Shown: positions 1 to 50,673 of the stretch, piece after piece | Layout of the letters: each line of letters starts with the position of its first letter | Position numbering within the stretch: position 1 is the first letter of the stretch | Assembly (NCBI GenBank): GCA_963578655.1 | Contig: CAUZEB010000001.1 | Location: forward strand, 1-50,673 | Length of the DNA: 50,673 nucleotides | Reading direction: 5' to 3' | From: Dehalococcoidia bacterium | GTDB taxonomy: Bacteria > Chloroflexota > Dehalococcoidia > Lucifugimonadales > CAUZEB01 | Translations under genes and position numbers: made by a program | Notes under the pieces: generated by a model | Databases searched by the model: none | What the model was told of the DNA's origin: nothing | What the model saw: only the letters and a program-made list of their open reading frames with translations

Positions 1-26
1 ACTCTTTAGTAGTCACCGGGTAGATT

Positions 27-1280
27 TTGAACTTTTCTCTTTCTAATTCCACAGATAAGAGCATCCGTAGAAGCGGTGGATTCATCGTTTCCACTCTGTC
101 GATAATGCATGGCTTGTTCCACATTTTGGACCAAACTCTCGTCATACTCCTCCCAGAGATTAAATCTACCTTCGGACTTTCAACGATAGGTATTGGAGTG
201 ATTGCTGCCGTTGAACGTACATCCGACGGCATCATATCTGCCCCTGCCGGAATTTTTTCTGATATGCATCGTAATAAATGGGGACTTATACTTGCTCTAT
301 GTGTTCTTTTGTTCGGGCTTGGTTGGTTAGTAGTAGGATCAGCTCAAATATTTCCCGTGCTGCTCATAGGTATTGCAATAATCGCTGTGGCCTCCTCCGT
401 TTGGCACCTACCTGCCACGGCCTCTCTGTCAGAACATTTTCCCGATAAACGAGCTACAGCACTATCAATTCACGCTATAGGAGGAAATATTGGGGACATC
501 ATAGCCCCTCTAATCACCACGGGAATCCTGCTAAGCTTCCTGACTTGGCGAGGAATTATAACTATTTACGCGGTTATTCCAATCCTATTGGTGGTGGTTG
601 TCTTCTGGGCCTATAAAAATATAGGTGAGCACGACCAGTCTAAATATGTCACCCCAACCCTGAAAGGCCAATTATTCCTTGCCAAACAAATGCTTGGGAA
701 CAGGGTTTTATGGGGGATAAATCTCGTAAGCGCACTAAGAAACATGACCTATGTCTCTCTAGTTTGGTTCCTTCCGATTTATTTCGATGAAGAACTCCTC
801 ATGAGCTTCCAGTCTAGAGGATTCCACATGGCTTTACTTTTTCTAGTGGGCCTATTTTCAACACCATTGCTTGGATATTTATCAGATCGATACGGGAGAA
901 AAGAAGTCTTAGTACCATCGCTGCTTGTTTTATCTATTCTTACACTTTTGCTAATATCCTACGGTCAAGGTATCTCTTTAACTCTCCTAATCATGGGTAT
1001 AAGCCTATTCCTTTACGGGGATCAACCTATATTAACAGCCGCAGCTCTTGATATCGTCGGCCGCGGAGTCATTAATACAGCCCTTGGTGTACTCTCTTTA
1101 GCACGATTGGCACCCAGTGTACTAGCACCTATCATCGCCGGTTGGCTTTATCAAAATCATGGGATAGATTCGTTATTTTATTTTGTGGCCGGAATATTCG
1201 CTATCTCAGCTGTCATATTGATTTTCTTGCCTCTGGCAGCTCTCCCTTCAACCATCAATAATTCTACTGATCACAAATAG
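27..1280 (+). CDS. MFS transporter
   Basis: 417-aa ORF with about 12 hydrophobic segments and the MFS loop signature 'GYLSDRYGRKE'. TTG start at 27 directly follows an in-frame TAG (21-23). Confidence 0.75.
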   Translation: MNFSLSNSTDKSIRRSGGFIVSTLSIMHGLFHILDQTLVILLPEIKSTFGLSTIGIGVIAAVERTSDGIISAPAGIFSDMHRNKWGLILALCVLLFGLGWLVVGSAQIFPVLLIGIAIIAVASSVWHLPATASLSEHFPDKRATALSIHAIGGNIGDIIAPLITTGILLSFLTWRGIITIYAVIPILLVVVVFWAYKNIGEHDQSKYVTPTLKGQLFLAKQMLGNRVLWGINLVSALRNMTYVSLVWFLPIYFDEELLMSFQSRGFHMALLFLVGLFSTPLLGYLSDRYGRKEVLVPSLLVLSILTLLLISYGQGISLTLLIMGISLFLYGDQPILTAAALDIVGRGVINTALGVLSLARLAPSVLAPIIAGWLYQNHGIDSLFYFVAGIFAISAVILIFLPLAALPSTINNSTDHK

Positions 1281-1474
1281 TATAATCGTGATTTGAAACC
1301 TATTTTGGTTATAATTCTAGGCACCCTTAGATCCACGATCTTCAAATCGATATTATCTCAACTGCAGAATTCTTTACATACACGCATCATAAAATGATAC
1401 CGAGTAACCTTATGCCAGAATTATATAGTGGAAACAATGATTTATAAGCACGGTGTTTTTGTAGGAGAAATAGA

Positions 1475-2230
1475 ATGAGAAGGTTAGAAAATAAAGTAGT
1501 CCTCATTACCGGGGGTGCGCGTGGTCAGGGAGCAGCTGAGGCAGATTTGTTCGTCAAAGAGGGTGCAAAAGTTGTTATTGGGGATATATCACAAGAGGAA
1601 GGCAGGAAACTCATTGCCAAAATAACTGAGAACGGAGGACAAGCGATCTTTGTACACTTGAATGTCGTCAGAACAGCGGATTGGATTAACGCTATAAATG
1701 AAGCAATAAAAACATATGAAAAGTTAGACGTTCTTATAAACAACGCCGCCATTTACAGTCGTAATGGAGTTGAAACAACCACCGAAGAAGAATGGGATGA
1801 TATCATGGATATCAATGTCAAAGGAGCTTTTCTAGGTTCTCGTCTAGCAATACCATTTATGAGATCAAATGGCGGTGGATCCATTGTAAATATCTCTTCT
1901 GTCGGCGGCTTAGTTGGTAGTCCACTAGGAGCGGCTGCCTATTCTGCTAGTAAAGGCGCTATACGTTTACTGACCAAATCTATAGCCATTCAGTATGCAA
2001 AGAATAATATAAGATGCAATTCTGTCCATCCAGGCACTATCGACACAGATATGATAAAGGACGCCATGGATGATCCTATACTGTATGAAGATCGAAGAAA
2101 ACGTATTCCAATGTTAAGAATTGGTTCGGTTGAGGATGTAGCTTACGGGGTTCTTTATTTAGCATCTGATGAATCTTCGTTTGTAACGGGGGCTGAGCTA
2201 ATTATAGACGGAGGTTCCGTGGCTCGATAG
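1475..2230 (+). CDS. SDR family oxidoreductase (classical short-chain dehydrogenase)
   Basis: Cofactor motif 'ITGGARGQG', 'NNAA', catalytic 'YSASK' and 'PGTIDT'. SD AGGAGA lies 6 nt upstream of the ATG. Confidence 0.9.
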   Translation: MRRLENKVVLITGGARGQGAAEADLFVKEGAKVVIGDISQEEGRKLIAKITENGGQAIFVHLNVVRTADWINAINEAIKTYEKLDVLINNAAIYSRNGVETTTEEEWDDIMDINVKGAFLGSRLAIPFMRSNGGGSIVNISSVGGLVGSPLGAAAYSASKGAIRLLTKSIAIQYAKNNIRCNSVHPGTIDTDMIKDAMDDPILYEDRRKRIPMLRIGSVEDVAYGVLYLASDESSFVTGAELIIDGGSVAR

Positions 2231-2244
2231 AAAACCGATAACTA

Positions 2245-3333
2245 TTAAATACGCCGTAGTCGCGGCACATTCAGTTCACCCGATATGTCGTCAAACCATT
2301 CAACGACTTCTTTGTGAAGGGGAATACCATTTGACTTCCGATCGATCATCTCTTCATTTTCAGATAGTCCCGGATAGAGAACACGTTCATAACCGGGAGC
2401 GGGAGGGGTTTCTTTTAACATTTTCAGCATCTTATCCATGTTTTGCTTAAATGTCTCAACATCAGTGAAAGCAGAAATATTATAAGCGGCGAAATAATGC
2501 CTTGAGCCAGCATCTATGTCTAACATGGTAGGTAAGGCTCCTGCTAACATAGTCGCGAGCACTTCAGACATAAGTCCAAACCCATATCCTTTATGTGATC
2601 CTTGCTCTCTACTACCTCCCATCGGAAGGTGGTGATATTGCCCCTTCTGGCGCACAGGTATGTCTCTCATTATGGGTGTCCCATCAAGCTCAGATATCCA
2701 CCCAGATAGTAGATTGGCATCCATTCTTTGAGCTAATCTAATTTTATTTCCAGCAATAGCTGACGTAGCTGCATCAAATATTAACGGAGCCTCCTTACCC
2801 GCCGGCGCAGCAATAGCAATTGGGTTAGTACCCAGCCGACCTTCTGATCCGAAAGTCGGTACCACTACTGCTCCACCTGCCGTAGTACACATACCCACCA
2901 TATCTTCTTGCACGGCTAGCATACAATGGTGTCCAATTGCGCCTGAATGGCCACTGTTAAACATGGTTACTATACCCACGCCCACCTTGCGTGCTTTTTC
3001 TATAGCTATACGCATAGCTTTAGGCCCAAGTATGATCGCTAATCCGTTATCAGCGTCGATAGTCGCGGTACCTAGAGACTCGCGAACAATTCGCCACGAC
3101 GGTCTAGGATTGAGATCACCTTCATTGTACAACTTTACGTAATCTCGCAGCATATTAGAAACACCATGGGTTTCTACGCCACGCAGATCCGTTAACGTCA
3201 ACACATCAGCTGCTTCGTTCGCATCCTCAAGGGAGACTCCCATTTTTTCAAATATGGCTGTAACGGTTAGTCTTAGAGAATCTTCCGGTACACGAACCTG
3301 GTCGTCTTGCGGAACCTTGAATCGTTCTAACAT
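2245..3333 (-). CDS. Ldh_2 family oxidoreductase (type-2 malate/L-lactate/sulfolactate dehydrogenase family)
   Basis: Family-typical motifs 'GVETHGV', 'NSGHSGAIGHH', 'GTNPIAIAAP' and 'GSHKGYG'. The ORF track begins at 3399. I prefer the internal ATG at 3333 ('MLERFKV...'), which is preceded by AAGGGTGA plus 5 nt. Confidence 0.8.
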   Translation of the reverse strand: MLERFKVPQDDQVRVPEDSLRLTVTAIFEKMGVSLEDANEAADVLTLTDLRGVETHGVSNMLRDYVKLYNEGDLNPRPSWRIVRESLGTATIDADNGLAIILGPKAMRIAIEKARKVGVGIVTMFNSGHSGAIGHHCMLAVQEDMVGMCTTAGGAVVVPTFGSEGRLGTNPIAIAAPAGKEAPLIFDAATSAIAGNKIRLAQRMDANLLSGWISELDGTPIMRDIPVRQKGQYHHLPMGGSREQGSHKGYGFGLMSEVLATMLAGALPTMLDIDAGSRHYFAAYNISAFTDVETFKQNMDKMLKMLKETPPAPGYERVLYPGLSENEEMIDRKSNGIPLHKEVVEWFDDISGELNVPRLRRI

Positions 3334-3474
3334 TAGATTCACCCTTAAATATAGAAGCTCGAGCCGTTGCATGGGCCTAGTAAAGCGTGTACGCACCACA
3401 CTCGCAGGATTTTGATGATCGTTCTCCTTATATTGGCAATCTTACAAGCGACCGAGATTGTATCACAATGATTA

Positions 3475-5085
3475 TTAAAGTTCTTGTTTAATTCGGTCAG
3501 CCATATATTCCGCTATCATAACTGTTGTGAGATGAGTATTAGCTCGTACAACTTCTGGCATTATTGACGCATCTACTACACGTAGTCCACTTATGCCAAT
3601 TACTCTACCGTTCGAATCAACAACTGTATCCGGATCATAAACATTCCCCATCCTACAAGTGCCCGTGCCATGTTGAGTGTCTTCACAGAATTCCATCAGC
3701 CAGTTATCCAATTCATCATCGTTTTTAAAATCGTTGACAGATATCTGTTCCAACTGTCCTATATCCTCATACTGTGAGCCGGGATAGACGCCCTCTGACA
3801 CGCCATTGAACGCTGGATGTGTCGCTACAGCAAATAGCCGTCTCACTCCATCTCTAAGCCGAATGAGATCACGTTCATCAGATAACATGCGTTCTTCAAC
3901 CTGTGGTTGCACTTCCGGGTCTCTCGATACAATAGAAAGTTTCCCACGGGAAAAATATTGATAAACAGCCACCATTAAAAGCCCAACAGACCTTTCTTGT
4001 TCGCTTGGTCCTGTAAGATTAATGCCTGCCATCATCATATCATTCATACCAGCGCCCATTAGATCCGAAGAATACCTGATCATACAATTAACATGACGAG
4101 CGTCTTTTGAGACAGCCCTCGCATTGGGGGACAAGGCAATTCGTAAATTAATCCCGGCGTGATCCTGCATATTGTTCCCTACTCCCGGTAAATCCACCAA
4201 AGGATCTATTCCTAAAGATTGTAACTCGGCACCAGGCCCTATACCGGAACGAAGAAGTATAGTTGGGGAATGAATCACTCCTGCAGAGAGTATGATTTCC
4301 CTTCCTCGAATATGCCTAGAGGCTGCATCTGTCTTAATTTTGACTCCGATAGCTCTTGGACCGTCAAATTCTATACTGTCTACCAAGGTTTCACCCACTA
4401 TCGTTAGATTGGAGCGAGCACGTGCGGGCTCAATGTACGCATTATTAGCTGATATTCTCACTCCCTCAAGCCCAAACCTGTTCATAGCAAGTGGAGATAT
4501 TCCAGTACTATCAGGGGCATTATGATCTTCTGCCCAAGGGTATCCTAGATCTATCGCCGCTTCATATAGAGCCTTGTCGATGGCTCCCCACTTTTCTATG
4601 GGTGTCCGATAGATCGGAATCGGCCCGCTATCTCCATGATAGGGTTGCTCCCCGAAATCCAGGTCTTTTTCCAATCGAATGAAATAGGGTAAGACATCTT
4701 CACCTGCCCAATGATCACATCCCTTTTGAGACCATATATCAAAGTCTTCCAACATACCTCTTATAGCTATCTGTCCGTTTATGGAAGAACTCCCCCCCAT
4801 GCCTCGACCTCGCCAATATAGTCGAGGTTCCTGAGCGTCGCTACGTCGCGAAGTCAATGAAGGCCATTGATACTTGCTGAATTGCTTCTCCTTTAGTAAT
4901 CCAGTTGGATTAGGGCTTTTCATTTCATTAGGAGCCTCATCAGCACGATAGTCAGGTCCTGCCTCTAAAAGCAGTACTGTCTTCTCACAATTATCTGATA
5001 GGCGATAGGCCAACGTCGATCCAGCTGAACCAGCACCTATAATAATATAGTCGTAATTAACGTCGCTTTCGTAATCTGAGTTCAT
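3475..5085 (-). CDS. GMC family oxidoreductase (choline-dehydrogenase-like flavoprotein)
   Basis: N-terminal FAD fold 'DYIIIGAGSAGSTLAYRL', the 'GGSSSINGQ' signature, and a C-terminal active-site region 'TQHGTGTCRMG...VVDASIMP'. AAGGAGG abuts the first ATG (5091) and sits 6 nt from the second ATG (5085), so 5085 is the likelier start. Confidence 0.9.
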   Translation of the reverse strand: MNSDYESDVNYDYIIIGAGSAGSTLAYRLSDNCEKTVLLLEAGPDYRADEAPNEMKSPNPTGLLKEKQFSKYQWPSLTSRRSDAQEPRLYWRGRGMGGSSSINGQIAIRGMLEDFDIWSQKGCDHWAGEDVLPYFIRLEKDLDFGEQPYHGDSGPIPIYRTPIEKWGAIDKALYEAAIDLGYPWAEDHNAPDSTGISPLAMNRFGLEGVRISANNAYIEPARARSNLTIVGETLVDSIEFDGPRAIGVKIKTDAASRHIRGREIILSAGVIHSPTILLRSGIGPGAELQSLGIDPLVDLPGVGNNMQDHAGINLRIALSPNARAVSKDARHVNCMIRYSSDLMGAGMNDMMMAGINLTGPSEQERSVGLLMVAVYQYFSRGKLSIVSRDPEVQPQVEERMLSDERDLIRLRDGVRRLFAVATHPAFNGVSEGVYPGSQYEDIGQLEQISVNDFKNDDELDNWLMEFCEDTQHGTGTCRMGNVYDPDTVVDSNGRVIGISGLRVVDASIMPEVVRANTHLTTVMIAEYMADRIKQEL

Positions 5086-5547
5086 TCTCATCCTCCTTGT
5101 AACCCAATATTCCCATTCGCCTTTTCGTGTAATTATATGAGCATATCAAATAGTCTAGAATTAATTATGTGGATTACATTACCTTCAGATTATGCAAATT
5201 TCGTGTGAGCTTTAATCCATCCACAGGGGATTTGGATCTCGATAATTGGAATCGGGAGGTCAGGCGTTAGGATCAACGTCACCGGCTTCAAGTTCAGCCA
5301 AGTTAAAGTTCATTCTACTATAGTGTTTGGTTTTTGGAATCGTCTGACTCAGAAGGATAGCTACGAGTGCAACATCTTTAGTGGATCCTCAAACCGCTAT
5401 ATCAACTTTTACCTGACTAACTGGTATCCATTCATCGTTAAAATATGTTATATAGACTGGCATATTTCCCCTCATAAGTGTATTTTAGGGCTATTCGTTC
5501 CTAACCATTTAGCGGCGTAGAGATTCTCCACCCTGGCGGGACAGGCC

Positions 5548-6456
5548 TTAATCATCTTCCAACACTATATCTCCACTTTTACCTCCTGTTTTCTTCACTA
5601 ACCTTACGTTATTTATACGCATAGACCGATCTACACTTTTACACATATCATAAATCGTCAAGGCTGCGATACTCACCGCTGTCATTGCCTCCATCTCCAC
5701 ACCGGTCTTTGCAGTAGTTTTTGCCATGCCCTCAATAGCTATTAAATTGTTCTCGTGATCCATATCGAATTGCAATGCTACTTTGGTAAGTTGCAAAGAA
5801 TGACATAGGGGGATCAGCTGAGACGTATTCTTAGCCGCGATTATTCCAGCTACCCGAGCGACAGAAATAACGTCCCCTTTCTGAAGATCGTTTGCTTCAA
5901 TCAAAACTAACGTTTGACGACTCATAGAAATTTGAGCCCTGGCGACAGCTACTCGAGCAGTTTCAGGTTTCATACTAATGTCGACCATAGAAGCCTCTCC
6001 GGATGTATTCAAATGTGTAAACTTACCCGCATATGAGTTAAAGTCTTGGTGATGTTTGGCTTCGCCTACAGCTAATCTATCGGCCATTTCATTCATTGGA
6101 TGCCCATCGTGGCCTTTAACCCAGCACCAAGTCACTTCGTGACGTCCCACGACAGCATCTAATTTCTCCCACAGGTCTAAATTAGCTTTACGTTTCCAGC
6201 TCTTAGTCATAGTGTTAATTAGATACTGACTGTCACTAAAAACAGTTACTCGACCTGGTTCAACCAGGGCTTTAAGGCCCTCTACAACCGCTAATATTTC
6301 CATCCTATTATTAGTGGTATGGTCTTCGCGGCCTTTTACTATTCGCCTGTCGCCTTGTTCAAAGATCACAGCAGCCCAACCACCCGGTCCAGGGTTACCC
6401 AAACAAGCACCATCTGTGTAGATTTCTATCAATTGTTTCTCCATCCTCCCGTACAT
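5548..6456 (-). CDS. moaC: Fusion protein: RNase HI domain (N-terminal) plus cyclic pyranopterin monophosphate synthase MoaC domain (C-terminal)
   Basis: Residues about 1-135: 'IEIYTDGACLGNPGPGGWAAV', 'NNRMEILAV', 'FSDSQY', 'GHDGHPMNEMAD' (RNase H DEDD set). Residues about 148-302: 'FTHLNTSGEASMVDIS', 'KGDVISVARVAGIIAAKNTSQLIPLCH', 'TGVEMEAMTAVSIAALTIYDMCK', 'KTGGKSG' (MoaC). One uninterrupted frame. The start could be 6456 or 6444. Confidence 0.85.
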   Translation of the reverse strand: MYGRMEKQLIEIYTDGACLGNPGPGGWAAVIFEQGDRRIVKGREDHTTNNRMEILAVVEGLKALVEPGRVTVFSDSQYLINTMTKSWKRKANLDLWEKLDAVVGRHEVTWCWVKGHDGHPMNEMADRLAVGEAKHHQDFNSYAGKFTHLNTSGEASMVDISMKPETARVAVARAQISMSRQTLVLIEANDLQKGDVISVARVAGIIAAKNTSQLIPLCHSLQLTKVALQFDMDHENNLIAIEGMAKTTAKTGVEMEAMTAVSIAALTIYDMCKSVDRSMRINNVRLVKKTGGKSGDIVLEDD

Positions 6457-6651
6457 TAATACTACAGATCATTGTATAATATTGCTTCTTCTGTTTAAAC
6501 TCTTATCGCTACATTATTATAGAATATCTTGCTAAGAGTCACTCTCTGATGTAAACTGGCAAGCGGCAGTATGATCCAGCAACATAGCCTAAATGCCAAG
6601 AAGAGTTTAGGGTATCTATCATCTCTTGATAGAAATATCCAGGAGGCTCAG

Positions 6652-7470
6652 ATGACATCCAGTGAGTTCACGTTCTCCAAATTCGCAGAGAATGCCTTTT
6701 ATAGTAAAATAAACGACCGCCTTGTTGACATGGCTGAAGTTAAGGCGGGTCAGCGAATAGTAGATCTTGCTTGCGGAACCGGTCTCGTAACTGAACTAAT
6801 CGCAGATAGAATGAGAGGAGCCAAAAATTCCGTCATCATAGCGATAGACCAATCGGCTATCTCTTTAAAGCAGGCCATGGAGAATCTGACCGGGGTCAGA
6901 GACTCGGCCATACAGTTTATTCAGAGTAGAGTTGAGCTATTATCAGAAACTCTTAAAGAATCCGCTGACACAATCATATTTTGTAATGCCATTCATTATA
7001 TTGCTGATAAGGATGCTCTTGTAACAGACATATCTAAGGCTTTAAAGCCTGGTGGCACTTTTGCATTCAACACATCCTTCTTCAATGGTGGTCAACACCC
7101 CGATTCACTAAAGTTTTACAGAAAATGGATGTTTAAATCGATTCGTATTTTGCGTGCTGAATATAGTCTCTCACCAATCAGAACAGAGAAGGTAGAATCA
7201 CGCAAACATCTCACTCCTCAGGAGTACCGCGAGTTGATGGAAAGTAACGGCTTTGATGTTATCAAACAGGAAATTGATACCATAGCTGTCCCTATAGAAG
7301 GCTGGCTCGACATAAGTGATTTTGAGGATTTTATTCAAGGTACCCTGCCTGGTGTGAACCTTAGTAAGGCTAGCGCTGCCCTTAAAAAAGGCGTGACTCA
7401 AACTTATCAAGAGATGGAGATAGAGTCGGTGCCTCGCAATTGGATGCGTATGGTGTCAAACCGAAGTTAG
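6652..7470 (+). CDS. Class I SAM-dependent methyltransferase
   Basis: Motif I 'VDLACGTGLVTE', plus 'IIFCNAIHYI' and 'LKPGGTFAF'. The ORF track starts at 6571. The ATG at 6652 is preceded by AGGAGG plus 5 nt and is the likelier start. Confidence 0.8.
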   Translation: MTSSEFTFSKFAENAFYSKINDRLVDMAEVKAGQRIVDLACGTGLVTELIADRMRGAKNSVIIAIDQSAISLKQAMENLTGVRDSAIQFIQSRVELLSETLKESADTIIFCNAIHYIADKDALVTDISKALKPGGTFAFNTSFFNGGQHPDSLKFYRKWMFKSIRILRAEYSLSPIRTEKVESRKHLTPQEYRELMESNGFDVIKQEIDTIAVPIEGWLDISDFEDFIQGTLPGVNLSKASAALKKGVTQTYQEMEIESVPRNWMRMVSNRS

Positions 7471-7542
7471 TCTTTTTTTTTCAGGAGACAAAACATCGGA
7501 CCTCTGCTAATTTCTGAACAAACCGTCCGTGATCTGCTTACC

Positions 7543-8457
7543 ATGGAAGAGGCCATAGCTGCAATTGAAAAAGTTACAAACGACCAATACCTCGGTAACG
7601 CAGTAAATTATCCTAGGACCCATAACTATGCGGGCGCCGGACGCTACATCGCTACAATGCAAGCTGTTGCTTACAGTTTAGGGGTTTTTGGATTTAAGAC
7701 CTACACAATAGTACCTGGACGTCAATGCTACTTTGTGTATCTATATTCTCTCGAAACTGGATCTCTTCTGGCAATATTAGAAGCCAACACCCTAGGACAA
7801 TATCGTACCGGAGCTGCTACCGGTGTCTCTGTGAAATATCTATCTAGGGAAAACTCTTCATCAGTAGCTATTATTGGAAGTGGGTTCCAGGCACGAACTC
7901 AACTGGAGGCAGCATGTAAAGTGCGAAGCCTTCGCTCGGTGAAAGTTTTTAGTCCTAATCGTTCCAATAGATCATCTTTCGCAGAGGAGATGTCCCGACA
8001 TTTAGAGATAAACGTCAGACCTGTCAATTCTCCATCTCTAGCGTTAGAAGCCTCGGATATCATCATCACCATCACCAGTTCCAACACTCCAGTATTTAGT
8101 AACTGTGATCTTGAACCTGGAGTCCATATTGCAGCAGTTGGTGGTGCCAACCCTTATGTTAGAGAAATAGAAGTGGACGTTCTAAAGAAAGCAGATCTTA
8201 TAGTTGCTGATGATGTCGCTCAATTGAAATACGAGTCAGGTGAATTTCTTAAGCCGGTGCATACGGGCGAGATTTTATGGGAACAAATACAGGAATTATG
8301 GGAAGTTGTTGGCGGTGTTAACCCTGGTCGCACCAATGCCGACGATGTCACCATATTTAAGTCTTTGGGCATGGCGCTGTGGGACATTGCAATTGCTAAA
8401 GTCGTATACGATAAGGCAATAATGCATAATATAGGACATCAGTTGAATGTTCCATAA
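7543..8457 (+). CDS. Ornithine cyclodeaminase / mu-crystallin family protein
   Basis: 'LGQYRTGAATGVSVKYL', the Rossmann motif 'VAIIGSGFQARTQL' and 'HIAAVGG'. The conserved N-terminus continues upstream of the first ATG ('LLISEQTVRDLLT-MEEAI'), so the true start is probably a non-AUG codon near 7495-7510 (see findings). Confidence 0.85.
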   Translation: MEEAIAAIEKVTNDQYLGNAVNYPRTHNYAGAGRYIATMQAVAYSLGVFGFKTYTIVPGRQCYFVYLYSLETGSLLAILEANTLGQYRTGAATGVSVKYLSRENSSSVAIIGSGFQARTQLEAACKVRSLRSVKVFSPNRSNRSSFAEEMSRHLEINVRPVNSPSLALEASDIIITITSSNTPVFSNCDLEPGVHIAAVGGANPYVREIEVDVLKKADLIVADDVAQLKYESGEFLKPVHTGEILWEQIQELWEVVGGVNPGRTNADDVTIFKSLGMALWDIAIAKVVYDKAIMHNIGHQLNVP

Positions 8458-8891
8458 ACGTGTAAAGGCTGTACCACCACCACTGCCCTTTCATCTTTTA
8501 TCATTGCTCTATCATATTCGTGCCAATTAGGATGCTCTCCAAGAATCTCTCTATAAATTCCCCTAAGGGCCTCTTTCAATTCGTCTGGACCAGTATTGAT
8601 ATTAGAAAGAATGTCCGCTCGCCCCTCTAATACAATATAGGTACTCCAATCATCAGTGGATATCAGTAGAGAGCAGGAAGAGTTCCGGTTTAAGTTAACT
8701 AATTTCGAACGCTTTAAAACCGTCGAGAAAGCTACTCCATCCTTGAAAGCCCCGACAGATACTATACTTAGTTGCATAGCGCCATTTTTGCGAAAGGTGC
8801 TCAATACTCCCCTACAATTCTTTCTAATAAATTCCTTTTCCTGCCTTCTCAGCACAGAATCTCTCCTAATCATAGTGATTTTATTGGACAA
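8439..8891 (-). CDS. Pyridoxamine 5'-phosphate oxidase (PPOX) family protein, possibly F420-dependent class
   Basis: 150 aa with the split-barrel PPOX pattern ('GVLSTFRKNGAMQLSIVS...', 'YIVLEGRADI'). Its 3' end overlaps the convergent OCD-family gene by 19 nt. Confidence 0.6.
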   Translation of the reverse strand: MSNKITMIRRDSVLRRQEKEFIRKNCRGVLSTFRKNGAMQLSIVSVGAFKDGVAFSTVLKRSKLVNLNRNSSCSLLISTDDWSTYIVLEGRADILSNINTGPDELKEALRGIYREILGEHPNWHEYDRAMIKDERAVVVVQPLHVYGTFN

Positions 8892-8924
8892 TCCATATGA
8901 GTTATGTTGTAACCTAGGGATATA

Positions 8925-9398
8925 TTAGGTGTCTATTTCAAATAGGTCGTAATGCGATTTACTCATTCCCAAATCTGTATACACCATCTGAGCTATGCTA
9001 TTCTTTGTCTCTACATACAGCCGAATTCCGCATATATTAGGATCAGAGTTAGCTATTGAATGGACATGGTTATATAAAGCCTTGTAAACGCCGTTTCTCC
9101 GTAATTTTGCATCGACATAAACACTCTGTATCCACCAAAATTCAGCATTACGCCAGTCACTCCATTCGTAGGTGATTAACAAACTTCCTACTACAGTTTC
9201 TTCTACTTCGGCTACTAGGTAGAATCCCTTATAGGCAGAATCAAATATGGCATCTACTCCGTTAAGCACAACTTCTTTTTCTAATGTCTTACCCTCTGTT
9301 TCTCTGGCCAAATGCTGTTGGAACCTCACCAGAATTTCTCTATCCTTCCTGTCAGCTTTTCTTATCCAGATATTTTGTGAATGCATATCACATCTCAA
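8925..9398 (-). CDS. GNAT family N-acetyltransferase
   Basis: 157 aa. 'IRKADRKD...', with an acetyl-CoA binding region 'VYVDAKLRRNGVYKALYNHV' (R-x-x-G-x-A/G-like). Confidence 0.7.
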   Translation of the reverse strand: MRCDMHSQNIWIRKADRKDREILVRFQQHLARETEGKTLEKEVVLNGVDAIFDSAYKGFYLVAEVEETVVGSLLITYEWSDWRNAEFWWIQSVYVDAKLRRNGVYKALYNHVHSIANSDPNICGIRLYVETKNSIAQMVYTDLGMSKSHYDLFEIDT

Positions 9399-9613
9399 CG
9401 TATTTATTCTGATATAACGCTAATTAAACGAGTTTATCACGATAGGTATAACATGTGCAGGTAAGTAACTTCCTGTTAAACTAAACTCCAGAGTTAACTA
9501 ACACAAATCAGAACACATTCTGTCTCCCAGCCGAATACTGTAGTCTAATACGTAACTAAGTAAGACTGTCCATAAATAACAATATCTGTACATACCCCTG
9601 AGGTGGGCAAATT

Positions 9614-9943
9614 ATGCTAGCCTTTGAGTTGTCACAGGAATTCATTAGACACCAACTCCAGGATTCTCTTTACAGTGAATTTCTGACCACTCAAAATCTA
9701 AGTGTTGGCATTTATGAATTGCCGTCAGGAGATTATGATCCTCAACAACCGCACACCGAAGATGAAGTCTATCTCGTTTTAAAAGGTAAAGGTAAGATCA
9801 GGGTATCAGAAGAAGTACGTGATGTCGCACCTGGCTCTGTAGTATATGTAAGTGCTGGCCTTGACCATAAATTCTTCGATATTATACAAACTCTTACAAT
9901 ACTGGTGATATTCTCTCCCGCCAGAGGGACGCAAATAAAGTAA
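9614..9943 (+). CDS. Cupin domain protein
   Basis: 109 aa. Cupin motifs 'HTEDEVYLVLKGKG' and 'GSVVYVSAGLDHKF'. Confidence 0.7.
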   Translation: MLAFELSQEFIRHQLQDSLYSEFLTTQNLSVGIYELPSGDYDPQQPHTEDEVYLVLKGKGKIRVSEEVRDVAPGSVVYVSAGLDHKFFDIIQTLTILVIFSPARGTQIK

Positions 9944-9992
9944 TATAGGCCATCTCTATTCATTCTAATGAAATTAGACATCAAATTTATCT

Positions 9993-10020
9993 TTGACAAT
10001 TAGACAGATTAATCTATTAT
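9993..10020 (+). promoter_or_regulatory. Candidate sigma70-type promoter upstream of the CoA-transferase operon
   Basis: TTGACA (9993-9998), 16-nt spacer, TATTAT (10015-10020). Lies about 130 nt upstream of the CDS. Pattern match only. Confidence 0.3.
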
Positions 10021-10152
10021 GTGCATGAAGGAACTGGCAAAATAAGTTGTAACAATCGAAGGCTTTTGTGCGTCGTATCCTATCGACCCTTAAACTGATT
10101 CCTCTAGAAATATAATTATATTTAAATAAATCCTATGGAGGTGCTTCAATCA

Positions 10153-10869
10153 ATGCCAATTAATAAGGTTGTACCATCCTTTATGGAAGCCGTTTCAGAC
10201 ATCAACGATGGAGCTACGTTGATGATCGATGGATTCGGTGGTCCGGGAGGGATGGCTCAAAACTTACTAATTGCTTTAAGAGACCAAGGAGCGAAAGATC
10301 TGACTATAATTTGCAATACAGCCGGTATTGCAAGCAGTACTGGTTTCGGGACTGTACCTGGTGATGCACCTATTGATACCGGTATCCTAATTGAAAATAA
10401 CCAAGTTAAGAAAGTAATAGCTTCTTACCCTGTTTCTCCTTCGCCTTCTCGGCCGAATGCTTTCGAAAAGGCCTACAATCTAGGTAAGATCAGCCTAGAG
10501 GTAGTACCACAAGGCACACTGGCTGAACGCATCAGATCTGGTGGCGCTGGGATTCCTGCATTCTATACTCCTACTGGTGTAGGCACGTTACTGGCGGAAG
10601 GAAAAGAAATTCGAACTTTCAATAAAAAGGATTTTTTGCTAGAACATTCTTTGATTGCAGATTTCGCTCTCCTGAAAGGACAACAATCAGACACATTAGG
10701 AAATGTAATATATGAGGGCACCTCTAGGAACTTTAATGCTGTTATGGCGACAGCATCTAACATTACTATTGTTGAGGTAGAGAAAATTCTTGAACCAGGA
10801 GGATTGAAGGGTGAAGCAATACATACTCCTGCAATATATGTTAATCGTATCGTACAACTACCTAGTTAG
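10153..10869 (+). CDS. 3-oxoacid CoA-transferase subunit A
   Basis: 'ATLMIDGFGGPGGMAQNL', 'ELVPQGTLAERIR'-like 'LEVVPQGTLAERIRSGGAGIPAFYTPTGVGT'. The first ATG (10135) is itself part of the SD GGAGGTG. The ATG at 10153 lies 9 nt downstream of that SD. Confidence 0.9.
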   Translation: MPINKVVPSFMEAVSDINDGATLMIDGFGGPGGMAQNLLIALRDQGAKDLTIICNTAGIASSTGFGTVPGDAPIDTGILIENNQVKKVIASYPVSPSPSRPNAFEKAYNLGKISLEVVPQGTLAERIRSGGAGIPAFYTPTGVGTLLAEGKEIRTFNKKDFLLEHSLIADFALLKGQQSDTLGNVIYEGTSRNFNAVMATASNITIVEVEKILEPGGLKGEAIHTPAIYVNRIVQLPS

Positions 10870-10888
10870 ATAGTTTGAGGGGTGACTT

Positions 10889-11554
10889 ATGGAACGATAT
10901 AGGCTTGATAGAGAAGTAATTGCAATGAGGGTCGCAAAAGAATTACGAGATGGCGATGTAGTGAACCTTGGCATTGGAATTCCCACTCTATGCTCTCAAT
11001 TTGTTCCCGAAGGACGCAGTATTATGTACCACAGTGAAAGTGGTGTGCTTAATTACGGACCCTTAGCGGAATCGGGAAATGAAAATATAGATCTAATAAA
11101 TGCTGGTGGTCAATTCCTAGCACCCAATCCAGGGATGTCTTTCTTTGATTCTGCAGATGCTTTTGCGATGATAAGAGGAAGTCACGTAGATGTCACAGTA
11201 CTGGGAGCCATGCAAGTCTCAAGGAGAGGTGATTTAGCTAATTGGATGTTGCCCAAGAGAGGAATAGGTAACGTTGGAGGGGCTATGGACTTAGCAGCAG
11301 GGGCTAAAAAAGTCATCGTAGCTATGGAGCACTCAAATAAAGACGGTAAAGCTAAAATTGTTGAGGAGTGTACATTTCCACTAACTGCCAAAGGTTGTGT
11401 CGATCTAATTGTTACTGATATAGCAGTCATGGAGATAACATCAGATGGGCTCCTCTTGACTGAAGTAGCCCCCGGATGGGCTCCAGAAAACGTGCAAAAA
11501 GAGACTGAAGCTATTCTTAAGGTTTCGTCCTACATTAGAGAGATTGAACTATGA
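10889..11554 (+). CDS. 3-oxoacid CoA-transferase subunit B
   Basis: 'VNLGIGIPT', 'YHSESGVL' (position of the catalytic-Glu SENG motif), 'GGAMDLAAGAKKVIVAMEH'. Follows subunit A by 19 nt. Confidence 0.9.
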   Translation: MERYRLDREVIAMRVAKELRDGDVVNLGIGIPTLCSQFVPEGRSIMYHSESGVLNYGPLAESGNENIDLINAGGQFLAPNPGMSFFDSADAFAMIRGSHVDVTVLGAMQVSRRGDLANWMLPKRGIGNVGGAMDLAAGAKKVIVAMEHSNKDGKAKIVEECTFPLTAKGCVDLIVTDIAVMEITSDGLLLTEVAPGWAPENVQKETEAILKVSSYIREIEL

Positions 11555-11642
11555 ACTATTTAAGTAAGAAAACCTAACATCTGAAACTATTCTCCTAACG
11601 AAGACTTAACCAGTTCAGAAAATTAAAGAGTCGAACTATTCC

Positions 11643-12272
11643 ATGATGAAAAAGTTTTTATCACCTTTCATTAGAAGGCCCAACTCCTCGTTACGGGGCC
11701 GTTTTGATCGAGTTTCATACATTATTCTTGGCTTGGGTAATCCTGGCCCTAAGTACTCTTGTACTCGCCACAATGTAGGATTCTGGTGCGTTGACCGACT
11801 ATCCAAAGAGTACTCAACTTCTGTTTGTACAGGAGACCAGGCTGCGTTGCTTGGTGAGTGTTCAATATCATCCACGCGCATCGTTCTGGCAAAACCATCC
11901 ACCTTTGTCAACCATAGCGGTCGGGCAGCATCAAATCTTATGTCAAGATACAATCTCCCATCACAAAATCTGTTAGTAATATATGACGATATTCATCTTC
12001 CTGTCGGAAAAATACGCCTAAGAGCTAATGGAAGCGCAGGAGGTCATAATGGCATGAAATCAATTATAGAGTCTATAGGAACTCGAAACTTTCCGAGATT
12101 ACGTGTCGGCATTGGTGGCCCTCCACGATCGCTTAGCCAATCAGACCATGTGCTAGGCTCCATGTCGTTAGAAGACCAAAATTTAACAGATGAAGCGATT
12201 GAACTTGTAGTACAGGTGGTGTCCTCATTCATAGGCGAAGGTATCACTTTAACAATGAACAAATTCAACTGA
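11643..12272 (+). CDS. pth: Peptidyl-tRNA hydrolase
   Basis: 'ILGLGNPGPKYSCTRHNVGF', 'GSAGGHNGMKSI', 'RLRVGIG'. Carries an unusual basic N-terminal extension of about 27 aa before the conserved GLGNPG. Confidence 0.9.
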   Translation: MMKKFLSPFIRRPNSSLRGRFDRVSYIILGLGNPGPKYSCTRHNVGFWCVDRLSKEYSTSVCTGDQAALLGECSISSTRIVLAKPSTFVNHSGRAASNLMSRYNLPSQNLLVIYDDIHLPVGKIRLRANGSAGGHNGMKSIIESIGTRNFPRLRVGIGGPPRSLSQSDHVLGSMSLEDQNLTDEAIELVVQVVSSFIGEGITLTMNKFN

Positions 12273-12339
12273 CCAAACTCTACCATAAGTTTGTCATCGT
12301 ATAACTCATAGGGCTAGAAGAAGGGAATTATACAACCAA

Positions 12340-14262
12340 GTGGACACATCTATGTTATTAATAAATCTTATCTTGTCAACGCTCATTCTTACCATAGCCT
12401 GTTCCAACTTCCCTAGAGAGAGCCGAACTAACCATACAATAAATACTCTGACTCCGACTTCTATCTCTCAAACAGCAAAAAGTGCAGACATGTTGACATC
12501 GTCTGTGTCAGTAAGAAAGAACATACCGCCAGATCGTGATTTATACGACATTGCTCGACGACTAGGGAATAATTATGAAAGCACAATTTCCGTTCGCACA
12601 CAAAGGCTAGGGCAACAGTATCTCGAAGATCATGAAGAAACTTTTTGGATATTGGATCAGACTAATCAGAATGCTTATAGCGTCCAAGCGACTCTTATGA
12701 TTGTGTCGGAACATGCTTATTGGTACGTCGATAATGAAGTCTTCATCAAACGTGATGATCTAATCAAAGCAGTTACGTCTTATGAACACAACATTTACCC
12801 CACCGTCACGACTTTCTTTGGTGATATCTGGAGTCCCGGTATAGATGGCGATCCACGCCTTACAATTTTACACACTCAGCTATATGGTGCGGCTCTAGGT
12901 TATTTCAGTTCCAATGACGAGTATCCGAAACAAATTCGACCGCTCAGTAATCAACGAAAAATGATATACATGGATACCAGATGGCAAAAGCCTGGCTCCC
13001 AGGGCTACCTCAGTGTACTAGCGCATGAACTACAACACGCGATTCACTGGAACATAGACAAAGGAGAGGATGCCTGGGTAAATGAAGGTCTCTCTGAATT
13101 GGCTGTTGAACTATCCGGGTTTCCGACGTTCCATATCCCTTCATTTCTTAAAAAGGCTGACACTTCCCTCAACTACAGACCTGAGAGTAATGTCAATTCA
13201 AGTCCTTATTATGGAGCTTCTAATCTTTTTTTTGCTTATCTCACCCAACATTACGGAGGTGACAAAAACATTAAGCACCTGGTACTAGAACAGGCCGACA
13301 GTATAGCTGGTGTTGAACGTTATTTATCCTCCTTTGGAACAAACTTTTTGGGTGTGTTTAAAGATTGGCTAGTTGCCAATTACGTTGGTGAGAATTCTGG
13401 CCCCTTTGGGTATACGGACAGAGAAATTAAAACGCAAGATGTCCAATTGGTGGATAGTTTTCGCAAAATAACACAAGAACTTCCGCAATTCGCAGCGAGC
13501 TATACCGATATCAGAATTGCCGAAGGAGACGCTGTAATAACATTTGAAGGAGACTCGACCGTTAAACAAGTGAAGACAGAGTGTCTTAGCGGTCGTTTTT
13601 GTTGGTGGGGTAATAGAGGGGATAGCATAGATTCTAGGATGACACGGGGATTTGATCTCTCTACATTAACCGAAGCAACCTTGATATTCTGGACCTGGTT
13701 CGAAATAGAGAAACATTGGGACTACGGATATGTAAGTATATCCACCGACGGCGGAAGTACATGGGCTACCATGAAGGGTAAATACACCACAAACGACAAT
13801 CCCCTGGGAAATAATTTTGGTAACGGAATAACTGGCAGATCGAATGTATGGGTAAAAGAGCAAGTGAATCTCACTCCTTTTGTCGGAAGTAATATACTAA
13901 TTAGATTCGAATACATAACAGACGGCGCCGTTTACTCTGACGGATTAGTCATAGATGATATTTCCATCCCTCAATTGGGTTTCTTCGACGATGCGGAGGA
14001 GGATCAAGTTTGGATATCAGAAGGATTCCATAGAATTGAGAATTCAATACCTCAAAAATACGCGATCCGTCTTATCGAGAAAGGATTTAACGACGCCTAC
14101 TCTGTTAGAGAAGTTATCGTACCAGAGAGCGGCCAACTAGAATTTATAATCGAAGATTTTGGATCCTTGATTGAATACGCTATAGTAATTGTATCCCCTG
14201 TCACACGTGATACTCATCAGTCAGTTGAATATACTCTTACCATCAAGCCTTTGACAGAATAG
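12340..14262 (+). CDS. Secreted or lipid-anchored zinc metallopeptidase (gluzincin, HEXXH...E)
   Basis: N-terminal hydrophobic signal ending 'LILTIAC'. 'LAHELQHAIHW' is followed 18 residues later by 'WVNEGLSELA' (third zinc ligand). C-terminal beta-rich domain 'YGYVSISTDGGSTWATM...ILIRFEYITDG'. The MEROPS family was not resolved by eye. Confidence 0.7.
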   Translation: MDTSMLLINLILSTLILTIACSNFPRESRTNHTINTLTPTSISQTAKSADMLTSSVSVRKNIPPDRDLYDIARRLGNNYESTISVRTQRLGQQYLEDHEETFWILDQTNQNAYSVQATLMIVSEHAYWYVDNEVFIKRDDLIKAVTSYEHNIYPTVTTFFGDIWSPGIDGDPRLTILHTQLYGAALGYFSSNDEYPKQIRPLSNQRKMIYMDTRWQKPGSQGYLSVLAHELQHAIHWNIDKGEDAWVNEGLSELAVELSGFPTFHIPSFLKKADTSLNYRPESNVNSSPYYGASNLFFAYLTQHYGGDKNIKHLVLEQADSIAGVERYLSSFGTNFLGVFKDWLVANYVGENSGPFGYTDREIKTQDVQLVDSFRKITQELPQFAASYTDIRIAEGDAVITFEGDSTVKQVKTECLSGRFCWWGNRGDSIDSRMTRGFDLSTLTEATLIFWTWFEIEKHWDYGYVSISTDGGSTWATMKGKYTTNDNPLGNNFGNGITGRSNVWVKEQVNLTPFVGSNILIRFEYITDGAVYSDGLVIDDISIPQLGFFDDAEEDQVWISEGFHRIENSIPQKYAIRLIEKGFNDAYSVREVIVPESGQLEFIIEDFGSLIEYAIVIVSPVTRDTHQSVEYTLTIKPLTE

Positions 14263-14361
14263 TGATTTATATTTAATCAATGTCTCCACTCATACTCAAG
14301 ATTACTGTATTCATCATTCTTGTTATTCGGTTAAATATTTTGGCCTAAAGTACACCCTAAT

Positions 14362-15390
14362 TCAACCTCCTATATGGTACATTTCCACCTTTCCTCTAGA
14401 GTTACGTAATGCCTCCGTCATAGATGATCTTGCTTCGGAGTATCGATCTACTCTTCGTATCCAAGTCTGTTTTATGATTTTCTCTATCTCTGCATCGTCT
14501 GCACCCATCCGCATTGGTTCTCTCAGATCCGTTCCTTCGCTTCCAAATAAACATGTAAATATCTTGCCTTCAGGTGACAATCGAAGCCGAGTACAATCTC
14601 CACAGAAAGGCTCAGTCACCGAGTTTATAAGTCCGATTTCTCCCTCACCATCCACGTATCGATATCTGGTCGCAACCTCTCCCGTATAATTAGATGCAAT
14701 TGGTTCAAGGGGCATTACCTCATTAATCCTCGCCACAATTTCTTTTCCTGAAACCACATTTGCTAAACTCCACCCGTTGCGAGTTCCTACATCCATATAT
14801 TCAATAAAGCGGACAATATGCCCTCTCTTCTTGAAATACCTTGCTAATTGCACCACCGTGTGATCGTTAATCCCTCTTTGGACCACTGCGTTAACTTTAA
14901 TAGGGAAAAAGCCATTAGCTTCTGCTGACGCTATGCCCTCCAGAACTCTATCCACTCCGTATCCTCGGCCATTCATTTTTTTAAATATCTGGTCGTCCAA
15001 CGTGTCTAATGAAATCGTAATCCTATTTAGCCCTGATTGCCTCAAAGCTTTCGCTTTGCCAGGAAGGAGATACGAGTTGGTAGTCATTGTTAGATCTTCT
15101 ATGCCTTTGATTTTTGCAAGCATCGCCACCAGGTCTTCTATTGATTTCCTAACCAGTGGTTCTCCGCCCGTAATACGTATTTTCGTTGCGCCGAGGTTAA
15201 CCATTATCTTGGACAACCTAACTATCTCTTCGAAGGTCAATAGCTCTATTTTTGGTAAAAATTTGTAACTTTCGCCGTATATTTCCGCCGGCATACAATA
15301 TGTGCAACGAAAGTTACATCGATCCGTAACCGAAATCCTTAAATCTTTGAAGGGCCTAGAAAATTTGTCTTCGATTATGGTAAGTGCCAT
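14362..15390 (-). CDS. moaA: GTP 3',8-cyclase MoaA (radical SAM)
   Basis: 'RISVTDRCNFRCTYCMP', 'ITGGEPL', the C-terminal cluster 'CGDCTRLRLSPEGKIFTCLF' and terminal 'GG'. Confidence 0.95.
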   Translation of the reverse strand: MALTIIEDKFSRPFKDLRISVTDRCNFRCTYCMPAEIYGESYKFLPKIELLTFEEIVRLSKIMVNLGATKIRITGGEPLVRKSIEDLVAMLAKIKGIEDLTMTTNSYLLPGKAKALRQSGLNRITISLDTLDDQIFKKMNGRGYGVDRVLEGIASAEANGFFPIKVNAVVQRGINDHTVVQLARYFKKRGHIVRFIEYMDVGTRNGWSLANVVSGKEIVARINEVMPLEPIASNYTGEVATRYRYVDGEGEIGLINSVTEPFCGDCTRLRLSPEGKIFTCLFGSEGTDLREPMRMGADDAEIEKIIKQTWIRRVDRYSEARSSMTEALRNSRGKVEMYHIGG

Positions 15391-15477
15391 TTGTTAAAGC
15401 CTAATTAGAGAGTTGAATTCTGTACTGCAATACCAACGTATCACCCACATTATAACTCAATTATGCAACTTAATAAT

Positions 15478-16077
15478 CTATGTGTTTCTTTTGATGAGTT
15501 TGGATACAATTTTTCTACAGGCTCTAGCTCTATGACTAAACATATTTTTTTCATCTCGATCTAGCTCAGCCATAGTTCTGCCCAATTCAGGTATTAAGAA
15601 AATGGGATCATAGCCGAATCCATTGGAGCCCCTAGGTTTACTAATTATTAAGCCCTCACATGCCCCTTCGGATATTAATAAAGCCCTGTTAGACTCTGCG
15701 ACCGCAATAACGCATTTAAACTCAGCCCGGAAATTACGGTCTCCTATCTTGTTAAGTTTCGAGATCAGGAGATCAACACGATCTTCGTCCGTGGCTAATG
15801 GTCCAGCATATCTGGCAGAATAAATACCTGGCTTCCTGCCTAAGGCCTCTACTTCCAATCCTGAGTCATCAGCCAAAGTCGTAAGACCGCTAAGTTCGCA
15901 ATACTTAGTGGCCTTCAATACAGCATTCTCCTTGAAAGTAGTTCCTCTTTCCTCTACTTCTATATCTATGCCCACATCGGTAAGCGATAATATTTCTATA
16001 GCCGTACGATCGAAAAAAGTCGCGATTTCTTTAAACTTACCCTTATTATGAGTAGCGATTAAGATTTTTGATTTCAT
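15478..16077 (-). CDS. rdgB: RdgB/HAM1 family non-canonical purine NTP pyrophosphatase
   Basis: 'ILIATHNKGKFKEI', 'TFKENAVLKA', 'ADDSGLEV', 'FGYDPIF', 'SHRARA'. Confidence 0.9.
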   Translation of the reverse strand: MKSKILIATHNKGKFKEIATFFDRTAIEILSLTDVGIDIEVEERGTTFKENAVLKATKYCELSGLTTLADDSGLEVEALGRKPGIYSARYAGPLATDEDRVDLLISKLNKIGDRNFRAEFKCVIAVAESNRALLISEGACEGLIISKPRGSNGFGYDPIFLIPELGRTMAELDRDEKNMFSHRARACRKIVSKLIKRNT

Positions 16078-16140
16078 TGGGATATCACCGGGGCTAAATA
16101 CTTGTTTTAGCTAATTGGTCTTATATGATTCTAGGCCTAA

Positions 16141-17160
16141 TCAATCAATAGAATCATATTTGCCTTGCCTCGCCAAGCTCGTAAGCGCCGCTCGCTTATG
16201 GAAGGCCTGTTTTGCTGCCTGAGCGTTCTCACTTCTACCACCCCATGCCTTTAGAGGGGATGCCTGAAGCCCACGTCCAAAAGAAAAGCTAAGCTCCCAT
16301 GGGACATTTGATGCAGCTCCATACAGGTTGATCTCATTCAAGTTTTTCGTTGCTTCTTCGTCTCCCTGCCCACCCGATAGAAAAACTATCCCTGGTACAG
16401 CCGCGGGCACGGTCCTCTTTAGACATTCCACTGTCATCTGTGCCACTTTTTTGGGGCCAGCCCGATTGGAAGCTTCCTTACCAGAAAGAATCATATTCGG
16501 TTTTAGTAAAGTACTATCAAGTCTAACATTCTGATTCCCAAGTTGGTAATATACCTCGCGCAAAGTTAGTTCCGTTATCTCATAGCATTTCTCTATACTA
16601 TGATCACCGTCCATAAGCACTTCAGGTTCAACTATAGGAACCAAACCTGCTTCCTGGCTTAAACCTGCAAAACGAGCTAGGGCATGCGCATTAGCTCCTA
16701 TCCCATAACTGGTCGGTATATCTTCGCCTATATTAATAACGGCTCTCCATTTCGTAAATTTAGCCCCTAATTTAACATATTCGTCCAAACGACCACGTAA
16801 GCCATCAAGACCGTCAGTAATAACCTCTCCTCCTGCTCCTGCTAAAGGGTTAGTGCTTTTGTCTACCTTAATACCTGGCATGATCCCTTGTTCTCTAAGT
16901 ATATCTACTAATAGCTTACCTTCACGATTTTGCTGGCGAATTGTTTCATCGTAAAGTATAACGCCGCTTATAAACTGTGATGCTCCTTCAGTCGCGAAAA
17001 GCATTTCACGGTAATCTCTCCTATTTTCAAAGGAGGACTCTACATTTATAGAGTCAAATCGTCGCTTTATCGTCCCTGTGCTCTCATCTGCAGCAAGAAT
17101 ACCTCTACCTGAACCTACAAGGGCTCTGGCAATATCCCTTAGTTGCATCTCCACTGTCAT
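16141..17160 (-). CDS. fba: Class I fructose-bisphosphate aldolase (eukaryote-type 'Glycolytic' family)
   Basis: 'GILAADESTGTIKRRF', 'GVILYDETI', 'GIKVDK', 'LLKPNM' (Schiff-base Lys region), 'FLSGGQ', 'SFSFGRGLQ'. Confidence 0.9.
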   Translation of the reverse strand: MTVEMQLRDIARALVGSGRGILAADESTGTIKRRFDSINVESSFENRRDYREMLFATEGASQFISGVILYDETIRQQNREGKLLVDILREQGIMPGIKVDKSTNPLAGAGGEVITDGLDGLRGRLDEYVKLGAKFTKWRAVINIGEDIPTSYGIGANAHALARFAGLSQEAGLVPIVEPEVLMDGDHSIEKCYEITELTLREVYYQLGNQNVRLDSTLLKPNMILSGKEASNRAGPKKVAQMTVECLKRTVPAAVPGIVFLSGGQGDEEATKNLNEINLYGAASNVPWELSFSFGRGLQASPLKAWGGRSENAQAAKQAFHKRAALTSLARQGKYDSID

Positions 17161-17189
17161 TTCGTCACCTCATTCCTTAACTGAATAAA

Positions 17190-18164
17190 CTATGCTTCTA
17201 GAATTTTAAGCACAGTATGCACTACACTCGTATTACCTATAATAAGCGGCACACGCTGATGAATTTTCTCGGGTTGAATCTCGAGTATAGGTATGGAACC
17301 GGAAGACGCCCTACCTCCGGCCTGTTCCGCAATGAACCCCAGAGGATTGGCTTCATACATTAGGCGCAACTTCCCTTGCTTGTTCTTTGCATCTCCAGGG
17401 TAAAGAAATACGCCGCCTTTCAGAAGGTTTCTATGGAAATCAGCAACCAGAGAACCTACATATCGCTGGGAATAAGAAGTTCTTAAGTGAGCAGCGACTT
17501 TTTGCATCTTCTCATCCCATTTGCCAACATTTCCTTCATTGAAACTATAATATTCGCACTTACTAGGTATATTTATGTCAGGGTGCGTTAAGAGAAATTC
17601 ACCAGATTTTGTGTTAAGGGTAAAGCCGTTCACACGACCCACAGTCGCGACTACCAATACAGTGCTGGATCCATATATCACATATGCGGACGCAACCTGC
17701 TTGTTACCACTTTTTAACAATGTTCCACTGCCCAAAATTTCTTCAGGATCTTTATGCCATATACCGAAGATCGATCCTATCGTAACAGCAACATCTATAT
17801 TTGAAGATCCATCTAATGGATCCATCAACACAACATATGTACGGGAGGAGTCATCATCATCTCCCATCATCACGCCTTTTTCTTCTTCCTCTGAGCCCAC
17901 AGCCGCTACGCGCCCACTGTCAACAAACATTCTTATGAAGGTCTCAGATGCGAGACTGTCGAGCTTTTGGACTATCTCACCTTGAACGTTTACCTCTCCT
18001 GTAGAGCCTAGAACCGAGGCAGTAGCCGCATCTCTCACTAGGCTTTGTATCATAGCACCTCCTCCTGCTATGGCTTTTATAACAGCATCAAGGCCATCGG
18101 TGTGCTCATTATTGGATCTACCCCTATCTAAGTAGTGTGATAGAGTCTCTTGATGGTTTGTCAC
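17190..18164 (-). CDS. fbp: Class 1 fructose-1,6-bisphosphatase
   Basis: 'LMDPLDGSSNIDV', 'YGSSTVLV', 'RYVGSLVADFHRNLLKGGVFLYPGD', 'LRLMYEANPLGFIAEQAGG'. Lies 29 nt upstream of the aldolase on the same strand. Confidence 0.9.
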   Translation of the reverse strand: MTNHQETLSHYLDRGRSNNEHTDGLDAVIKAIAGGGAMIQSLVRDAATASVLGSTGEVNVQGEIVQKLDSLASETFIRMFVDSGRVAAVGSEEEEKGVMMGDDDDSSRTYVVLMDPLDGSSNIDVAVTIGSIFGIWHKDPEEILGSGTLLKSGNKQVASAYVIYGSSTVLVVATVGRVNGFTLNTKSGEFLLTHPDINIPSKCEYYSFNEGNVGKWDEKMQKVAAHLRTSYSQRYVGSLVADFHRNLLKGGVFLYPGDAKNKQGKLRLMYEANPLGFIAEQAGGRASSGSIPILEIQPEKIHQRVPLIIGNTSVVHTVLKILEA

Positions 18165-18347
18165 GGAGAAGGCCTCTTGTTATTACATGAAGAGTAGAAT
18201 GGCAATGACAGCTCTGTAGTGACAAGCTTACCATAGGCATAGACCTGCCTCAAGACCATTATTAGGCTGCGAATTAGACCTGTGGCCCATATATCCGTAT
18301 GTATTTATATTCCTAATGCTCACAATCACTGGTAACTTTAATTCTAG

Positions 18348-18998
18348 CTACCGTGTATCTAAATGAGAAGCATCGTTAAACCGATTAATTCTCCAGAAAA
18401 ACGGATTGTAGCTAGTCTCCTCTAGTGAAGTCCATAAGTCTAGATCAAATGTGAAGTCAAATAGAGCAGTGTTGCGAATATTCATCCCCCAGATTAGTTC
18501 TGTACGCATAAGAACAGCCAGTAAGTTTTGAAGTATCCCACCGTGAGTAAACGCAATTATTACATCGTCATCTGAATGCTTTCTAATTACTGTAGATAGG
18601 AAGAGATGAGCTCTAATATTACGTTCTTTAAACGATTCAGCTTTGGGAACCTTATCCCAGTTCCTATTCCTTAGAAATTCTCGAGACAGCTTAGGATGTC
18701 TTAAATCAATCTCTTCCCATGTTAGGCCACTGAATATACCTATATCGTATTCCTTCAGGTTATCTAGATACTCTATTGGTACCGACCAAGATCCACAAAC
18801 GATCTGTGCGGTATCTCTAGTTCGTCGAAGAGGACTGGAATAAATATGATTGATTTCCAGTTTCTCCTCCTTGAATCTATCGTGTAATTTTCGAGCTTGA
18901 TCCCTCCCTGTCTCAGACAGAATGTAATCCATCCGTCCCTGTAGTCTGCCATCAGCATTGGCAATTGTTTCTCCATGTCGTACGAACATAATTCTCAA
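18348..18998 (-). CDS. Histidine phosphatase family protein (phosphoglycerate-mutase-like)
   Basis: 'IMFVRHGETIAN', 'SSPLRRTRDTA' and a second catalytic His in 'AFTHGG'. Confidence 0.8.
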   Translation of the reverse strand: MRIMFVRHGETIANADGRLQGRMDYILSETGRDQARKLHDRFKEEKLEINHIYSSPLRRTRDTAQIVCGSWSVPIEYLDNLKEYDIGIFSGLTWEEIDLRHPKLSREFLRNRNWDKVPKAESFKERNIRAHLFLSTVIRKHSDDDVIIAFTHGGILQNLLAVLMRTELIWGMNIRNTALFDFTFDLDLWTSLEETSYNPFFWRINRFNDASHLDTR

Positions 18999-19005
18999 AG
19001 TATGC

Positions 19006-19575
19006 TCACAACTCTTCCACTACTTTAATTTCTCCTGTACAGGTAGCCTCTAGCAGGGTTCTGAATGGATATCCGTACCTCCTAATCTTATCGCTCCCTC
19101 CCTCCCCTCGATCCAATATAGACATTACCATTATTACTTCACACCCTTCTGCCTCTAATGCTTCTATCGCAAGGAACAAACTTGTCCCAGTAGTACATGT
19201 GTCGTCAACAATCGCAACTTTCGATCCTGGTTTTAATGGCCCTTCTATAGACCTCTTGCCTCCATGTGATTTCACTTCCTTTCGCACGATTAAGCCTGGT
19301 ATGGGCCATCCCTCAACATAGCTTAATGCCGCCACGGCAGAAACAATTGGATCTGCACCCAGAGTTGGGCCGGCTATAGCCTCGGCCCCGCAGGCTCGTA
19401 ATATCTCTAAGAAGGCTTTCCCCACAAGATATCCACCTTCAGGATCTAGAGTAAGGACCCTACCATCAAAGTAATATGTGCTTGTATTTCCCGATGACAG
19501 TCTAAATGTTCCATACGTCAATGCTTTGTTATTCTTCGCCAGCTCCAAAATTCTTTCCGCGTAGTCGTTGATCAC
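19006..19575 (-). CDS. pyrE: Orotate phosphoribosyltransferase
   Basis: 'FRLSSGNTSTYYFD', PRPP loop 'VAIVDDTCTTGTS', 189 aa. Confidence 0.9.
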   Translation of the reverse strand: MINDYAERILELAKNNKALTYGTFRLSSGNTSTYYFDGRVLTLDPEGGYLVGKAFLEILRACGAEAIAGPTLGADPIVSAVAALSYVEGWPIPGLIVRKEVKSHGGKRSIEGPLKPGSKVAIVDDTCTTGTSLFLAIEALEAEGCEVIMVMSILDRGEGGSDKIRRYGYPFRTLLEATCTGEIKVVEEL

Positions 19576-19633
19576 ATTGCCCCTTTTCTCACTTAATTAT
19601 TATTTAAAGTATTCAGCTGAAACAAACACAATA

Positions 19634-20233
19634 CTACACATAAAGTTTTTTGCTAAATATATAATGCTCAACCGATTCTGGTACAAGAGTACTAATTGGT
19701 AACCCTTGTGAGAGCCGTGTCCTTATCTCCGTACCACTAATGTCAACAAGAGGGGAATCCAACTGTACAAGGGCTCCCGAAGCGCCCATCCTTATTCGTT
19801 CCAGGACCTTTGAGTTAAAATCAGGGAACCCCGGCCGGGACACCGTCACCAAGGTACACAGTTCGAGTACGCGTTGTGGTTTATGCCATCTTCCCAAGTC
19901 CATGATTGAGTCCATCCCGGTGATAAGGTATAGTGCCGTTCCCGGTTCTACAGCAGCATGTATTTCTGATAGTGTATCGGCCATATAGGAAGGCCCCTCT
20001 CTCCTTATTTCCATATCCGATATACTAAAATGAGATCTATAATTAACTACTAATTTAACCATAGCCATTCTATGGCATGCTTGGCTTATATTTTGTTCGG
20101 ACTTGAGCCAGGGAACACCGGCAGGAATAAAAATTATTTCATCTAATTCGAGAGTCTCCCTGGCTGTTTCTGCAAGGACGATATGTCCGTTATGAATGGG
20201 ATCGAACGTGCCACCAAAAACCCCTATCTTCAT
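19634..20233 (-). CDS. nadD: Nicotinate-nucleotide adenylyltransferase
   Basis: 'GVFGGTFDPIHNGH', 'ISGTEIR', 199 aa. Lies immediately downstream of obg (1-nt gap). Confidence 0.9.
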   Translation of the reverse strand: MKIGVFGGTFDPIHNGHIVLAETARETLELDEIIFIPAGVPWLKSEQNISQACHRMAMVKLVVNYRSHFSISDMEIRREGPSYMADTLSEIHAAVEPGTALYLITGMDSIMDLGRWHKPQRVLELCTLVTVSRPGFPDFNSKVLERIRMGASGALVQLDSPLVDISGTEIRTRLSQGLPISTLVPESVEHYIFSKKLYV

Positions 20234-20234
20234 T

Positions 20235-21509
20235 TTATTCCCATTCCCACTCTAACTTTCCTATTCTAACGATATCACCGGAAGATATTCCCGCTTCTTC
20301 TAAAGCCTTTACTATACCTATGTGACGCAAATAGCCATAAAATTGGATCCTAGCATTCCAGTCTGTATCATCAATCATAGAAGCTATTCTGGAAGCTCTT
20401 CTAGAAGTGACAATGAAGTCATCTCCATCCTTTATTATTTGCTCTCTATTAGCACTTGGAGCTGGTTTTATCACAGGTACTTGAACTCGTTCTTGACTCT
20501 GTTCGCATAATCTTGCCTCTTTTGATAGTTCTCCAAGAGCACTAAAAGCTCTGCCTATTAGCGCTCCCACACCTTCTGTGGTCGCTGCCGATATAAACAG
20601 AGGATTAATCCCATTTGAAGAGAACGCCGATAATAATTCATTACGTTTACATTTTACTTCAGGTATGTCTATTTTATTTATAACTACAACCTGAGGTTTA
20701 TCTTGTAAGTCTTTGCTAAATAGCTTTAATTCATTATTGATTCGAAGATAGACACTCATAGGATCTTCCGATGACCCATCAATCAAATGAATCAGTACTC
20801 TTGTGCGCTCAATGTGACGTAGAAAATCGTGGCCAAGTCCAACACCTTTATGAGCATCCTCTACTAAACCAGGTATATCTACCATCACCAGCGATGCTGC
20901 GTAGCTTTCGACTACCCCAAGGATAGGCTCCAAAGTTGTGAATGGATAGTTAGCTATCTTAGGTTGCGCGGAAGTAACGACGGATAGAAGACTGGATTTA
21001 CCAGCGTTTGGTGCACCAATGATGCCGACGTCAGCTAATAACTTAAGTTCCAAGCGTAAAGATAATTTCTCTCCTTGTTCCCCTTCTTCAAAGAGGAGTG
21101 GATATTGATTTGTTGATGTGGCAAAGGAAGCATTACCTCTTCCTCCTTTTCCTCCCCTTGCAAATAAAACTTTCTCTTCCTGCGTATTCATATCGTATAG
21201 CAGTTTTGGGTCATTGGAATCTGTCCAAATTTGTGTTCCTTCAGGTATTGCTAATGAAATATCTCGGCCCTTTTTTCCTTTTTTAAGGCTTCCCTTTCCA
21301 TAACCTCCATTTCCAGCAGAAAATAGAATGTTATATTTGAAATTCAATAATGTATTTATGTTTTTTTCTACATAAAAGTAAACATTTCCGCCATCTCCAC
21401 CGTCTCCTCCATCAGGACCTCCTCTCGGCATGAACTTTTCATGCCGACCGCTTTTTGCGCCATTTCCGCCATTTCCGCTTTTTATATTAATTATTACTTT
21501 ATCAATCAT
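20235..21509 (-). CDS. obg: GTPase Obg
   Basis: Gly-rich Obg fold 'KSGNGGNGAKS...GGPDGGDGGDGG', G1 'GAPNAGKSS', G3 'DIPGL', G4 'NKID', and a C-terminal OCT-like domain. Confidence 0.95.
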   Translation of the reverse strand: MIDKVIINIKSGNGGNGAKSGRHEKFMPRGGPDGGDGGDGGNVYFYVEKNINTLLNFKYNILFSAGNGGYGKGSLKKGKKGRDISLAIPEGTQIWTDSNDPKLLYDMNTQEEKVLFARGGKGGRGNASFATSTNQYPLLFEEGEQGEKLSLRLELKLLADVGIIGAPNAGKSSLLSVVTSAQPKIANYPFTTLEPILGVVESYAASLVMVDIPGLVEDAHKGVGLGHDFLRHIERTRVLIHLIDGSSEDPMSVYLRINNELKLFSKDLQDKPQVVVINKIDIPEVKCKRNELLSAFSSNGINPLFISAATTEGVGALIGRAFSALGELSKEARLCEQSQERVQVPVIKPAPSANREQIIKDGDDFIVTSRRASRIASMIDDTDWNARIQFYGYLRHIGIVKALEEAGISSGDIVRIGKLEWEWE

Positions 21510-21619
21510 TTTCTTTTTATATAATAATATATCTTAATAAGAGTGTTAACTTATGGGATAAGTCTATTTACCCCTAGCGGGATATCTTTGGATTTTAACA
21601 CATGAAATGGATGATAAAC

Positions 21620-21628
21620 TGTGGATAC
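21620..21628 (-). promoter_or_regulatory. DnaA box, 8/9 match (GTATCCACA on the minus strand)
   Basis: Plus strand reads tgtggatac. One mismatch to TTATCCACA, at position 1. Confidence 0.4.
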
Positions 21629-21697
21629 TTTTGGGATATCTTCTAGAGAAAAGTAAATGGGTTTCCGAGAAAACAAGGAATCGGTCTAAAGCCCTAG

Positions 21698-21706
21698 TTA
21701 TCCACA
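21698..21706 (+). promoter_or_regulatory. DnaA box, perfect TTATCCACA
   Basis: Exact 9-mer, embedded in the repeat unit gccctagttatccacat. Confidence 0.65.
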
Positions 21707-21717
21707 TAGAGCCCTAG

Positions 21718-21726
21718 TTATCCACA
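21718..21726 (+). promoter_or_regulatory. DnaA box, perfect TTATCCACA
   Basis: Exact 9-mer, 20 bp from the previous box, in the second copy of the repeat unit. Confidence 0.65.
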
Positions 21727-21738
21727 TTATATGGGTAG

Positions 21739-21747
21739 TTATCCACA
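21739..21747 (+). promoter_or_regulatory. DnaA box, perfect TTATCCACA
   Basis: Exact 9-mer, 21 bp from the previous box. Shares the extended context tagttatccacata. Confidence 0.65.
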
Positions 21748-21839
21748 TAGTTATGTAAAGTCATTTGGTTTGTTTCTTAGTTTTTTGATAGCAAATTTAA
21801 GGTATATCTCGGATCTAGTCTCTGTATATTAGAAGGCAC

Positions 21840-23270
21840 TTAGGAGTTTGAAAGAACCTCTCGCAAGTTTATGATATCACGTCTTAAACCTGCATCGGCA
21901 TTAAGTTGGTTTGCTATACGATCGCATCCATGCTTGACAGTGGTGTGGTCCTTCCCGCCTAGAATTCGACCAATAGTGGAGAGTCCTAAATTGGCCTCCT
22001 TCCTAAGTAGGTACATAGTAACCTGACGGGCATGCGCTGTTCTTTTATCCCGTTTACGACCTGCAAGTGCGTCCCTTCCTATACCAAAATAGGATGAGAC
22101 AACGTCAATAACTGTTGTTTCCGATAAACGTCTTGTTCCTAAGGAATTAACAACGTCGGCAACTGCCTGCTTCACTAATTGGACAGTTACAGGCATTTGC
22201 GTGAGCTGAGCATATGCTATTACTCTATTGAGGCTACCTTCTAGTTCTCGTATGTTTTTGTGTATTCGTTCAGCGAGAAATTCAATAACCTCTACAGCAA
22301 TCTCTTGCTTCATTAACTCAGCCTTTGCGCGAAGAATCGCTAGGCGTGTTTCCAAATCAGGTGACTGGATATCAACAACTAGGCCACCTGCCAGTCTAGA
22401 CTGCACTCGCCCCTCCAGTAATGTTAGAGCGTTAACAGGGCGATCACTAGTAATAACTATTTGGCGGTTTGACATGTGTAGTGCATTGAAGGTGTGGAAA
22501 AATCCCTCCTGTGTTTGCTCTTTCCCAATTAAGAACTGTATGTCGTCTAGTAGCAAAACCTCAGCGCTCCGATATCGGATACGGAACGCTTCTGTTTGTC
22601 CCTCACGTATGGCTTTAATATATTCGTTCGTAAACTCTTCAGTTGTAGCGTAGATAAGGGTTTTCTTTTGGGATAATACCTTGTGGCCAATGGCATGTAG
22701 AAGATGTGTCTTACCGAGGCCCACGTCAGAGTATAAAACTAAAGGATTGTAGACGAAACCAGGGTTGTTGGACACAGCTTCTGCGGCGGCATGAGCCAGT
22801 TCATTTGATTTACCAACGATAAAGGTCTCGAAAGTGTACCGTGGGTTAAGGAATGTTGGTTTATCCAGTTGGGGCAGATTCAAAGATTCGTGTACGTTCG
22901 ATCTACCAGAATCTTGAGTCTTATTAGCGCTCTCTTGAATATGGTCGGGTGAAACGGAGATATGCTCATCTGTGGATGTGTTGCCAATCTGCAATACCCG
23001 GAAACGGACTTCCGTCCGAGATTTGGTCACTCTCTCCATTGCTTGTGATATTAGGGAGTACATCCTCTGCTCTAGCATTTCTGCAACAAATGCGTTTGGT
23101 GTCCCTACAATGAATTCATCTCGTTCCTTCGCGACTCCTATGGTACCCTTAAGCCAAGTTTCATAGCTAGGCCGCGTCACCTGAATTTGGAGTTCACCTA
23201 GTACAGCTTCCCATATTTGTTTTGCTTGTTGTGCATTCATATCTTTGGTATCTATTTTTTGAGTATTCAT
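21840..23270 (-). CDS. dnaA: Chromosomal replication initiator protein DnaA
   Basis: N-terminal 'WEAVLGELQ', AAA+ Walker A 'GLGKTHLLHAIG', Walker B 'LLLDDIQF', and the C-terminal DNA-binding HTH 'RKRDKRTAHARQVTMYLLRK...GGKDHTTVKHGCDRI'. Confidence 0.97.
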   Translation of the reverse strand: MNTQKIDTKDMNAQQAKQIWEAVLGELQIQVTRPSYETWLKGTIGVAKERDEFIVGTPNAFVAEMLEQRMYSLISQAMERVTKSRTEVRFRVLQIGNTSTDEHISVSPDHIQESANKTQDSGRSNVHESLNLPQLDKPTFLNPRYTFETFIVGKSNELAHAAAEAVSNNPGFVYNPLVLYSDVGLGKTHLLHAIGHKVLSQKKTLIYATTEEFTNEYIKAIREGQTEAFRIRYRSAEVLLLDDIQFLIGKEQTQEGFFHTFNALHMSNRQIVITSDRPVNALTLLEGRVQSRLAGGLVVDIQSPDLETRLAILRAKAELMKQEIAVEVIEFLAERIHKNIRELEGSLNRVIAYAQLTQMPVTVQLVKQAVADVVNSLGTRRLSETTVIDVVSSYFGIGRDALAGRKRDKRTAHARQVTMYLLRKEANLGLSTIGRILGGKDHTTVKHGCDRIANQLNADAGLRRDIINLREVLSNS

Positions 23271-23477
23271 TTAAGGTCTCTCAGCCGGGATGGGTAAACA
23301 GATTCTAGCACACATCAAGGTGGACAAAACAAGAGAGAAATATTTCAGGAATTGTTGTGGCATTAAATGGTGCAAACGGGTATTAAGAGTCGCTCACCTT
23401 TTTTGGTGGAAGGTCACTGGGTTTTCAGAATTTTTGAAATTAAAGCGTCTTGGAATCTGTTCATATACTTAGTGGAA

Positions 23478-25052
23478 CTACGTGGACCAGACACCTCTTT
23501 TTAGACTTCTTCCAACCAATACCCCAGTGTTTATCCCTTTATCTATAACAATCCGGCCGTTGACTATGACATAGTCTATTCCAATAGGATATTTTTTGGG
23601 ATCGCTTTTTGTCCCAGGGGCTTTAACCGTTTTAGGATTAAAGACTACAATATCGGCTTTATATCCATCAATCAATAGTCCCCTATCCGGTAAACCCAGT
23701 CGTTGAGCAGGGAAAGAGGTCATTTTACGTATAGCCTCAGGGAGGCGGAGGTTTTTTTCGGCTCTTACAAACTCGGCCAGAACAATGGGGAAGCAACCAT
23801 ATGTTCTCGGATTAGGATATTCTCCGAATAGGATGGCATCACTCGCAATCATTCCTGCAGGATGAGAAACGAAATCGTGAAGCGTGTGCGGGTTTGTTCC
23901 TAAGCCTACTGTCGATAATCCCAGATTCTCTTCCAAAAGTAAATCGAATAGAGTTTCAGCCATATCTTGGTTGCGGAGGGTAGATATTTCTTCTAGTGAT
24001 TTACCATCGTATATTTTATTATGTGCTAACCTGAAGTTAGTTAGCCAGTTATTTTCTAGACGTTCTTTCGGGATCTCTTTTTTCATCCTAGCCCGGTCTA
24101 ACGGATCTTTAAGAGCTGCGATCAATCGTTCTGGGCCCCCATCTTTAGACCAACCAGGCATTCCTATAGCTATGGTAGTGCCGGAGTATGGGTACGTGTA
24201 ACAGTCAAAAGTCACATCCATGCCATCATCTCTAGCCTTCTCGACTAAGCCTAAATAATCTAGGTGACTTCCCTCACCTTGTGATCCTTGGCGATAATGG
24301 GTTAAATGAACCGGAATACCACTAAGACGTCCTATGTCAATCGCTTCCTGCCAAGGAGCTAGAAGACCTTTAGATTTCAGGCTGGCTCTAGTATGTGTGT
24401 GATAGAATCCTCCCATCTTAGCTGCCACTTCTGAAAGAACGGAAAGCTCATGTGTGCTTGCATAAGCCCCTGGAGGGTAATCCAACCCCGTAGAAAGGCC
24501 CCAGGCGCCTTCCTCCATAGCCTCGCGTAACACTGCCTTCATATCAGAAAGTTCCGAATCTGTTGCTGGGCGCTGGTTCCACCCAACGCTCCAGATGCGA
24601 ATAGGAGAATTCCCAACTATATAAGCTATGTTAATAGCCACTCTATTGTCATACTTACTGAGCAATTCGGCTACCGTTAGCCAGTCGGTTGGAGTAGGTG
24701 GGTACCAGTTTAGACCCGAGTCTAACCAAATATAGCGGTCCAATTCCCTTTTTGTTTTGAAAGGGGCGTGAGAGATGCCGTCGATCCCAATTAATTCTGT
24801 CGTCACACCCTGTCGTATTTTAGGATCATGATGAGGTTCCCCTAAAATGGTCAAACCTGCGTGGGAATGTAAATCTATGAATCCAGGACAGACGACATGG
24901 TCTGAAGCGTCGATAGTTCTGGAGGATTCAATCTCTGGGAGGTTGCCGCGAATGATGGTTATTAATTCATCTTTCACTACCACATGCCCATAGTAACCGG
25001 GATTACCAGTACCATCTACAACAAAACCGTTCTTTATTAATAAATCAACCAA
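23478..25052 (-). CDS. N-acyl-D-amino-acid deacylase (D-aminoacylase) family amidohydrolase
   Basis: 'LIKNGFVVDGTGNP', the metal motif 'PGFIDLHSH', 'YHTHTR', and a C-terminal 'DIVVFNP...V..VIVNG' pattern. TTG start. Confidence 0.85.
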   Translation of the reverse strand: MVDLLIKNGFVVDGTGNPGYYGHVVVKDELITIIRGNLPEIESSRTIDASDHVVCPGFIDLHSHAGLTILGEPHHDPKIRQGVTTELIGIDGISHAPFKTKRELDRYIWLDSGLNWYPPTPTDWLTVAELLSKYDNRVAINIAYIVGNSPIRIWSVGWNQRPATDSELSDMKAVLREAMEEGAWGLSTGLDYPPGAYASTHELSVLSEVAAKMGGFYHTHTRASLKSKGLLAPWQEAIDIGRLSGIPVHLTHYRQGSQGEGSHLDYLGLVEKARDDGMDVTFDCYTYPYSGTTIAIGMPGWSKDGGPERLIAALKDPLDRARMKKEIPKERLENNWLTNFRLAHNKIYDGKSLEEISTLRNQDMAETLFDLLLEENLGLSTVGLGTNPHTLHDFVSHPAGMIASDAILFGEYPNPRTYGCFPIVLAEFVRAEKNLRLPEAIRKMTSFPAQRLGLPDRGLLIDGYKADIVVFNPKTVKAPGTKSDPKKYPIGIDYVIVNGRIVIDKGINTGVLVGRSLKRGVWST

Positions 25053-25107
25053 TAACCCTTACCTTTCTAAAAGCCAACAGTTTGGTTTCGTATCTTAACG
25101 AGTATTA

Positions 25108-25143
25108 TCCCTTGGAATCTAAAATTCGGAGAATTCCAAGGGA
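25108..25143. repeat. Perfect 11-bp inverted repeat (hairpin or operator candidate)
   Basis: tcccttggaat (25108-25118) and attccaaggga (25133-25143) are exact reverse complements with a 14-nt spacer. Located in the divergent intergenic region between the D-aminoacylase and IMPase genes. Confidence 0.8.
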
Positions 25144-25391
25144 AGCTAAACCATTTTTAGTAGTACAAAGATTATAATACAGGACTTTTATTAATTAGCA
25201 CATATAGTCATACATACCATTTAGCTTACAAGCAATTATTCCATATTCATCGTGCTAATATTGTAAAGGAATCGAGAGGAAGTCGTCGCCGTATCGTCTA
25301 ATTGAGTTAGGGTAAATACATCCACCACGATTACGGACAGTCTTTCACACATTCCGCCGCACAATAATCAAAATATAGAGAGGAAAGAATA

Positions 25392-26213
25392 TTGAATAAC
25401 TCTCCCATAAATTTTAACGGAAGAATGGCAAAGGAGGTAGCTATAACCACTGCTTTTCAAGCGGGCAATTATTTGAAAGAGCGATTTTATGCCCCGAAGA
25501 AGATTAGACGTAAGGGACCAGGCGATATTGTCACTAATGTGGATATAGAAGTGGAAGAACTGATAAGAGAGAAACTTAACTTAGTGTTCCCGCATATCGG
25601 ATTTATCGGCGAGGAGACACAGGGTGATCCAATAGATGCTGGATATGTCTGGATAGTAGATCCAGTGGACGGAACCCGGAACTATGCTGCCGGAATCCCG
25701 ACGGCATCAGTAGTAATAGGATTGGCAAAGGACGGCGAGGTCCTTGTAGGAGTGAACTACGATCCATTTCTAAATGAAATGTTTCATGCCGAGAAAGGGC
25801 GCGGTGCTTTCATGAATGACAGAAAACTTAATGTTTCTAAAAAGAAAGATCTCGGAGAAATCATTATTGCCACTGATAAGAGCCGATCGTATGAGGAAAA
25901 ATGTCACACGCTAGAATTAGTAAAATTTGCGTGCCAGCGTTCCTGTGCGATTAGAATCATGGGATCGTCAGCATTGGCTCTATCGTATGTAGCAGCAGGC
26001 CGGTATGATCTGTATTTCCACAGTGGATTGTCGCCGTGGGATCAGGTCGCGGGTATCCTTCTAGTAGAAGAGGCAGGAGGGACTGTGACTGACAGGACAG
26101 GAGGAAAGGTGCGTCTTAAGAGTAATGGTATCATCGCTGCGAATAGGCCGCTCAGCCGAGCGTTCATGAATGAGACCGAAGGAATGCAGTGGCGCTGCCC
26201 GGTCCCGGAATAA
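25392..26213 (+). CDS. Inositol monophosphatase family protein (SuhB/CysQ-like)
   Basis: 'IGEE', 'WIVDPVDGTRNY', 'WDQVAGILLVEEAGG'. TTG start. Confidence 0.85.
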   Translation: MNNSPINFNGRMAKEVAITTAFQAGNYLKERFYAPKKIRRKGPGDIVTNVDIEVEELIREKLNLVFPHIGFIGEETQGDPIDAGYVWIVDPVDGTRNYAAGIPTASVVIGLAKDGEVLVGVNYDPFLNEMFHAEKGRGAFMNDRKLNVSKKKDLGEIIIATDKSRSYEEKCHTLELVKFACQRSCAIRIMGSSALALSYVAAGRYDLYFHSGLSPWDQVAGILLVEEAGGTVTDRTGGKVRLKSNGIIAANRPLSRAFMNETEGMQWRCPVPE

Positions 26214-26229
26214 CAGTTGACACAAGCTG

Positions 26230-26424
26230 TTATCTGACTTTGTTGACACGTCTACGCATACGCCGTATACTTCTTTGTCGATCAAGACGGGTTTGTTCAC
26301 CTTTTGAACGAAAGAACCTCCGGTTCCTTAACTCTCTCATTATCCCTGAGCGTTGCATAGAGCTCTGGAACCTCTTGAGAAGACTTTCAGGATCTTCACC
26401 ATCTCGTATAATTACGAATGCCAA
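26230..26424 (-). CDS. rpsU: 30S ribosomal protein S21
   Basis: 64 aa, very basic. 'LLKRFQSSMQRSGIMRELRNRRFF..K..E..R' parallels the E. coli S21 pattern '[33 protein letters not shown]'. TTG start preceded by GGAGGGTG plus 5 nt. The overlapping plus-strand ORFs are rejected. Confidence 0.85.
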   Translation of the reverse strand: MAFVIIRDGEDPESLLKRFQSSMQRSGIMRELRNRRFFRSKGEQTRLDRQRSIRRMRRRVNKVR

Positions 26425-26570
26425 TTGGACACCCTCCGGATTCTTCCGCTAAACCTCAACATCGGCGGTATCGTAGCGGGAAATTGCATACTAACGTGTG
26501 TCGCGATTATATCACATGGGATAAGGCACAACAACTGAACTAGAGACTGCAATTAGCCGAAGTATATTTG

Positions 26571-27332
26571 TTATACCCAAGGCCAAGGGATGTTTACCGA
26601 AGGATCTAGGTTAGGGATTCTGGGATTCTCTAGAATTGCAGCTAGTCGTGATTTAAGTGCCGTGAGTTCTACCAAAGAAAGCATTTCTGAGAATTGAATC
26701 GAAAAATTGTCTCCAGATTCCAGTTGGCAAAGAAGAATCTCGAGATCATTCAATAGCAACTTCGAGATATCAAGGTCACAAAACTCGAACATAACAGTTC
26801 GTAATTTGAATAAAGGATGAAAATTTAGTCCGTGGTCGATACTCCAAATCTTATCTTTCTCGTCCACTAGGAAGTGGCCAGCCTTACGGTCTGCGTTATT
26901 GACTAACAAATCGAAAACTGCAAAGCGTTCGAGCTCTACGGCTCTTCTTTCAACAATATCAAAGTAGGTAGTTTCAGGGTCGTGCTCTATGTAAAGCTGC
27001 AAGGACCCCAGCCCGAAGGGCCCTTCTCTAATCAGCGTGAGAGGTATGGGGGGCCATCCTAAAGAGCGACTAAGTAAAAAAGAAAGATATTCCCTTTTAT
27101 ATAAGGTCCCATAAGCGAAGTCATAGAGTGGTCGTTCTCCATCTCGTGGCTTATAAATAGCACGAATGTAGTGGCTCTCATCTACTCTAAGTCCGATAAG
27201 AAAAGAATGATTAGAACCCCATGGCAACCTATGCCCTCCAACGACAGCGCCATCCTTCAAGAAAGGAAGAGCATCATTCTCAGGTAGGGAAACAGACGTC
27301 ATATTGGAGTTTTGTGACTCGTCAGAATACAA
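26571..27332 (-). CDS. SCO1664-family protein (TIGR03843-like) with a PI3/PI4-kinase-like catalytic motif
   Basis: 'LVNNADRKAGHFLV' followed by 'WSIDHGLNFH' resembles the catalytic and activation-loop motifs of PI3/4-kinase-like enzymes. The family name comes from recollection of TIGRFAMs and was not searched. Confidence 0.55.
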   Translation of the reverse strand: MYSDESQNSNMTSVSLPENDALPFLKDGAVVGGHRLPWGSNHSFLIGLRVDESHYIRAIYKPRDGERPLYDFAYGTLYKREYLSFLLSRSLGWPPIPLTLIREGPFGLGSLQLYIEHDPETTYFDIVERRAVELERFAVFDLLVNNADRKAGHFLVDEKDKIWSIDHGLNFHPLFKLRTVMFEFCDLDISKLLLNDLEILLCQLESGDNFSIQFSEMLSLVELTALKSRLAAILENPRIPNLDPSVNIPWPWV

Positions 27333-27369
27333 ATGTACCTCTCATGCCATATATAAATAAGACAAAACG

Positions 27370-27885
27370 CTAAAGTCTATCGGATGTTATATGACCATTG
27401 GTTCTAGGGCATTTGTGGCCTGAAGCATCTAAGGGGGCTCCACAGAGAGCGCAAGGTGGTCTGCCTGCGGCGACTACCCCGAGTGACTCTTCTGAGAATT
27501 CATTCATTAGAGACTTGTTAACCCATATTCTTATTGAGGGATTATCGTTGTCGTCATCGAGCTGATGCGCATCTATAATAAAAAGGCCTGTATCTTGATC
27601 ATGGCCCAAGACGAGCTTAATTACGGCAAAATCTAGTTTGGTAAACGCAGGAGCTTCTCTATCTAAAGGTCCCATACTAGACATATTATGATCGAAGTTA
27701 GGAAGACTTGCTGAAACTTGTTTGCTAGCGAGTGCCAACTGAAGAACCTGCTCTTTTTCCATCCATAGAATGGCCGAACTACTGCCACTGTCTACCAGAA
27801 GTCGGAAAGTACGACTACCCGGTTTTCCAAGCGCTTCTGGCTTTAATTTAGTTACTTGGGTAAATTCTACTTTAGCTGTGCTCAT
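27370..27885 (-). CDS. DUF3090 (TIGR03847-like) protein with a C-terminal zinc-ribbon-like motif
   Basis: 171 aa. C-terminal 'GRPPCALCGAPLDASGHKCPRTNGH'. Lies 37 nt upstream of, and co-directional with, the SCO1664-family gene. Confidence 0.55.
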   Translation of the reverse strand: MSTAKVEFTQVTKLKPEALGKPGSRTFRLLVDSGSSSAILWMEKEQVLQLALASKQVSASLPNFDHNMSSMGPLDREAPAFTKLDFAVIKLVLGHDQDTGLFIIDAHQLDDDNDNPSIRIWVNKSLMNEFSEESLGVVAAGRPPCALCGAPLDASGHKCPRTNGHITSDRL

Positions 27886-28042
27886 GATGTGTTCGAATCT
27901 TATTAGTTTACGATAGAATCTGCAAGTTTCTATTTAGTGGAGATATACGGTATGAAGTTCATGAGCCCAAAGAAATTGGACTAAACTCAATTTTATTCCA
28001 ATAGGCACATGACCAATATAAGAAACTGTTGTTGAGATTTAA

Positions 28043-28071
28043 TTGACGGGCCATAAATCAAAGGGTAGCAT
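28043..28071 (+). promoter_or_regulatory. Candidate promoter upstream of the Zn-ADH gene
   Basis: TTGACG (28043-28048), 17-nt spacer, TAGCAT (28066-28071). Pattern match only. Confidence 0.25.
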
Positions 28072-28137
28072 GACTTAACACAAAACCTTAGCATATGACA
28101 AGAGATTAAACAGTGGAATTTCCAAGGAGAGAGCCGA

Positions 28138-29190
28138 GTGAAAACTAAAGCGGCAATACATAAAACATTTGGTCAACCACTTATCATAGACGAAGTAGAA
28201 GTCCCGGATCCCCGACCTGGTCAGGTTGTTGTCAAATTAATTTCGACAGGAGTCTGTCATTCACAGCTCCATCAGATAAAAGACCCTACCCTGCCACGGC
28301 CAGCTATTCTCGGCCACGAGGCCGCAGGGGTGGTTACTAAAGTGGGAAGAGATGTCAGAGATTTGACAGAAGGAGATCATGCTATAGTTACATGGATTCC
28401 CAAAACACCGGTTATCGGGAGAAGGCCGTATATTAGGTCCGGCGTGACATATAAAAAGGAACTTATTTATGAAAATACAGTGTACGCTTGGGCCGAAGAC
28501 GTGCTCACAGAAGCTGAATTCGTGGTTCCTATATCTAAAGATGAACCTACTGATGTAGCATCAATCGTGGGATGTGCGGTACTTACTGGAGCGGGGGCGG
28601 TATTACATACAGCCAAAGTGAGAACCGGCGATTCAGTTGCCGTTTTCGGTGTAGGGGGTGTCGGTTTAAGTTCTATTGCAGCGGCATCAATCCTCGGTGC
28701 TTATCCAATAATAGCCGTTGATTTAAAGGACGAAAAACTTGAATTTGCAAGACAATTCGGTGCTACTCATTTCATCAACGCATCAAATATAGAGCCAATT
28801 CAAAAGATTGTCGAAATTACCGGAGGTGGAGCCGATTTTGCATTCGATACCATAGGCGTGAGGATAACTAATGAACAAATATTACCGTCAGTAAGAGCTG
28901 GCGGGCCTGGTGCCGATAATATAGGAGGCACTGCTGTACTTGTTGGAGTACCAGGTAGTGAGATGACGATCGACCCGGGTCTTTTCATGAAAGGACAAAG
29001 AAGGTATGTTGGAAGTGCCGGCGCGACGTATCCTGTTAGAGATTTTGAGATATTTCTCAGATGGCACAGAGACGGAAAATTCCCTTTGGATAAACTAGTA
29101 ACTAAGAGGTATAGTTTGGAAGATATTAACGAGGCGTGTGAAGATTTAGAAAACGGCCGAATACTGGGTCGAGCTATTATCGAAATTTGA
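28138..29190 (+). CDS. Zinc-dependent alcohol dehydrogenase family protein
   Basis: 'GVCHSQLH', 'GHEAAGVV', the Rossmann motif 'VAVFGVGGVGLS'. GTG start preceded by AAGGAGAG. Confidence 0.85.
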   Translation: MKTKAAIHKTFGQPLIIDEVEVPDPRPGQVVVKLISTGVCHSQLHQIKDPTLPRPAILGHEAAGVVTKVGRDVRDLTEGDHAIVTWIPKTPVIGRRPYIRSGVTYKKELIYENTVYAWAEDVLTEAEFVVPISKDEPTDVASIVGCAVLTGAGAVLHTAKVRTGDSVAVFGVGGVGLSSIAAASILGAYPIIAVDLKDEKLEFARQFGATHFINASNIEPIQKIVEITGGGADFAFDTIGVRITNEQILPSVRAGGPGADNIGGTAVLVGVPGSEMTIDPGLFMKGQRRYVGSAGATYPVRDFEIFLRWHRDGKFPLDKLVTKRYSLEDINEACEDLENGRILGRAIIEI

Positions 29191-29233
29191 TCCTTTTCCT
29201 GTAAACCCTTAAAAAGGCATGAAATATTTAAGG

Positions 29234-29986
29234 TCAAGCGTTGATTAAGCTGGCTAGATATCCCGCTCCGAATCCATTATCTATATTAACTACGCCTATA
29301 CCGCTTGCGCAGCTGTTCAGCATTGCTAAAAGGGCGGCAAGTCCCTCAAAATTAGACCCATAACCGATACTCGTAGGAACAGCTATTACAGGTACATTCA
29401 CAAGGCCACCAATGACAGAGGGAAGGGCGCCTTCCATACCGGCAACCACAATTATGACATTGGCATTCAGTAATATCGTTAAATTATCTAACAAGCGGTG
29501 AATTCCAGCTACGCCAACATCAAATAAGCGGTCAACCTTACAATCCATGAGTTCAGCTGTTGTTATTGCCTCGTAGGCAACTGGCAAGTCTGCGGTGCCA
29601 GCGCATACAACAAGCAACCCTGGTTTGAGTGGTTTGGTCTCGCGTCTGTCTACCACAATGGCTTTGGATTGTTCTTCATAGATTGCGTCTGGAACTTTTT
29701 CTTTAACGGCGTCAAAAACCGCGTGACTGGCTCTAGTCACAAGTAGGCGTTCTGAGTGGCTTAGCACCACTTCAGCTATAGAAGATATTTGCTGAGGAGT
29801 TTTGCCTTGTCCAAAAATAACTTCGGGAAAGCCCGTACGGATTGACCGATGATGATCCACTTTGGCAAAACCCAAATCTTGGTAGGGTAGCTTTTTAAGA
29901 TGCGACAAAACTTGATCTAAAGTTAAGTCATCGTCTCGATATTTAGTTAAAATGTTGCGCAAGCGAGTCTCGTCTATAGCGGACAC
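29234..29986 (-). CDS. larB: Nickel-pincer cofactor biosynthesis protein LarB (AIR-carboxylase-like)
   Basis: 'DHHRSIRTGFPEVIFGQGKT', 'VVCAGTADLPVA', 'VVAGMEGALPSVIGGL', 'VIAVPTSIGYG'. Confidence 0.8.
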   Translation of the reverse strand: MSAIDETRLRNILTKYRDDDLTLDQVLSHLKKLPYQDLGFAKVDHHRSIRTGFPEVIFGQGKTPQQISSIAEVVLSHSERLLVTRASHAVFDAVKEKVPDAIYEEQSKAIVVDRRETKPLKPGLLVVCAGTADLPVAYEAITTAELMDCKVDRLFDVGVAGIHRLLDNLTILLNANVIIVVAGMEGALPSVIGGLVNVPVIAVPTSIGYGSNFEGLAALLAMLNSCASGIGVVNIDNGFGAGYLASLINA

Positions 29987-30090
29987 TCCTAGTGAAATAA
30001 ATTTCTTGAGGGCCGTACAACCTAGATTATCCTATTGCCCATAATATGGAGTTAACAAGAAACCTCTCCATAATAGTCCATAATTCAATT

Positions 30091-33084
30091 CTAAACTCTA
30101 ATGTTGGCCTTTTTACGAGATAAATGCTTCTTAAGGTAGTGACCCGTCGAGGATCGTTCATTTCGTGTTAATTCCTCTGGTGTGCCCTCAGCAATAATAT
30201 GACCGCCGTCATCCCCTGCTCCCGGTCCAAGATCTATTATCCAGTCAGCATTCTTTATCAGATCTAAGTGGTGCTCAATTAAAATGACAGTGTTGCCAGC
30301 ATCGACCAATCGCTGCAGGACTCTTATTAAATGAGAGCAGTCTTCAAAAGAGAGGCCTGTAGTAGGTTCGTCCAATATGTAAAGAGTGTTACCTGTGGCT
30401 CGCTTTGAAAGTTCGGTCGATAGTTTCACTCGTTGCGCCTCCCCTCCACTAAGTTGCGTGGCTGGTTGGCCTAGCCTTATGTAACCGAGACCAACGTCGG
30501 ACATAGTCTGTAGTTTTCTCTGTATTTTAGGAATGTTTGAAAAGTGTTCTAAAGCTTCAGTGACTGTCATGCTTAGGACTTCGGAGATATTTTTCCCTTT
30601 ATAGAAGATCTCCAGCGCTTCACGGTTGTATCTTTTACCCTTACACATTTCACAAGGTACCGTAACATCAGGAAGAAACTGCATCTCAATATTTATGTGT
30701 CCATCACCGGAACAAGCCTCACATCTTCCTCCTTTAACGTTGAAGGAAAATCTTCCTGGCTTGTAGCCACGAACTCTGGCATCTGGAATCGTGGCAAAAA
30801 GTTCTCGTATTGGGGTGAAGGTTCCTGTATAAGTGGCCGGATTACTACGTGGAGTACGGCCAATGGGCGATTGATCAATATTCACTACCTTATCTATATT
30901 CTTCATGCCTTCTATGGTATCGAATTCACCTGCACGGTCCCTAGACTTGTATAATTCTTGGGATAGTTTCTTATAGAGAATTTCGTTTATCAGAGTGCTT
31001 TTTCCTGATCCAGATACGCCGGTAACACATACTAAAACACCCATAGGGAAGATCACATCTAAGTCCTTGAGGTTGTTTTCCCTGGCCCCTGTGATTCTTA
31101 TATTTTTACTTGTCTTAGTTCGGCGAGAGTCAGGAACAGGTATTTGTTTTATACGCCCTAAATACTGACCGGTGATTGAATCGGGATTCTTAATAATTTC
31201 TTCGAGCGTACCGCTAGCCACTATATGGCCACCGTGTTCACCTGCACCGGGACCGAGGTCTATGATATGATCGGATTCTCTTATAATGGCCTCGTCATGT
31301 TCCACGATTAAGACTGTATTCCCCAGATCTCTCAGACGCTTAAGAGTGCCTATAAGCCGATGATCATCGGCTGGGTGCAAGCCTATAGAAGGTTCGTCGC
31401 ATACGTAAAGAACACCGATAAGCCCCGATCCTATCTGTGTTGCCAACCTAATTCGCTGGGCTTCACCTCCGCTTAATGTGGCCGCTCTGCGGGATAATGT
31501 AATGTAGTGTAAACCAATGTTGAAAAGAAAACGGAGCCTGGATTCTATCTCTTTGAGTATTTGTGATGCTATCATCTTCTCTCTAGATGTCAGATCCTCA
31601 CTGTGTTCCGTAGACACACTATAGTTTTCTAAAGTGGTTGTATTTATCGGTATTTGGTGGGAATCGACCCCATTTTGTGACGCAATAGTAGTTCTGTCTG
31701 TCTCGGCAGTATTGGAATTATCCAAAGATGTTCCACTAATTTTTTCTATCCATTCGAGCGCTTCTCCTACTGATTTATCGGTTACGTCCATTATATTTAA
31801 ATCAGCGACAGTGACAGCCAGGGCTTCCGGAGACAGGCGGCGTCCTGAACAAGTCTGACAGGGGCTTTCAGCCATGTAGCGCGAAATATCAGATCTAACA
31901 TGGTCAGATTCTGTCTCTAGATAACGACGGGAAAGATTGTTGATTACTCCCTCAAAAGTGGTGTCCCATTCGTACAGTCGTCCCTTACGGGTCCGGTGCT
32001 TAATGTTTATTAACTTACCTTTGCTACCATAAAGAATGATGTTCTTGTACTTCTTAGGTAGTTTATGAAATGGAATTTCAGTAGAGAAATTGTATGTTTT
32101 GGATAGGGCATTTAGCATGCTTGAAAACCATGGGTTTGCGGAACCAGCACGTTGCCAGGGCTGTATGGCTCCCTTTTCAAGGCTTAGGCTTTTATTTGGA
32201 ACAACCAGATCTGGATCAACTTCCAATTTGTATCCCAAGCCGGCACATTGTGAACAGGCACCGTGTGGGTTATTAAAGCTAAAGGTACGAGGTTCTAGCT
32301 CGCCTAAGCTTATGTTGCATTTAACACAAGCGAAATTCTCTGACATGATTAGCTCTTTTTCGTCTACGATATCCAATAAAATCACGCCATTCGCCATTTT
32401 CAGGGCCGTTTCCACTGAGTCGACGACACGGCTTGGCTCAGCACTATCTCCTATGACGAGACGATCGACTACGATTTCTATTGTGTGCCATTTCTGCTTA
32501 TCTAGATTAAAATCTTCACTTAAATCGTGAATGGTCCCGTTAATTCGAACTCGAACGAACCCAGCTTTGCGGGCCTCTTCGAAAACCTCCTTGTGTTCCC
32601 CTTTGCGTCTTCTTACCATAGGGGACATGATTTGTATACGAGATCTTTTCGGAAGGGACAAAATTACATCAACAATTTGTTGTGGTGTTTGCCTTTGAAC
32701 CGGTTGATTACAGCTGTAGCAGTGAGGCCTACCTGCTCTAGAAAATAACAGCCGTAAATAATCGTATATTTCTGTAACCGTACCGACTGTTGAACGAGGA
32801 TTGTGAGAAACTCCTTTTTGGTCTATCGAAATTGCTGGTGACAATCCCTCTATGTAGTCTACGTCTGGTTTGTCCATGCGCCCGAGAAATTGCCTGGCAT
32901 ATGCCGAAAGCGACTCGACGTATCGGCGTTGGCCTTCTGCATATATCGTATCAAAAGCTAGGGAACTTTTACCTGATCCAGATACACCTGTCATAACCAC
33001 TAATTTATTTCGAGGAATGGTAACATCCACATTTTTAAGGTTGTGTTCTCTGGCACCTTTGACAACAATATTTTCCAATGGCAT
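30091..33084 (-). CDS. uvrA: Excinuclease ABC subunit UvrA
   Basis: Two ABC modules ('GVSGSGKSS' twice, '[12 protein letters not shown]', '[11 protein letters not shown]') and zinc modules ('CVKCN...CSQCAG', 'CEACSGDG...CEMCKG'). 997 aa, including a low-complexity insert of about 50 aa. Confidence 0.97.
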
Positions 33085-33284
33085 ATTAGGTCCTCTGTCT
33101 CTTACTGGATAGCAGGCATTTACTTAGTTGTTTAAATTTATTATTTACTTAAATATACAGAGTAAGTCTAAGAAGGGTGATATATCGGTTATTCTAGCAT
33201 TGCGTTACCATTCATTGCACGGGAAATCCCGGATCACGGTTTAATAAAACGATGACCATAAAAAGAGGCTCTACAAGCAATCCC

Positions 33285-34235
33285 CTATTTCCCCAAAAAA
33301 TGCAAAAGGAATCGCCCTTTTCTTTGATTGATTCCAACATTGCATATTATATGAGTTACTGAAGATTCATGGCCTGATATAAGAGTTTCACCCCATGCAC
33401 GCAGGTCGCCCATTGTGGTCTCTCCTTGGTCCCAATCCGGTACGAGAGATTCCAAGGTTTCCCAACGAGGTCTTCTAAAAAACATGTGCATACGGTTATC
33501 AGTTCTCCCCTTCATGACAATGCCGCCAGCTTCTGTTACCAGTATTATTCCAGCTGCTACATCCCAGATCTTAGGACCTGTTGTTATTGCATACTGAGTT
33601 ACACCCTTAGCAACCAGAGCTAGCTCGTAGGCTATACTACCAGTAACACGGACATCACCTAGTGGCTGATTTTCATGCGAGTCGTATGACTTAAGCAAGC
33701 TTCTTAAAGATCCGGGTAAAGTTGCGAGAGACGCTTCATCTACTTTACTCGCTTTTAACTTCGGTAAAACTACACCGTCTATAAATGCTCCGTTATTTTT
33801 GCGAGCATGAATAATGATCCCTGATTCTTTTTCAGGCCAGGGTAGGGAAATGGCTCCGACTATTGGAGTCCCCCGATATAGTACGCCTACTGAACACGCG
33901 AATATAGGTAGCCCAGCAACGAAGTTTTTGGTTCCATCAAGAGGGTCGATGATCCAAACATAATCTGGGGCGAGACAGGGTTCCAGATTTATATCTTCAT
34001 CCTCCTCACCTAGGATCCCATGGGCAGGGAAAATCGTTGTTATATTTTCCTTTAAATAATCTTGGGCTTCTCTATCTGCGATTGAAACGGGATCGTTTTT
34101 CCCCGAACCCTTGTAATCAACTGTTTGTATCTCCCCGAAGTGCTTGCTGAGAATCCGGCCCGCTCCAATCGATATCTTAATAGCCGTTTTCTCAATATCT
34201 AAATATAGGGAATCTTCCGTGGACTTTACAGTCAT
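33285..34235 (-). CDS. Inositol monophosphatase family protein (second paralog)
   Basis: 'LGEE', 'WIIDPLDGTKNF', 'WDVAAGIILVTEAGG'. The ORF track starts at 34280. The ATG at 34235 ('MTVKST...') is preceded by GGAGAA plus 5 nt. Confidence 0.8.
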   Translation of the reverse strand: MTVKSTEDSLYLDIEKTAIKISIGAGRILSKHFGEIQTVDYKGSGKNDPVSIADREAQDYLKENITTIFPAHGILGEEDEDINLEPCLAPDYVWIIDPLDGTKNFVAGLPIFACSVGVLYRGTPIVGAISLPWPEKESGIIIHARKNNGAFIDGVVLPKLKASKVDEASLATLPGSLRSLLKSYDSHENQPLGDVRVTGSIAYELALVAKGVTQYAITTGPKIWDVAAGIILVTEAGGIVMKGRTDNRMHMFFRRPRWETLESLVPDWDQGETTMGDLRAWGETLISGHESSVTHIICNVGINQRKGRFLLHFLGK

Positions 34236-34385
34236 CAAGGTTCTCCATTGAAGAGTCATTAGCCAGTGTAAGGCTCGCATTCCGACGCGTCAACGGTATA
34301 CAATGGAGTTTCCATGCTGTCCTAAGACATTCTGTTATAGACAATGGGGGAATACCGAGTACTTTTCTGTACTGTCCCCACTTTA

Positions 34386-35180
34386 TTAGCCCACTTTATC
34401 TTTCGCTTCTTGCCAGAGAGCGTCCTTCTCCTCCATGTTGAGTTGCTTTAAATCAAGACGGGTTTCCTTCAAGATTTTCTCAACAAAAGTGAATCTTCTA
34501 TAAAATCGAGCATTGGCTTTCCTCAATATAGACTCGGCATCTATATTCATCCACCTTGAAAAATTTACTAGTGAAAATAAGACGTCTCCCAGTTCGTGTT
34601 CTTTACCTATAACCGATTCCGATAGCTTAAATTCTCTAATTTCCTCTATAATATTTTCGAACACTGCCTCGATGTTATTCCAATCAAATCCAAGACGGGA
34701 GGCTCGCTCTTGAACTACTTGGGCATACGCCAGTGCGGGCATAGACACAGGCAATCCATCGAGTATCGACGATTCTGAGTTTTTGTCGTTGACTTGTTCA
34801 CTTCTCTTGATGTCATCCCATTGACTTTCGACCTCGCTTGAGGTCAGGGATTCGGGTTTATCGAAAATGTGGGGATGGCGTCTGAGGAGTTTGTCAATAA
34901 GTTCTTTAAAAACTTTCTTCCTCGTAAATTCGCCCCGTTCTTCCCCTATATGAATTTGAAGACCGATATGCAACAAGAGATCCCCTAGTTCTTCTACAAT
35001 ACCTTGCGTATGGTCGTCTTCGATCGCTTCAATAAGTTCGTAGCATTCTTCCAACAAATCGATTTTTAGGGAGTTGCGTGTCTGTTCCTTGTCCCACGTA
35101 CAACCACATGGGCCTCTTAAAATGGAAAGGATAGCATATAGCCCGTCAAAATTCTTTGGATGTCTATCGTTAATAAGCAT
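34386..35180 (-). CDS. mazG: Nucleoside triphosphate pyrophosphohydrolase MazG
   Basis: Two MazG repeats: 'EECYELIEAIE...EELGDLLLHI' and 'EEIREF...HELGDVLFSLVN'. Also 'RRHPHIF'. Confidence 0.85.
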   Translation of the reverse strand: MLINDRHPKNFDGLYAILSILRGPCGCTWDKEQTRNSLKIDLLEECYELIEAIEDDHTQGIVEELGDLLLHIGLQIHIGEERGEFTRKKVFKELIDKLLRRHPHIFDKPESLTSSEVESQWDDIKRSEQVNDKNSESSILDGLPVSMPALAYAQVVQERASRLGFDWNNIEAVFENIIEEIREFKLSESVIGKEHELGDVLFSLVNFSRWMNIDAESILRKANARFYRRFTFVEKILKETRLDLKQLNMEEKDALWQEAKDKVG

Positions 35181-35294
35181 TTGATTATTTGAAAGTGATT
35201 ATATGCGTACATTTATGCAATTGACAAGATGAATTGTATCCGCCTATTATTTTGTGAGTTCTTTTCATTTTTTCATCACAGCTATGAAAGCTAG

Positions 35295-36041
35295 GTGCTT
35301 ATGCCGATACGCGCGCTTTCTGTAAGATTTAAACCACAACAACTTATCAGGATGAACTTGGTGGTTCTCTTCGTGGTAGCTATTCCTGTCTTCCTTATCG
35401 CTACAAATATAAGATGGATTATTAATTCACCTGTTATATATGAACTTGGCTTCGATCGCTATGATATTTCGCTCTATACTGGAATTGAGGTTAATGAACT
35501 AATATCGGCTGGACGCCAGATCAGGGATTACTTTAATAATGATGAAAAGCTTATTCAGGTGCAAATAGAAGTAAAGGGTATTAAAGTTAACAACCTCTTT
35601 AACGAACGAGAAATCCTACACATGAAAGATGTTAAGAATCTAATTAAAGGGGTTTACAAGCTACAAGAGATAATGGGAATATTTTTGATATTTTCTGTGT
35701 CTTTTTGTATCTTCTTAAACGGCTCGACAACCACATCAGATGTGTCAAGATATCTTGGGCTGGGAGGCTGGTTTACCCTCTTCTTGATAGCGATATCGGC
35801 AACAGCCTTGGTTGTTGGTTTTGATAGATTGTTCATCATTTTCCACCTAATTAGCTTCAATAATGATTTATGGATTCTAGATCCCCAAAAAGACTATTTA
35901 ATCGCCATGTTTCCTCAAGGCTTCTTCTATGAAACGACTATGTTGATTGCGGGATTCACTGTCATTGAAGCTTTGCTGTTGATTTTGTTACATATGCTAA
36001 CCATGCCTTGGGCCAGACTCAGAAGAGTTACAAACAACTAG
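35295..36041 (+). CDS. Integral membrane protein, probably TIGR01906/DUF1461 family
   Basis: N-terminal TM, a soluble segment, then 3-4 TMs with 'FDRLFIIFHLISFNNDLWILDPQKDYLIAMFPQGFF', which matches my recollection of the DUF1461 signature. GTG start. Confidence 0.45.
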   Translation: MLMPIRALSVRFKPQQLIRMNLVVLFVVAIPVFLIATNIRWIINSPVIYELGFDRYDISLYTGIEVNELISAGRQIRDYFNNDEKLIQVQIEVKGIKVNNLFNEREILHMKDVKNLIKGVYKLQEIMGIFLIFSVSFCIFLNGSTTTSDVSRYLGLGGWFTLFLIAISATALVVGFDRLFIIFHLISFNNDLWILDPQKDYLIAMFPQGFFYETTMLIAGFTVIEALLLILLHMLTMPWARLRRVTNN

Positions 36042-36125
36042 TTTAATTATTCGTGCACTAAACTAATTGCCAAGCTTCAACATTTGATTAAGAACGGAAT
36101 TTATTACAGGCAGCTCGGAGGATTT

Positions 36126-37283
36126 ATGCTGGATTACTATCGGGTTTTACAAAATTTACCTTCGCAGGATCGGATGATTCAAAATATGGCTCGAGATTTC
36201 CTTTCCACTGAAGTAGCTCCCAGAATGAACGATTACTGGGAGGAGGGCATATTTCCTACTCATCTCGTTAAAAGAATTGGAGAATTAGGATTTTTGGGTC
36301 CAAACTTATCAAAAGAATACGGATCAAGTGGCATAAGTAGTATAGCGCATGGTTTGATTATGTACGAATTAGAACGGATAGACTCCGGTTTAAGGAGCTT
36401 TGCTAGTGTGCAGGGATCCCTCGTAATGTATCCTATACATAGATATGGATCAGATGATCAAAAGAGAGAGTATTTACCGAAGTTGGCCTCTGGGGAAATT
36501 ATAGGATGCTTCGGTCTTACTGAAAATGACGGTGGTTCCGATCCCGCAGGTATGAAAACTAGTGTCAGGCGTGATGGCGATACATATATTCTTAATGGAA
36601 CAAAAATGTGGATAACGAACGGATCCATAGCGGATATAGCAATTATTTGGGCAAAGGACGAGCAAGCCGGAGTTTGTGGATTCGTTATTCCAACCAATGT
36701 TCGAGGATTCCAAGCAAATAGAATTAAACATAAAATGAGTATGCGAGCTTCAGTGACTAGTGAAATAGTGATGGATAATGTTCGTGTTCCAACATCAACT
36801 ATTTTACCTGAGTCCAAAGGCATGAAGGCTCCTCTATCTTGCCTAACAGAGGCGAGATATGGCATAGCTTGGGGGGCTCTGGGAGCCTTGGAAGCAGTTT
36901 ACGATGTGGCTCTAAACTTCTCCAAAAGAAGGAGCACCTTTGGAAAACCTATTGCTTCTCGTCAGATGGTCCAGCAGAAACTCGTAGATATGGTCTCAGA
37001 CCATACCAAAGGTCTCTTAATGGCCTGGCGACTAGGAACCCTAAAAGACCAAGGTATGATGGATTATCTACAGGTCTCTATGGCAAAACGAGATAATGTT
37101 CGTGCTGCATTGACGGCGAGTAGGGAGGCAAGAGGTATTCTGGGGGCAAGTGGCATAACACTCGATCATGATGTAATAAGGCATATGCTAAATCTCGAGA
37201 CTCTTGATACCTATGAGGGGACTTACGATATACATACACTAGTACTAGGACGCGACCTTACCGGACTTAATGCCTTGGCTTAG
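36126..37283 (+). CDS. Acyl-CoA dehydrogenase, glutaryl-CoA-dehydrogenase-like
   Basis: 'IGCFGLTENDGGSDPAGMKT', 'LNGTKMWITNG', 'YEGTYDIHTLVLGR'. The ATG at 36126 ('MLDYYRV') is preceded by GGAGGA. The ORF-track TTG at 36084 is less likely. Confidence 0.85.
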   Translation: MLDYYRVLQNLPSQDRMIQNMARDFLSTEVAPRMNDYWEEGIFPTHLVKRIGELGFLGPNLSKEYGSSGISSIAHGLIMYELERIDSGLRSFASVQGSLVMYPIHRYGSDDQKREYLPKLASGEIIGCFGLTENDGGSDPAGMKTSVRRDGDTYILNGTKMWITNGSIADIAIIWAKDEQAGVCGFVIPTNVRGFQANRIKHKMSMRASVTSEIVMDNVRVPTSTILPESKGMKAPLSCLTEARYGIAWGALGALEAVYDVALNFSKRRSTFGKPIASRQMVQQKLVDMVSDHTKGLLMAWRLGTLKDQGMMDYLQVSMAKRDNVRAALTASREARGILGASGITLDHDVIRHMLNLETLDTYEGTYDIHTLVLGRDLTGLNALA

Positions 37284-37330
37284 TCAGTTAAATTAGGGAT
37301 TATTATTTTATTAAGGAGAGCTGTGGAGCG

Positions 37331-38545
37331 ATGTATAATGACGTTGCAACTAATGCGGTGATTATAAGTGCTAAAAGAACCCCAATTGGAAAATTTCAGG
37401 GTGCTTTGAGTAAATATAAAGCACATGAATTGGGAGGCATTGCTATAAGGTCTGCAGTACAAGCGGCCCGTCTATCGGATACCGATGACATAGACGAAGT
37501 TTTAATGGGTAATGTTGTATCGGCTGGTTTAGGACAAAATATAGCCAGGCAATGTGGCATATCAGCCGGTCTCCCCACTACAGTGGGAGCCAGCACTATA
37601 AATAAGGTATGTGGTGCAGGATTGAAAGCCGTAATTTTGGCTGCCCAAGCTATTAAGGCTAACGATGGGGATTTGTTTGTGGCCGGTGGTGTAGAAAATA
37701 TGAGTCAAGCGCCACATATTGTTAATGGACGACAGAATGAGTTAAAATTCGGCAATGTTGAAATGAAGGATTCTCTATATATAGATGGCTTACTTTGTCC
37801 CTTTGAAGGCTGGACAATGGGACAAGCAGCAGAATTCATAGCGGACGAATTTCAAGTTTCTAGAGAAGCAATGGACAGATATGCATTATCCAGTCATCAG
37901 AAGGCCATTGTGGCTATGGACACCGATAAATTTAAACAAGAAATCATTCCCATCAATGTTAAATCTAGGGATGGTCAGATAAGCCAAATTGGACAAGATG
38001 AATCTCCGAGACGCGATACAACTCTTAAATCTCTCAGTAAACTCAAACCGGTGTTTGCCACAGATGGAAAAGTAACCCCAGGGAATGCTCCTGGTTTGAA
38101 TGATGCTGCAGTAGCATTGGTGGTATCCAGTGAGGCAAGGGCTATAGAACTTGGCACTAAACCACTTGCCAAAATAGTTGGCTATGCGCAAAAGGCCGTC
38201 GATCCTAGGTATGTGTTTGATGCTCCAAGTAGGATTATCCCTCATTTGCTAGATAAGGTAGGATGGAGCCTGAGCGATGTAGACCTGATTGAATTGAACG
38301 AAGCTTTTGCAGCTCAGGTATTGGCTAATGGCTACTCAATGGCGGAAATGGGATGGGATTGGAATAAACTAAACGTTAATGGAGGAGCAATTGCTTTGGG
38401 TCACCCATTGGGAGCCACAGGGGCGCGATTGTTAACGACTTTGGTTTATGCACTTAAGGATCGAGGGCTTAGAAAGGGAATAGCCGTTCTGTGTTTGGGA
38501 GGTGGTGAGGCTGTTGCGATGTGTGTGGAAGCATACAAGGATTAA
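37331..38545 (+). CDS. Acetyl-CoA C-acetyltransferase (thiolase II)
   Basis: Active-site Cys 'INKVCGAGLKA', 'NEAFAAQ', 'NVNGGAIALGHPLGATGAR', 'LCLGGGEAVAM'. SD AAGGAGA upstream. Confidence 0.93.
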   Translation: MYNDVATNAVIISAKRTPIGKFQGALSKYKAHELGGIAIRSAVQAARLSDTDDIDEVLMGNVVSAGLGQNIARQCGISAGLPTTVGASTINKVCGAGLKAVILAAQAIKANDGDLFVAGGVENMSQAPHIVNGRQNELKFGNVEMKDSLYIDGLLCPFEGWTMGQAAEFIADEFQVSREAMDRYALSSHQKAIVAMDTDKFKQEIIPINVKSRDGQISQIGQDESPRRDTTLKSLSKLKPVFATDGKVTPGNAPGLNDAAVALVVSSEARAIELGTKPLAKIVGYAQKAVDPRYVFDAPSRIIPHLLDKVGWSLSDVDLIELNEAFAAQVLANGYSMAEMGWDWNKLNVNGGAIALGHPLGATGARLLTTLVYALKDRGLRKGIAVLCLGGGEAVAMCVEAYKD

Positions 38546-38586
38546 ATAACCATTGGATACCAATTAATATGTAGGAGGAATCGTTG

Positions 38587-39942
38587 TTACGGCGCTTCAG
38601 CCGTTAACTGTTGCGATCGTGCTTCCGGTGGAAGTGAATTTTCCCAGTTAGGGATGAGAAGCTGTTTTGATGGTTCTAGGAGTAAAACAATAGCGGAACC
38701 GGCAAAGCTGAAAGCCATCGACAGGATAAGCAGAGCATTGTAAGAGTCAATAACGTATAGAACAAGACCAGATAGTCCGACCGCTACACCATGCCCTATC
38801 AATGCTCCCATCATTTGAAATCCGTAAGTTGTTCCTATAGGACCCGGACCAAAATATTGACGATTTACGACGATATATGTAGACATTTCTCCGCCAAAAC
38901 CCATTCCAAAGAAGATGCCAAACATATAAAACATCCAGACGTCGGAGGCCCAAAACAGAGAAAGAACGGTGATACCTTGTACAAACATCGCAAGGACCAT
39001 GATAGCTTTTCCCCCGAACTGTTCGGCAATAATAGGCGAAACAAAACGACTTATAACACTAAAGAGAGATATCAGGCTGAGTATCCATGCTGCTGTTATT
39101 AAGCTAATTCCCTGTTGCATCGCCAAGGGGATAGAATAGATAAGGATGATACCATGACCAGCACATCCAAGACTGTGTATTACAGGGAGATTCCAGAACG
39201 CTCGAGTTCGTCTTATATGCTTATTGTAGGTTTTTAGTCTCAGTCGCTCAATGTTTTTTGGCATTGAGATTTCCTCAGAAACCTGGGCACTTAATCCATA
39301 GGGATTTAAGCCCAGGTCGGCTGGACGATTTCTGAAAATGAGCGTTAGTATCATCAAGAGGGTTCCCCCAGTAAGACCTATAGTCCAAAAGGTGCCTCGC
39401 CAGCCAACCCCTTCTATTAGAGAGGCTATTAAAGGTGACATAATAGCCGTGCCTATACCACCGGCTCCCCAGAGCAAGCCTATAGCTAGTCCTAATCTTC
39501 TACGAAACCAAAGACTCACAGCGGCTATGAGCGGGACCATAGATATCGACTGTGTTATTGATAACATGACACCAAATGTTAGGAAGAAATGCCAAGCATG
39601 TGTCATGATACCCATCAATACCATGCTAGATGCGTATAGGAGTCCGCCCAATAACAGCATTACACGCGCTCCATATCGATCTCCTAGCCAGCCACTGATC
39701 GGAGAGAATAAAGCACCGACAAAGTAATAGACCATTAGAGCAGAACTGATCAAGCTTATGCTCCAACCGAAACCACCTTCGGAATCACTGAGAGGCGCTA
39801 CAATTACTCCTGCAGCCATGCCAATAGAGGCTCCAAGGACCTGTACCACTACTAGAAGTGATACGACAACCCACCCGTAGTGAATACCGTAAGGTAAACG
39901 GGTGGCTAAGTGCCTCATGGTCATTCTTGAAGAAAGATTCAT
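38587..39942 (-). CDS. MFS transporter
   Basis: 451 aa, about 12 TMs, with the MFS signature 'GWLGDRYGARVM'. Confidence 0.8.
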   Translation of the reverse strand: MNLSSRMTMRHLATRLPYGIHYGWVVVSLLVVVQVLGASIGMAAGVIVAPLSDSEGGFGWSISLISSALMVYYFVGALFSPISGWLGDRYGARVMLLLGGLLYASSMVLMGIMTHAWHFFLTFGVMLSITQSISMVPLIAAVSLWFRRRLGLAIGLLWGAGGIGTAIMSPLIASLIEGVGWRGTFWTIGLTGGTLLMILTLIFRNRPADLGLNPYGLSAQVSEEISMPKNIERLRLKTYNKHIRRTRAFWNLPVIHSLGCAGHGIILIYSIPLAMQQGISLITAAWILSLISLFSVISRFVSPIIAEQFGGKAIMVLAMFVQGITVLSLFWASDVWMFYMFGIFFGMGFGGEMSTYIVVNRQYFGPGPIGTTYGFQMMGALIGHGVAVGLSGLVLYVIDSYNALLILSMAFSFAGSAIVLLLEPSKQLLIPNWENSLPPEARSQQLTAEAP

Positions 39943-39973
39943 GCTTTAAACCCCGGTAAATGTCTTGCAGTGA

Positions 39974-40255
39974 TCAATGTAAAGGACACGCTATCAATAA
40001 AGTATTACCCCACCACGTGTCTGCTGATGTCTTTGGGCTGGTGGACGTAGGAGGTATCTTACTAGAGTCCAACTGGACATTTTTAGCCTGTAAATTTAGA
40101 TTGGATGAACTAACAATGGGAAGGGAAAGATTTCTATCTCTCCCCATTGCATCTATTGAAACTGCCCGAGCTCCGAAATATATAAACAATATCGTTGTTA
40201 TACTCAAAACAATTATGGGTACTATTATTGTCTGTATTGGTGGATGCTTAAACAA
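39974..40255 (-). CDS. Hypothetical small membrane protein (weak call)
   Basis: 93-aa ORF with one N-terminal TM ('IIVPIIVLSITTILFIYFGA'). Co-directional between the selenoprotein candidate and the MFS gene. TTG start with a poor SD, and an antisense ORF of similar length exists. Confidence 0.2.
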   Translation of the reverse strand: MFKHPPIQTIIVPIIVLSITTILFIYFGARAVSIDAMGRDRNLSLPIVSSSNLNLQAKNVQLDSSKIPPTSTSPKTSADTWWGNTLLIACPLH

Positions 40256-40342
40256 GGCTTGTTCTATGTTTCCCTTATGATTGAATATTGACTAATGTCT
40301 ATCTAAGTAGATGCATTAAGTGACTGTAGATAAATGCTGACA

Positions 40343-40897
40343 TTATGGCAGCTCAACTCCCGTTAGTATATAAATTATTTGGTCCACCATGGCTTCAGCT
40401 CTAGAACGGAGTTCCTTTTTTGTTAACGACGCGATTGGATGGGCGGTGTATATTATAGGGTAATGAGGATCTCCCCACATTTTTGCCATTGCTTTGGAGG
40501 TTTCTATAAATGAATCTGTACATATCGTGACGGATGGAATACCAGCTTTTTCGACGTGAATGCCGTCGTGCACACTGCACGCACTGCATGAACCTCAGTC
40601 TCCTACGCCGACAATCACATAGTCACACTCCTCGGCCATAGATTGAATCACACTAGGCTCGGCTGGTTTGGAAGCGGAAGGTTTTCGGTGATACTTAACC
40701 TCATTAACGCCGAATCTTTGATGAATAAGATTTTTGATTGCCTCTAACAATTCCTTTGCATTGACCTTACTATCATCGATCAATCCCATACGTTTGTTTG
40801 ATAGAGTCGAGAGTTTTTCTGCACCGGAGAATCCGACTTCTATAGGTTCAGTTACTGGGTTAACCAGTATCATCGAACCGCGAGAACTTGAGATCAT
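40343..40897 (-). CDS. Candidate selenoprotein with a U-G-S-C motif (UGSC-family-like). In-frame UGA at 40595-40597 read as Sec.
   Basis: ORFs 40595-40897 and 40343-40573 share one frame and are separated by a single TGA. Read-through gives '...CDYVIVGVGD-U-GSCSACSVHDGIHVEKAGIPSVTICTD...', 184 codons. The downstream ORF has no SD and only a GTG. A stem-loop starts 5 nt after the UGA. Confidence 0.65.
40560..40589 (-). promoter_or_regulatory. SECIS-like stem-loop downstream of the in-frame UGA
   Basis: mRNA: UGA-GGUUC-AUGC-AG-UG-CGUGCA-GUG-UGCACG-A-CG-GCAU. Perfect 6-bp apical stem (40576-40581 / 40567-40572) with a GUG loop, two further pairs and a 4-bp lower stem (40586-40589 / 40560-40563). 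The apical-loop G lies about 20 nt after the UGA. Confidence 0.45.
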
Positions 40898-41053
40898 GTA
40901 GACATTCCTTTCAATGAAACTTTCTAGTATGCGTTAAAATAATCACGTTGCGGAGAATCCCCAGTCTATCACATGACTAAATTGGTTACATGATGGTCTT
41001 TTGCTCTATCAGAGAGATTACTTGACCACATATAGAGTGACAATACAAAAGAA

Positions 41054-41296
41054 CTATATACTGACTGTTCTAGAAGCACATGCGCAAGATCCACCACCAC
41101 CACAACATCCTCCCCCTCCACTAATAGACGTCGATGGCCCATTACCTGTTGAGGAGAAAGCAGAAAAAACGGAGAATTTTCGTCTTGTTTTACTTCCGCA
41201 ATCGGGACAACTTATGATCATATCCATACTGCTTAAGGAGAGCAACTTCTGAAATTCAGCGTTACAACTTTCACACGCATATTCATAAATAGGCAC
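41054..41296 (-). CDS. FmdB-family zinc-ribbon protein (CxxC...CxxC) with a Gly/Cys-rich tail
   Basis: 'MPIYEYACESCNAEF...SCPDCGS' followed by the tail 'GGGGCCGGGGSCACA', as is typical for this family. Confidence 0.8.
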   Translation of the reverse strand: MPIYEYACESCNAEFQKLLSLSSMDMIISCPDCGSKTRRKFSVFSAFSSTGNGPSTSISGGGGCCGGGGSCACASRTVSI

Positions 41297-41454
41297 AGAT
41301 TCACCTCAAATGTTTACGTCTTGTTATTTTAGATGTTAGGCTAGTCGAGGTCAACAGAGTTATAATGAATATGATGTGCGTAACGACCTTGATGAAATAA
41401 ATTGAAGTGTATAACAAGCAAGTTGAAATTAGAATTTTATGAGAGGACCGGTTC

Positions 41455-42657
41455 ATGTCAACTCAATATGATTTCCCGGATGAAAATGGACACTATGGAT
41501 CTTTTGGTGGTAGGTTCGTTCCGGAAACCCTGATGGCAGCTCTGGAAGAATTGGAAAAGGAATACGATAAGATCCGTGAGGACGAATCTTTTCAAGCTGA
41601 ATTAAAACTGCTAGCTAAACATTATGTGGGAAGACCCACGCCTCTGTATTATGCAGAAAACCTTACTCGAGAACTGGGCGGAGCACGAATTTTCTTAAAA
41701 CGAGAAGATCTAGCTCATACTGGGGCTCATAAGATTAATAACGCCCTAGGACAAGGGCTTCTCGCTAGCAGAATGAATAAGAATCGTATCATAGCTGAAA
41801 CTGGAGCTGGACAGCACGGTGTGGCTACAGCCACAATTTGCTCTATGCTAAAACAGGACTGCGTTATATACATGGGTCAAGAAGACATAAGACGTCAATC
41901 CCTCAATGTCTTTAGAATGAAACTTTTAGGAGCTGAGGTTCGGGCGGTGAAATCGGGGAGTCGTACACTTAAAGACGCTATTAATGAATGTATCCGAGAC
42001 TGGGTAACCAATGTGGGGAATACACATTATCTTATAGGGAGTGTCGTTGGGCCCCATCCTTACCCCATGATGGTAAGGGATTTTCAATCAGTGATAGGGA
42101 GAGAAGCCAAAAAACAGCTGATAGAAGCCACGGGTCAGCTCCCAAATTATGTAACTGCTTGCGTAGGAGGTGGTAGTAATTCGATCGGATTATTCTACGA
42201 CTTTATTCAAGATGAGGAAACCAAACTCATAGGGATTGAAGCAGCTGGTAAAGGGCTGGATACGGGACTACATTCATCTACCTTGGTTGCAGGCCGAGTC
42301 GGAGTTCTCCATGGCAGCATGTCATATCTGTTGCAGGATGAAGACGGACAGGTTGAAGAAGCGCATAGTATATCAGCTGGCCTTGATTATCCTGGTGTTG
42401 GTCCTGAGCATAGCTATCTCAAGGACATCGGCAGAGCCAAGTATATTGGCGTTACTGATGCCGAAGCGTTAGATGGGTTTCAGTTGCTTTGTCGTACGGA
42501 AGGCATTATTCCAGCACTAGAACCCGCCCATGTTATACATTATTTATCCAAACTAGCGCCAACTTTATCCAAAGACGAAATTATATTAGTTGGACTCAGT
42601 GGTCGTGGAGATAAAGATATTGATACTGTAGCAAGCGAACTAAATGTGAGCGTGTGA
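41455..42657 (+). CDS. trpB: Tryptophan synthase beta chain
   Basis: 'GRFVPETLM', PLP-Lys motif 'HTGAHKINN', '[10 protein letters not shown]', 'GLSGRGDKD'. No trpA is adjacent. Confidence 0.95.
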
Positions 42658-42725
42658 CCCTTGAAGTACGGATGCTATATATTTGAAAATAATGGAATGC
42701 TGTAAACAAAACTTGGCAACATAAC

Positions 42726-43118
42726 ATGAAGATAGAGATCGTCAAAGTGCCATCTCAGCGATTAATCATTCCGACGATTGTTGCGCAATTTATAGGCGAA
42801 GCTATAGATCATCACGTCGCCGAACGAAATCCTGTCCATGGACAGATGGGTCAGATCAATTTCCTGCATAAACTTGGATATATGGATCCAGCCATGCATG
42901 ATCGCTCATATTCGCGTCACTCAAATGGTTGGACTCAGGATATACTTAGTTGTGAAGGTCTGCAGACTTGTACGTTAGCGACCTACCCTGTAAACATAGG
43001 GCCGAGAATGGATATTTTGAGGCATATTACATCCTCCCGCATATTGCCCAAGGGCGAAGAAATCCTTAAACTTTCTTTGTATGTAATTCCTCTCAATAAA
43101 CCATTAAATGTTGGTTGA
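42726..43118 (+). CDS. Hypothetical protein (weak call)
   Basis: 130-aa ORF, the only long ORF in a 539-bp gap. No recognisable motifs and no clear SD. Confidence 0.25.
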   Translation: MKIEIVKVPSQRLIIPTIVAQFIGEAIDHHVAERNPVHGQMGQINFLHKLGYMDPAMHDRSYSRHSNGWTQDILSCEGLQTCTLATYPVNIGPRMDILRHITSSRILPKGEEILKLSLYVIPLNKPLNVG

Positions 43119-43196
43119 TGTATCTAGTGACCTAAATTTGAATATTTATGAAAACCTTGCTGGTTGGAAACACGATTTTGAGAGTGTAGTACAGGT

Positions 43197-43754
43197 TTGA
43201 GAATCTTAAGTCTTGCTTTTATAGTTGCGATCGTGGCTTTAAGCGTAACAACATATAGTGATAGGTTGGCTTTCGTCGAGGCTAACGGTCGTATAATAGA
43301 GTATCAATCACAGTTGATTGGTCATTACGAAGTCTTGCTGGGAACAGTCCCTGATAGTCCTCTCGTAGGAGTTACGCATCTAACTATTCGCATAAAAGAT
43401 GTTAGGACAGGATTGTTCAGTACCGCTGCAGTTGTGTCGGTTACTGGAACAGGTCCAAATACCGATGCGAACGGATTAGAGCCTGTGAGTGCCAAGCGTG
43501 ATCCTATAGACCGTAGTTACCATGATCTCAGCCTGGTTTTCGATCACCCAGGGCTGTGGACGATCACCGTTTTATTCGAAGACTATGAAGGTGCCCATTC
43601 TGCAAACTTTTTGATAAACGTGCGTAAATCTAACCCTGTATCCGGTATATTTACCCTAATAGGCCTCATGGCTTTCCTTGGAGTATTAGGACTATCAGCG
43701 AGAGTTTATCTTAAAGAACGTAAAAGAGGTAAAAATAAGAAACCATCCCGATGA
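43197..43754 (+). CDS. Membrane-anchored YtkA/FixH-like (Ig-fold) domain protein
   Basis: N-terminal signal or anchor 'ILSLAFIVAIVALSV', a beta-rich domain of about 110 aa ('VGVTHLTIRIKD...HPGLWTITVLFED'), a C-terminal TM and a basic tail 'KERKRGKNKK'. TTG start. Confidence 0.5.
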   Translation: MRILSLAFIVAIVALSVTTYSDRLAFVEANGRIIEYQSQLIGHYEVLLGTVPDSPLVGVTHLTIRIKDVRTGLFSTAAVVSVTGTGPNTDANGLEPVSAKRDPIDRSYHDLSLVFDHPGLWTITVLFEDYEGAHSANFLINVRKSNPVSGIFTLIGLMAFLGVLGLSARVYLKERKRGKNKKPSR

Positions 43755-43864
43755 TCTGACTTCTATGAGGAGATTAAAGTTATGAAGAGTGTTTATATGT
43801 TAACACTGTTACTAATGGTGTTGGCTACGATCGACAGTCCTCTTTCACAGAAAATGCTGAAGGG

Positions 43865-44293
43865 GTGAATATTAATCTTGACATTTCACCAAGGGAAATA
43901 GGGCTCAATACATTTACGATTTCACTTTATGATAGTTCGGGTGCTCCGTTAGAAGGGATATCAGAGATTATAATGAAGAACAGCTATCTTGAGGAAGACT
44001 TAGGAGAAGATTTCATATATCTTAATCGATTTGCTACTGGAATATATACTGCAGACGATATAAATATCGTTCTCGCTGGCCGATGGCAGACAGTTTTATC
44101 CATTAAACGATCGGACGGGTTCGACATTAAGACCGCTTACCGCTATCCGGTGAATATAATGCGAGGCAGTAGTTCAACAATTTCTCCTTCTAATAAAACC
44201 AGTAAAATCTTCTTAGGGGTAGAGATAATTCTCCTAGGCATTCTTTTTATGGGTAATGGGTATAGGTATACCTTTAGGTGGCTGGTATTCTAG
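43865..44293 (+). CDS. YtkA/FixH-like domain protein fragment (probably the middle part of a disrupted larger gene spanning 43782-44684)
   Basis: 'NINLDISPREIGLNTFTISLYDSSGAPL...GIYTA..INIVLAGRWQTVLSIKR' fits the YtkA-like pattern. It lacks its own signal peptide, which is encoded in another frame at 43782-43865 behind a good SD. Confidence 0.5.
   Translation: MNINLDISPREIGLNTFTISLYDSSGAPLEGISEIIMKNSYLEEDLGEDFIYLNRFATGIYTADDINIVLAGRWQTVLSIKRSDGFDIKTAYRYPVNIMRGSSSTISPSNKTSKIFLGVEIILLGILFMGNGYRYTFRWLVF
44249..44262 (+). repeat. Exact 7-bp tandem duplication (atgggta x2) at an ORF junction
   Basis: atgggta at 44249-44255 and 44256-44262, followed by ggtata x2 (44258-44269). Confidence 0.95.
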
Positions 44294-44684
44294 ACGAGGG
44301 ATCTCAGCTTTAGGATCCGGAATTGTATTGTTTATAGCCGGGGCGATTGTGCTAGTTAATTATGGATCGATTGATTCGGGGGTAGAGAAAAATATTAGAA
44401 ATCCCATTTCACCAAATATGGGATCTCTCGAGACAGGGAAAGACTTGTACAAGAAGTATTGTCAGACCTGCCATGGACCGGGCGGTTTAGGTGATGGCCC
44501 ATCTGCTGTTTATTTGGACTCAGCTCCCGCTAATTTGCGGACTCATGTTCCTCTACATCCGGATCGAGGTCTCTTTAGGTTTATTTATAATGGTATTATT
44601 GATACAGAAATGAAAGGTATGAAGAATACTCTTTCCAATGAACATGTTTGGCATATAGTAAATTATATTCAAACCTTTGAGTAA
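44256..44684 (+). CDS. Membrane-anchored c-type cytochrome (class I)
   Basis: Heme motif 'CQTCHG', a distal Met region 'IIDTEMKGM', and an N-terminal TM 'ISALGSGIVLFIAGAIVLV'. Confidence 0.75.
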   Translation: MGIGIPLGGWYSRRGISALGSGIVLFIAGAIVLVNYGSIDSGVEKNIRNPISPNMGSLETGKDLYKKYCQTCHGPGGLGDGPSAVYLDSAPANLRTHVPLHPDRGLFRFIYNGIIDTEMKGMKNTLSNEHVWHIVNYIQTFE

Positions 44685-44723
44685 CTAGATCCAGCATCAA
44701 TAATTATTAGGAGCGCGGGACGT

Positions 44724-46274
44724 GTGGCCTCTATGCTAAAACTTGTAACGTTGTGGTTGGTCCTTTCCTCTTTGGGATTGTGGTTTTCTAATGAGACATC
44801 ATATGCACATGCTATTGGACAAAGGTATGATCTGCCTATCCCACTAAGTTTTTTCCTATTTGGTGGTGCAGTCACAGTTGCACTATCTTTCCTGGTTATA
44901 AGTGCATTCGTTAAACCTCAGCAGAGGCGGCATATTTATCCTCGACATAACGTTCTAACTTACAACTTCATTTCTATCCCATATGTTATGCCAGCTATAT
45001 TAAATATAGTAAAATTGGCCTCTGTTGGAGCGTTTCTGTTAATAATAATATCCGGTCTTACCGGTACTAGTAGGCCTACAGAAAATATATCACCTACCTT
45101 TATTTGGATAATTTGGTGGGTAGGGATGGGGTATGTATCGGCTTTAATTGGAAATGTGTGGTTTTTCATTAACCCTTGGAGAATATTATACGAATGGGTT
45201 GAGGTCTTCTTCGATAATGGATTCGATCACCGTAGCTCAGGCATTGTTCAATATCCTAAGCAGATGGGGATCTGGCCTGCAGTATGCTTTCTCTTGATAT
45301 TCTCTTGGCTTGAGAATGTCTACGTCGGCTCTGTCATCCCTTTCCAGTTGGCCATTCTGATAGTTCTTTATTCAGCTATAACTTGGATAGGAATGTTTTT
45401 ATTTGGTAAACATAAATGGCTACGCTCAGGCGAGGTTTTTACCGTGCTTTTCACTATGTTCTCTAAATTTTCATTTACCGAAGTCAGAGTAACTGATAAT
45501 CAGACATGTAGTTTGTGTGGATTTGATTGTAATCCTTCCGGCAGTCTTTGTGTAGATTGCTATGAATGCTATGATAATGCAAAAGACCATCAAAGAGAAA
45601 TTAATGTACGTCCCTGTGCAGCCGGTCTATTTATACGCCATAGAATAGATTTGTCGATCGTTGCCTTTGTACTCATTGCTTTGGCCAATGTTACGTTTGA
45701 TGGACTGCAGGAGACGTCGGTCTGGTCGTCCTTTCAGAACACGGTCCATCGTATTTTTGTAGGATCTGGTACAGGCTTTAGCGATATTGTCGACACGATT
45801 AGCGTAATATTAGTACCCTTAGTGTTCACCTTAGTTTACCTTGGATTTTCCTGTTCTATTAAACTCTTATCACGAGAAAAGATGCTAGTTTTGGATGTAG
45901 CTAAAACTTTCGTTTTCTCATTGATCCCCATCGCTTTGGCCTACAATATGGCACATTTTATGTCATTACTTGTTGTTCAAGGACAGTTAATTATTCCCTT
46001 AGCATCGGACCCTTTGGGTGTGGGGTGGGATCTGTTAGGATCCGCTGACTATCTCATCAATGTAGACGTTATGAATGTACAGTTTATTTGGTTTATGTCT
46101 GTGGGTGCTATTGTAACAGGTCATGTGGTATCTGTTTATGTTGCTCACGTCATAGCTGTACAGACATTTTTGAAACATTCGACAGCTCTACGCAGTCAAT
46201 ATCCTATGATGGTTCTAATGATATGCTATACCGCTATAAGTTTATGGATAATTGCTCAACCTATTGTTAAGTAA
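44724..46274 (+). CDS. Polytopic membrane protein of unknown function (about 10-12 TM) with a Cys-rich loop
   Basis: 516 aa. Signal-like N-terminus 'LVLSSLGLWFSNETSYA/HAIGQRYDLPIPL'. Six Cys in 21 residues, 'CSLCGFDCNPSGSLCVDCYEC' (45507-45569). GTG start 10 nt after AGGAG. Confidence 0.6.
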   Translation: MASMLKLVTLWLVLSSLGLWFSNETSYAHAIGQRYDLPIPLSFFLFGGAVTVALSFLVISAFVKPQQRRHIYPRHNVLTYNFISIPYVMPAILNIVKLASVGAFLLIIISGLTGTSRPTENISPTFIWIIWWVGMGYVSALIGNVWFFINPWRILYEWVEVFFDNGFDHRSSGIVQYPKQMGIWPAVCFLLIFSWLENVYVGSVIPFQLAILIVLYSAITWIGMFLFGKHKWLRSGEVFTVLFTMFSKFSFTEVRVTDNQTCSLCGFDCNPSGSLCVDCYECYDNAKDHQREINVRPCAAGLFIRHRIDLSIVAFVLIALANVTFDGLQETSVWSSFQNTVHRIFVGSGTGFSDIVDTISVILVPLVFTLVYLGFSCSIKLLSREKMLVLDVAKTFVFSLIPIALAYNMAHFMSLLVVQGQLIIPLASDPLGVGWDLLGSADYLINVDVMNVQFIWFMSVGAIVTGHVVSVYVAHVIAVQTFLKHSTALRSQYPMMVLMICYTAISLWIIAQPIVK

Positions 46275-46460
46275 AGATATTCACAAAAAAAGTAGAACAA
46301 ATGTCTTTACTAGTATGCTTAGCGATGATACACTGTGTTCAAGAATGCGAATCTTTGATTATTCTGCTGCACTGTGTAACGCATGGAATCCCAGGCCTTA
46401 TACAGAATGGTGAGAAATACCAATTTTCTAATAGGATTCTGAACTGATGGAAGGAGTAAC

Positions 46461-47522
46461 ATGACGAACGAAAGGGATAAGGCGCTTGAACTAGCTATAG
46501 GACAAATTGATCGACACTTCGGACGTGGTACCGTTATGAAACTCGGCCAAACCGATATGCATTCTAGAGTGGGCGCCATCTCCACTGGATCTATATCGCT
46601 AGATATGGCTCTTGGAGTGGGTGGGATTCCTAAAGGGCGTGTGACTGAAATATTTGGAGCGGAATCATCAGGGAAATCTACTCTAACCTATCATGTTATG
46701 GCTTCAGCACAAAGAGAAGGAGGCACCGCGGCGTATATAGATGCTGAACATGCCCTTGATCCTGCTTACGCTGAAAAGTGCGGTATAGACGTAAATGAGC
46801 TTTTAGTGTCTCAGCCAGATACAGCAGAACAAGCTCTGGAAATATGCGAATATTTGGTCCGTAGTGGAGTTGTAGATGTTGTGGTTATTGATAGTGTGGC
46901 TGCCCTAGTACCAAAGGCGGAATTGGAAGGAGATATGGGTGATACACATGTGGGATTGCAAGCTAGACTAATGTCTCAAGCCTTGCGCAAACTCACCTCC
47001 GCCATTCATAAATATAACACATCCATAATTTTCATAAATCAATTAAGAGAGAAAATAGGGGTATTCTTTGGGAATCCGGAAGTGACTCCGGGGGGACGAG
47101 CACTAAAATTTTACAGCTCGGTCCGTATAGATCTTCGTAGAATCGAGTCAATTAAGAAAGGAAGCGAGGTAATGGGAAACAGGGTAAGGGCGCGAATAGT
47201 AAAGAATAAAGTAGCTCCTCCATTCCGCTTGGCAGAATTTGATATTATGTTTTCTGAAGGAGTAAGTAGGACTGGTGATCTCTTGGATGTAGGGGTTGAA
47301 TCGGACATAATATCTAAGAGCGGAGCGTTTTACTCGTTTGGAGATACGAGATTAGGCCAGGGCCGTGAAAATTCGAAGAATTTCTTGAAAGAACATAAAG
47401 AAATAACGGATAATATTGAGAAACTTATTAGAGATAAACTGAGTTCCGAATCCGGGGCCGGAGTTGATAAACTTCGAGATGAAACGACGGTTGCGGTTAA
47501 CACAAATGGAACAAAGGCGTGA
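46461..47522 (+). CDS. recA: Recombinase RecA
   Basis: '[16 protein letters not shown]', Walker A 'GAESSGKST', 'VVIDSVAAL', '[11 protein letters not shown]'. SD GGAAGGAG upstream. Confidence 0.97.
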
Positions 47523-47777
47523 ATTAAGTAACATTTGATTGATAACCGTACCAGTGTGAATGTCTTTCAGCTAACTTTCTCTAAATGTGGTGTTTATTAG
47601 TCCATCCGAGTTAGATCGGGAATCCTCACTTTGTTAAATGTATGTCGCGTTAGCAGTGACTTGGTAGAAATCTAGGAGAACGGCTTTGATTGATTTGTCT
47701 TGATGGGAAATAAGATCAGTCTCAGCAAATCGGGAAACTCAGCTATGTTCTGATTTGGCTCTTATCAGCCACTAAGC

Positions 47778-48254
47778 GTGGCGGAGGCCAGATATCACTC
47801 GCGTTCCAGATTTCCAATCGAGGTTGTGAAAGAGGTAGGCGAATCTCTGTTAGAGAAAGAGACGCTTGATGACTATAGGTGTTCCACGTTCTGGAGACAT
47901 AGTCGTCATGTTCACAGATCTAAAAGTGCTGTAGCCATCAAAAAGAAGCTCACGACCAAAGGGACATCCGTAGATATTATTGAGACTGCATTAGAAGATT
48001 TCGACGACACCATTAGCGCGCATGAAGCCGGTTTCAAGTTCCCAGGATTTTTAAATACATGCTATTTTGGGTCATCCGATCGGAAACTCTGCAATTATTT
48101 GCTTTGTCGGGGCTTTAGCGAGCCAGTAATAAGGTGTACCATTAGGCAGGTTTGGCAAGGACGAGAGGATTGCAACAGGTTGTCGCGTGAAAATCTAAAT
48201 GTGATGCCGGACAAACGTAGATATTACTCCAAGGAGGTAGACACTCGTGGCTGA
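47778..48254 (+). CDS. recX: RecX-like regulatory protein (divergent)
   Basis: Sits downstream of recA. RecX-like repeats 'RSRFPIEVVKEV...LLEKETLDDYR', 'IKKKLTTKGTSVDIIETAL', 'KLCNYLLCRGFSEPVI'. GTG start, atypically Cys/His/Trp-rich. Confidence 0.5.
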   Translation: MAEARYHSRSRFPIEVVKEVGESLLEKETLDDYRCSTFWRHSRHVHRSKSAVAIKKKLTTKGTSVDIIETALEDFDDTISAHEAGFKFPGFLNTCYFGSSDRKLCNYLLCRGFSEPVIRCTIRQVWQGREDCNRLSRENLNVMPDKRRYYSKEVDTRG

Positions 48255-49542
48255 AGTAAGTCCCTTTTTTATTATGGTGGTATTTCTGGTACTTTCCGCC
48301 TTTTTCTCAAGTTCTGAAGCTGCCTATCTTTCTCTTCAGAAGACCAGGATAGCACATATGGTAAACACAGACGTACCTGGAGCGAAGAGAATCGCGAGTA
48401 TGATTGAGCAACCTGAAAGATTACTATCAACAATATTACTTGGAAATAACTTAGTTAATGTAGCGTTCACCGCTATAGTAACTGCAGTGATAGTAGCACA
48501 CCTCGGAGAGACAGAAGGCGTAGTTGTAGCAACAATTGTAGGTACAGTACTCTTACTAATTGTGGGAGAAATTCTACCCAAGTCAATAGCACTGAGAAAT
48601 TCAGAACGAGTCGTTTTCTGGTACTCTCATCCACTAAGATGGCTAGAGATATTGTTGTGGCCGATGATAATTATTCTTCAATGGATCACGAATAGAACCC
48701 ATTCAGTATTAGGCAATGGTAGCTCCGATCGACAATCTATAACTGAAGGTGAATTAAGAACCCTCATAGATATTGGGGAGGCTGAGGGTACCTTTGAACC
48801 GGATGAAGCTGAAATGTTGGAAAATGTATTTCGGTTTGGAGATAGGCAAGTCCGGGAGGTGATGACTCCTCGCACGGACATAATACCTTTGCCATACGGT
48901 GCAAGTTTGGCACAATTTCTGGATGTCTACAGTAAGAATACCCATACAAGGTTTCCTGTGTATAAGAATGAGATGGATAATATCGTTGGTATTATATCGG
49001 TTAAGGATGTGTTGAAGACCATGTCATCAAGAAGGCTAAACTACGAGGATTCTGTGACAGACGTTGTCAGAAATGCTTATTACGTCCCAGAAACAAAGAG
49101 AATCGCCGAGTTGTTTTCAGAAATGCGACGTCTTGGTAACCAGATGGCTATTGCAATTGATGAGTATGGAGGACTGGCTGGTGTAGCAACATTGAAGCGT
49201 CTCACAGAAGAAGTAGTAGGACCTTTGGTCGGTGAAGAAGGAGAAGCACCTGAAGAGGAATACGAGACCATTGACGAGAACACGTTGCAAATTGAAGGAA
49301 GTATGAGTATAGATGAAGCGAATGAGGAACTTGGGCTCCAATTGATAGAGGGAGATTACGATACTGTAGCTGGTTTTGTTTTGAACATAATGGGACAAAT
49401 TCCTACAACCGGCGATCAATTTGAATATAAAGAACTTAAATTTGAAATTATTCAGATGACTAATCGTAAAATAGACACCGTAAAGGTCATAAGGCCACAA
49501 TTCACTGAAAGTAGGGTTGAAAGTGAGACTAATACTGATTAG
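48247..49542 (+). CDS. CNNM/DUF21 domain, CBS pair and CorC_HlyC domain protein (hemolysin-family / CorB-like)
   Basis: N-terminal 4-TM DUF21 ('SSSEAAYLSL', 'GEILPKSIA'), a CBS pair ('VREVMTPRTDI', 'FPVYKNEMDNIVGIISVKDV', 'AIAIDEYGGLAGVATLKRL') and a C-terminal CorC_HlyC domain. Confidence 0.85.
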   Translation: MAEVSPFFIMVVFLVLSAFFSSSEAAYLSLQKTRIAHMVNTDVPGAKRIASMIEQPERLLSTILLGNNLVNVAFTAIVTAVIVAHLGETEGVVVATIVGTVLLLIVGEILPKSIALRNSERVVFWYSHPLRWLEILLWPMIIILQWITNRTHSVLGNGSSDRQSITEGELRTLIDIGEAEGTFEPDEAEMLENVFRFGDRQVREVMTPRTDIIPLPYGASLAQFLDVYSKNTHTRFPVYKNEMDNIVGIISVKDVLKTMSSRRLNYEDSVTDVVRNAYYVPETKRIAELFSEMRRLGNQMAIAIDEYGGLAGVATLKRLTEEVVGPLVGEEGEAPEEEYETIDENTLQIEGSMSIDEANEELGLQLIEGDYDTVAGFVLNIMGQIPTTGDQFEYKELKFEIIQMTNRKIDTVKVIRPQFTESRVESETNTD

Positions 49543-50176
49543 ACACGGGGAGACAGATTTAAATAAGAATGGGCGTTTCCAGGGGCTAGACGAAGCATCT
49601 TTAAATTCTAAAGGTAGAGTTCAGGCTCATCGTCTGAGCTCGGTATTGCCATTCGATCTGCCCTTTACAATGTATTCAAGTCCGTTACCACGATCATTAG
49701 AAACCTCTAGCATTATCTCTGAAACAGTATTGGTAGACTACACAATCGTGCCAGAACTCCAAGAGTTAAACATTGGAGAACTGTCCGGTTTGAATGGTGA
49801 AGAGACTCGCGTACTTTATCCAGGACTTATGGAGGAATGGAATAAGGATCCAGCATCTGTTCGATTTCCCAACGGAGAATCACTAAAGGAATTGCAGGAA
49901 AGAGTCTGGAATTCTGTTCTCAAATTGTATTCGAAACATTATGATGAAACGGTGGTGGCTGTGAGTCATAATTTCGCCATTTCGGCCGTGGTGTCTAAAG
50001 TTGTTGGCCTAGCCCTTAGTAAAATCCGTGGCTTAAGCCACGATCTTTGTGGAATAACTCGAATTGAAATCGCGAAGGACAGATACTGCTTAACATCGTT
50101 TAATGAAACTATGCACCTGCGCGAAATATTACCTGGGGACTGGAGTGAAAAGGGAACAAATTTCAGAAAAACTTAA
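49517..50176 (+). CDS. Histidine phosphatase family protein (second paralog)
   Basis: 'LILIRHGETDLN', 'SSPLPRSLETS', 'VSHNF'. TTG start overlapping the previous gene by 26 nt. Confidence 0.8.
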   Translation: MKVRLILIRHGETDLNKNGRFQGLDEASLNSKGRVQAHRLSSVLPFDLPFTMYSSPLPRSLETSSIISETVLVDYTIVPELQELNIGELSGLNGEETRVLYPGLMEEWNKDPASVRFPNGESLKELQERVWNSVLKLYSKHYDETVVAVSHNFAISAVVSKVVGLALSKIRGLSHDLCGITRIEIAKDRYCLTSFNETMHLREILPGDWSEKGTNFRKT

Positions 50177-50673
50177 TAACCAAGTCAAAACAGCTGTTAG
50201 AAAAGCAGACTTGACCGGTGAACTGTTAGTAGTTGCTGTATCAGGTGGCCCAGATTCCATGGCGCTTGTTCATGCCCTACACCATGTCAGAAACGAATTG
50301 GATCTTAAAATACATGGCGCTCATTTGGATCACCAATTAAGGGGCAATGCTTCTACGTTAGACGCTCAGTATGTATCCGATGTATTTAGAAGTTTAGGTA
50401 TACAGTCCACTATTGAGCAATATAATGTCGGCTCACTAATGGAAAAGAAAAGTCTATCTATGGAGGTCGCTGCGCGGGAAGCTAGATATCATTTTTTGTC
50501 AAAAGTTGCGAAACAGAAACGAGCAGCGGCAATAGCTTTAGGGCATACAATGGATGACCAGGTGGAGACTGTGCTCATGAATATTATGAGGGGCAGCGGT
50601 CTTTCTGGGATTGCAGGGATGAGAATGTTGGGATTCGGTCCCCTCAAGGGGAATAAGATACAATTATTTAGAC
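50145..50673 (+). CDS. tilS: tRNA(Ile)-lysidine synthase TilS, 5' partial (runs off the window)
   Basis: Open frame to the window end (absent from the ORF track because there is no stop). PP-loop 'LLVVAVSGGPDSMAL', 'HLDHQLRG', 'AAREARYHFL', 'LGHTMDDQVETVLMNIMRGSGLSG'. The start is uncertain (GTG 50145, ATG 50103 or TTG 50211). Confidence 0.8.
   Translation, partial: MKREQISEKLNNQVKTAVRKADLTGELLVVAVSGGPDSMALVHALHHVRNELDLKIHGAHLDHQLRGNASTLDAQYVSDVFRSLGIQSTIEQYNVGSLMEKKSLSMEVAAREARYHFLSKVAKQKRAAAIALGHTMDDQVETVLMNIMRGSGLSGIAGMRMLGFGPLKGNKIQLFR

What the first reader, a model, noticed from the sequence alone, without database searches (positions are those of the whole stretch)
40343..40897. In-frame UGA inside a U-G-S-C motif: a candidate selenoprotein that the ORF track splits in two
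The minus-strand ORFs 40595-40897 and 40343-40573 are in the same frame (40897-40573 = 324 = 3x108). Only one stop codon, TGA at 40595-40597, separates them.

Reading through gives one 184-codon protein: '...AEECDYVIVGVGD-U-GSCSACSVHDGIHVEKAGIPSVTICTDSF...'. The UGA sits three residues before a Cys, a UxxC arrangement analogous to CxxC redox motifs. The downstream piece has no Shine-Dalgarno and begins only at a GTG that falls inside this conserved-looking stretch.

I recall that RefSeq uses the name 'UGSC family (seleno)protein' for a family defined by exactly this motif. That is recollection, not a search result. No function is known to me for such proteins.
Basis: partly seen in the sequence, partly recalled or inferred. 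Interest (0 to 1): 0.72.

Follow-up and report, generated by a model that had tools for sequence, protein, structure and literature searches.

The report
UGSC-family selenoprotein gene with SECIS
The two short minus-strand ORFs are one 184-codon gene for a member of the already catalogued UGSC selenoprotein family. Its internal UGA is read as selenocysteine with the help of a hairpin just downstream, and the family's function is still unknown.

Summary
On the minus strand, 40897..40343 is one reading frame broken only by TGA at 40597..40595.

- **Family:** with U replaced by C, the protein scores above the curated cutoffs of NCBIfam NF041046 'UGSC family (seleno)protein' and Pfam PF24696.
- **Conservation:** all 80 related Dehalococcoidia/Chloroflexota loci keep TGA at this column. 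The frame stays open afterwards, and the downstream half is better conserved than the upstream half.
- **Cys forms:** 72 Cys-form genes carry TGC/TGT at the same column.
- **SECIS:** eleven nt after the UGA lies an 8-bp hairpin with a GUG loop (40583..40564). It meets all four published bacterial SECIS criteria. Its five codons use a single codon each in 81/81 Sec forms, while the same codons vary freely in Cys forms.
- **TGA elsewhere:** TGA is an ordinary stop elsewhere in the window.
- **Not verified:** selA, selB, selD and tRNA-Sec were not found in the ~68 kb of the source contig that I could reach.

The family has been known since the Sargasso Sea/GOS surveys (PMC2398784), and its function is still uncharacterised.

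Additional observations:
- The modelled fold of a 60%-identical homolog is flavodoxin-like, not thioredoxin-like.
- Most UGSC genes are adjacent or fused to an unannotated ~355-aa protein.
- The window's clade lacks that partner nearby and instead follows a Cys-rich Zn-ribbon gene.

This is a correct catch of a known kind, so interest is low to moderate.

The parts
40343..40897 (-). Complete UGSC-family selenoprotein CDS: 184 sense codons including Sec101, ATG at 40897..40895, terminal TAA at 40345..40343.
   Evidence: single frame; NF041046 158.7 bits (cutoff 125); PF24696 192 bits; the frame is open and conserved across the UGA in 81/81 sequences.
40595..40597 (-). In-frame UGA = selenocysteine codon 101, first residue of the motif U-G-S-C-S-A-C.
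   Evidence: TGA in 80/80 loci. TGC/TGT in 72 Cys-form genes; the column is Cys in ~97% of family representatives. TGA is a genuine stop for 8/36 long ORFs in the window and for 20/81 orthologs.
40564..40583 (-). Bacterial SECIS hairpin: 8-bp stem with one bulged A and a GUG loop (40575..40573). It starts 11 nt after the UGA and lies inside codons 105-112.
   Evidence: RNAalifold consensus; the variable stem positions change only to wobble pairs; codons 106-110 use one codon each in all Sec forms. Cys forms vary at these codons (1.0-1.6 bits), and Sec forms fold better than their synonymous recodings; all four published bSECIS criteria are met.
40905..40910 (-). Shine-Dalgarno-like AAGGAA; its AGGA core ends 8 nt upstream of the ATG.
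   Evidence: Read directly. Not tested further.
41054..41296 (-). Upstream same-strand gene for an 80-aa Zn_ribbon_8/FmdB-type protein with a Gly-rich tail holding four Cys. It is the conserved neighbour of UGSC in this clade and a possible operon partner.
   Evidence: PF09723, E 9e-14; present upstream on the same strand in 34/36 loci of the window-like clade and 0/44 of the other clade; tail motif GGGC[CG]GG..GGCACA is conserved; promoter-like sites only upstream of this gene and no terminator-like site between the two genes, but the counts are not above shuffles.

Best explanation
Window 40897..40343 (minus strand) is a single gene for a ~20-kDa member of the UGSC selenoprotein family (NCBIfam NF041046, Pfam PF24696) in a Dehalococcoidia/SAR202-type Chloroflexota bacterium.

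**Decoding (anatomy shown, mechanism inferred).** The UGA at 40597..40595 is decoded as selenocysteine. An 8-bp hairpin with a GUG loop and one bulged A begins 11 nt downstream and lies inside the coding sequence. By analogy with established bacterial SECIS elements, it would recruit SelB carrying Sec-tRNA(Sec) to the ribosome. This RNA requirement has fixed both the codons and the peptide it encodes: A-C-S-V-H in Sec forms versus A-S-A-V-A in Cys forms.

**Protein (partly shown).** It is a single doubly wound alpha/beta domain. This was modelled on a 60%-identical homolog, not on the window protein itself. Sec101 sits at the end of strand 3, at the N-terminal cap of a helix, and Cys104 lies one turn later.

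**Function (inferred, not shown).** The U-x-x-C pair most likely cycles between selenol/thiol and selenenylsulfide. That would make the protein a small redox carrier or the catalytic subunit of a reductase. Reducing power would come from a thioredoxin-reductase-like flavoprotein, and electrons would go to a partner protein. In most lineages the partner is a ~355-aa unannotated protein. In the window's clade it may instead be the Cys-rich Zn-ribbon protein encoded just upstream.
For: **Family.**
- NF041046 scores 158.7 bits (cutoff 125) and PF24696 scores 192 bits.
- Sources name close Cys homologs 'UGSC family (seleno)protein'.

**Translation across the UGA.**
- TGA is present in 80/80 loci.
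- 78-94 open in-frame codons follow it in 81/81 sequences.
- Identity to the window protein is 66% downstream versus 56% upstream.
- Ser103, two codons after the UGA, switches between TCN (63) and AGY (18).

**No genome-wide reassignment.** TGA ends 8/36 long ORFs in the window and 20/81 orthologs.

**SECIS.**
- The consensus hairpin has only wobble-compatible changes in its stem.
- Codons 106-110 show 0 synonymous differences in 400 comparisons, against 41% elsewhere downstream.
- Codon entropy at these positions is 0 in Sec forms and 1.0-1.6 bits in 72 Cys forms.
- Sec forms fold at -9.3 versus -6.3 kcal/mol for synonymous recodings; Cys forms fold no better than their recodings.
- All four criteria of the published bSECIS model are met.

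**Redox role.**
- The U column is Cys in ~97% and the +3 position is Cys in ~92% of 150 representatives.
- In the AF2 model (pLDDT 88, pTM 0.82) the motif lies at a strand-to-helix junction.
- One representative is a UGSC fusion to a pyridine-nucleotide-disulfide oxidoreductase.
- The literature classes the family as a UxxC redox selenoprotein.
Against: - No selA, selB, selD or tRNA-Sec was found in the window or in the additional ~17 kb reachable on the 295-kb source contig. The Sec trait of this genome is therefore inferred, not shown.
- Six of the eight stem pairs never vary, and no pair shows a compensatory double change. The structure rests on synonymous-site conservation rather than covariation.
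- The hairpin's folding energy is not better than dinucleotide shuffles.
- No Rfam family matches.
- A Sec->Arg variant (L081) keeps the hairpin sequence. This may simply be a recent loss.
- The functional part is inference. The fold has only generic flavodoxin-like neighbours with TM about 0.45. There is no solved relative. The usual partner gene is absent from the ~68 kb of the source contig that I could read.
Confidence: 0.92

Rival explanations
1. The UGA is a true stop. The locus is a split or decaying gene, or it makes two polypeptides: a 100-aa N-terminal piece and a 76-aa piece re-initiated at the GTG at 40573.
For: Gene callers on public assemblies, including the window's own source contig, call only the 100-aa product. 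The GTG is invariant in all loci.
Against: Residues 102-108, between the UGA and the GTG, are invariant as protein but vary synonymously, including Ser103 TCN<->AGY switches. They are therefore translated in this frame. Cys-form homologs are single uninterrupted ORFs. No SD-like motif precedes the GTG. The GTG is part of the hairpin, and this explains why it never varies. A pseudogene would not keep TGA and an open frame in 81 lineages at 53-88% identity.
Confidence: 0.02
2. The UGA is read through, but with a standard amino acid rather than Sec. Possible routes are near-cognate Trp, Cys or Arg insertion stimulated by the downstream hairpin, or a lineage-specific suppressor tRNA.
For: The Sec machinery was not found in the sequence I could reach. 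One lineage carries CGA (Arg) at this codon and keeps the hairpin.
Against: The aligned residue in UGA-less homologs is Cys in ~97% of representatives, within a C-x-x-C redox motif; this is the usual signature of Sec/Cys pairs. The hairpin meets every bSECIS criterion, including G-U in the loop and the UGA-to-loop spacing. The family is a recognised selenoprotein family in genomes that have the Sec trait. TGA works as a normal stop elsewhere in the window.
Confidence: 0.05
3. The TGA is a sequencing or assembly error in a Cys codon (TGC/TGT).
For: None beyond the single-base distance between TGA and TGC/TGT.
Against: The same TGA occurs in 80 independent genome assemblies, many of them long-read complete chromosomes, and in three contigs that carry this exact locus.
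Confidence: 0.01

Closest known systems
UGSC family (seleno)protein (NCBIfam NF041046; Pfam PF24696). This is the 'UGSC-containing protein' of Zhang & Gladyshev 2008 (PMC2398784).
   Same: Full-length profile match above the curated cutoffs. Same U-G-S-C motif at the same column, about 180 aa, a single domain, and Sec/Cys alternation. A major selenoprotein family in marine and freshwater metagenomes.
   Different: Nothing that defines the family differs. The gene context does: most members (all Cys-form loci with enough sequence, 44/44 loci of the second Dehalococcoidia clade, and 11 fusions) are linked to a ~355-aa unannotated protein. The window's clade lacks it nearby and follows a Zn_ribbon_8 gene instead. 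The 2008 paper suggested a Trx-like fold; the AF2 model is flavodoxin-like.
Selenoprotein B of glycine/sarcosine/betaine reductase (GrdB/F/H) and D-proline reductase PrdB.
   Same: The window protein carries the U-x-x-C-x-x-C motif that the literature gives for GrdB/F/H. There are weak but recurrent NCBIfam hits centred on the Sec region: 52/64 family members hit PrdB TIGR04483 and 32/64 hit GrdB TIGR01917, with best E about 3e-5.
   Different: Scores are far below the cutoffs (19.6 versus 602 bits). Pfam GRDB is hit by 0/64 members. A Rossmann-type GG-reductase model is hit about as often (46/64), so part of the signal may be a generic strand-Gly-loop-helix motif. The third Cys is absent from most Cys forms, and in Sec forms it is encoded by the SECIS stem. 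No PrdA/GrdE-type proprotein gene is nearby. UGSC is 184 aa; GrdB is about 430 aa.
Escherichia coli fdhF-type bacterial SECIS and the bSECIS consensus model (PMC13188914, Fig. 2A).
   Same: A hairpin in the coding region just 3' of the UGA, with a small apical loop holding G-U, a single bulged base in the stem, 19 nt between the UGA and the loop, and an 11-nt spacer to the stem base. The 11-nt spacing of the E. coli minimal SECIS is from my own knowledge (Liu et al. 1998).
   Different: The sequence is unrelated to fdhF. The loop is GUG closed by A-U. No Rfam model matches. SelB binding was not tested.

Membership tests
UGSC family (NF041046 / PF24696) | Profile HMM score above the curated whole-protein cutoff, over the full model length. 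| tested here: met
   158.7 bits against a cutoff of 125, profile positions 2-147 of 147. PF24696 192.1 bits against a cutoff of 25, positions 17-171 of 172 (U replaced by C).
UGSC family (NF041046 / PF24696) | [U/C]-G-S-C motif at the conserved column, after the strand ...V-G-V-G-D. | tested here: met
   VGVGD-U-GSC. CGSC in 111 and CGAC in 13 of 150 representatives at the aligned column.
UGSC family (NF041046 / PF24696) | Linkage to the ~355-aa unannotated partner. This is a regular feature I observed here, not a published criterion. | tested here: not met
   no partner homolog in the window, L082, L084 or L085 (~68 kb of the contig). It is adjacent in 44/44 clade-B loci and in every Cys-form locus with enough sequence, and fused in 11/150 representatives.
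Bacterial selenoprotein gene (Sec-UGA plus bSECIS) | In-frame UGA aligned with Cys in homologs, with conserved in-frame coding sequence downstream. | tested here: met
Bacterial selenoprotein gene (Sec-UGA plus bSECIS) | bSECIS consensus (PMC13188914, Fig. 2A): 3-9 nt apical loop and 4-16 bp upper stem; G in the first two loop positions, followed by G or U; 16-37 nt between UGA and loop; MFE <= -7.5 kcal/mol. | tested here: met
   GUG loop closed by A-U; 8 bp; 19 nt; consensus energy -9.4 kcal/mol, and -14.2 kcal/mol for the window's 43 nt. Sec-specific synonymous freeze.
Bacterial selenoprotein gene (Sec-UGA plus bSECIS) | Host genome encodes selA, selB, selD and tRNA-Sec. | not testable with these tools
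   None found in the window or +-10 kb beyond it, and no tRNA-Sec in loci L001-L060. The rest of the 295-kb contig and the genome could not be read. The AIRS-domain gene in L085 lies between purH and purF and is purM.
Bacterial selenoprotein gene (Sec-UGA plus bSECIS) | Selenium actually incorporated at the UGA position. | not testable with these tools
   Needs 75Se labelling or mass spectrometry.
GrdB/PrdB selenoprotein B superfamily | Family HMM match at or near the curated cutoff. | tested here: not met
   TIGR01917 19.6 bits against 602; TIGR04483 12.6 bits against 300. Pfam GRDB hit by 0/64 members. Recurrent weak hits leave remote homology of the Sec segment open.
GrdB/PrdB selenoprotein B superfamily | U-x-x-C-x-x-C motif. 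| tested here: met
   U-G-S-C-S-A-C. Motif definition. The third Cys is not conserved in Cys forms.
GrdB/PrdB selenoprotein B superfamily | Operon with a pyruvoyl proprotein subunit (PrdA / GrdE). | tested here: not met
   no such gene in the window. The neighbours are a Zn ribbon, trpB and an MFS transporter.
Thioredoxin-fold UxxC selenoproteins | Thioredoxin fold. | tested here: not met
   b-a-b-a-b-a-b-a-b-a topology, modelled on a 60%-identical homolog (pLDDT 88); the top 50 PDB matches are flavodoxin-like or Rossmann-like domains and none is a thioredoxin.

The most novel reading that the evidence does not exclude
The window's clade may be a distinct functional variant of the UGSC system. 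It has lost, or moved elsewhere, the near-universal ~355-aa partner. It may work instead with the co-located Zn-ribbon protein, whose Gly-rich tail carries four conserved Cys, as a two-protein selenium-dependent redox module. In this reading the UGSC domain itself is a free-standing relative of the Sec-bearing segment of GrdB/PrdB reductases (U-x-x-C-x-x-C) on a flavodoxin-like scaffold. That would link an abundant aerobic-ocean selenoprotein to the chemistry of the clostridial reductases.
Probability: 0.12. Interest if true: 0.55.

Novelty: already known. Interest (0 to 1): 0.25.

Why it matters
For annotation, the gene should be called as one 184-aa selenoprotein. Public gene calls on this very contig, and on many metagenome contigs, truncate it to 100 aa at the UGA.

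For biology, it adds nothing new in kind. UGSC proteins have been listed among the most abundant aquatic selenoproteins since the Sargasso Sea/GOS surveys (PMC2398784). The open question is what they do. Four by-products of this check could help anyone working on that:
- The SECIS visibly dictates five codons and four residues of the Sec forms.
- The modelled fold is flavodoxin-like, not Trx-like.
- There is near-obligate linkage or fusion to an uncharacterised ~355-aa family with more than 6,500 clusters and no Pfam model.
- The window's clade has a different neighbour, a Zn-ribbon gene.

Tried and rejected
1. **Rfam.** Gathering thresholds on the whole window and permissive thresholds on 40300-40950 gave no SECIS or any relevant family.
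2. **Folding energy against dinucleotide shuffles.** Not significant (z = 0.06 and -0.37). I replaced it with synonymous-site and synonymous-recoding tests.
3. **Covariation.** The stem is almost invariant, with no compensatory double changes.
4. **Sec machinery.** All window ORFs of 300 aa or more were annotated, +-10 kb on the contig was checked, and ARAGORN was run on the window and 60 loci. Nothing was found.
5. **Restricted tools.** I therefore modelled the 60%-identical homolog P0001 instead of the window protein.
6. **Solved structures.** There is no sequence relative of UGSC or of the partner. Foldseek on the partner model gave no convincing match (best TM 0.26/0.31).
7. **GrdB/PrdB homology.** Suggestive in NCBIfam but not reproduced with Pfam GRDB. 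A profile-profile test was impossible because I had no GrdB/PrdB seed sequences. Left as inconclusive.
8. **Relic SECIS in Cys forms.** Hairpins seen in 2 of 3 Cys-form genes looked like a relic SECIS. A sample of 72 genes showed they are by-products of GC-rich codons and the peptide.
9. **Other selenoprotein genes in the window.** None is credible among the 35 TGA-split ORF pairs, and there is no second copy of the hairpin.

Full report
**1. Observation**

Reading the minus strand from 40897 to 40343 gives one frame of 184 sense codons. It has a single internal stop, TGA at 40597..40595, in the context ...AEECDYVIVGVGD-*-GSCSACSVHDGIHVEK..., and a terminal TAA.

An AAGGAA lies just upstream of the ATG; its AGGA core ends 8 nt before it.

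Of 35 same-frame ORF pairs in the window that are separated by one TGA, this pair ranks first for coding potential on both sides. The others are antisense shadows of real genes.

**2. Family membership**

With U replaced by C, the protein matches NCBIfam NF041046 'UGSC family (seleno)protein'. The score is 158.7 bits against a curated cutoff of 125, and the match covers profile positions 2-147 of 147. Pfam PF24696 'UGSC' scores 192 bits.

Sources name close Cys homologs 'UGSC family (seleno)protein'. A search of 1.84 billion representatives finds 3,554 clusters at E <= 1e-3.

The family was described as the 'UGSC-containing protein' in the GOS selenoproteome:
- UxxC motif.
- 255 Sec forms versus 21 Cys forms.
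- No Pfam domain at that time.
- 'Likely Trx-like fold' (PMC2398784).

It is still listed as functionally uncharacterised in reviews from 2022 and 2026. It was found in 26 of about 5,200 genomes and makes up 8.2% of marine selenoprotein genes.

**3. Is the UGA translated?**

A scan of one genome per species returned 80 loci. Nearly all are Dehalococcoidia or Chloroflexota MAGs, with 53-88% identity to the window protein. The evidence for translation through the UGA is as follows.

- All 80 loci carry TGA at this column, followed by GSCSAC... in frame.
- The frame stays open for 78-94 codons after the TGA in 81/81 sequences.
- Identity to the window protein is higher downstream (66%) than upstream (56%).
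- Ser103, two codons after the UGA, uses TCN in 63 sequences and AGY in 18. This is possible only if the codon is translated in this frame.
- TGA is not reassigned genome-wide. It ends 8 of 36 long ORFs in the window and terminates 20 of the 81 orthologs.
- Homologs without UGA are uninterrupted ORFs with Cys at the aligned column.
- 72 distinct Cys-form genes from metagenomes have TGC or TGT there.
- The column is Cys in about 97% of 150 family representatives, and the +3 position is Cys in about 92%.
- Several database proteins end exactly at ...VGVGD, including the gene call on the window's own source contig. These are gene-caller truncations at the UGA.

**4. The SECIS element**

RNAalifold on 81 sequences gives an 8-bp stem with one bulged A and a GUG loop.

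| Feature | Value |
|---|---|
| Alignment columns | 15-34, counted from the U of the UGA |
| Window coordinates | 40583..40564; loop at 40575..40573 |
| Sequence | 5'-YGCGUGCA-GUG-UGCACG(A)YG-3' |
| Spacer | starts 11 nt after the UGA |
| Consensus energy | -9.4 kcal/mol |
| Energy of the window's 43 nt | -14.2 kcal/mol |

The two variable stem positions change only to wobble-compatible pairs (C-G/U-G and G-C/G-U). One sequence has a U-U at the loop-closing pair.

The rest of the stem is invariant, so there is no covariation. Folding energy is also not better than dinucleotide shuffles. The decisive evidence comes from synonymous sites instead.

| Measure | Sec forms | Cys forms (72 genes) |
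|---|---|---|
| Codons 106-110 | one codon each (GCG TGC AGT GTG CAC) in 81/81 | vary freely |
| Codon entropy at these five codons | 0 bits | 1.0-1.6 bits |
| Observed MFE versus synonymous recodings | -9.3 versus -6.3 kcal/mol | -10.7 versus -9.9 kcal/mol |
| Recodings that fold at least as well | 12% | 43% |

Further points:
- Other invariant four-fold-degenerate residues of the Sec-form protein use 3-4 codons, with entropy of 1.2-1.9 bits.
- Against the window there are 0 synonymous differences in 400 codon comparisons at codons 106-110. Elsewhere downstream, 41% of codons differ synonymously.
- The peptide differs exactly where the stem lies: S-A-C-S-V-H-D-G in Sec forms versus S-A-S-A-V-A-D-G in Cys forms.

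The hairpin meets all four criteria of the published bacterial SECIS model (PMC13188914 Fig. 2A):
- Loop of 3-9 nt and stem of 4-16 bp.
- G followed by G or U at the start of the loop; here A-[GUG]-U fits 'N1-G-U-N-N2'.
- 16-37 nt between the UGA and the loop; here 19 nt.
- MFE <= -7.5 kcal/mol.

Rfam has no matching model.

**5. What could not be verified**

There is no tRNA gene or Rfam hit in the window. No window ORF of 300 aa or more is SelA, SelB or SelD. The window is ordinary chromosome carrying dnaA, recA, uvrA, obg, trpB, moaA and others.

The window comes from a 295-kb ENA metagenome contig. The 10 kb beyond each end also lack sel genes. An AIRS-domain gene there lies between purH and purF and is purM. 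No tRNA-Sec lies in 60 related loci.

The Sec trait of this genome is therefore inferred from the gene itself.

**6. What the protein may do**

*Fold.* An AlphaFold2 model was built for the closest full-length homolog, P0001 (60% identical), with a 64-sequence alignment.

- The model is confident (pLDDT 88, pTM 0.82).
- It shows a beta-alpha-beta-alpha-beta-alpha-beta-alpha-beta-alpha domain.
- The U/C column lies between strand 93-99 and helix 102-117.
- Foldseek against the PDB returns only generic flavodoxin-like or Rossmann-like domains at TM about 0.45 (lumazine synthase, the NagZ C-terminal domain, TIR, flavodoxins).
- No thioredoxin appears among the top 50 matches. The older 'Trx-like fold' suggestion is not supported.
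- No solved structure is related by sequence.

*Motif.* A Sec or Cys at a strand-to-helix N-cap with a Cys one turn later is the usual geometry of a redox-active pair. This is established general knowledge. Its application here is inference.

*Link to GrdB/PrdB.* The window motif U-G-S-C-S-A-C fits the U-x-x-C-x-x-C motif of GrdB/F/H.

- In favour: 52/64 family members weakly hit the PrdB model and 32/64 hit the GrdB model of NCBIfam, around the Sec segment.
- Against: a Rossmann-type GG-reductase model is hit about as often. Pfam GRDB is hit by none. The third Cys is not conserved in Cys forms.
- I leave this link as inconclusive.

**7. Gene context**

Three arrangements recur.

- **Actinobacterial-type Cys forms.** UGSC is followed directly by a ~355-365-aa ORF with no Pfam, NCBIfam or PDB relative. 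In the three loci with gene calls this ORF overlaps the UGSC stop and is followed by a short-chain dehydrogenase. Every Cys-form locus with enough sequence has this ORF.
- **Second Dehalococcoidia Sec clade (VAIGD-U-GSC).** The same ~355-aa family lies directly upstream in 44/44 loci.
- **Window clade (VGVGD-U-GSC).** The partner is absent in 36/36 loci and in the ~68 kb read from the window's contig. Instead, 34/36 loci and the window have an ~80-aa Zn_ribbon_8/FmdB-type gene upstream on the same strand (window 41054..41296). It has a conserved Gly-rich tail with four Cys and occurs in 0/44 loci of the other clade.

Fusions support the linkage. 11 of 150 family representatives are UGSC-partner fusions (for example P0175, 35% identity, E 2e-57). 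One (P0177) is a fusion to a pyridine-nucleotide-disulfide oxidoreductase.

The partner family has more than 6,500 clusters, all labelled 'hypothetical'. Its model (pLDDT 78) has no convincing structural neighbour.

Together these observations suggest that UGSC is the redox-active subunit or carrier of a multi-protein system and is reduced by a TrxR-like flavoprotein. They also suggest that the window clade uses a different partner. All of this is inference.

**8. Verdict**

The finding is real and correctly interpreted, and it is an instance of an already catalogued selenoprotein family.

- Its practical value is an annotation fix: one 184-aa selenoprotein instead of a 100-aa fragment.
- Confidence that this is a UGSC-family gene decoded through a Sec-UGA and a bSECIS is about 0.92.
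- The remaining doubt is the unverified Sec machinery.
- Interest is low to moderate.

Noticed in passing
window 41054-41296 (-); L001-L049 upstream of the UGSC gene: An ~80-aa Zn_ribbon_8/FmdB-type protein (CxxC...CPxC, then SVFxAFS, then a Gly-rich tail with four conserved Cys, GGGC[CG]GG..GGCACA) precedes UGSC on the same strand. It is present in 34/36 loci of the window-like clade and 0/44 of the other clade. The gap to UGSC is usually 42-235 nt and is 156 nt in the window. It may be a clade-specific partner.
   Followed up: partly
L036:4856-5932 (+) and equivalents in L030, L033-L080; L086:3552-4616; P0175 residues 214-537: A large family (>6,500 clusters) of ~355-aa proteins has no Pfam, NCBIfam or PDB relative. 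It lies directly next to UGSC in 44/44 loci of the second Dehalococcoidia clade and in every Cys-form locus with enough sequence. It is fused to UGSC in 11/150 family representatives. It is probably the 'Unknown_1' fusion partner of PMC2398784. Its AF2 model (pLDDT 78) has no convincing fold match. It is absent from the window and its flanks.
   Followed up: partly
L081:650-700 (protein P0001; also P0002): A Chloroflexota UGSC variant has CGA AGC (Arg-Ser) in place of TGA GGN (Sec-Gly) but keeps the SECIS hairpin sequence GCGTGCAGTGTGCACGAC intact. It was seen in two independent datasets (JGI and ENA). It may be a recent loss of Sec, with loss of the catalytic residue.
   Followed up: partly
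L082:9141-9443, L083:545-847; proteins P0005, P0007, P0009, P0011, P0013: Public gene calls for Sec-form UGSC genes, including the one on the window's own source contig, stop at the UGA. They give ~100-aa fragments ending ...VGVGD. This is a systematic mis-annotation in metagenome protein catalogues.
   Followed up: yes
P0177 (502 aa): One family representative fuses an N-terminal UGSC domain to a pyridine-nucleotide-disulfide oxidoreductase (Pyr_redox_2, thioredoxin-reductase-like). This hints at how the C/U-x-x-C pair is reduced.
   Followed up: no
L086, L087, L088 (Cys-form loci): All three loci show the same arrangement: UGSC, then the ~360-aa partner whose start overlaps the UGSC stop, then a short-chain dehydrogenase (adh_short).
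   Followed up: partly
window 36084-39942: In about 20 related loci, Lit (PF07314) and MazG genes follow UGSC directly. In the window, a block of acyl-CoA dehydrogenase, thiolase and an MFS transporter lies between UGSC and Lit. This looks like a local insertion or rearrangement.
   Followed up: no
window 21840-23270 (-) and the GC-skew profile: dnaA lies in the window, and the cumulative GC skew reaches its minimum between about 20 and 36 kb. The chromosomal replication origin may be in or near this window.
   Followed up: no
window 5548-6456 (-): A single 302-aa ORF combines an N-terminal RNase H domain (residues 10-132) with a C-terminal MoaC domain (residues 157-292). This is an unusual pairing.
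   Followed up: no
window 44724-46274 (+): A 516-aa ORF with no Pfam or NCBIfam match lies just downstream of a small cytochrome c gene (Cytochrom_C/CBB3 in the contig's gene calls) and upstream of recA.
   Followed up: no

What the first reader, a model, noticed from the sequence alone, without database searches (positions are those of the whole stretch)
43197..46274. Uncharacterised envelope cluster: two YtkA/FixH-like domains, a c-type cytochrome and a large membrane protein
Three or four plus-strand genes are separated by gaps of 27 and 39 nt:
- A signal-anchored Ig-like (YtkA/FixH-type) domain protein with a C-terminal TM.
- A second YtkA-like domain preceded by its own SD and signal peptide. 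It is followed by a TM hairpin and a CxxCH cytochrome c domain, now broken by frameshifts.
- A 516-aa protein with 10-12 TMs.

YtkA/FixH-type domains are otherwise found attached to CopC/CopD copper-handling proteins and to the FixGHIS oxidase-maturation system. A periplasmic metal (copper?) capture, reduction or transport module is one reasonable hypothesis. I cannot name a described system with this composition.
Basis: inference. Interest (0 to 1): 0.62.

Follow-up and report, generated by a model that had tools for sequence, protein, structure and literature searches.

The report
Decayed copper-handling cluster with unnamed membrane protein
This marine Dehalococcoidia (SAR202) genome carries a partly degraded copy of a widespread copper-handling gene cluster: a 2.9-kb deletion removed the CopC-CopD importer, but the large, still unnamed membrane protein that defines the cluster is intact.

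Summary

**Relatives.** In 85 related loci the cluster has a constant core. Between A and C sits a variable module, either a cupredoxin-like lipoprotein or a CopC-CopD-YtkA-cytochrome c fusion.

**The middle gene.** It is not a frameshifted stand-alone gene. Compared with the closest species (C 88% identical), about 2.9 kb is missing. The deletion joins the start and signal peptide of one gene, out of frame, to the last about 285 codons of the CopC-CopD-YtkA-cytochrome c gene. A 7-bp tandem duplication, present in only some strains, breaks it again. The remnant is a pseudogene. Gene A has lost its ancestral start and gene D looks relaxed.

**Protein C.** It is intact and under purifying selection. 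Its family has about 6,000 clusters at 50% identity, no Pfam model and no PDB fold match. Signal-peptide cleavage is predicted to leave His as residue 1, and three membrane His are conserved. One relative is fused to Cu,Zn-superoxide dismutase. Copper handling is the best reading but is untested.

The parts
42726..43118 (+). Gene D: a small His-rich protein with an N-terminal hydrophobic segment and the motif DHH(F/V)AER-P-H. It is the conserved first gene of the cluster and looks relaxed in this genome.
   Evidence: An HMM built from relatives hits it, and D is present in 58 of the loci. Alignment A6 shows D28, H29, H30, P36, H38 and H48 kept. The near-invariant H40, H50 and C-terminal PPxxPP are lost, and the hydrophobic segment is 5 aa shorter than in L012. 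dN/dS against L012 is 0.68. There is no Pfam hit.
43148..43196 (+). Damaged ancestral 5' end of gene A. It has an in-frame TAG at 43187-43189 and a 1-nt insertion just before 43197. The ancestral ATG (L012 position 1566) is TTG at 43178-43180.
   Evidence: DNA alignment and translation against L012.
43197..43754 (+). Gene A: an N-terminal TM helix, a YtkA-like beta-sandwich (about residues 30-143) and a C-terminal TM helix with a basic tail. The only remaining start codon is TTG 43197.
   Evidence: AF2 gives pLDDT 89. The Foldseek top hit is CrdA 9ll2_A at E 7e-6, TMt 0.76. Pfam YtkA matches 35 of 65 family members, though not this one. dN/dS against L012 is 0.22.
43768..43822 (+). Orphan SD (GAGGAG), ATG 43782 and signal peptide of the deleted exported protein whose mature N-terminus is His. 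That gene is 347 aa in L012. Here the frame runs on to TGA 43866-43868.
   Evidence: Window 42600-43822 aligns to L012 976-2209. L012 reads MRKVYMLTLLLMVLTSISGVAYA|HDH....
43817..43822 (.). Junction of the ~2.9-kb deletion (L012 2210-5100 is missing), with GGTNTT microhomology. It joins the two genes out of frame.
   Evidence: blastn and pairwise alignments. The junction is present in DNA contigs of X1-X5 and in RNA contig X10.
43823..44255 (+). Remnant part 1: the linker after the last CopD helix, the YtkA-like domain and the first helix of a TM hairpin. It matches codons ~476-620 of the 761-aa CopC-CopD-YtkA-cytochrome c gene of L012.
   Evidence: It is 87% aa identical to L012. Homologs P0121-P0130 carry Pfam CopD plus cytochrome c. 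Pfam YtkA matches 19 of 34 family members.
44249..44262 (+). 7-bp tandem duplication (ATGGGTA twice) inside the TM hairpin. It shifts the frame by +1 and is polymorphic among strains.
   Evidence: Absent from L001, X4 and X5. Present in X1 and X2.
44256..44684 (+). Remnant part 2: the second TM helix and a class-I cytochrome c domain, with CQTCH at 44460-44474.
   Evidence: Pfam PF13442 at E 6e-13 and PF00034 at E 1e-7. Against the 97% strain there are 8 nonsynonymous changes and 1 synonymous.
44724..46274 (+). Gene C: a 516-aa membrane protein with a signal peptide. His29 is predicted to become residue 1. It has 10 TM helices and a cytoplasmic Cys6 loop (C262-C282, 45507-45569). Conserved residues are E197, D326, H411, D429, H467 and H475. 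The gene is intact.
   Evidence: AF2 gives pLDDT 81 and pTM 0.84. There is no PDB fold or sequence match and no Pfam or NCBIfam hit. The family has 6007 clusters at 50% identity. dN/dS is 0.21-0.29.

Best explanation
**What the locus is (shown).** The locus is a degraded copy of a gene cluster that is conserved across Dehalococcoidia/SAR202. The full form, as in the closest species L012, encodes these genes in order:
- D, a small His-rich membrane protein.
- A, a membrane-anchored YtkA-like beta-sandwich protein.
- An exported, C-terminally anchored protein whose mature N-terminus is His.
- A small cytochrome c.
- A 761-aa CopC-CopD-YtkA-cytochrome c fusion, which is a YcnJ-type copper importer with a haem domain added.
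- C, a 516-aa membrane protein.

**What happened in this lineage (shown).** A ~2.9-kb deletion removed most of the His-start gene, the small cytochrome c and the CopC and CopD parts of the fusion. It joined the leader of the first gene, out of frame, to the YtkA-cytochrome c tail. A later 7-bp duplication broke the tail again in some strains. The middle 'gene' therefore makes no functional product. A has lost its ancestral start, and D has lost several conserved residues. C is intact and constrained.

**How it most likely works (inferred).**
- C is a copper-handling membrane protein.
- Signal peptidase exposes His29 as residue 1 on the outer face.
- That His, with E197, D326, D429 and the membrane residues H411, H467 and H475, forms a periplasm-facing metal site or relay.
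- The site takes copper from, or gives it to, outer-face carriers: A, the cupredoxin-like protein, or CopC/YtkA.
- The direction (import, or supply to outer-face copper enzymes) is not determined.
- C persists here without CopCD, and it occurs with only a cupredoxin partner in many genomes. So C does not depend on CopCD.
For: **Deletion and pseudogene**
- blastn shows two collinear blocks against L012 with 2.9 kb missing between them.
- L012's 761-aa protein matches Pfam CopC (1e-17), CopD (2e-18) and cytochrome c (1e-12).
- No other of the 85 loci shows D-A-YtkA-cytochrome c-C without CopC/CopD, apart from one cut by a contig end.
- The duplication is polymorphic.
- Against the 97% strain, the remnant has 8 nonsynonymous to 1 synonymous changes, and C has 15 to 15. 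Fisher p = 0.056.

**Cluster conservation.** The main arrangements are 29 D-A-cupredoxin-C, 20 D-A-His1 protein-CopC-CopD-YtkA-cytochrome c-C, 11 A-CopCD...-C and 7 A-cupredoxin-C. C is found in at least 548 GTDB species, and the best 80 are all Dehalococcoidia/Chloroflexota.

**Copper link**
- Pfam CopC/CopD in the neighbours.
- Cupredoxin_1 in the alternative partner, E 7e-9.
- The A fold resembles CrdA, P19/FetP and CopC.
- A family member is fused at its C-terminus to Cu,Zn-SOD (PF00080, E 7e-34). It is a continuous ORF on contig L092 beside a cupredoxin gene.

**C anatomy**
- H29 and six other polar residues are at least 90% conserved in 126 diverse representatives.
- Position -1 is Ala in 103 of 112, and position -3 is a small residue in 104 of 112.
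- K+R counts alternate between loops, giving N-out and C-out, consistent with the outer-face SOD fusion.

**Background.** YcnJ is CopC-CopD-YtkA and supports copper-limited growth and oxidase function in B. subtilis (PMC12362106, PMC13344008).
Against: - No experiment exists on any member of the C, A or D families, so copper is inferred from neighbours, folds and one fusion.
- A and the YtkA-like domain in B have no conserved His, Met or Cys that would be obvious copper ligands.
- The window's own A and B domains match no Pfam model.
- I could not read the model's coordinates, so the proposed clustering of conserved residues in C rests on topology alone.
- Pairwise dN/dS of the remnant against L012 (0.17-0.21) still looks constrained. 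That fits a recent deletion but does not prove loss of function.
- The relaxed-selection signal rests on 9 substitutions.
- The rest of the genome could not be searched, so a second intact CopCD copy elsewhere is possible.
Confidence: 0.7

Rival explanations
1. The cluster is an iron-uptake system of the FtrABCD/EfeUOB type rather than a copper system. A would play the part of P19/FetP, and the cupredoxin-like protein that of FtrB or the EfeO Cup domain. C would act as the permease, with its Cys-rich cytoplasmic loop standing in for the FtrD ferredoxin that accepts the electron from Fe(II) oxidation.
For: Foldseek hits of A include FtrA-P19 and FetP (E about 1e-3, TMt about 0.5). The alternative partner is a Cupredoxin_1 protein. 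The SAR202 clade of C has a cytoplasmic Cys6 loop.
Against: - C has no Ftr1 Pfam match, nor any other.
- The Cys loop is absent from 72 of 126 family representatives.
- The other common partner is CopC-CopD, with significant Pfam matches.
- The best fold match of A is the copper protein CrdA.
- A family member is fused to Cu,Zn-SOD.
Confidence: 0.1
2. C is not a metal carrier. It would be a membrane redox protein that moves electrons between the cytoplasm or quinone pool and outer-face carriers (the cytochrome c domain or the cupredoxin), for example to reduce Cu(II) before CopD takes it up. The conserved membrane His would bind haem b, and the Cys6 loop an Fe-S cluster.
For: The variable partner next to C is always a one-electron carrier type, either cupredoxin-like or cytochrome c. 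Three membrane His are conserved. The Cys6 loop is predicted to be cytoplasmic.
Against: - Only three membrane His are conserved, and their depths differ. That is too few for a two-haem wire.
- The Cys loop is missing in most of the family.
- The best-conserved feature is the outer N-terminal His with acidic residues, which looks like a metal site.
- C persists here after the cytochrome c was lost.
- The cupredoxin-like partners match the Cupredoxin_1 model, and I did not check them for a type-1 copper site.
Confidence: 0.13
3. The middle gene is still functional. Either ribosomes shift -1 near the end of the leader ORF (for example on G GGG UGA at 43862-43868), or the pieces are translated separately, for example a membrane-anchored cytochrome c from ATG 44256.
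For: - The leader ORF stops exactly where the next frame has a GTG.
- GGG followed by a stop codon could allow a P-site slip.
- ORF 44256-44684 has an Arg-Arg, TM helix and cytochrome c layout with CQTCH intact.
- The region is represented in metatranscriptome contigs.
Against: - The break is the scar of a 2.9-kb deletion, and homology to L012 in the second frame starts at 43817, upstream of the GGG site.
- There is no X XXY YYZ heptamer in the overlap (sequence).
- The window's strain carries a second break.
- There is no SD before 44256.
- The cytochrome part shows 8 nonsynonymous to 1 synonymous changes against the 97% strain.
- No relative has this split layout.
Confidence: 0.04
4. The frame breaks and the missing 2.9 kb are assembly artefacts of a metagenome-assembled genome.
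For: The window comes from an uncultured marine organism, and MAG contigs can carry collapses and indels.
Against: The same junction is found in separately assembled contigs of runs X1-X5, from different samples and studies, and in an RNA contig. The 7-bp duplication is seen in X1 and X2 and is cleanly absent in X4, X5 and L001. That pattern fits a polymorphism, not an error.
Confidence: 0.02

Closest known systems
Bacillus subtilis YcnJ (CopC-CopD-YtkA) with YcnI, ycnKJI operon (PMC12362106, PMC13344008)
   Same: The ancestral middle gene, seen in L012 and about 37 other loci, has the same CopC-CopD-YtkA order. Beside it lies an exported, C-terminally anchored protein whose mature N-terminus is His, as in YcnI. 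The window's remnant corresponds to the YtkA end of such a protein.
   Different: - The Dehalococcoidia protein adds a TM hairpin and a class-I cytochrome c after YtkA.
- The His-start neighbour does not match DUF1775.
- No YcnK-like repressor is adjacent.
- The cluster carries three further conserved genes (D, A, C) that are absent from ycnKJI.
- In this window CopC and CopD are deleted.
CtaK (YtkA) of B. subtilis, and Helicobacter pylori CrdA
   Same: A is a membrane-tethered single beta-sandwich domain on the outer face. Its family gives sub-threshold to weak Pfam YtkA matches, and its model superposes on CrdA (TMt 0.76).
   Different: A is held by TM helices at both ends rather than by a lipid anchor. 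It has no conserved His or Met ligands. The window's own sequence matches no Pfam model.
FtrABCD / P19-type and EfeUOB iron uptake systems
   Same: The gene logic is alike: an outer-face beta-sandwich metal protein, a cupredoxin-like protein and a polytopic membrane protein with Cys-rich cytoplasmic elements.
   Different: No sequence or profile relation of C to Ftr1 was found. The Cys loop is clade-specific. Many members of the cluster carry CopC-CopD instead of the cupredoxin.
N-terminal-histidine copper sites (CopC, YcnI, PmoB, LPMOs)
   Same: C is predicted to expose His as residue 1 after signal-peptidase cleavage, on the outer face. This is the arrangement that gives the histidine brace in those proteins.
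   Different: Here the His sits 11 residues before the first helix of a 10-TM protein, not on a soluble beta-sandwich. No copper binding has been shown.

Membership tests
Pfam YtkA (PF13115), gene A | Match to the family HMM at or above the gathering score (25.9 bits) | tested here: inconclusive
   The window's A has no hit at E<=1. 35 of 65 homologs hit YtkA, but the best E is 6e-5, just under the cut-off. The fold is a beta-sandwich like CrdA and CopC.
Pfam YtkA (PF13115), domain in the B remnant | Match to the family HMM, and position after a CopD domain as in YcnJ | tested here: met
   The window's own copy has no hit. 19 of 34 orthologous domains hit YtkA, best E 2.4e-9. In L012 and others the domain directly follows Pfam CopD.
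FixH (PF05751) | Match to the family HMM | tested here: not met
   Only 11 of 34 B-domain homologs match, and weakly (best E 0.009). No A-family member is in the top list.
Class I cytochrome c | CxxCH haem motif and a match to PF13442/PF00034 above the gathering score | tested here: met
   CQTCH lies at 44460-44474. PF13442 scores 49.4 bits against a cut-off of 27. However, the gene is cut off from any export signal by two frame breaks.
YcnJ-type CopC-CopD importer | CopC (PF04234) and CopD (PF05425) domains present | tested here: not met
   HMMs built from relatives find no CopC or CopD anywhere in the 50.7-kb window. L012 has both. They lie in the deleted 2.9 kb.
YcnI / DUF1775 (the gene that donated the orphan leader) | Match to the DUF1775 HMM | tested here: not met
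   There is no DUF1775 hit in 12 family members at E<=0.5. Only the layout is alike: leader, His as residue 1, C-terminal TM.
CopD, as a possible distant relative of C | Profile-profile similarity | tested here: not met
   hhalign of the C family against the CopD domains of the same loci gives probability 0.1%.
Ftr1 / any named transporter family, for C | Match to a Pfam or NCBIfam model, or a solved fold | tested here: not met
   - No Pfam or NCBIfam hit for the window's C.
- No consistent Pfam hit over 57 members.
- A PDB profile search finds nothing below E 0.6.
- The best Foldseek PDB hit has E 0.18 and TM 0.1.
Unnamed C family (N-terminal-His polytopic protein) | Signal peptide with an AxA site followed by H-[AG]-x-G-x-x-Y-x-L-P, 10 TM helices, and conserved E197, D326, H411, D429, H467, H475 | tested here: met
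   All of these residues are present in the window's C.

The most novel reading that the evidence does not exclude
C founds a very large, undescribed family of integral-membrane copper proteins, about 6,000 clusters at 50% identity. Its working part would be a signal-peptidase-exposed N-terminal histidine, acting with membrane histidines and outer-face carboxylates. It would be a new kind of bacterial copper permease or membrane metallochaperone. This genome acts as a natural knock-out: C is kept under selection after CopC-CopD and the cytochrome c were lost, which suggests C works on its own.
Probability: 0.35. Interest if true: 0.8.

Novelty: new variant of a known kind. Interest (0 to 1): 0.55.

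Why it matters
How bacteria bring copper in, and how they load outer-face copper enzymes, is still poorly understood. CopD/YcnJ is the main candidate importer, and how it works is unsettled.

This cluster places three unnamed protein families (D, A, C) beside YcnJ-type or cupredoxin-type partners in hundreds of Dehalococcoidia species. These include SAR202, one of the most abundant deep-ocean lineages.

C has a confident predicted fold with no solved counterpart. Its N-terminal His and its fusion to Cu,Zn-SOD make a copper role directly testable.

This window adds a point of evolutionary interest. The importer part was lost while C was kept, which separates the two functions.

The frame breaks themselves are ordinary gene decay.

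Tried and rejected
1. **A -1 ribosomal slip on G GGG UGA (43862-68) joining the leader to the YtkA ORF.** Rejected. Homology to L012 in the second frame starts at 43817, and the site is a deletion scar.
2. **A single missing base in the A4 run at 43851-54 as the cause** (another first-reader note). Rejected for the same reason.
3. **C as a distant CopD.** hhalign finds nothing.
4. **An internal 5+5 TM repeat in C.** hhalign finds nothing.
5. **A solved structure or named family for C.** Nothing was found. The only weak sequence echo is a zinc-ribbon-like match of the Cys loop to eL40, at E 0.6.
6. **The Cys6 loop as the core of C's function.** Rejected, because it is absent from 72 of 126 family representatives.
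7. **DUF1775 membership of the deleted neighbour.** No hits.
8. **Direct homology between A and the YtkA-like domain in B.** Only weak: hhalign E 0.004, probability 9%.
10. **The Lawton et al. 2016 CopC-family paper** was not held. Full-text searches found no description of a CopD-YtkA-cytochrome c fusion or of the C family.


Full report
**1. What is in the sequence**

- A, 43197-43754, 185 aa, TTG start.
- A 28-codon ORF from ATG 43782 (GAGGAG upstream, hydrophobic leader) to TGA 43866-68.
- A 142-aa ORF in another frame, 43865-44293.
- A 142-aa ORF back in the first frame, 44256-44684. It holds a TM helix and a cytochrome c domain. CQTCH is at 44460-74, and PF13442 matches at E 6e-13, above the cut-off.
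- C, 44724-46274, 516 aa.

The gaps of 27 and 39 nt are exact. The window's own A, the middle domain and C match nothing in Pfam or NCBIfam. The neighbours are housekeeping genes: trpB upstream, then recA, recX, a CNNM/CorC protein and a histidine phosphatase downstream.

**2. The cluster in relatives**

C has more than 2,100 homologs in the 90% clusters, and those with names are SAR202 or Chloroflexi. At least 548 GTDB species encode it, and the best 80 are all Dehalococcoidia/Chloroflexota.

I built HMMs from the first loci and scanned 85 loci. The common arrangements are:
- 29 × D-A-cupredoxin-C.
- 20 × D-A-His1 protein-CopC-CopD-YtkA-cytochrome c-C.
- 11 × A-CopC-CopD-YtkA-cytochrome c-C.
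- 7 × A-cupredoxin-C.
- A few rotated or truncated forms.

It is a small protein with an N-terminal hydrophobic segment and an invariant DHH..ER.P.H motif. In the window it is the 130-aa ORF at 42726-43118.

**3. The middle gene is a deletion scar**

- A conceptual read-through of the middle gene finds proteins of 446-521 aa that carry Pfam CopD plus cytochrome c (44% identity over 93% of the query).
- The closest species-level relative is L012, whose C is 88% identical. Its gene order is trpB, D, A, a 347-aa exported protein (leader MRKVYMLTLLLMVL...AYA|HDH, C-terminal TM), a 150-aa cytochrome c, a 761-aa protein and C. The 761-aa protein matches Pfam CopC at 1e-17, CopD at 2e-18 and cytochrome c at 1e-12.
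- At the DNA level, window 42600-43822 aligns with L012 976-2209, and window 43817-46300 aligns with L012 5101-7575. About 2.9 kb is missing.
- The window's SD, ATG 43782 and leader are those of the 347-aa gene. After a GGTNTT microhomology at 43817-22, the sequence continues at about codon 476 of the 761-aa gene, in the wrong frame.
- The second break is a 7-bp tandem duplication, ATGGGTA twice, at 44249-62, inside the TM hairpin.
- No other locus has this layout, except one cut by a contig end.

**4. Are the breaks real, and how old are they?**

- Logan contigs of separate seawater runs carry the deletion junction: X1 to X5, from different samples and studies.
- The 7-bp duplication is present in X1 and X2. 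It is absent in X4, X5 and the 97%-identical Tara contig L001. So the deletion came first, and the duplication is a later polymorphism.
- Short metatranscriptome contigs identical to the window cover A, the junction, both remnant parts and C. The locus is probably transcribed, although DNA carry-over cannot be excluded.
- Against L012 the remnant still shows dN/dS of 0.17-0.21, like A (0.22) and C (0.21), so the loss is recent relative to that split.
- Against the 97% strain the remnant has 8 nonsynonymous and 1 synonymous changes, and C has 15 and 15. Fisher p = 0.056. That is suggestive of relaxed selection on the remnant only.
- Without a leader in frame, the YtkA and haem domains cannot reach the outer face. 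I read the remnant as a pseudogene.

**5. Further decay**

Compared with L012, the 5' end of A has an in-frame TAG (43187-89) and a 1-nt insertion, and the ancestral ATG is now TTG. Only TTG 43197 can start the ORF. The TM helix and domain behind it are intact.

D has lost the near-invariant H40, H50 and the C-terminal PPxxPP. Its hydrophobic segment is shorter, and its dN/dS is 0.68.

**6. The YtkA question**

- A folds with pLDDT 89 into a TM helix, a beta-sandwich and a TM helix.
- Its best PDB matches are H. pylori CrdA (E 7e-6, TMt 0.76), then FtrA-P19, FetP and CopC.
- Pfam YtkA is hit by 35 of 65 A-family members (best 6e-5, just below the cut-off) and by 19 of 34 orthologs of the domain in B (best 2.4e-9). 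FixH is hit only weakly.
- A and the B domain are only marginally alike by profile comparison.
- Neither has a conserved His, Met or Cys.

The ligand chemistry remains open.

**7. Protein C**

- AF2 gives pLDDT 81 and pTM 0.84.
- Foldseek against the PDB finds nothing (best E 0.18, TM 0.1). A profile search of PDB sequences, and Pfam scans of 57 members, also find nothing.
- C is not a detectable CopD relative and has no internal repeat.
- The family has 6007 representatives at E<=1e-3 in the 50%-identity library, and 1402 at E<=1e-30.
- In 126 diverse representatives, H29, E197, D326, H411, D429, H467 and H475 are at least 90% conserved.
- The residue before H29 is Ala in 103 of 112. Position -3 is small in 104 of 112. 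The leader has a median length of 25 aa. So signal peptidase I should leave His as residue 1.
- K+R counts alternate between loops (4.2, 0.5, 4.7, 0.7, 8.0, 1.2, 1.8, 1.8, 3.1). This gives N-out, ten TM helices and C-out.
- The Cys6 loop (C262-C282) is predicted to be cytoplasmic. It is present in only 32 of 126 representatives and absent in 72, so it is a clade feature and not the core.
- One member carries a C-terminal Cu,Zn-SOD domain (PF00080, E 7e-34). It is a continuous ORF next to a Cupredoxin_1 gene. This agrees with the C-out topology and links the family to an outer-face copper enzyme.

**8. Reading**

Shown:
- The cluster architecture.
- The deletion and the duplication.
- The intact state of C.
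- The family sizes, fold predictions and fusions.

Inferred:
- The system handles copper.
- C forms an outer-face metal site or relay from His1, the carboxylates and the membrane His. It exchanges copper with tethered carriers.

The direction of transport is open. Published work holds that some outer-face copper enzymes receive copper that first enters the cytoplasm and is exported again (PMC8689200, PMC13344008). So either direction would fit beside CopCD.

Iron uptake of the Ftr type, and a redox role for C, are the main rivals.

**9. Comparison with the known**

The nearest described system is B. subtilis YcnJ (CopC-CopD-YtkA) with YcnI (PMC12362106, PMC13344008). The Dehalococcoidia form differs in several ways:
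- It adds a haem domain.
- Its His-start neighbour is not DUF1775.
- It carries the three unnamed families D, A and C.

I found no paper that describes the C family or the cytochrome c fusion.

Other agents of this scan noted similar clusters in other genomes. I used those notes only as leads and re-derived the points cited here.

**10. Verdict**

This particular locus is a decaying example, so the frame breaks are ordinary. The persisting C protein belongs to a large, unnamed and structurally unmatched family that deserves experimental work.

Noticed in passing
window 42726-43118: This ORF is a member of a conserved His-rich small membrane protein family (invariant DHH..ER.P.H) that opens the cluster in 58 loci. 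Another first-reader note dismissed it as unconvincing. In this genome it has lost several near-invariant residues.
   Followed up: yes
window 43148-43199: The ancestral 5' end of gene A carries an in-frame TAG and a 1-nt insertion relative to the 88% relative. The ORF can now start only at TTG 43197.
   Followed up: yes
L092:867-2852: A C-family protein is fused at its C-terminus to a Cu,Zn-superoxide dismutase domain plus a TM anchor, with a Cupredoxin_1 gene just upstream. Other members carry C-terminal TPR or YtkA-like extensions (P0136, P0171, P0161).
   Followed up: partly
L012:2154-3197 and ~28 other loci: This is an unnamed family of exported, C-terminally anchored proteins. The mature N-terminus is H-[ED]-x-R..Y.LVVGF.HEPAYEG, and a variable His-rich or cupredoxin-like insert follows. 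There is no DUF1775 match. It always lies between A and CopC.
   Followed up: partly
L012:3270-3722: A separate 150-aa membrane-anchored or lipoprotein cytochrome c gene overlaps the start of the CopC-CopD-YtkA-cytochrome c gene in the closest relative. So the full cluster carries two haem c domains.
   Followed up: no
window 40343-41296 (- strand): A UGSC-family gene (PF24696, E 1.5e-18) and a Zn_ribbon_8 gene lie upstream of trpB. The same trio precedes the cluster in relative L007, so the synteny extends beyond the cluster. In relatives purF/N/M/H follow C, but in the window recA does.
   Followed up: partly
L010, L011: These long-read-derived metagenome contigs show many frame breaks in CopCD and C that look like assembly indels. 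They should not be read as pseudogenes.
   Followed up: no
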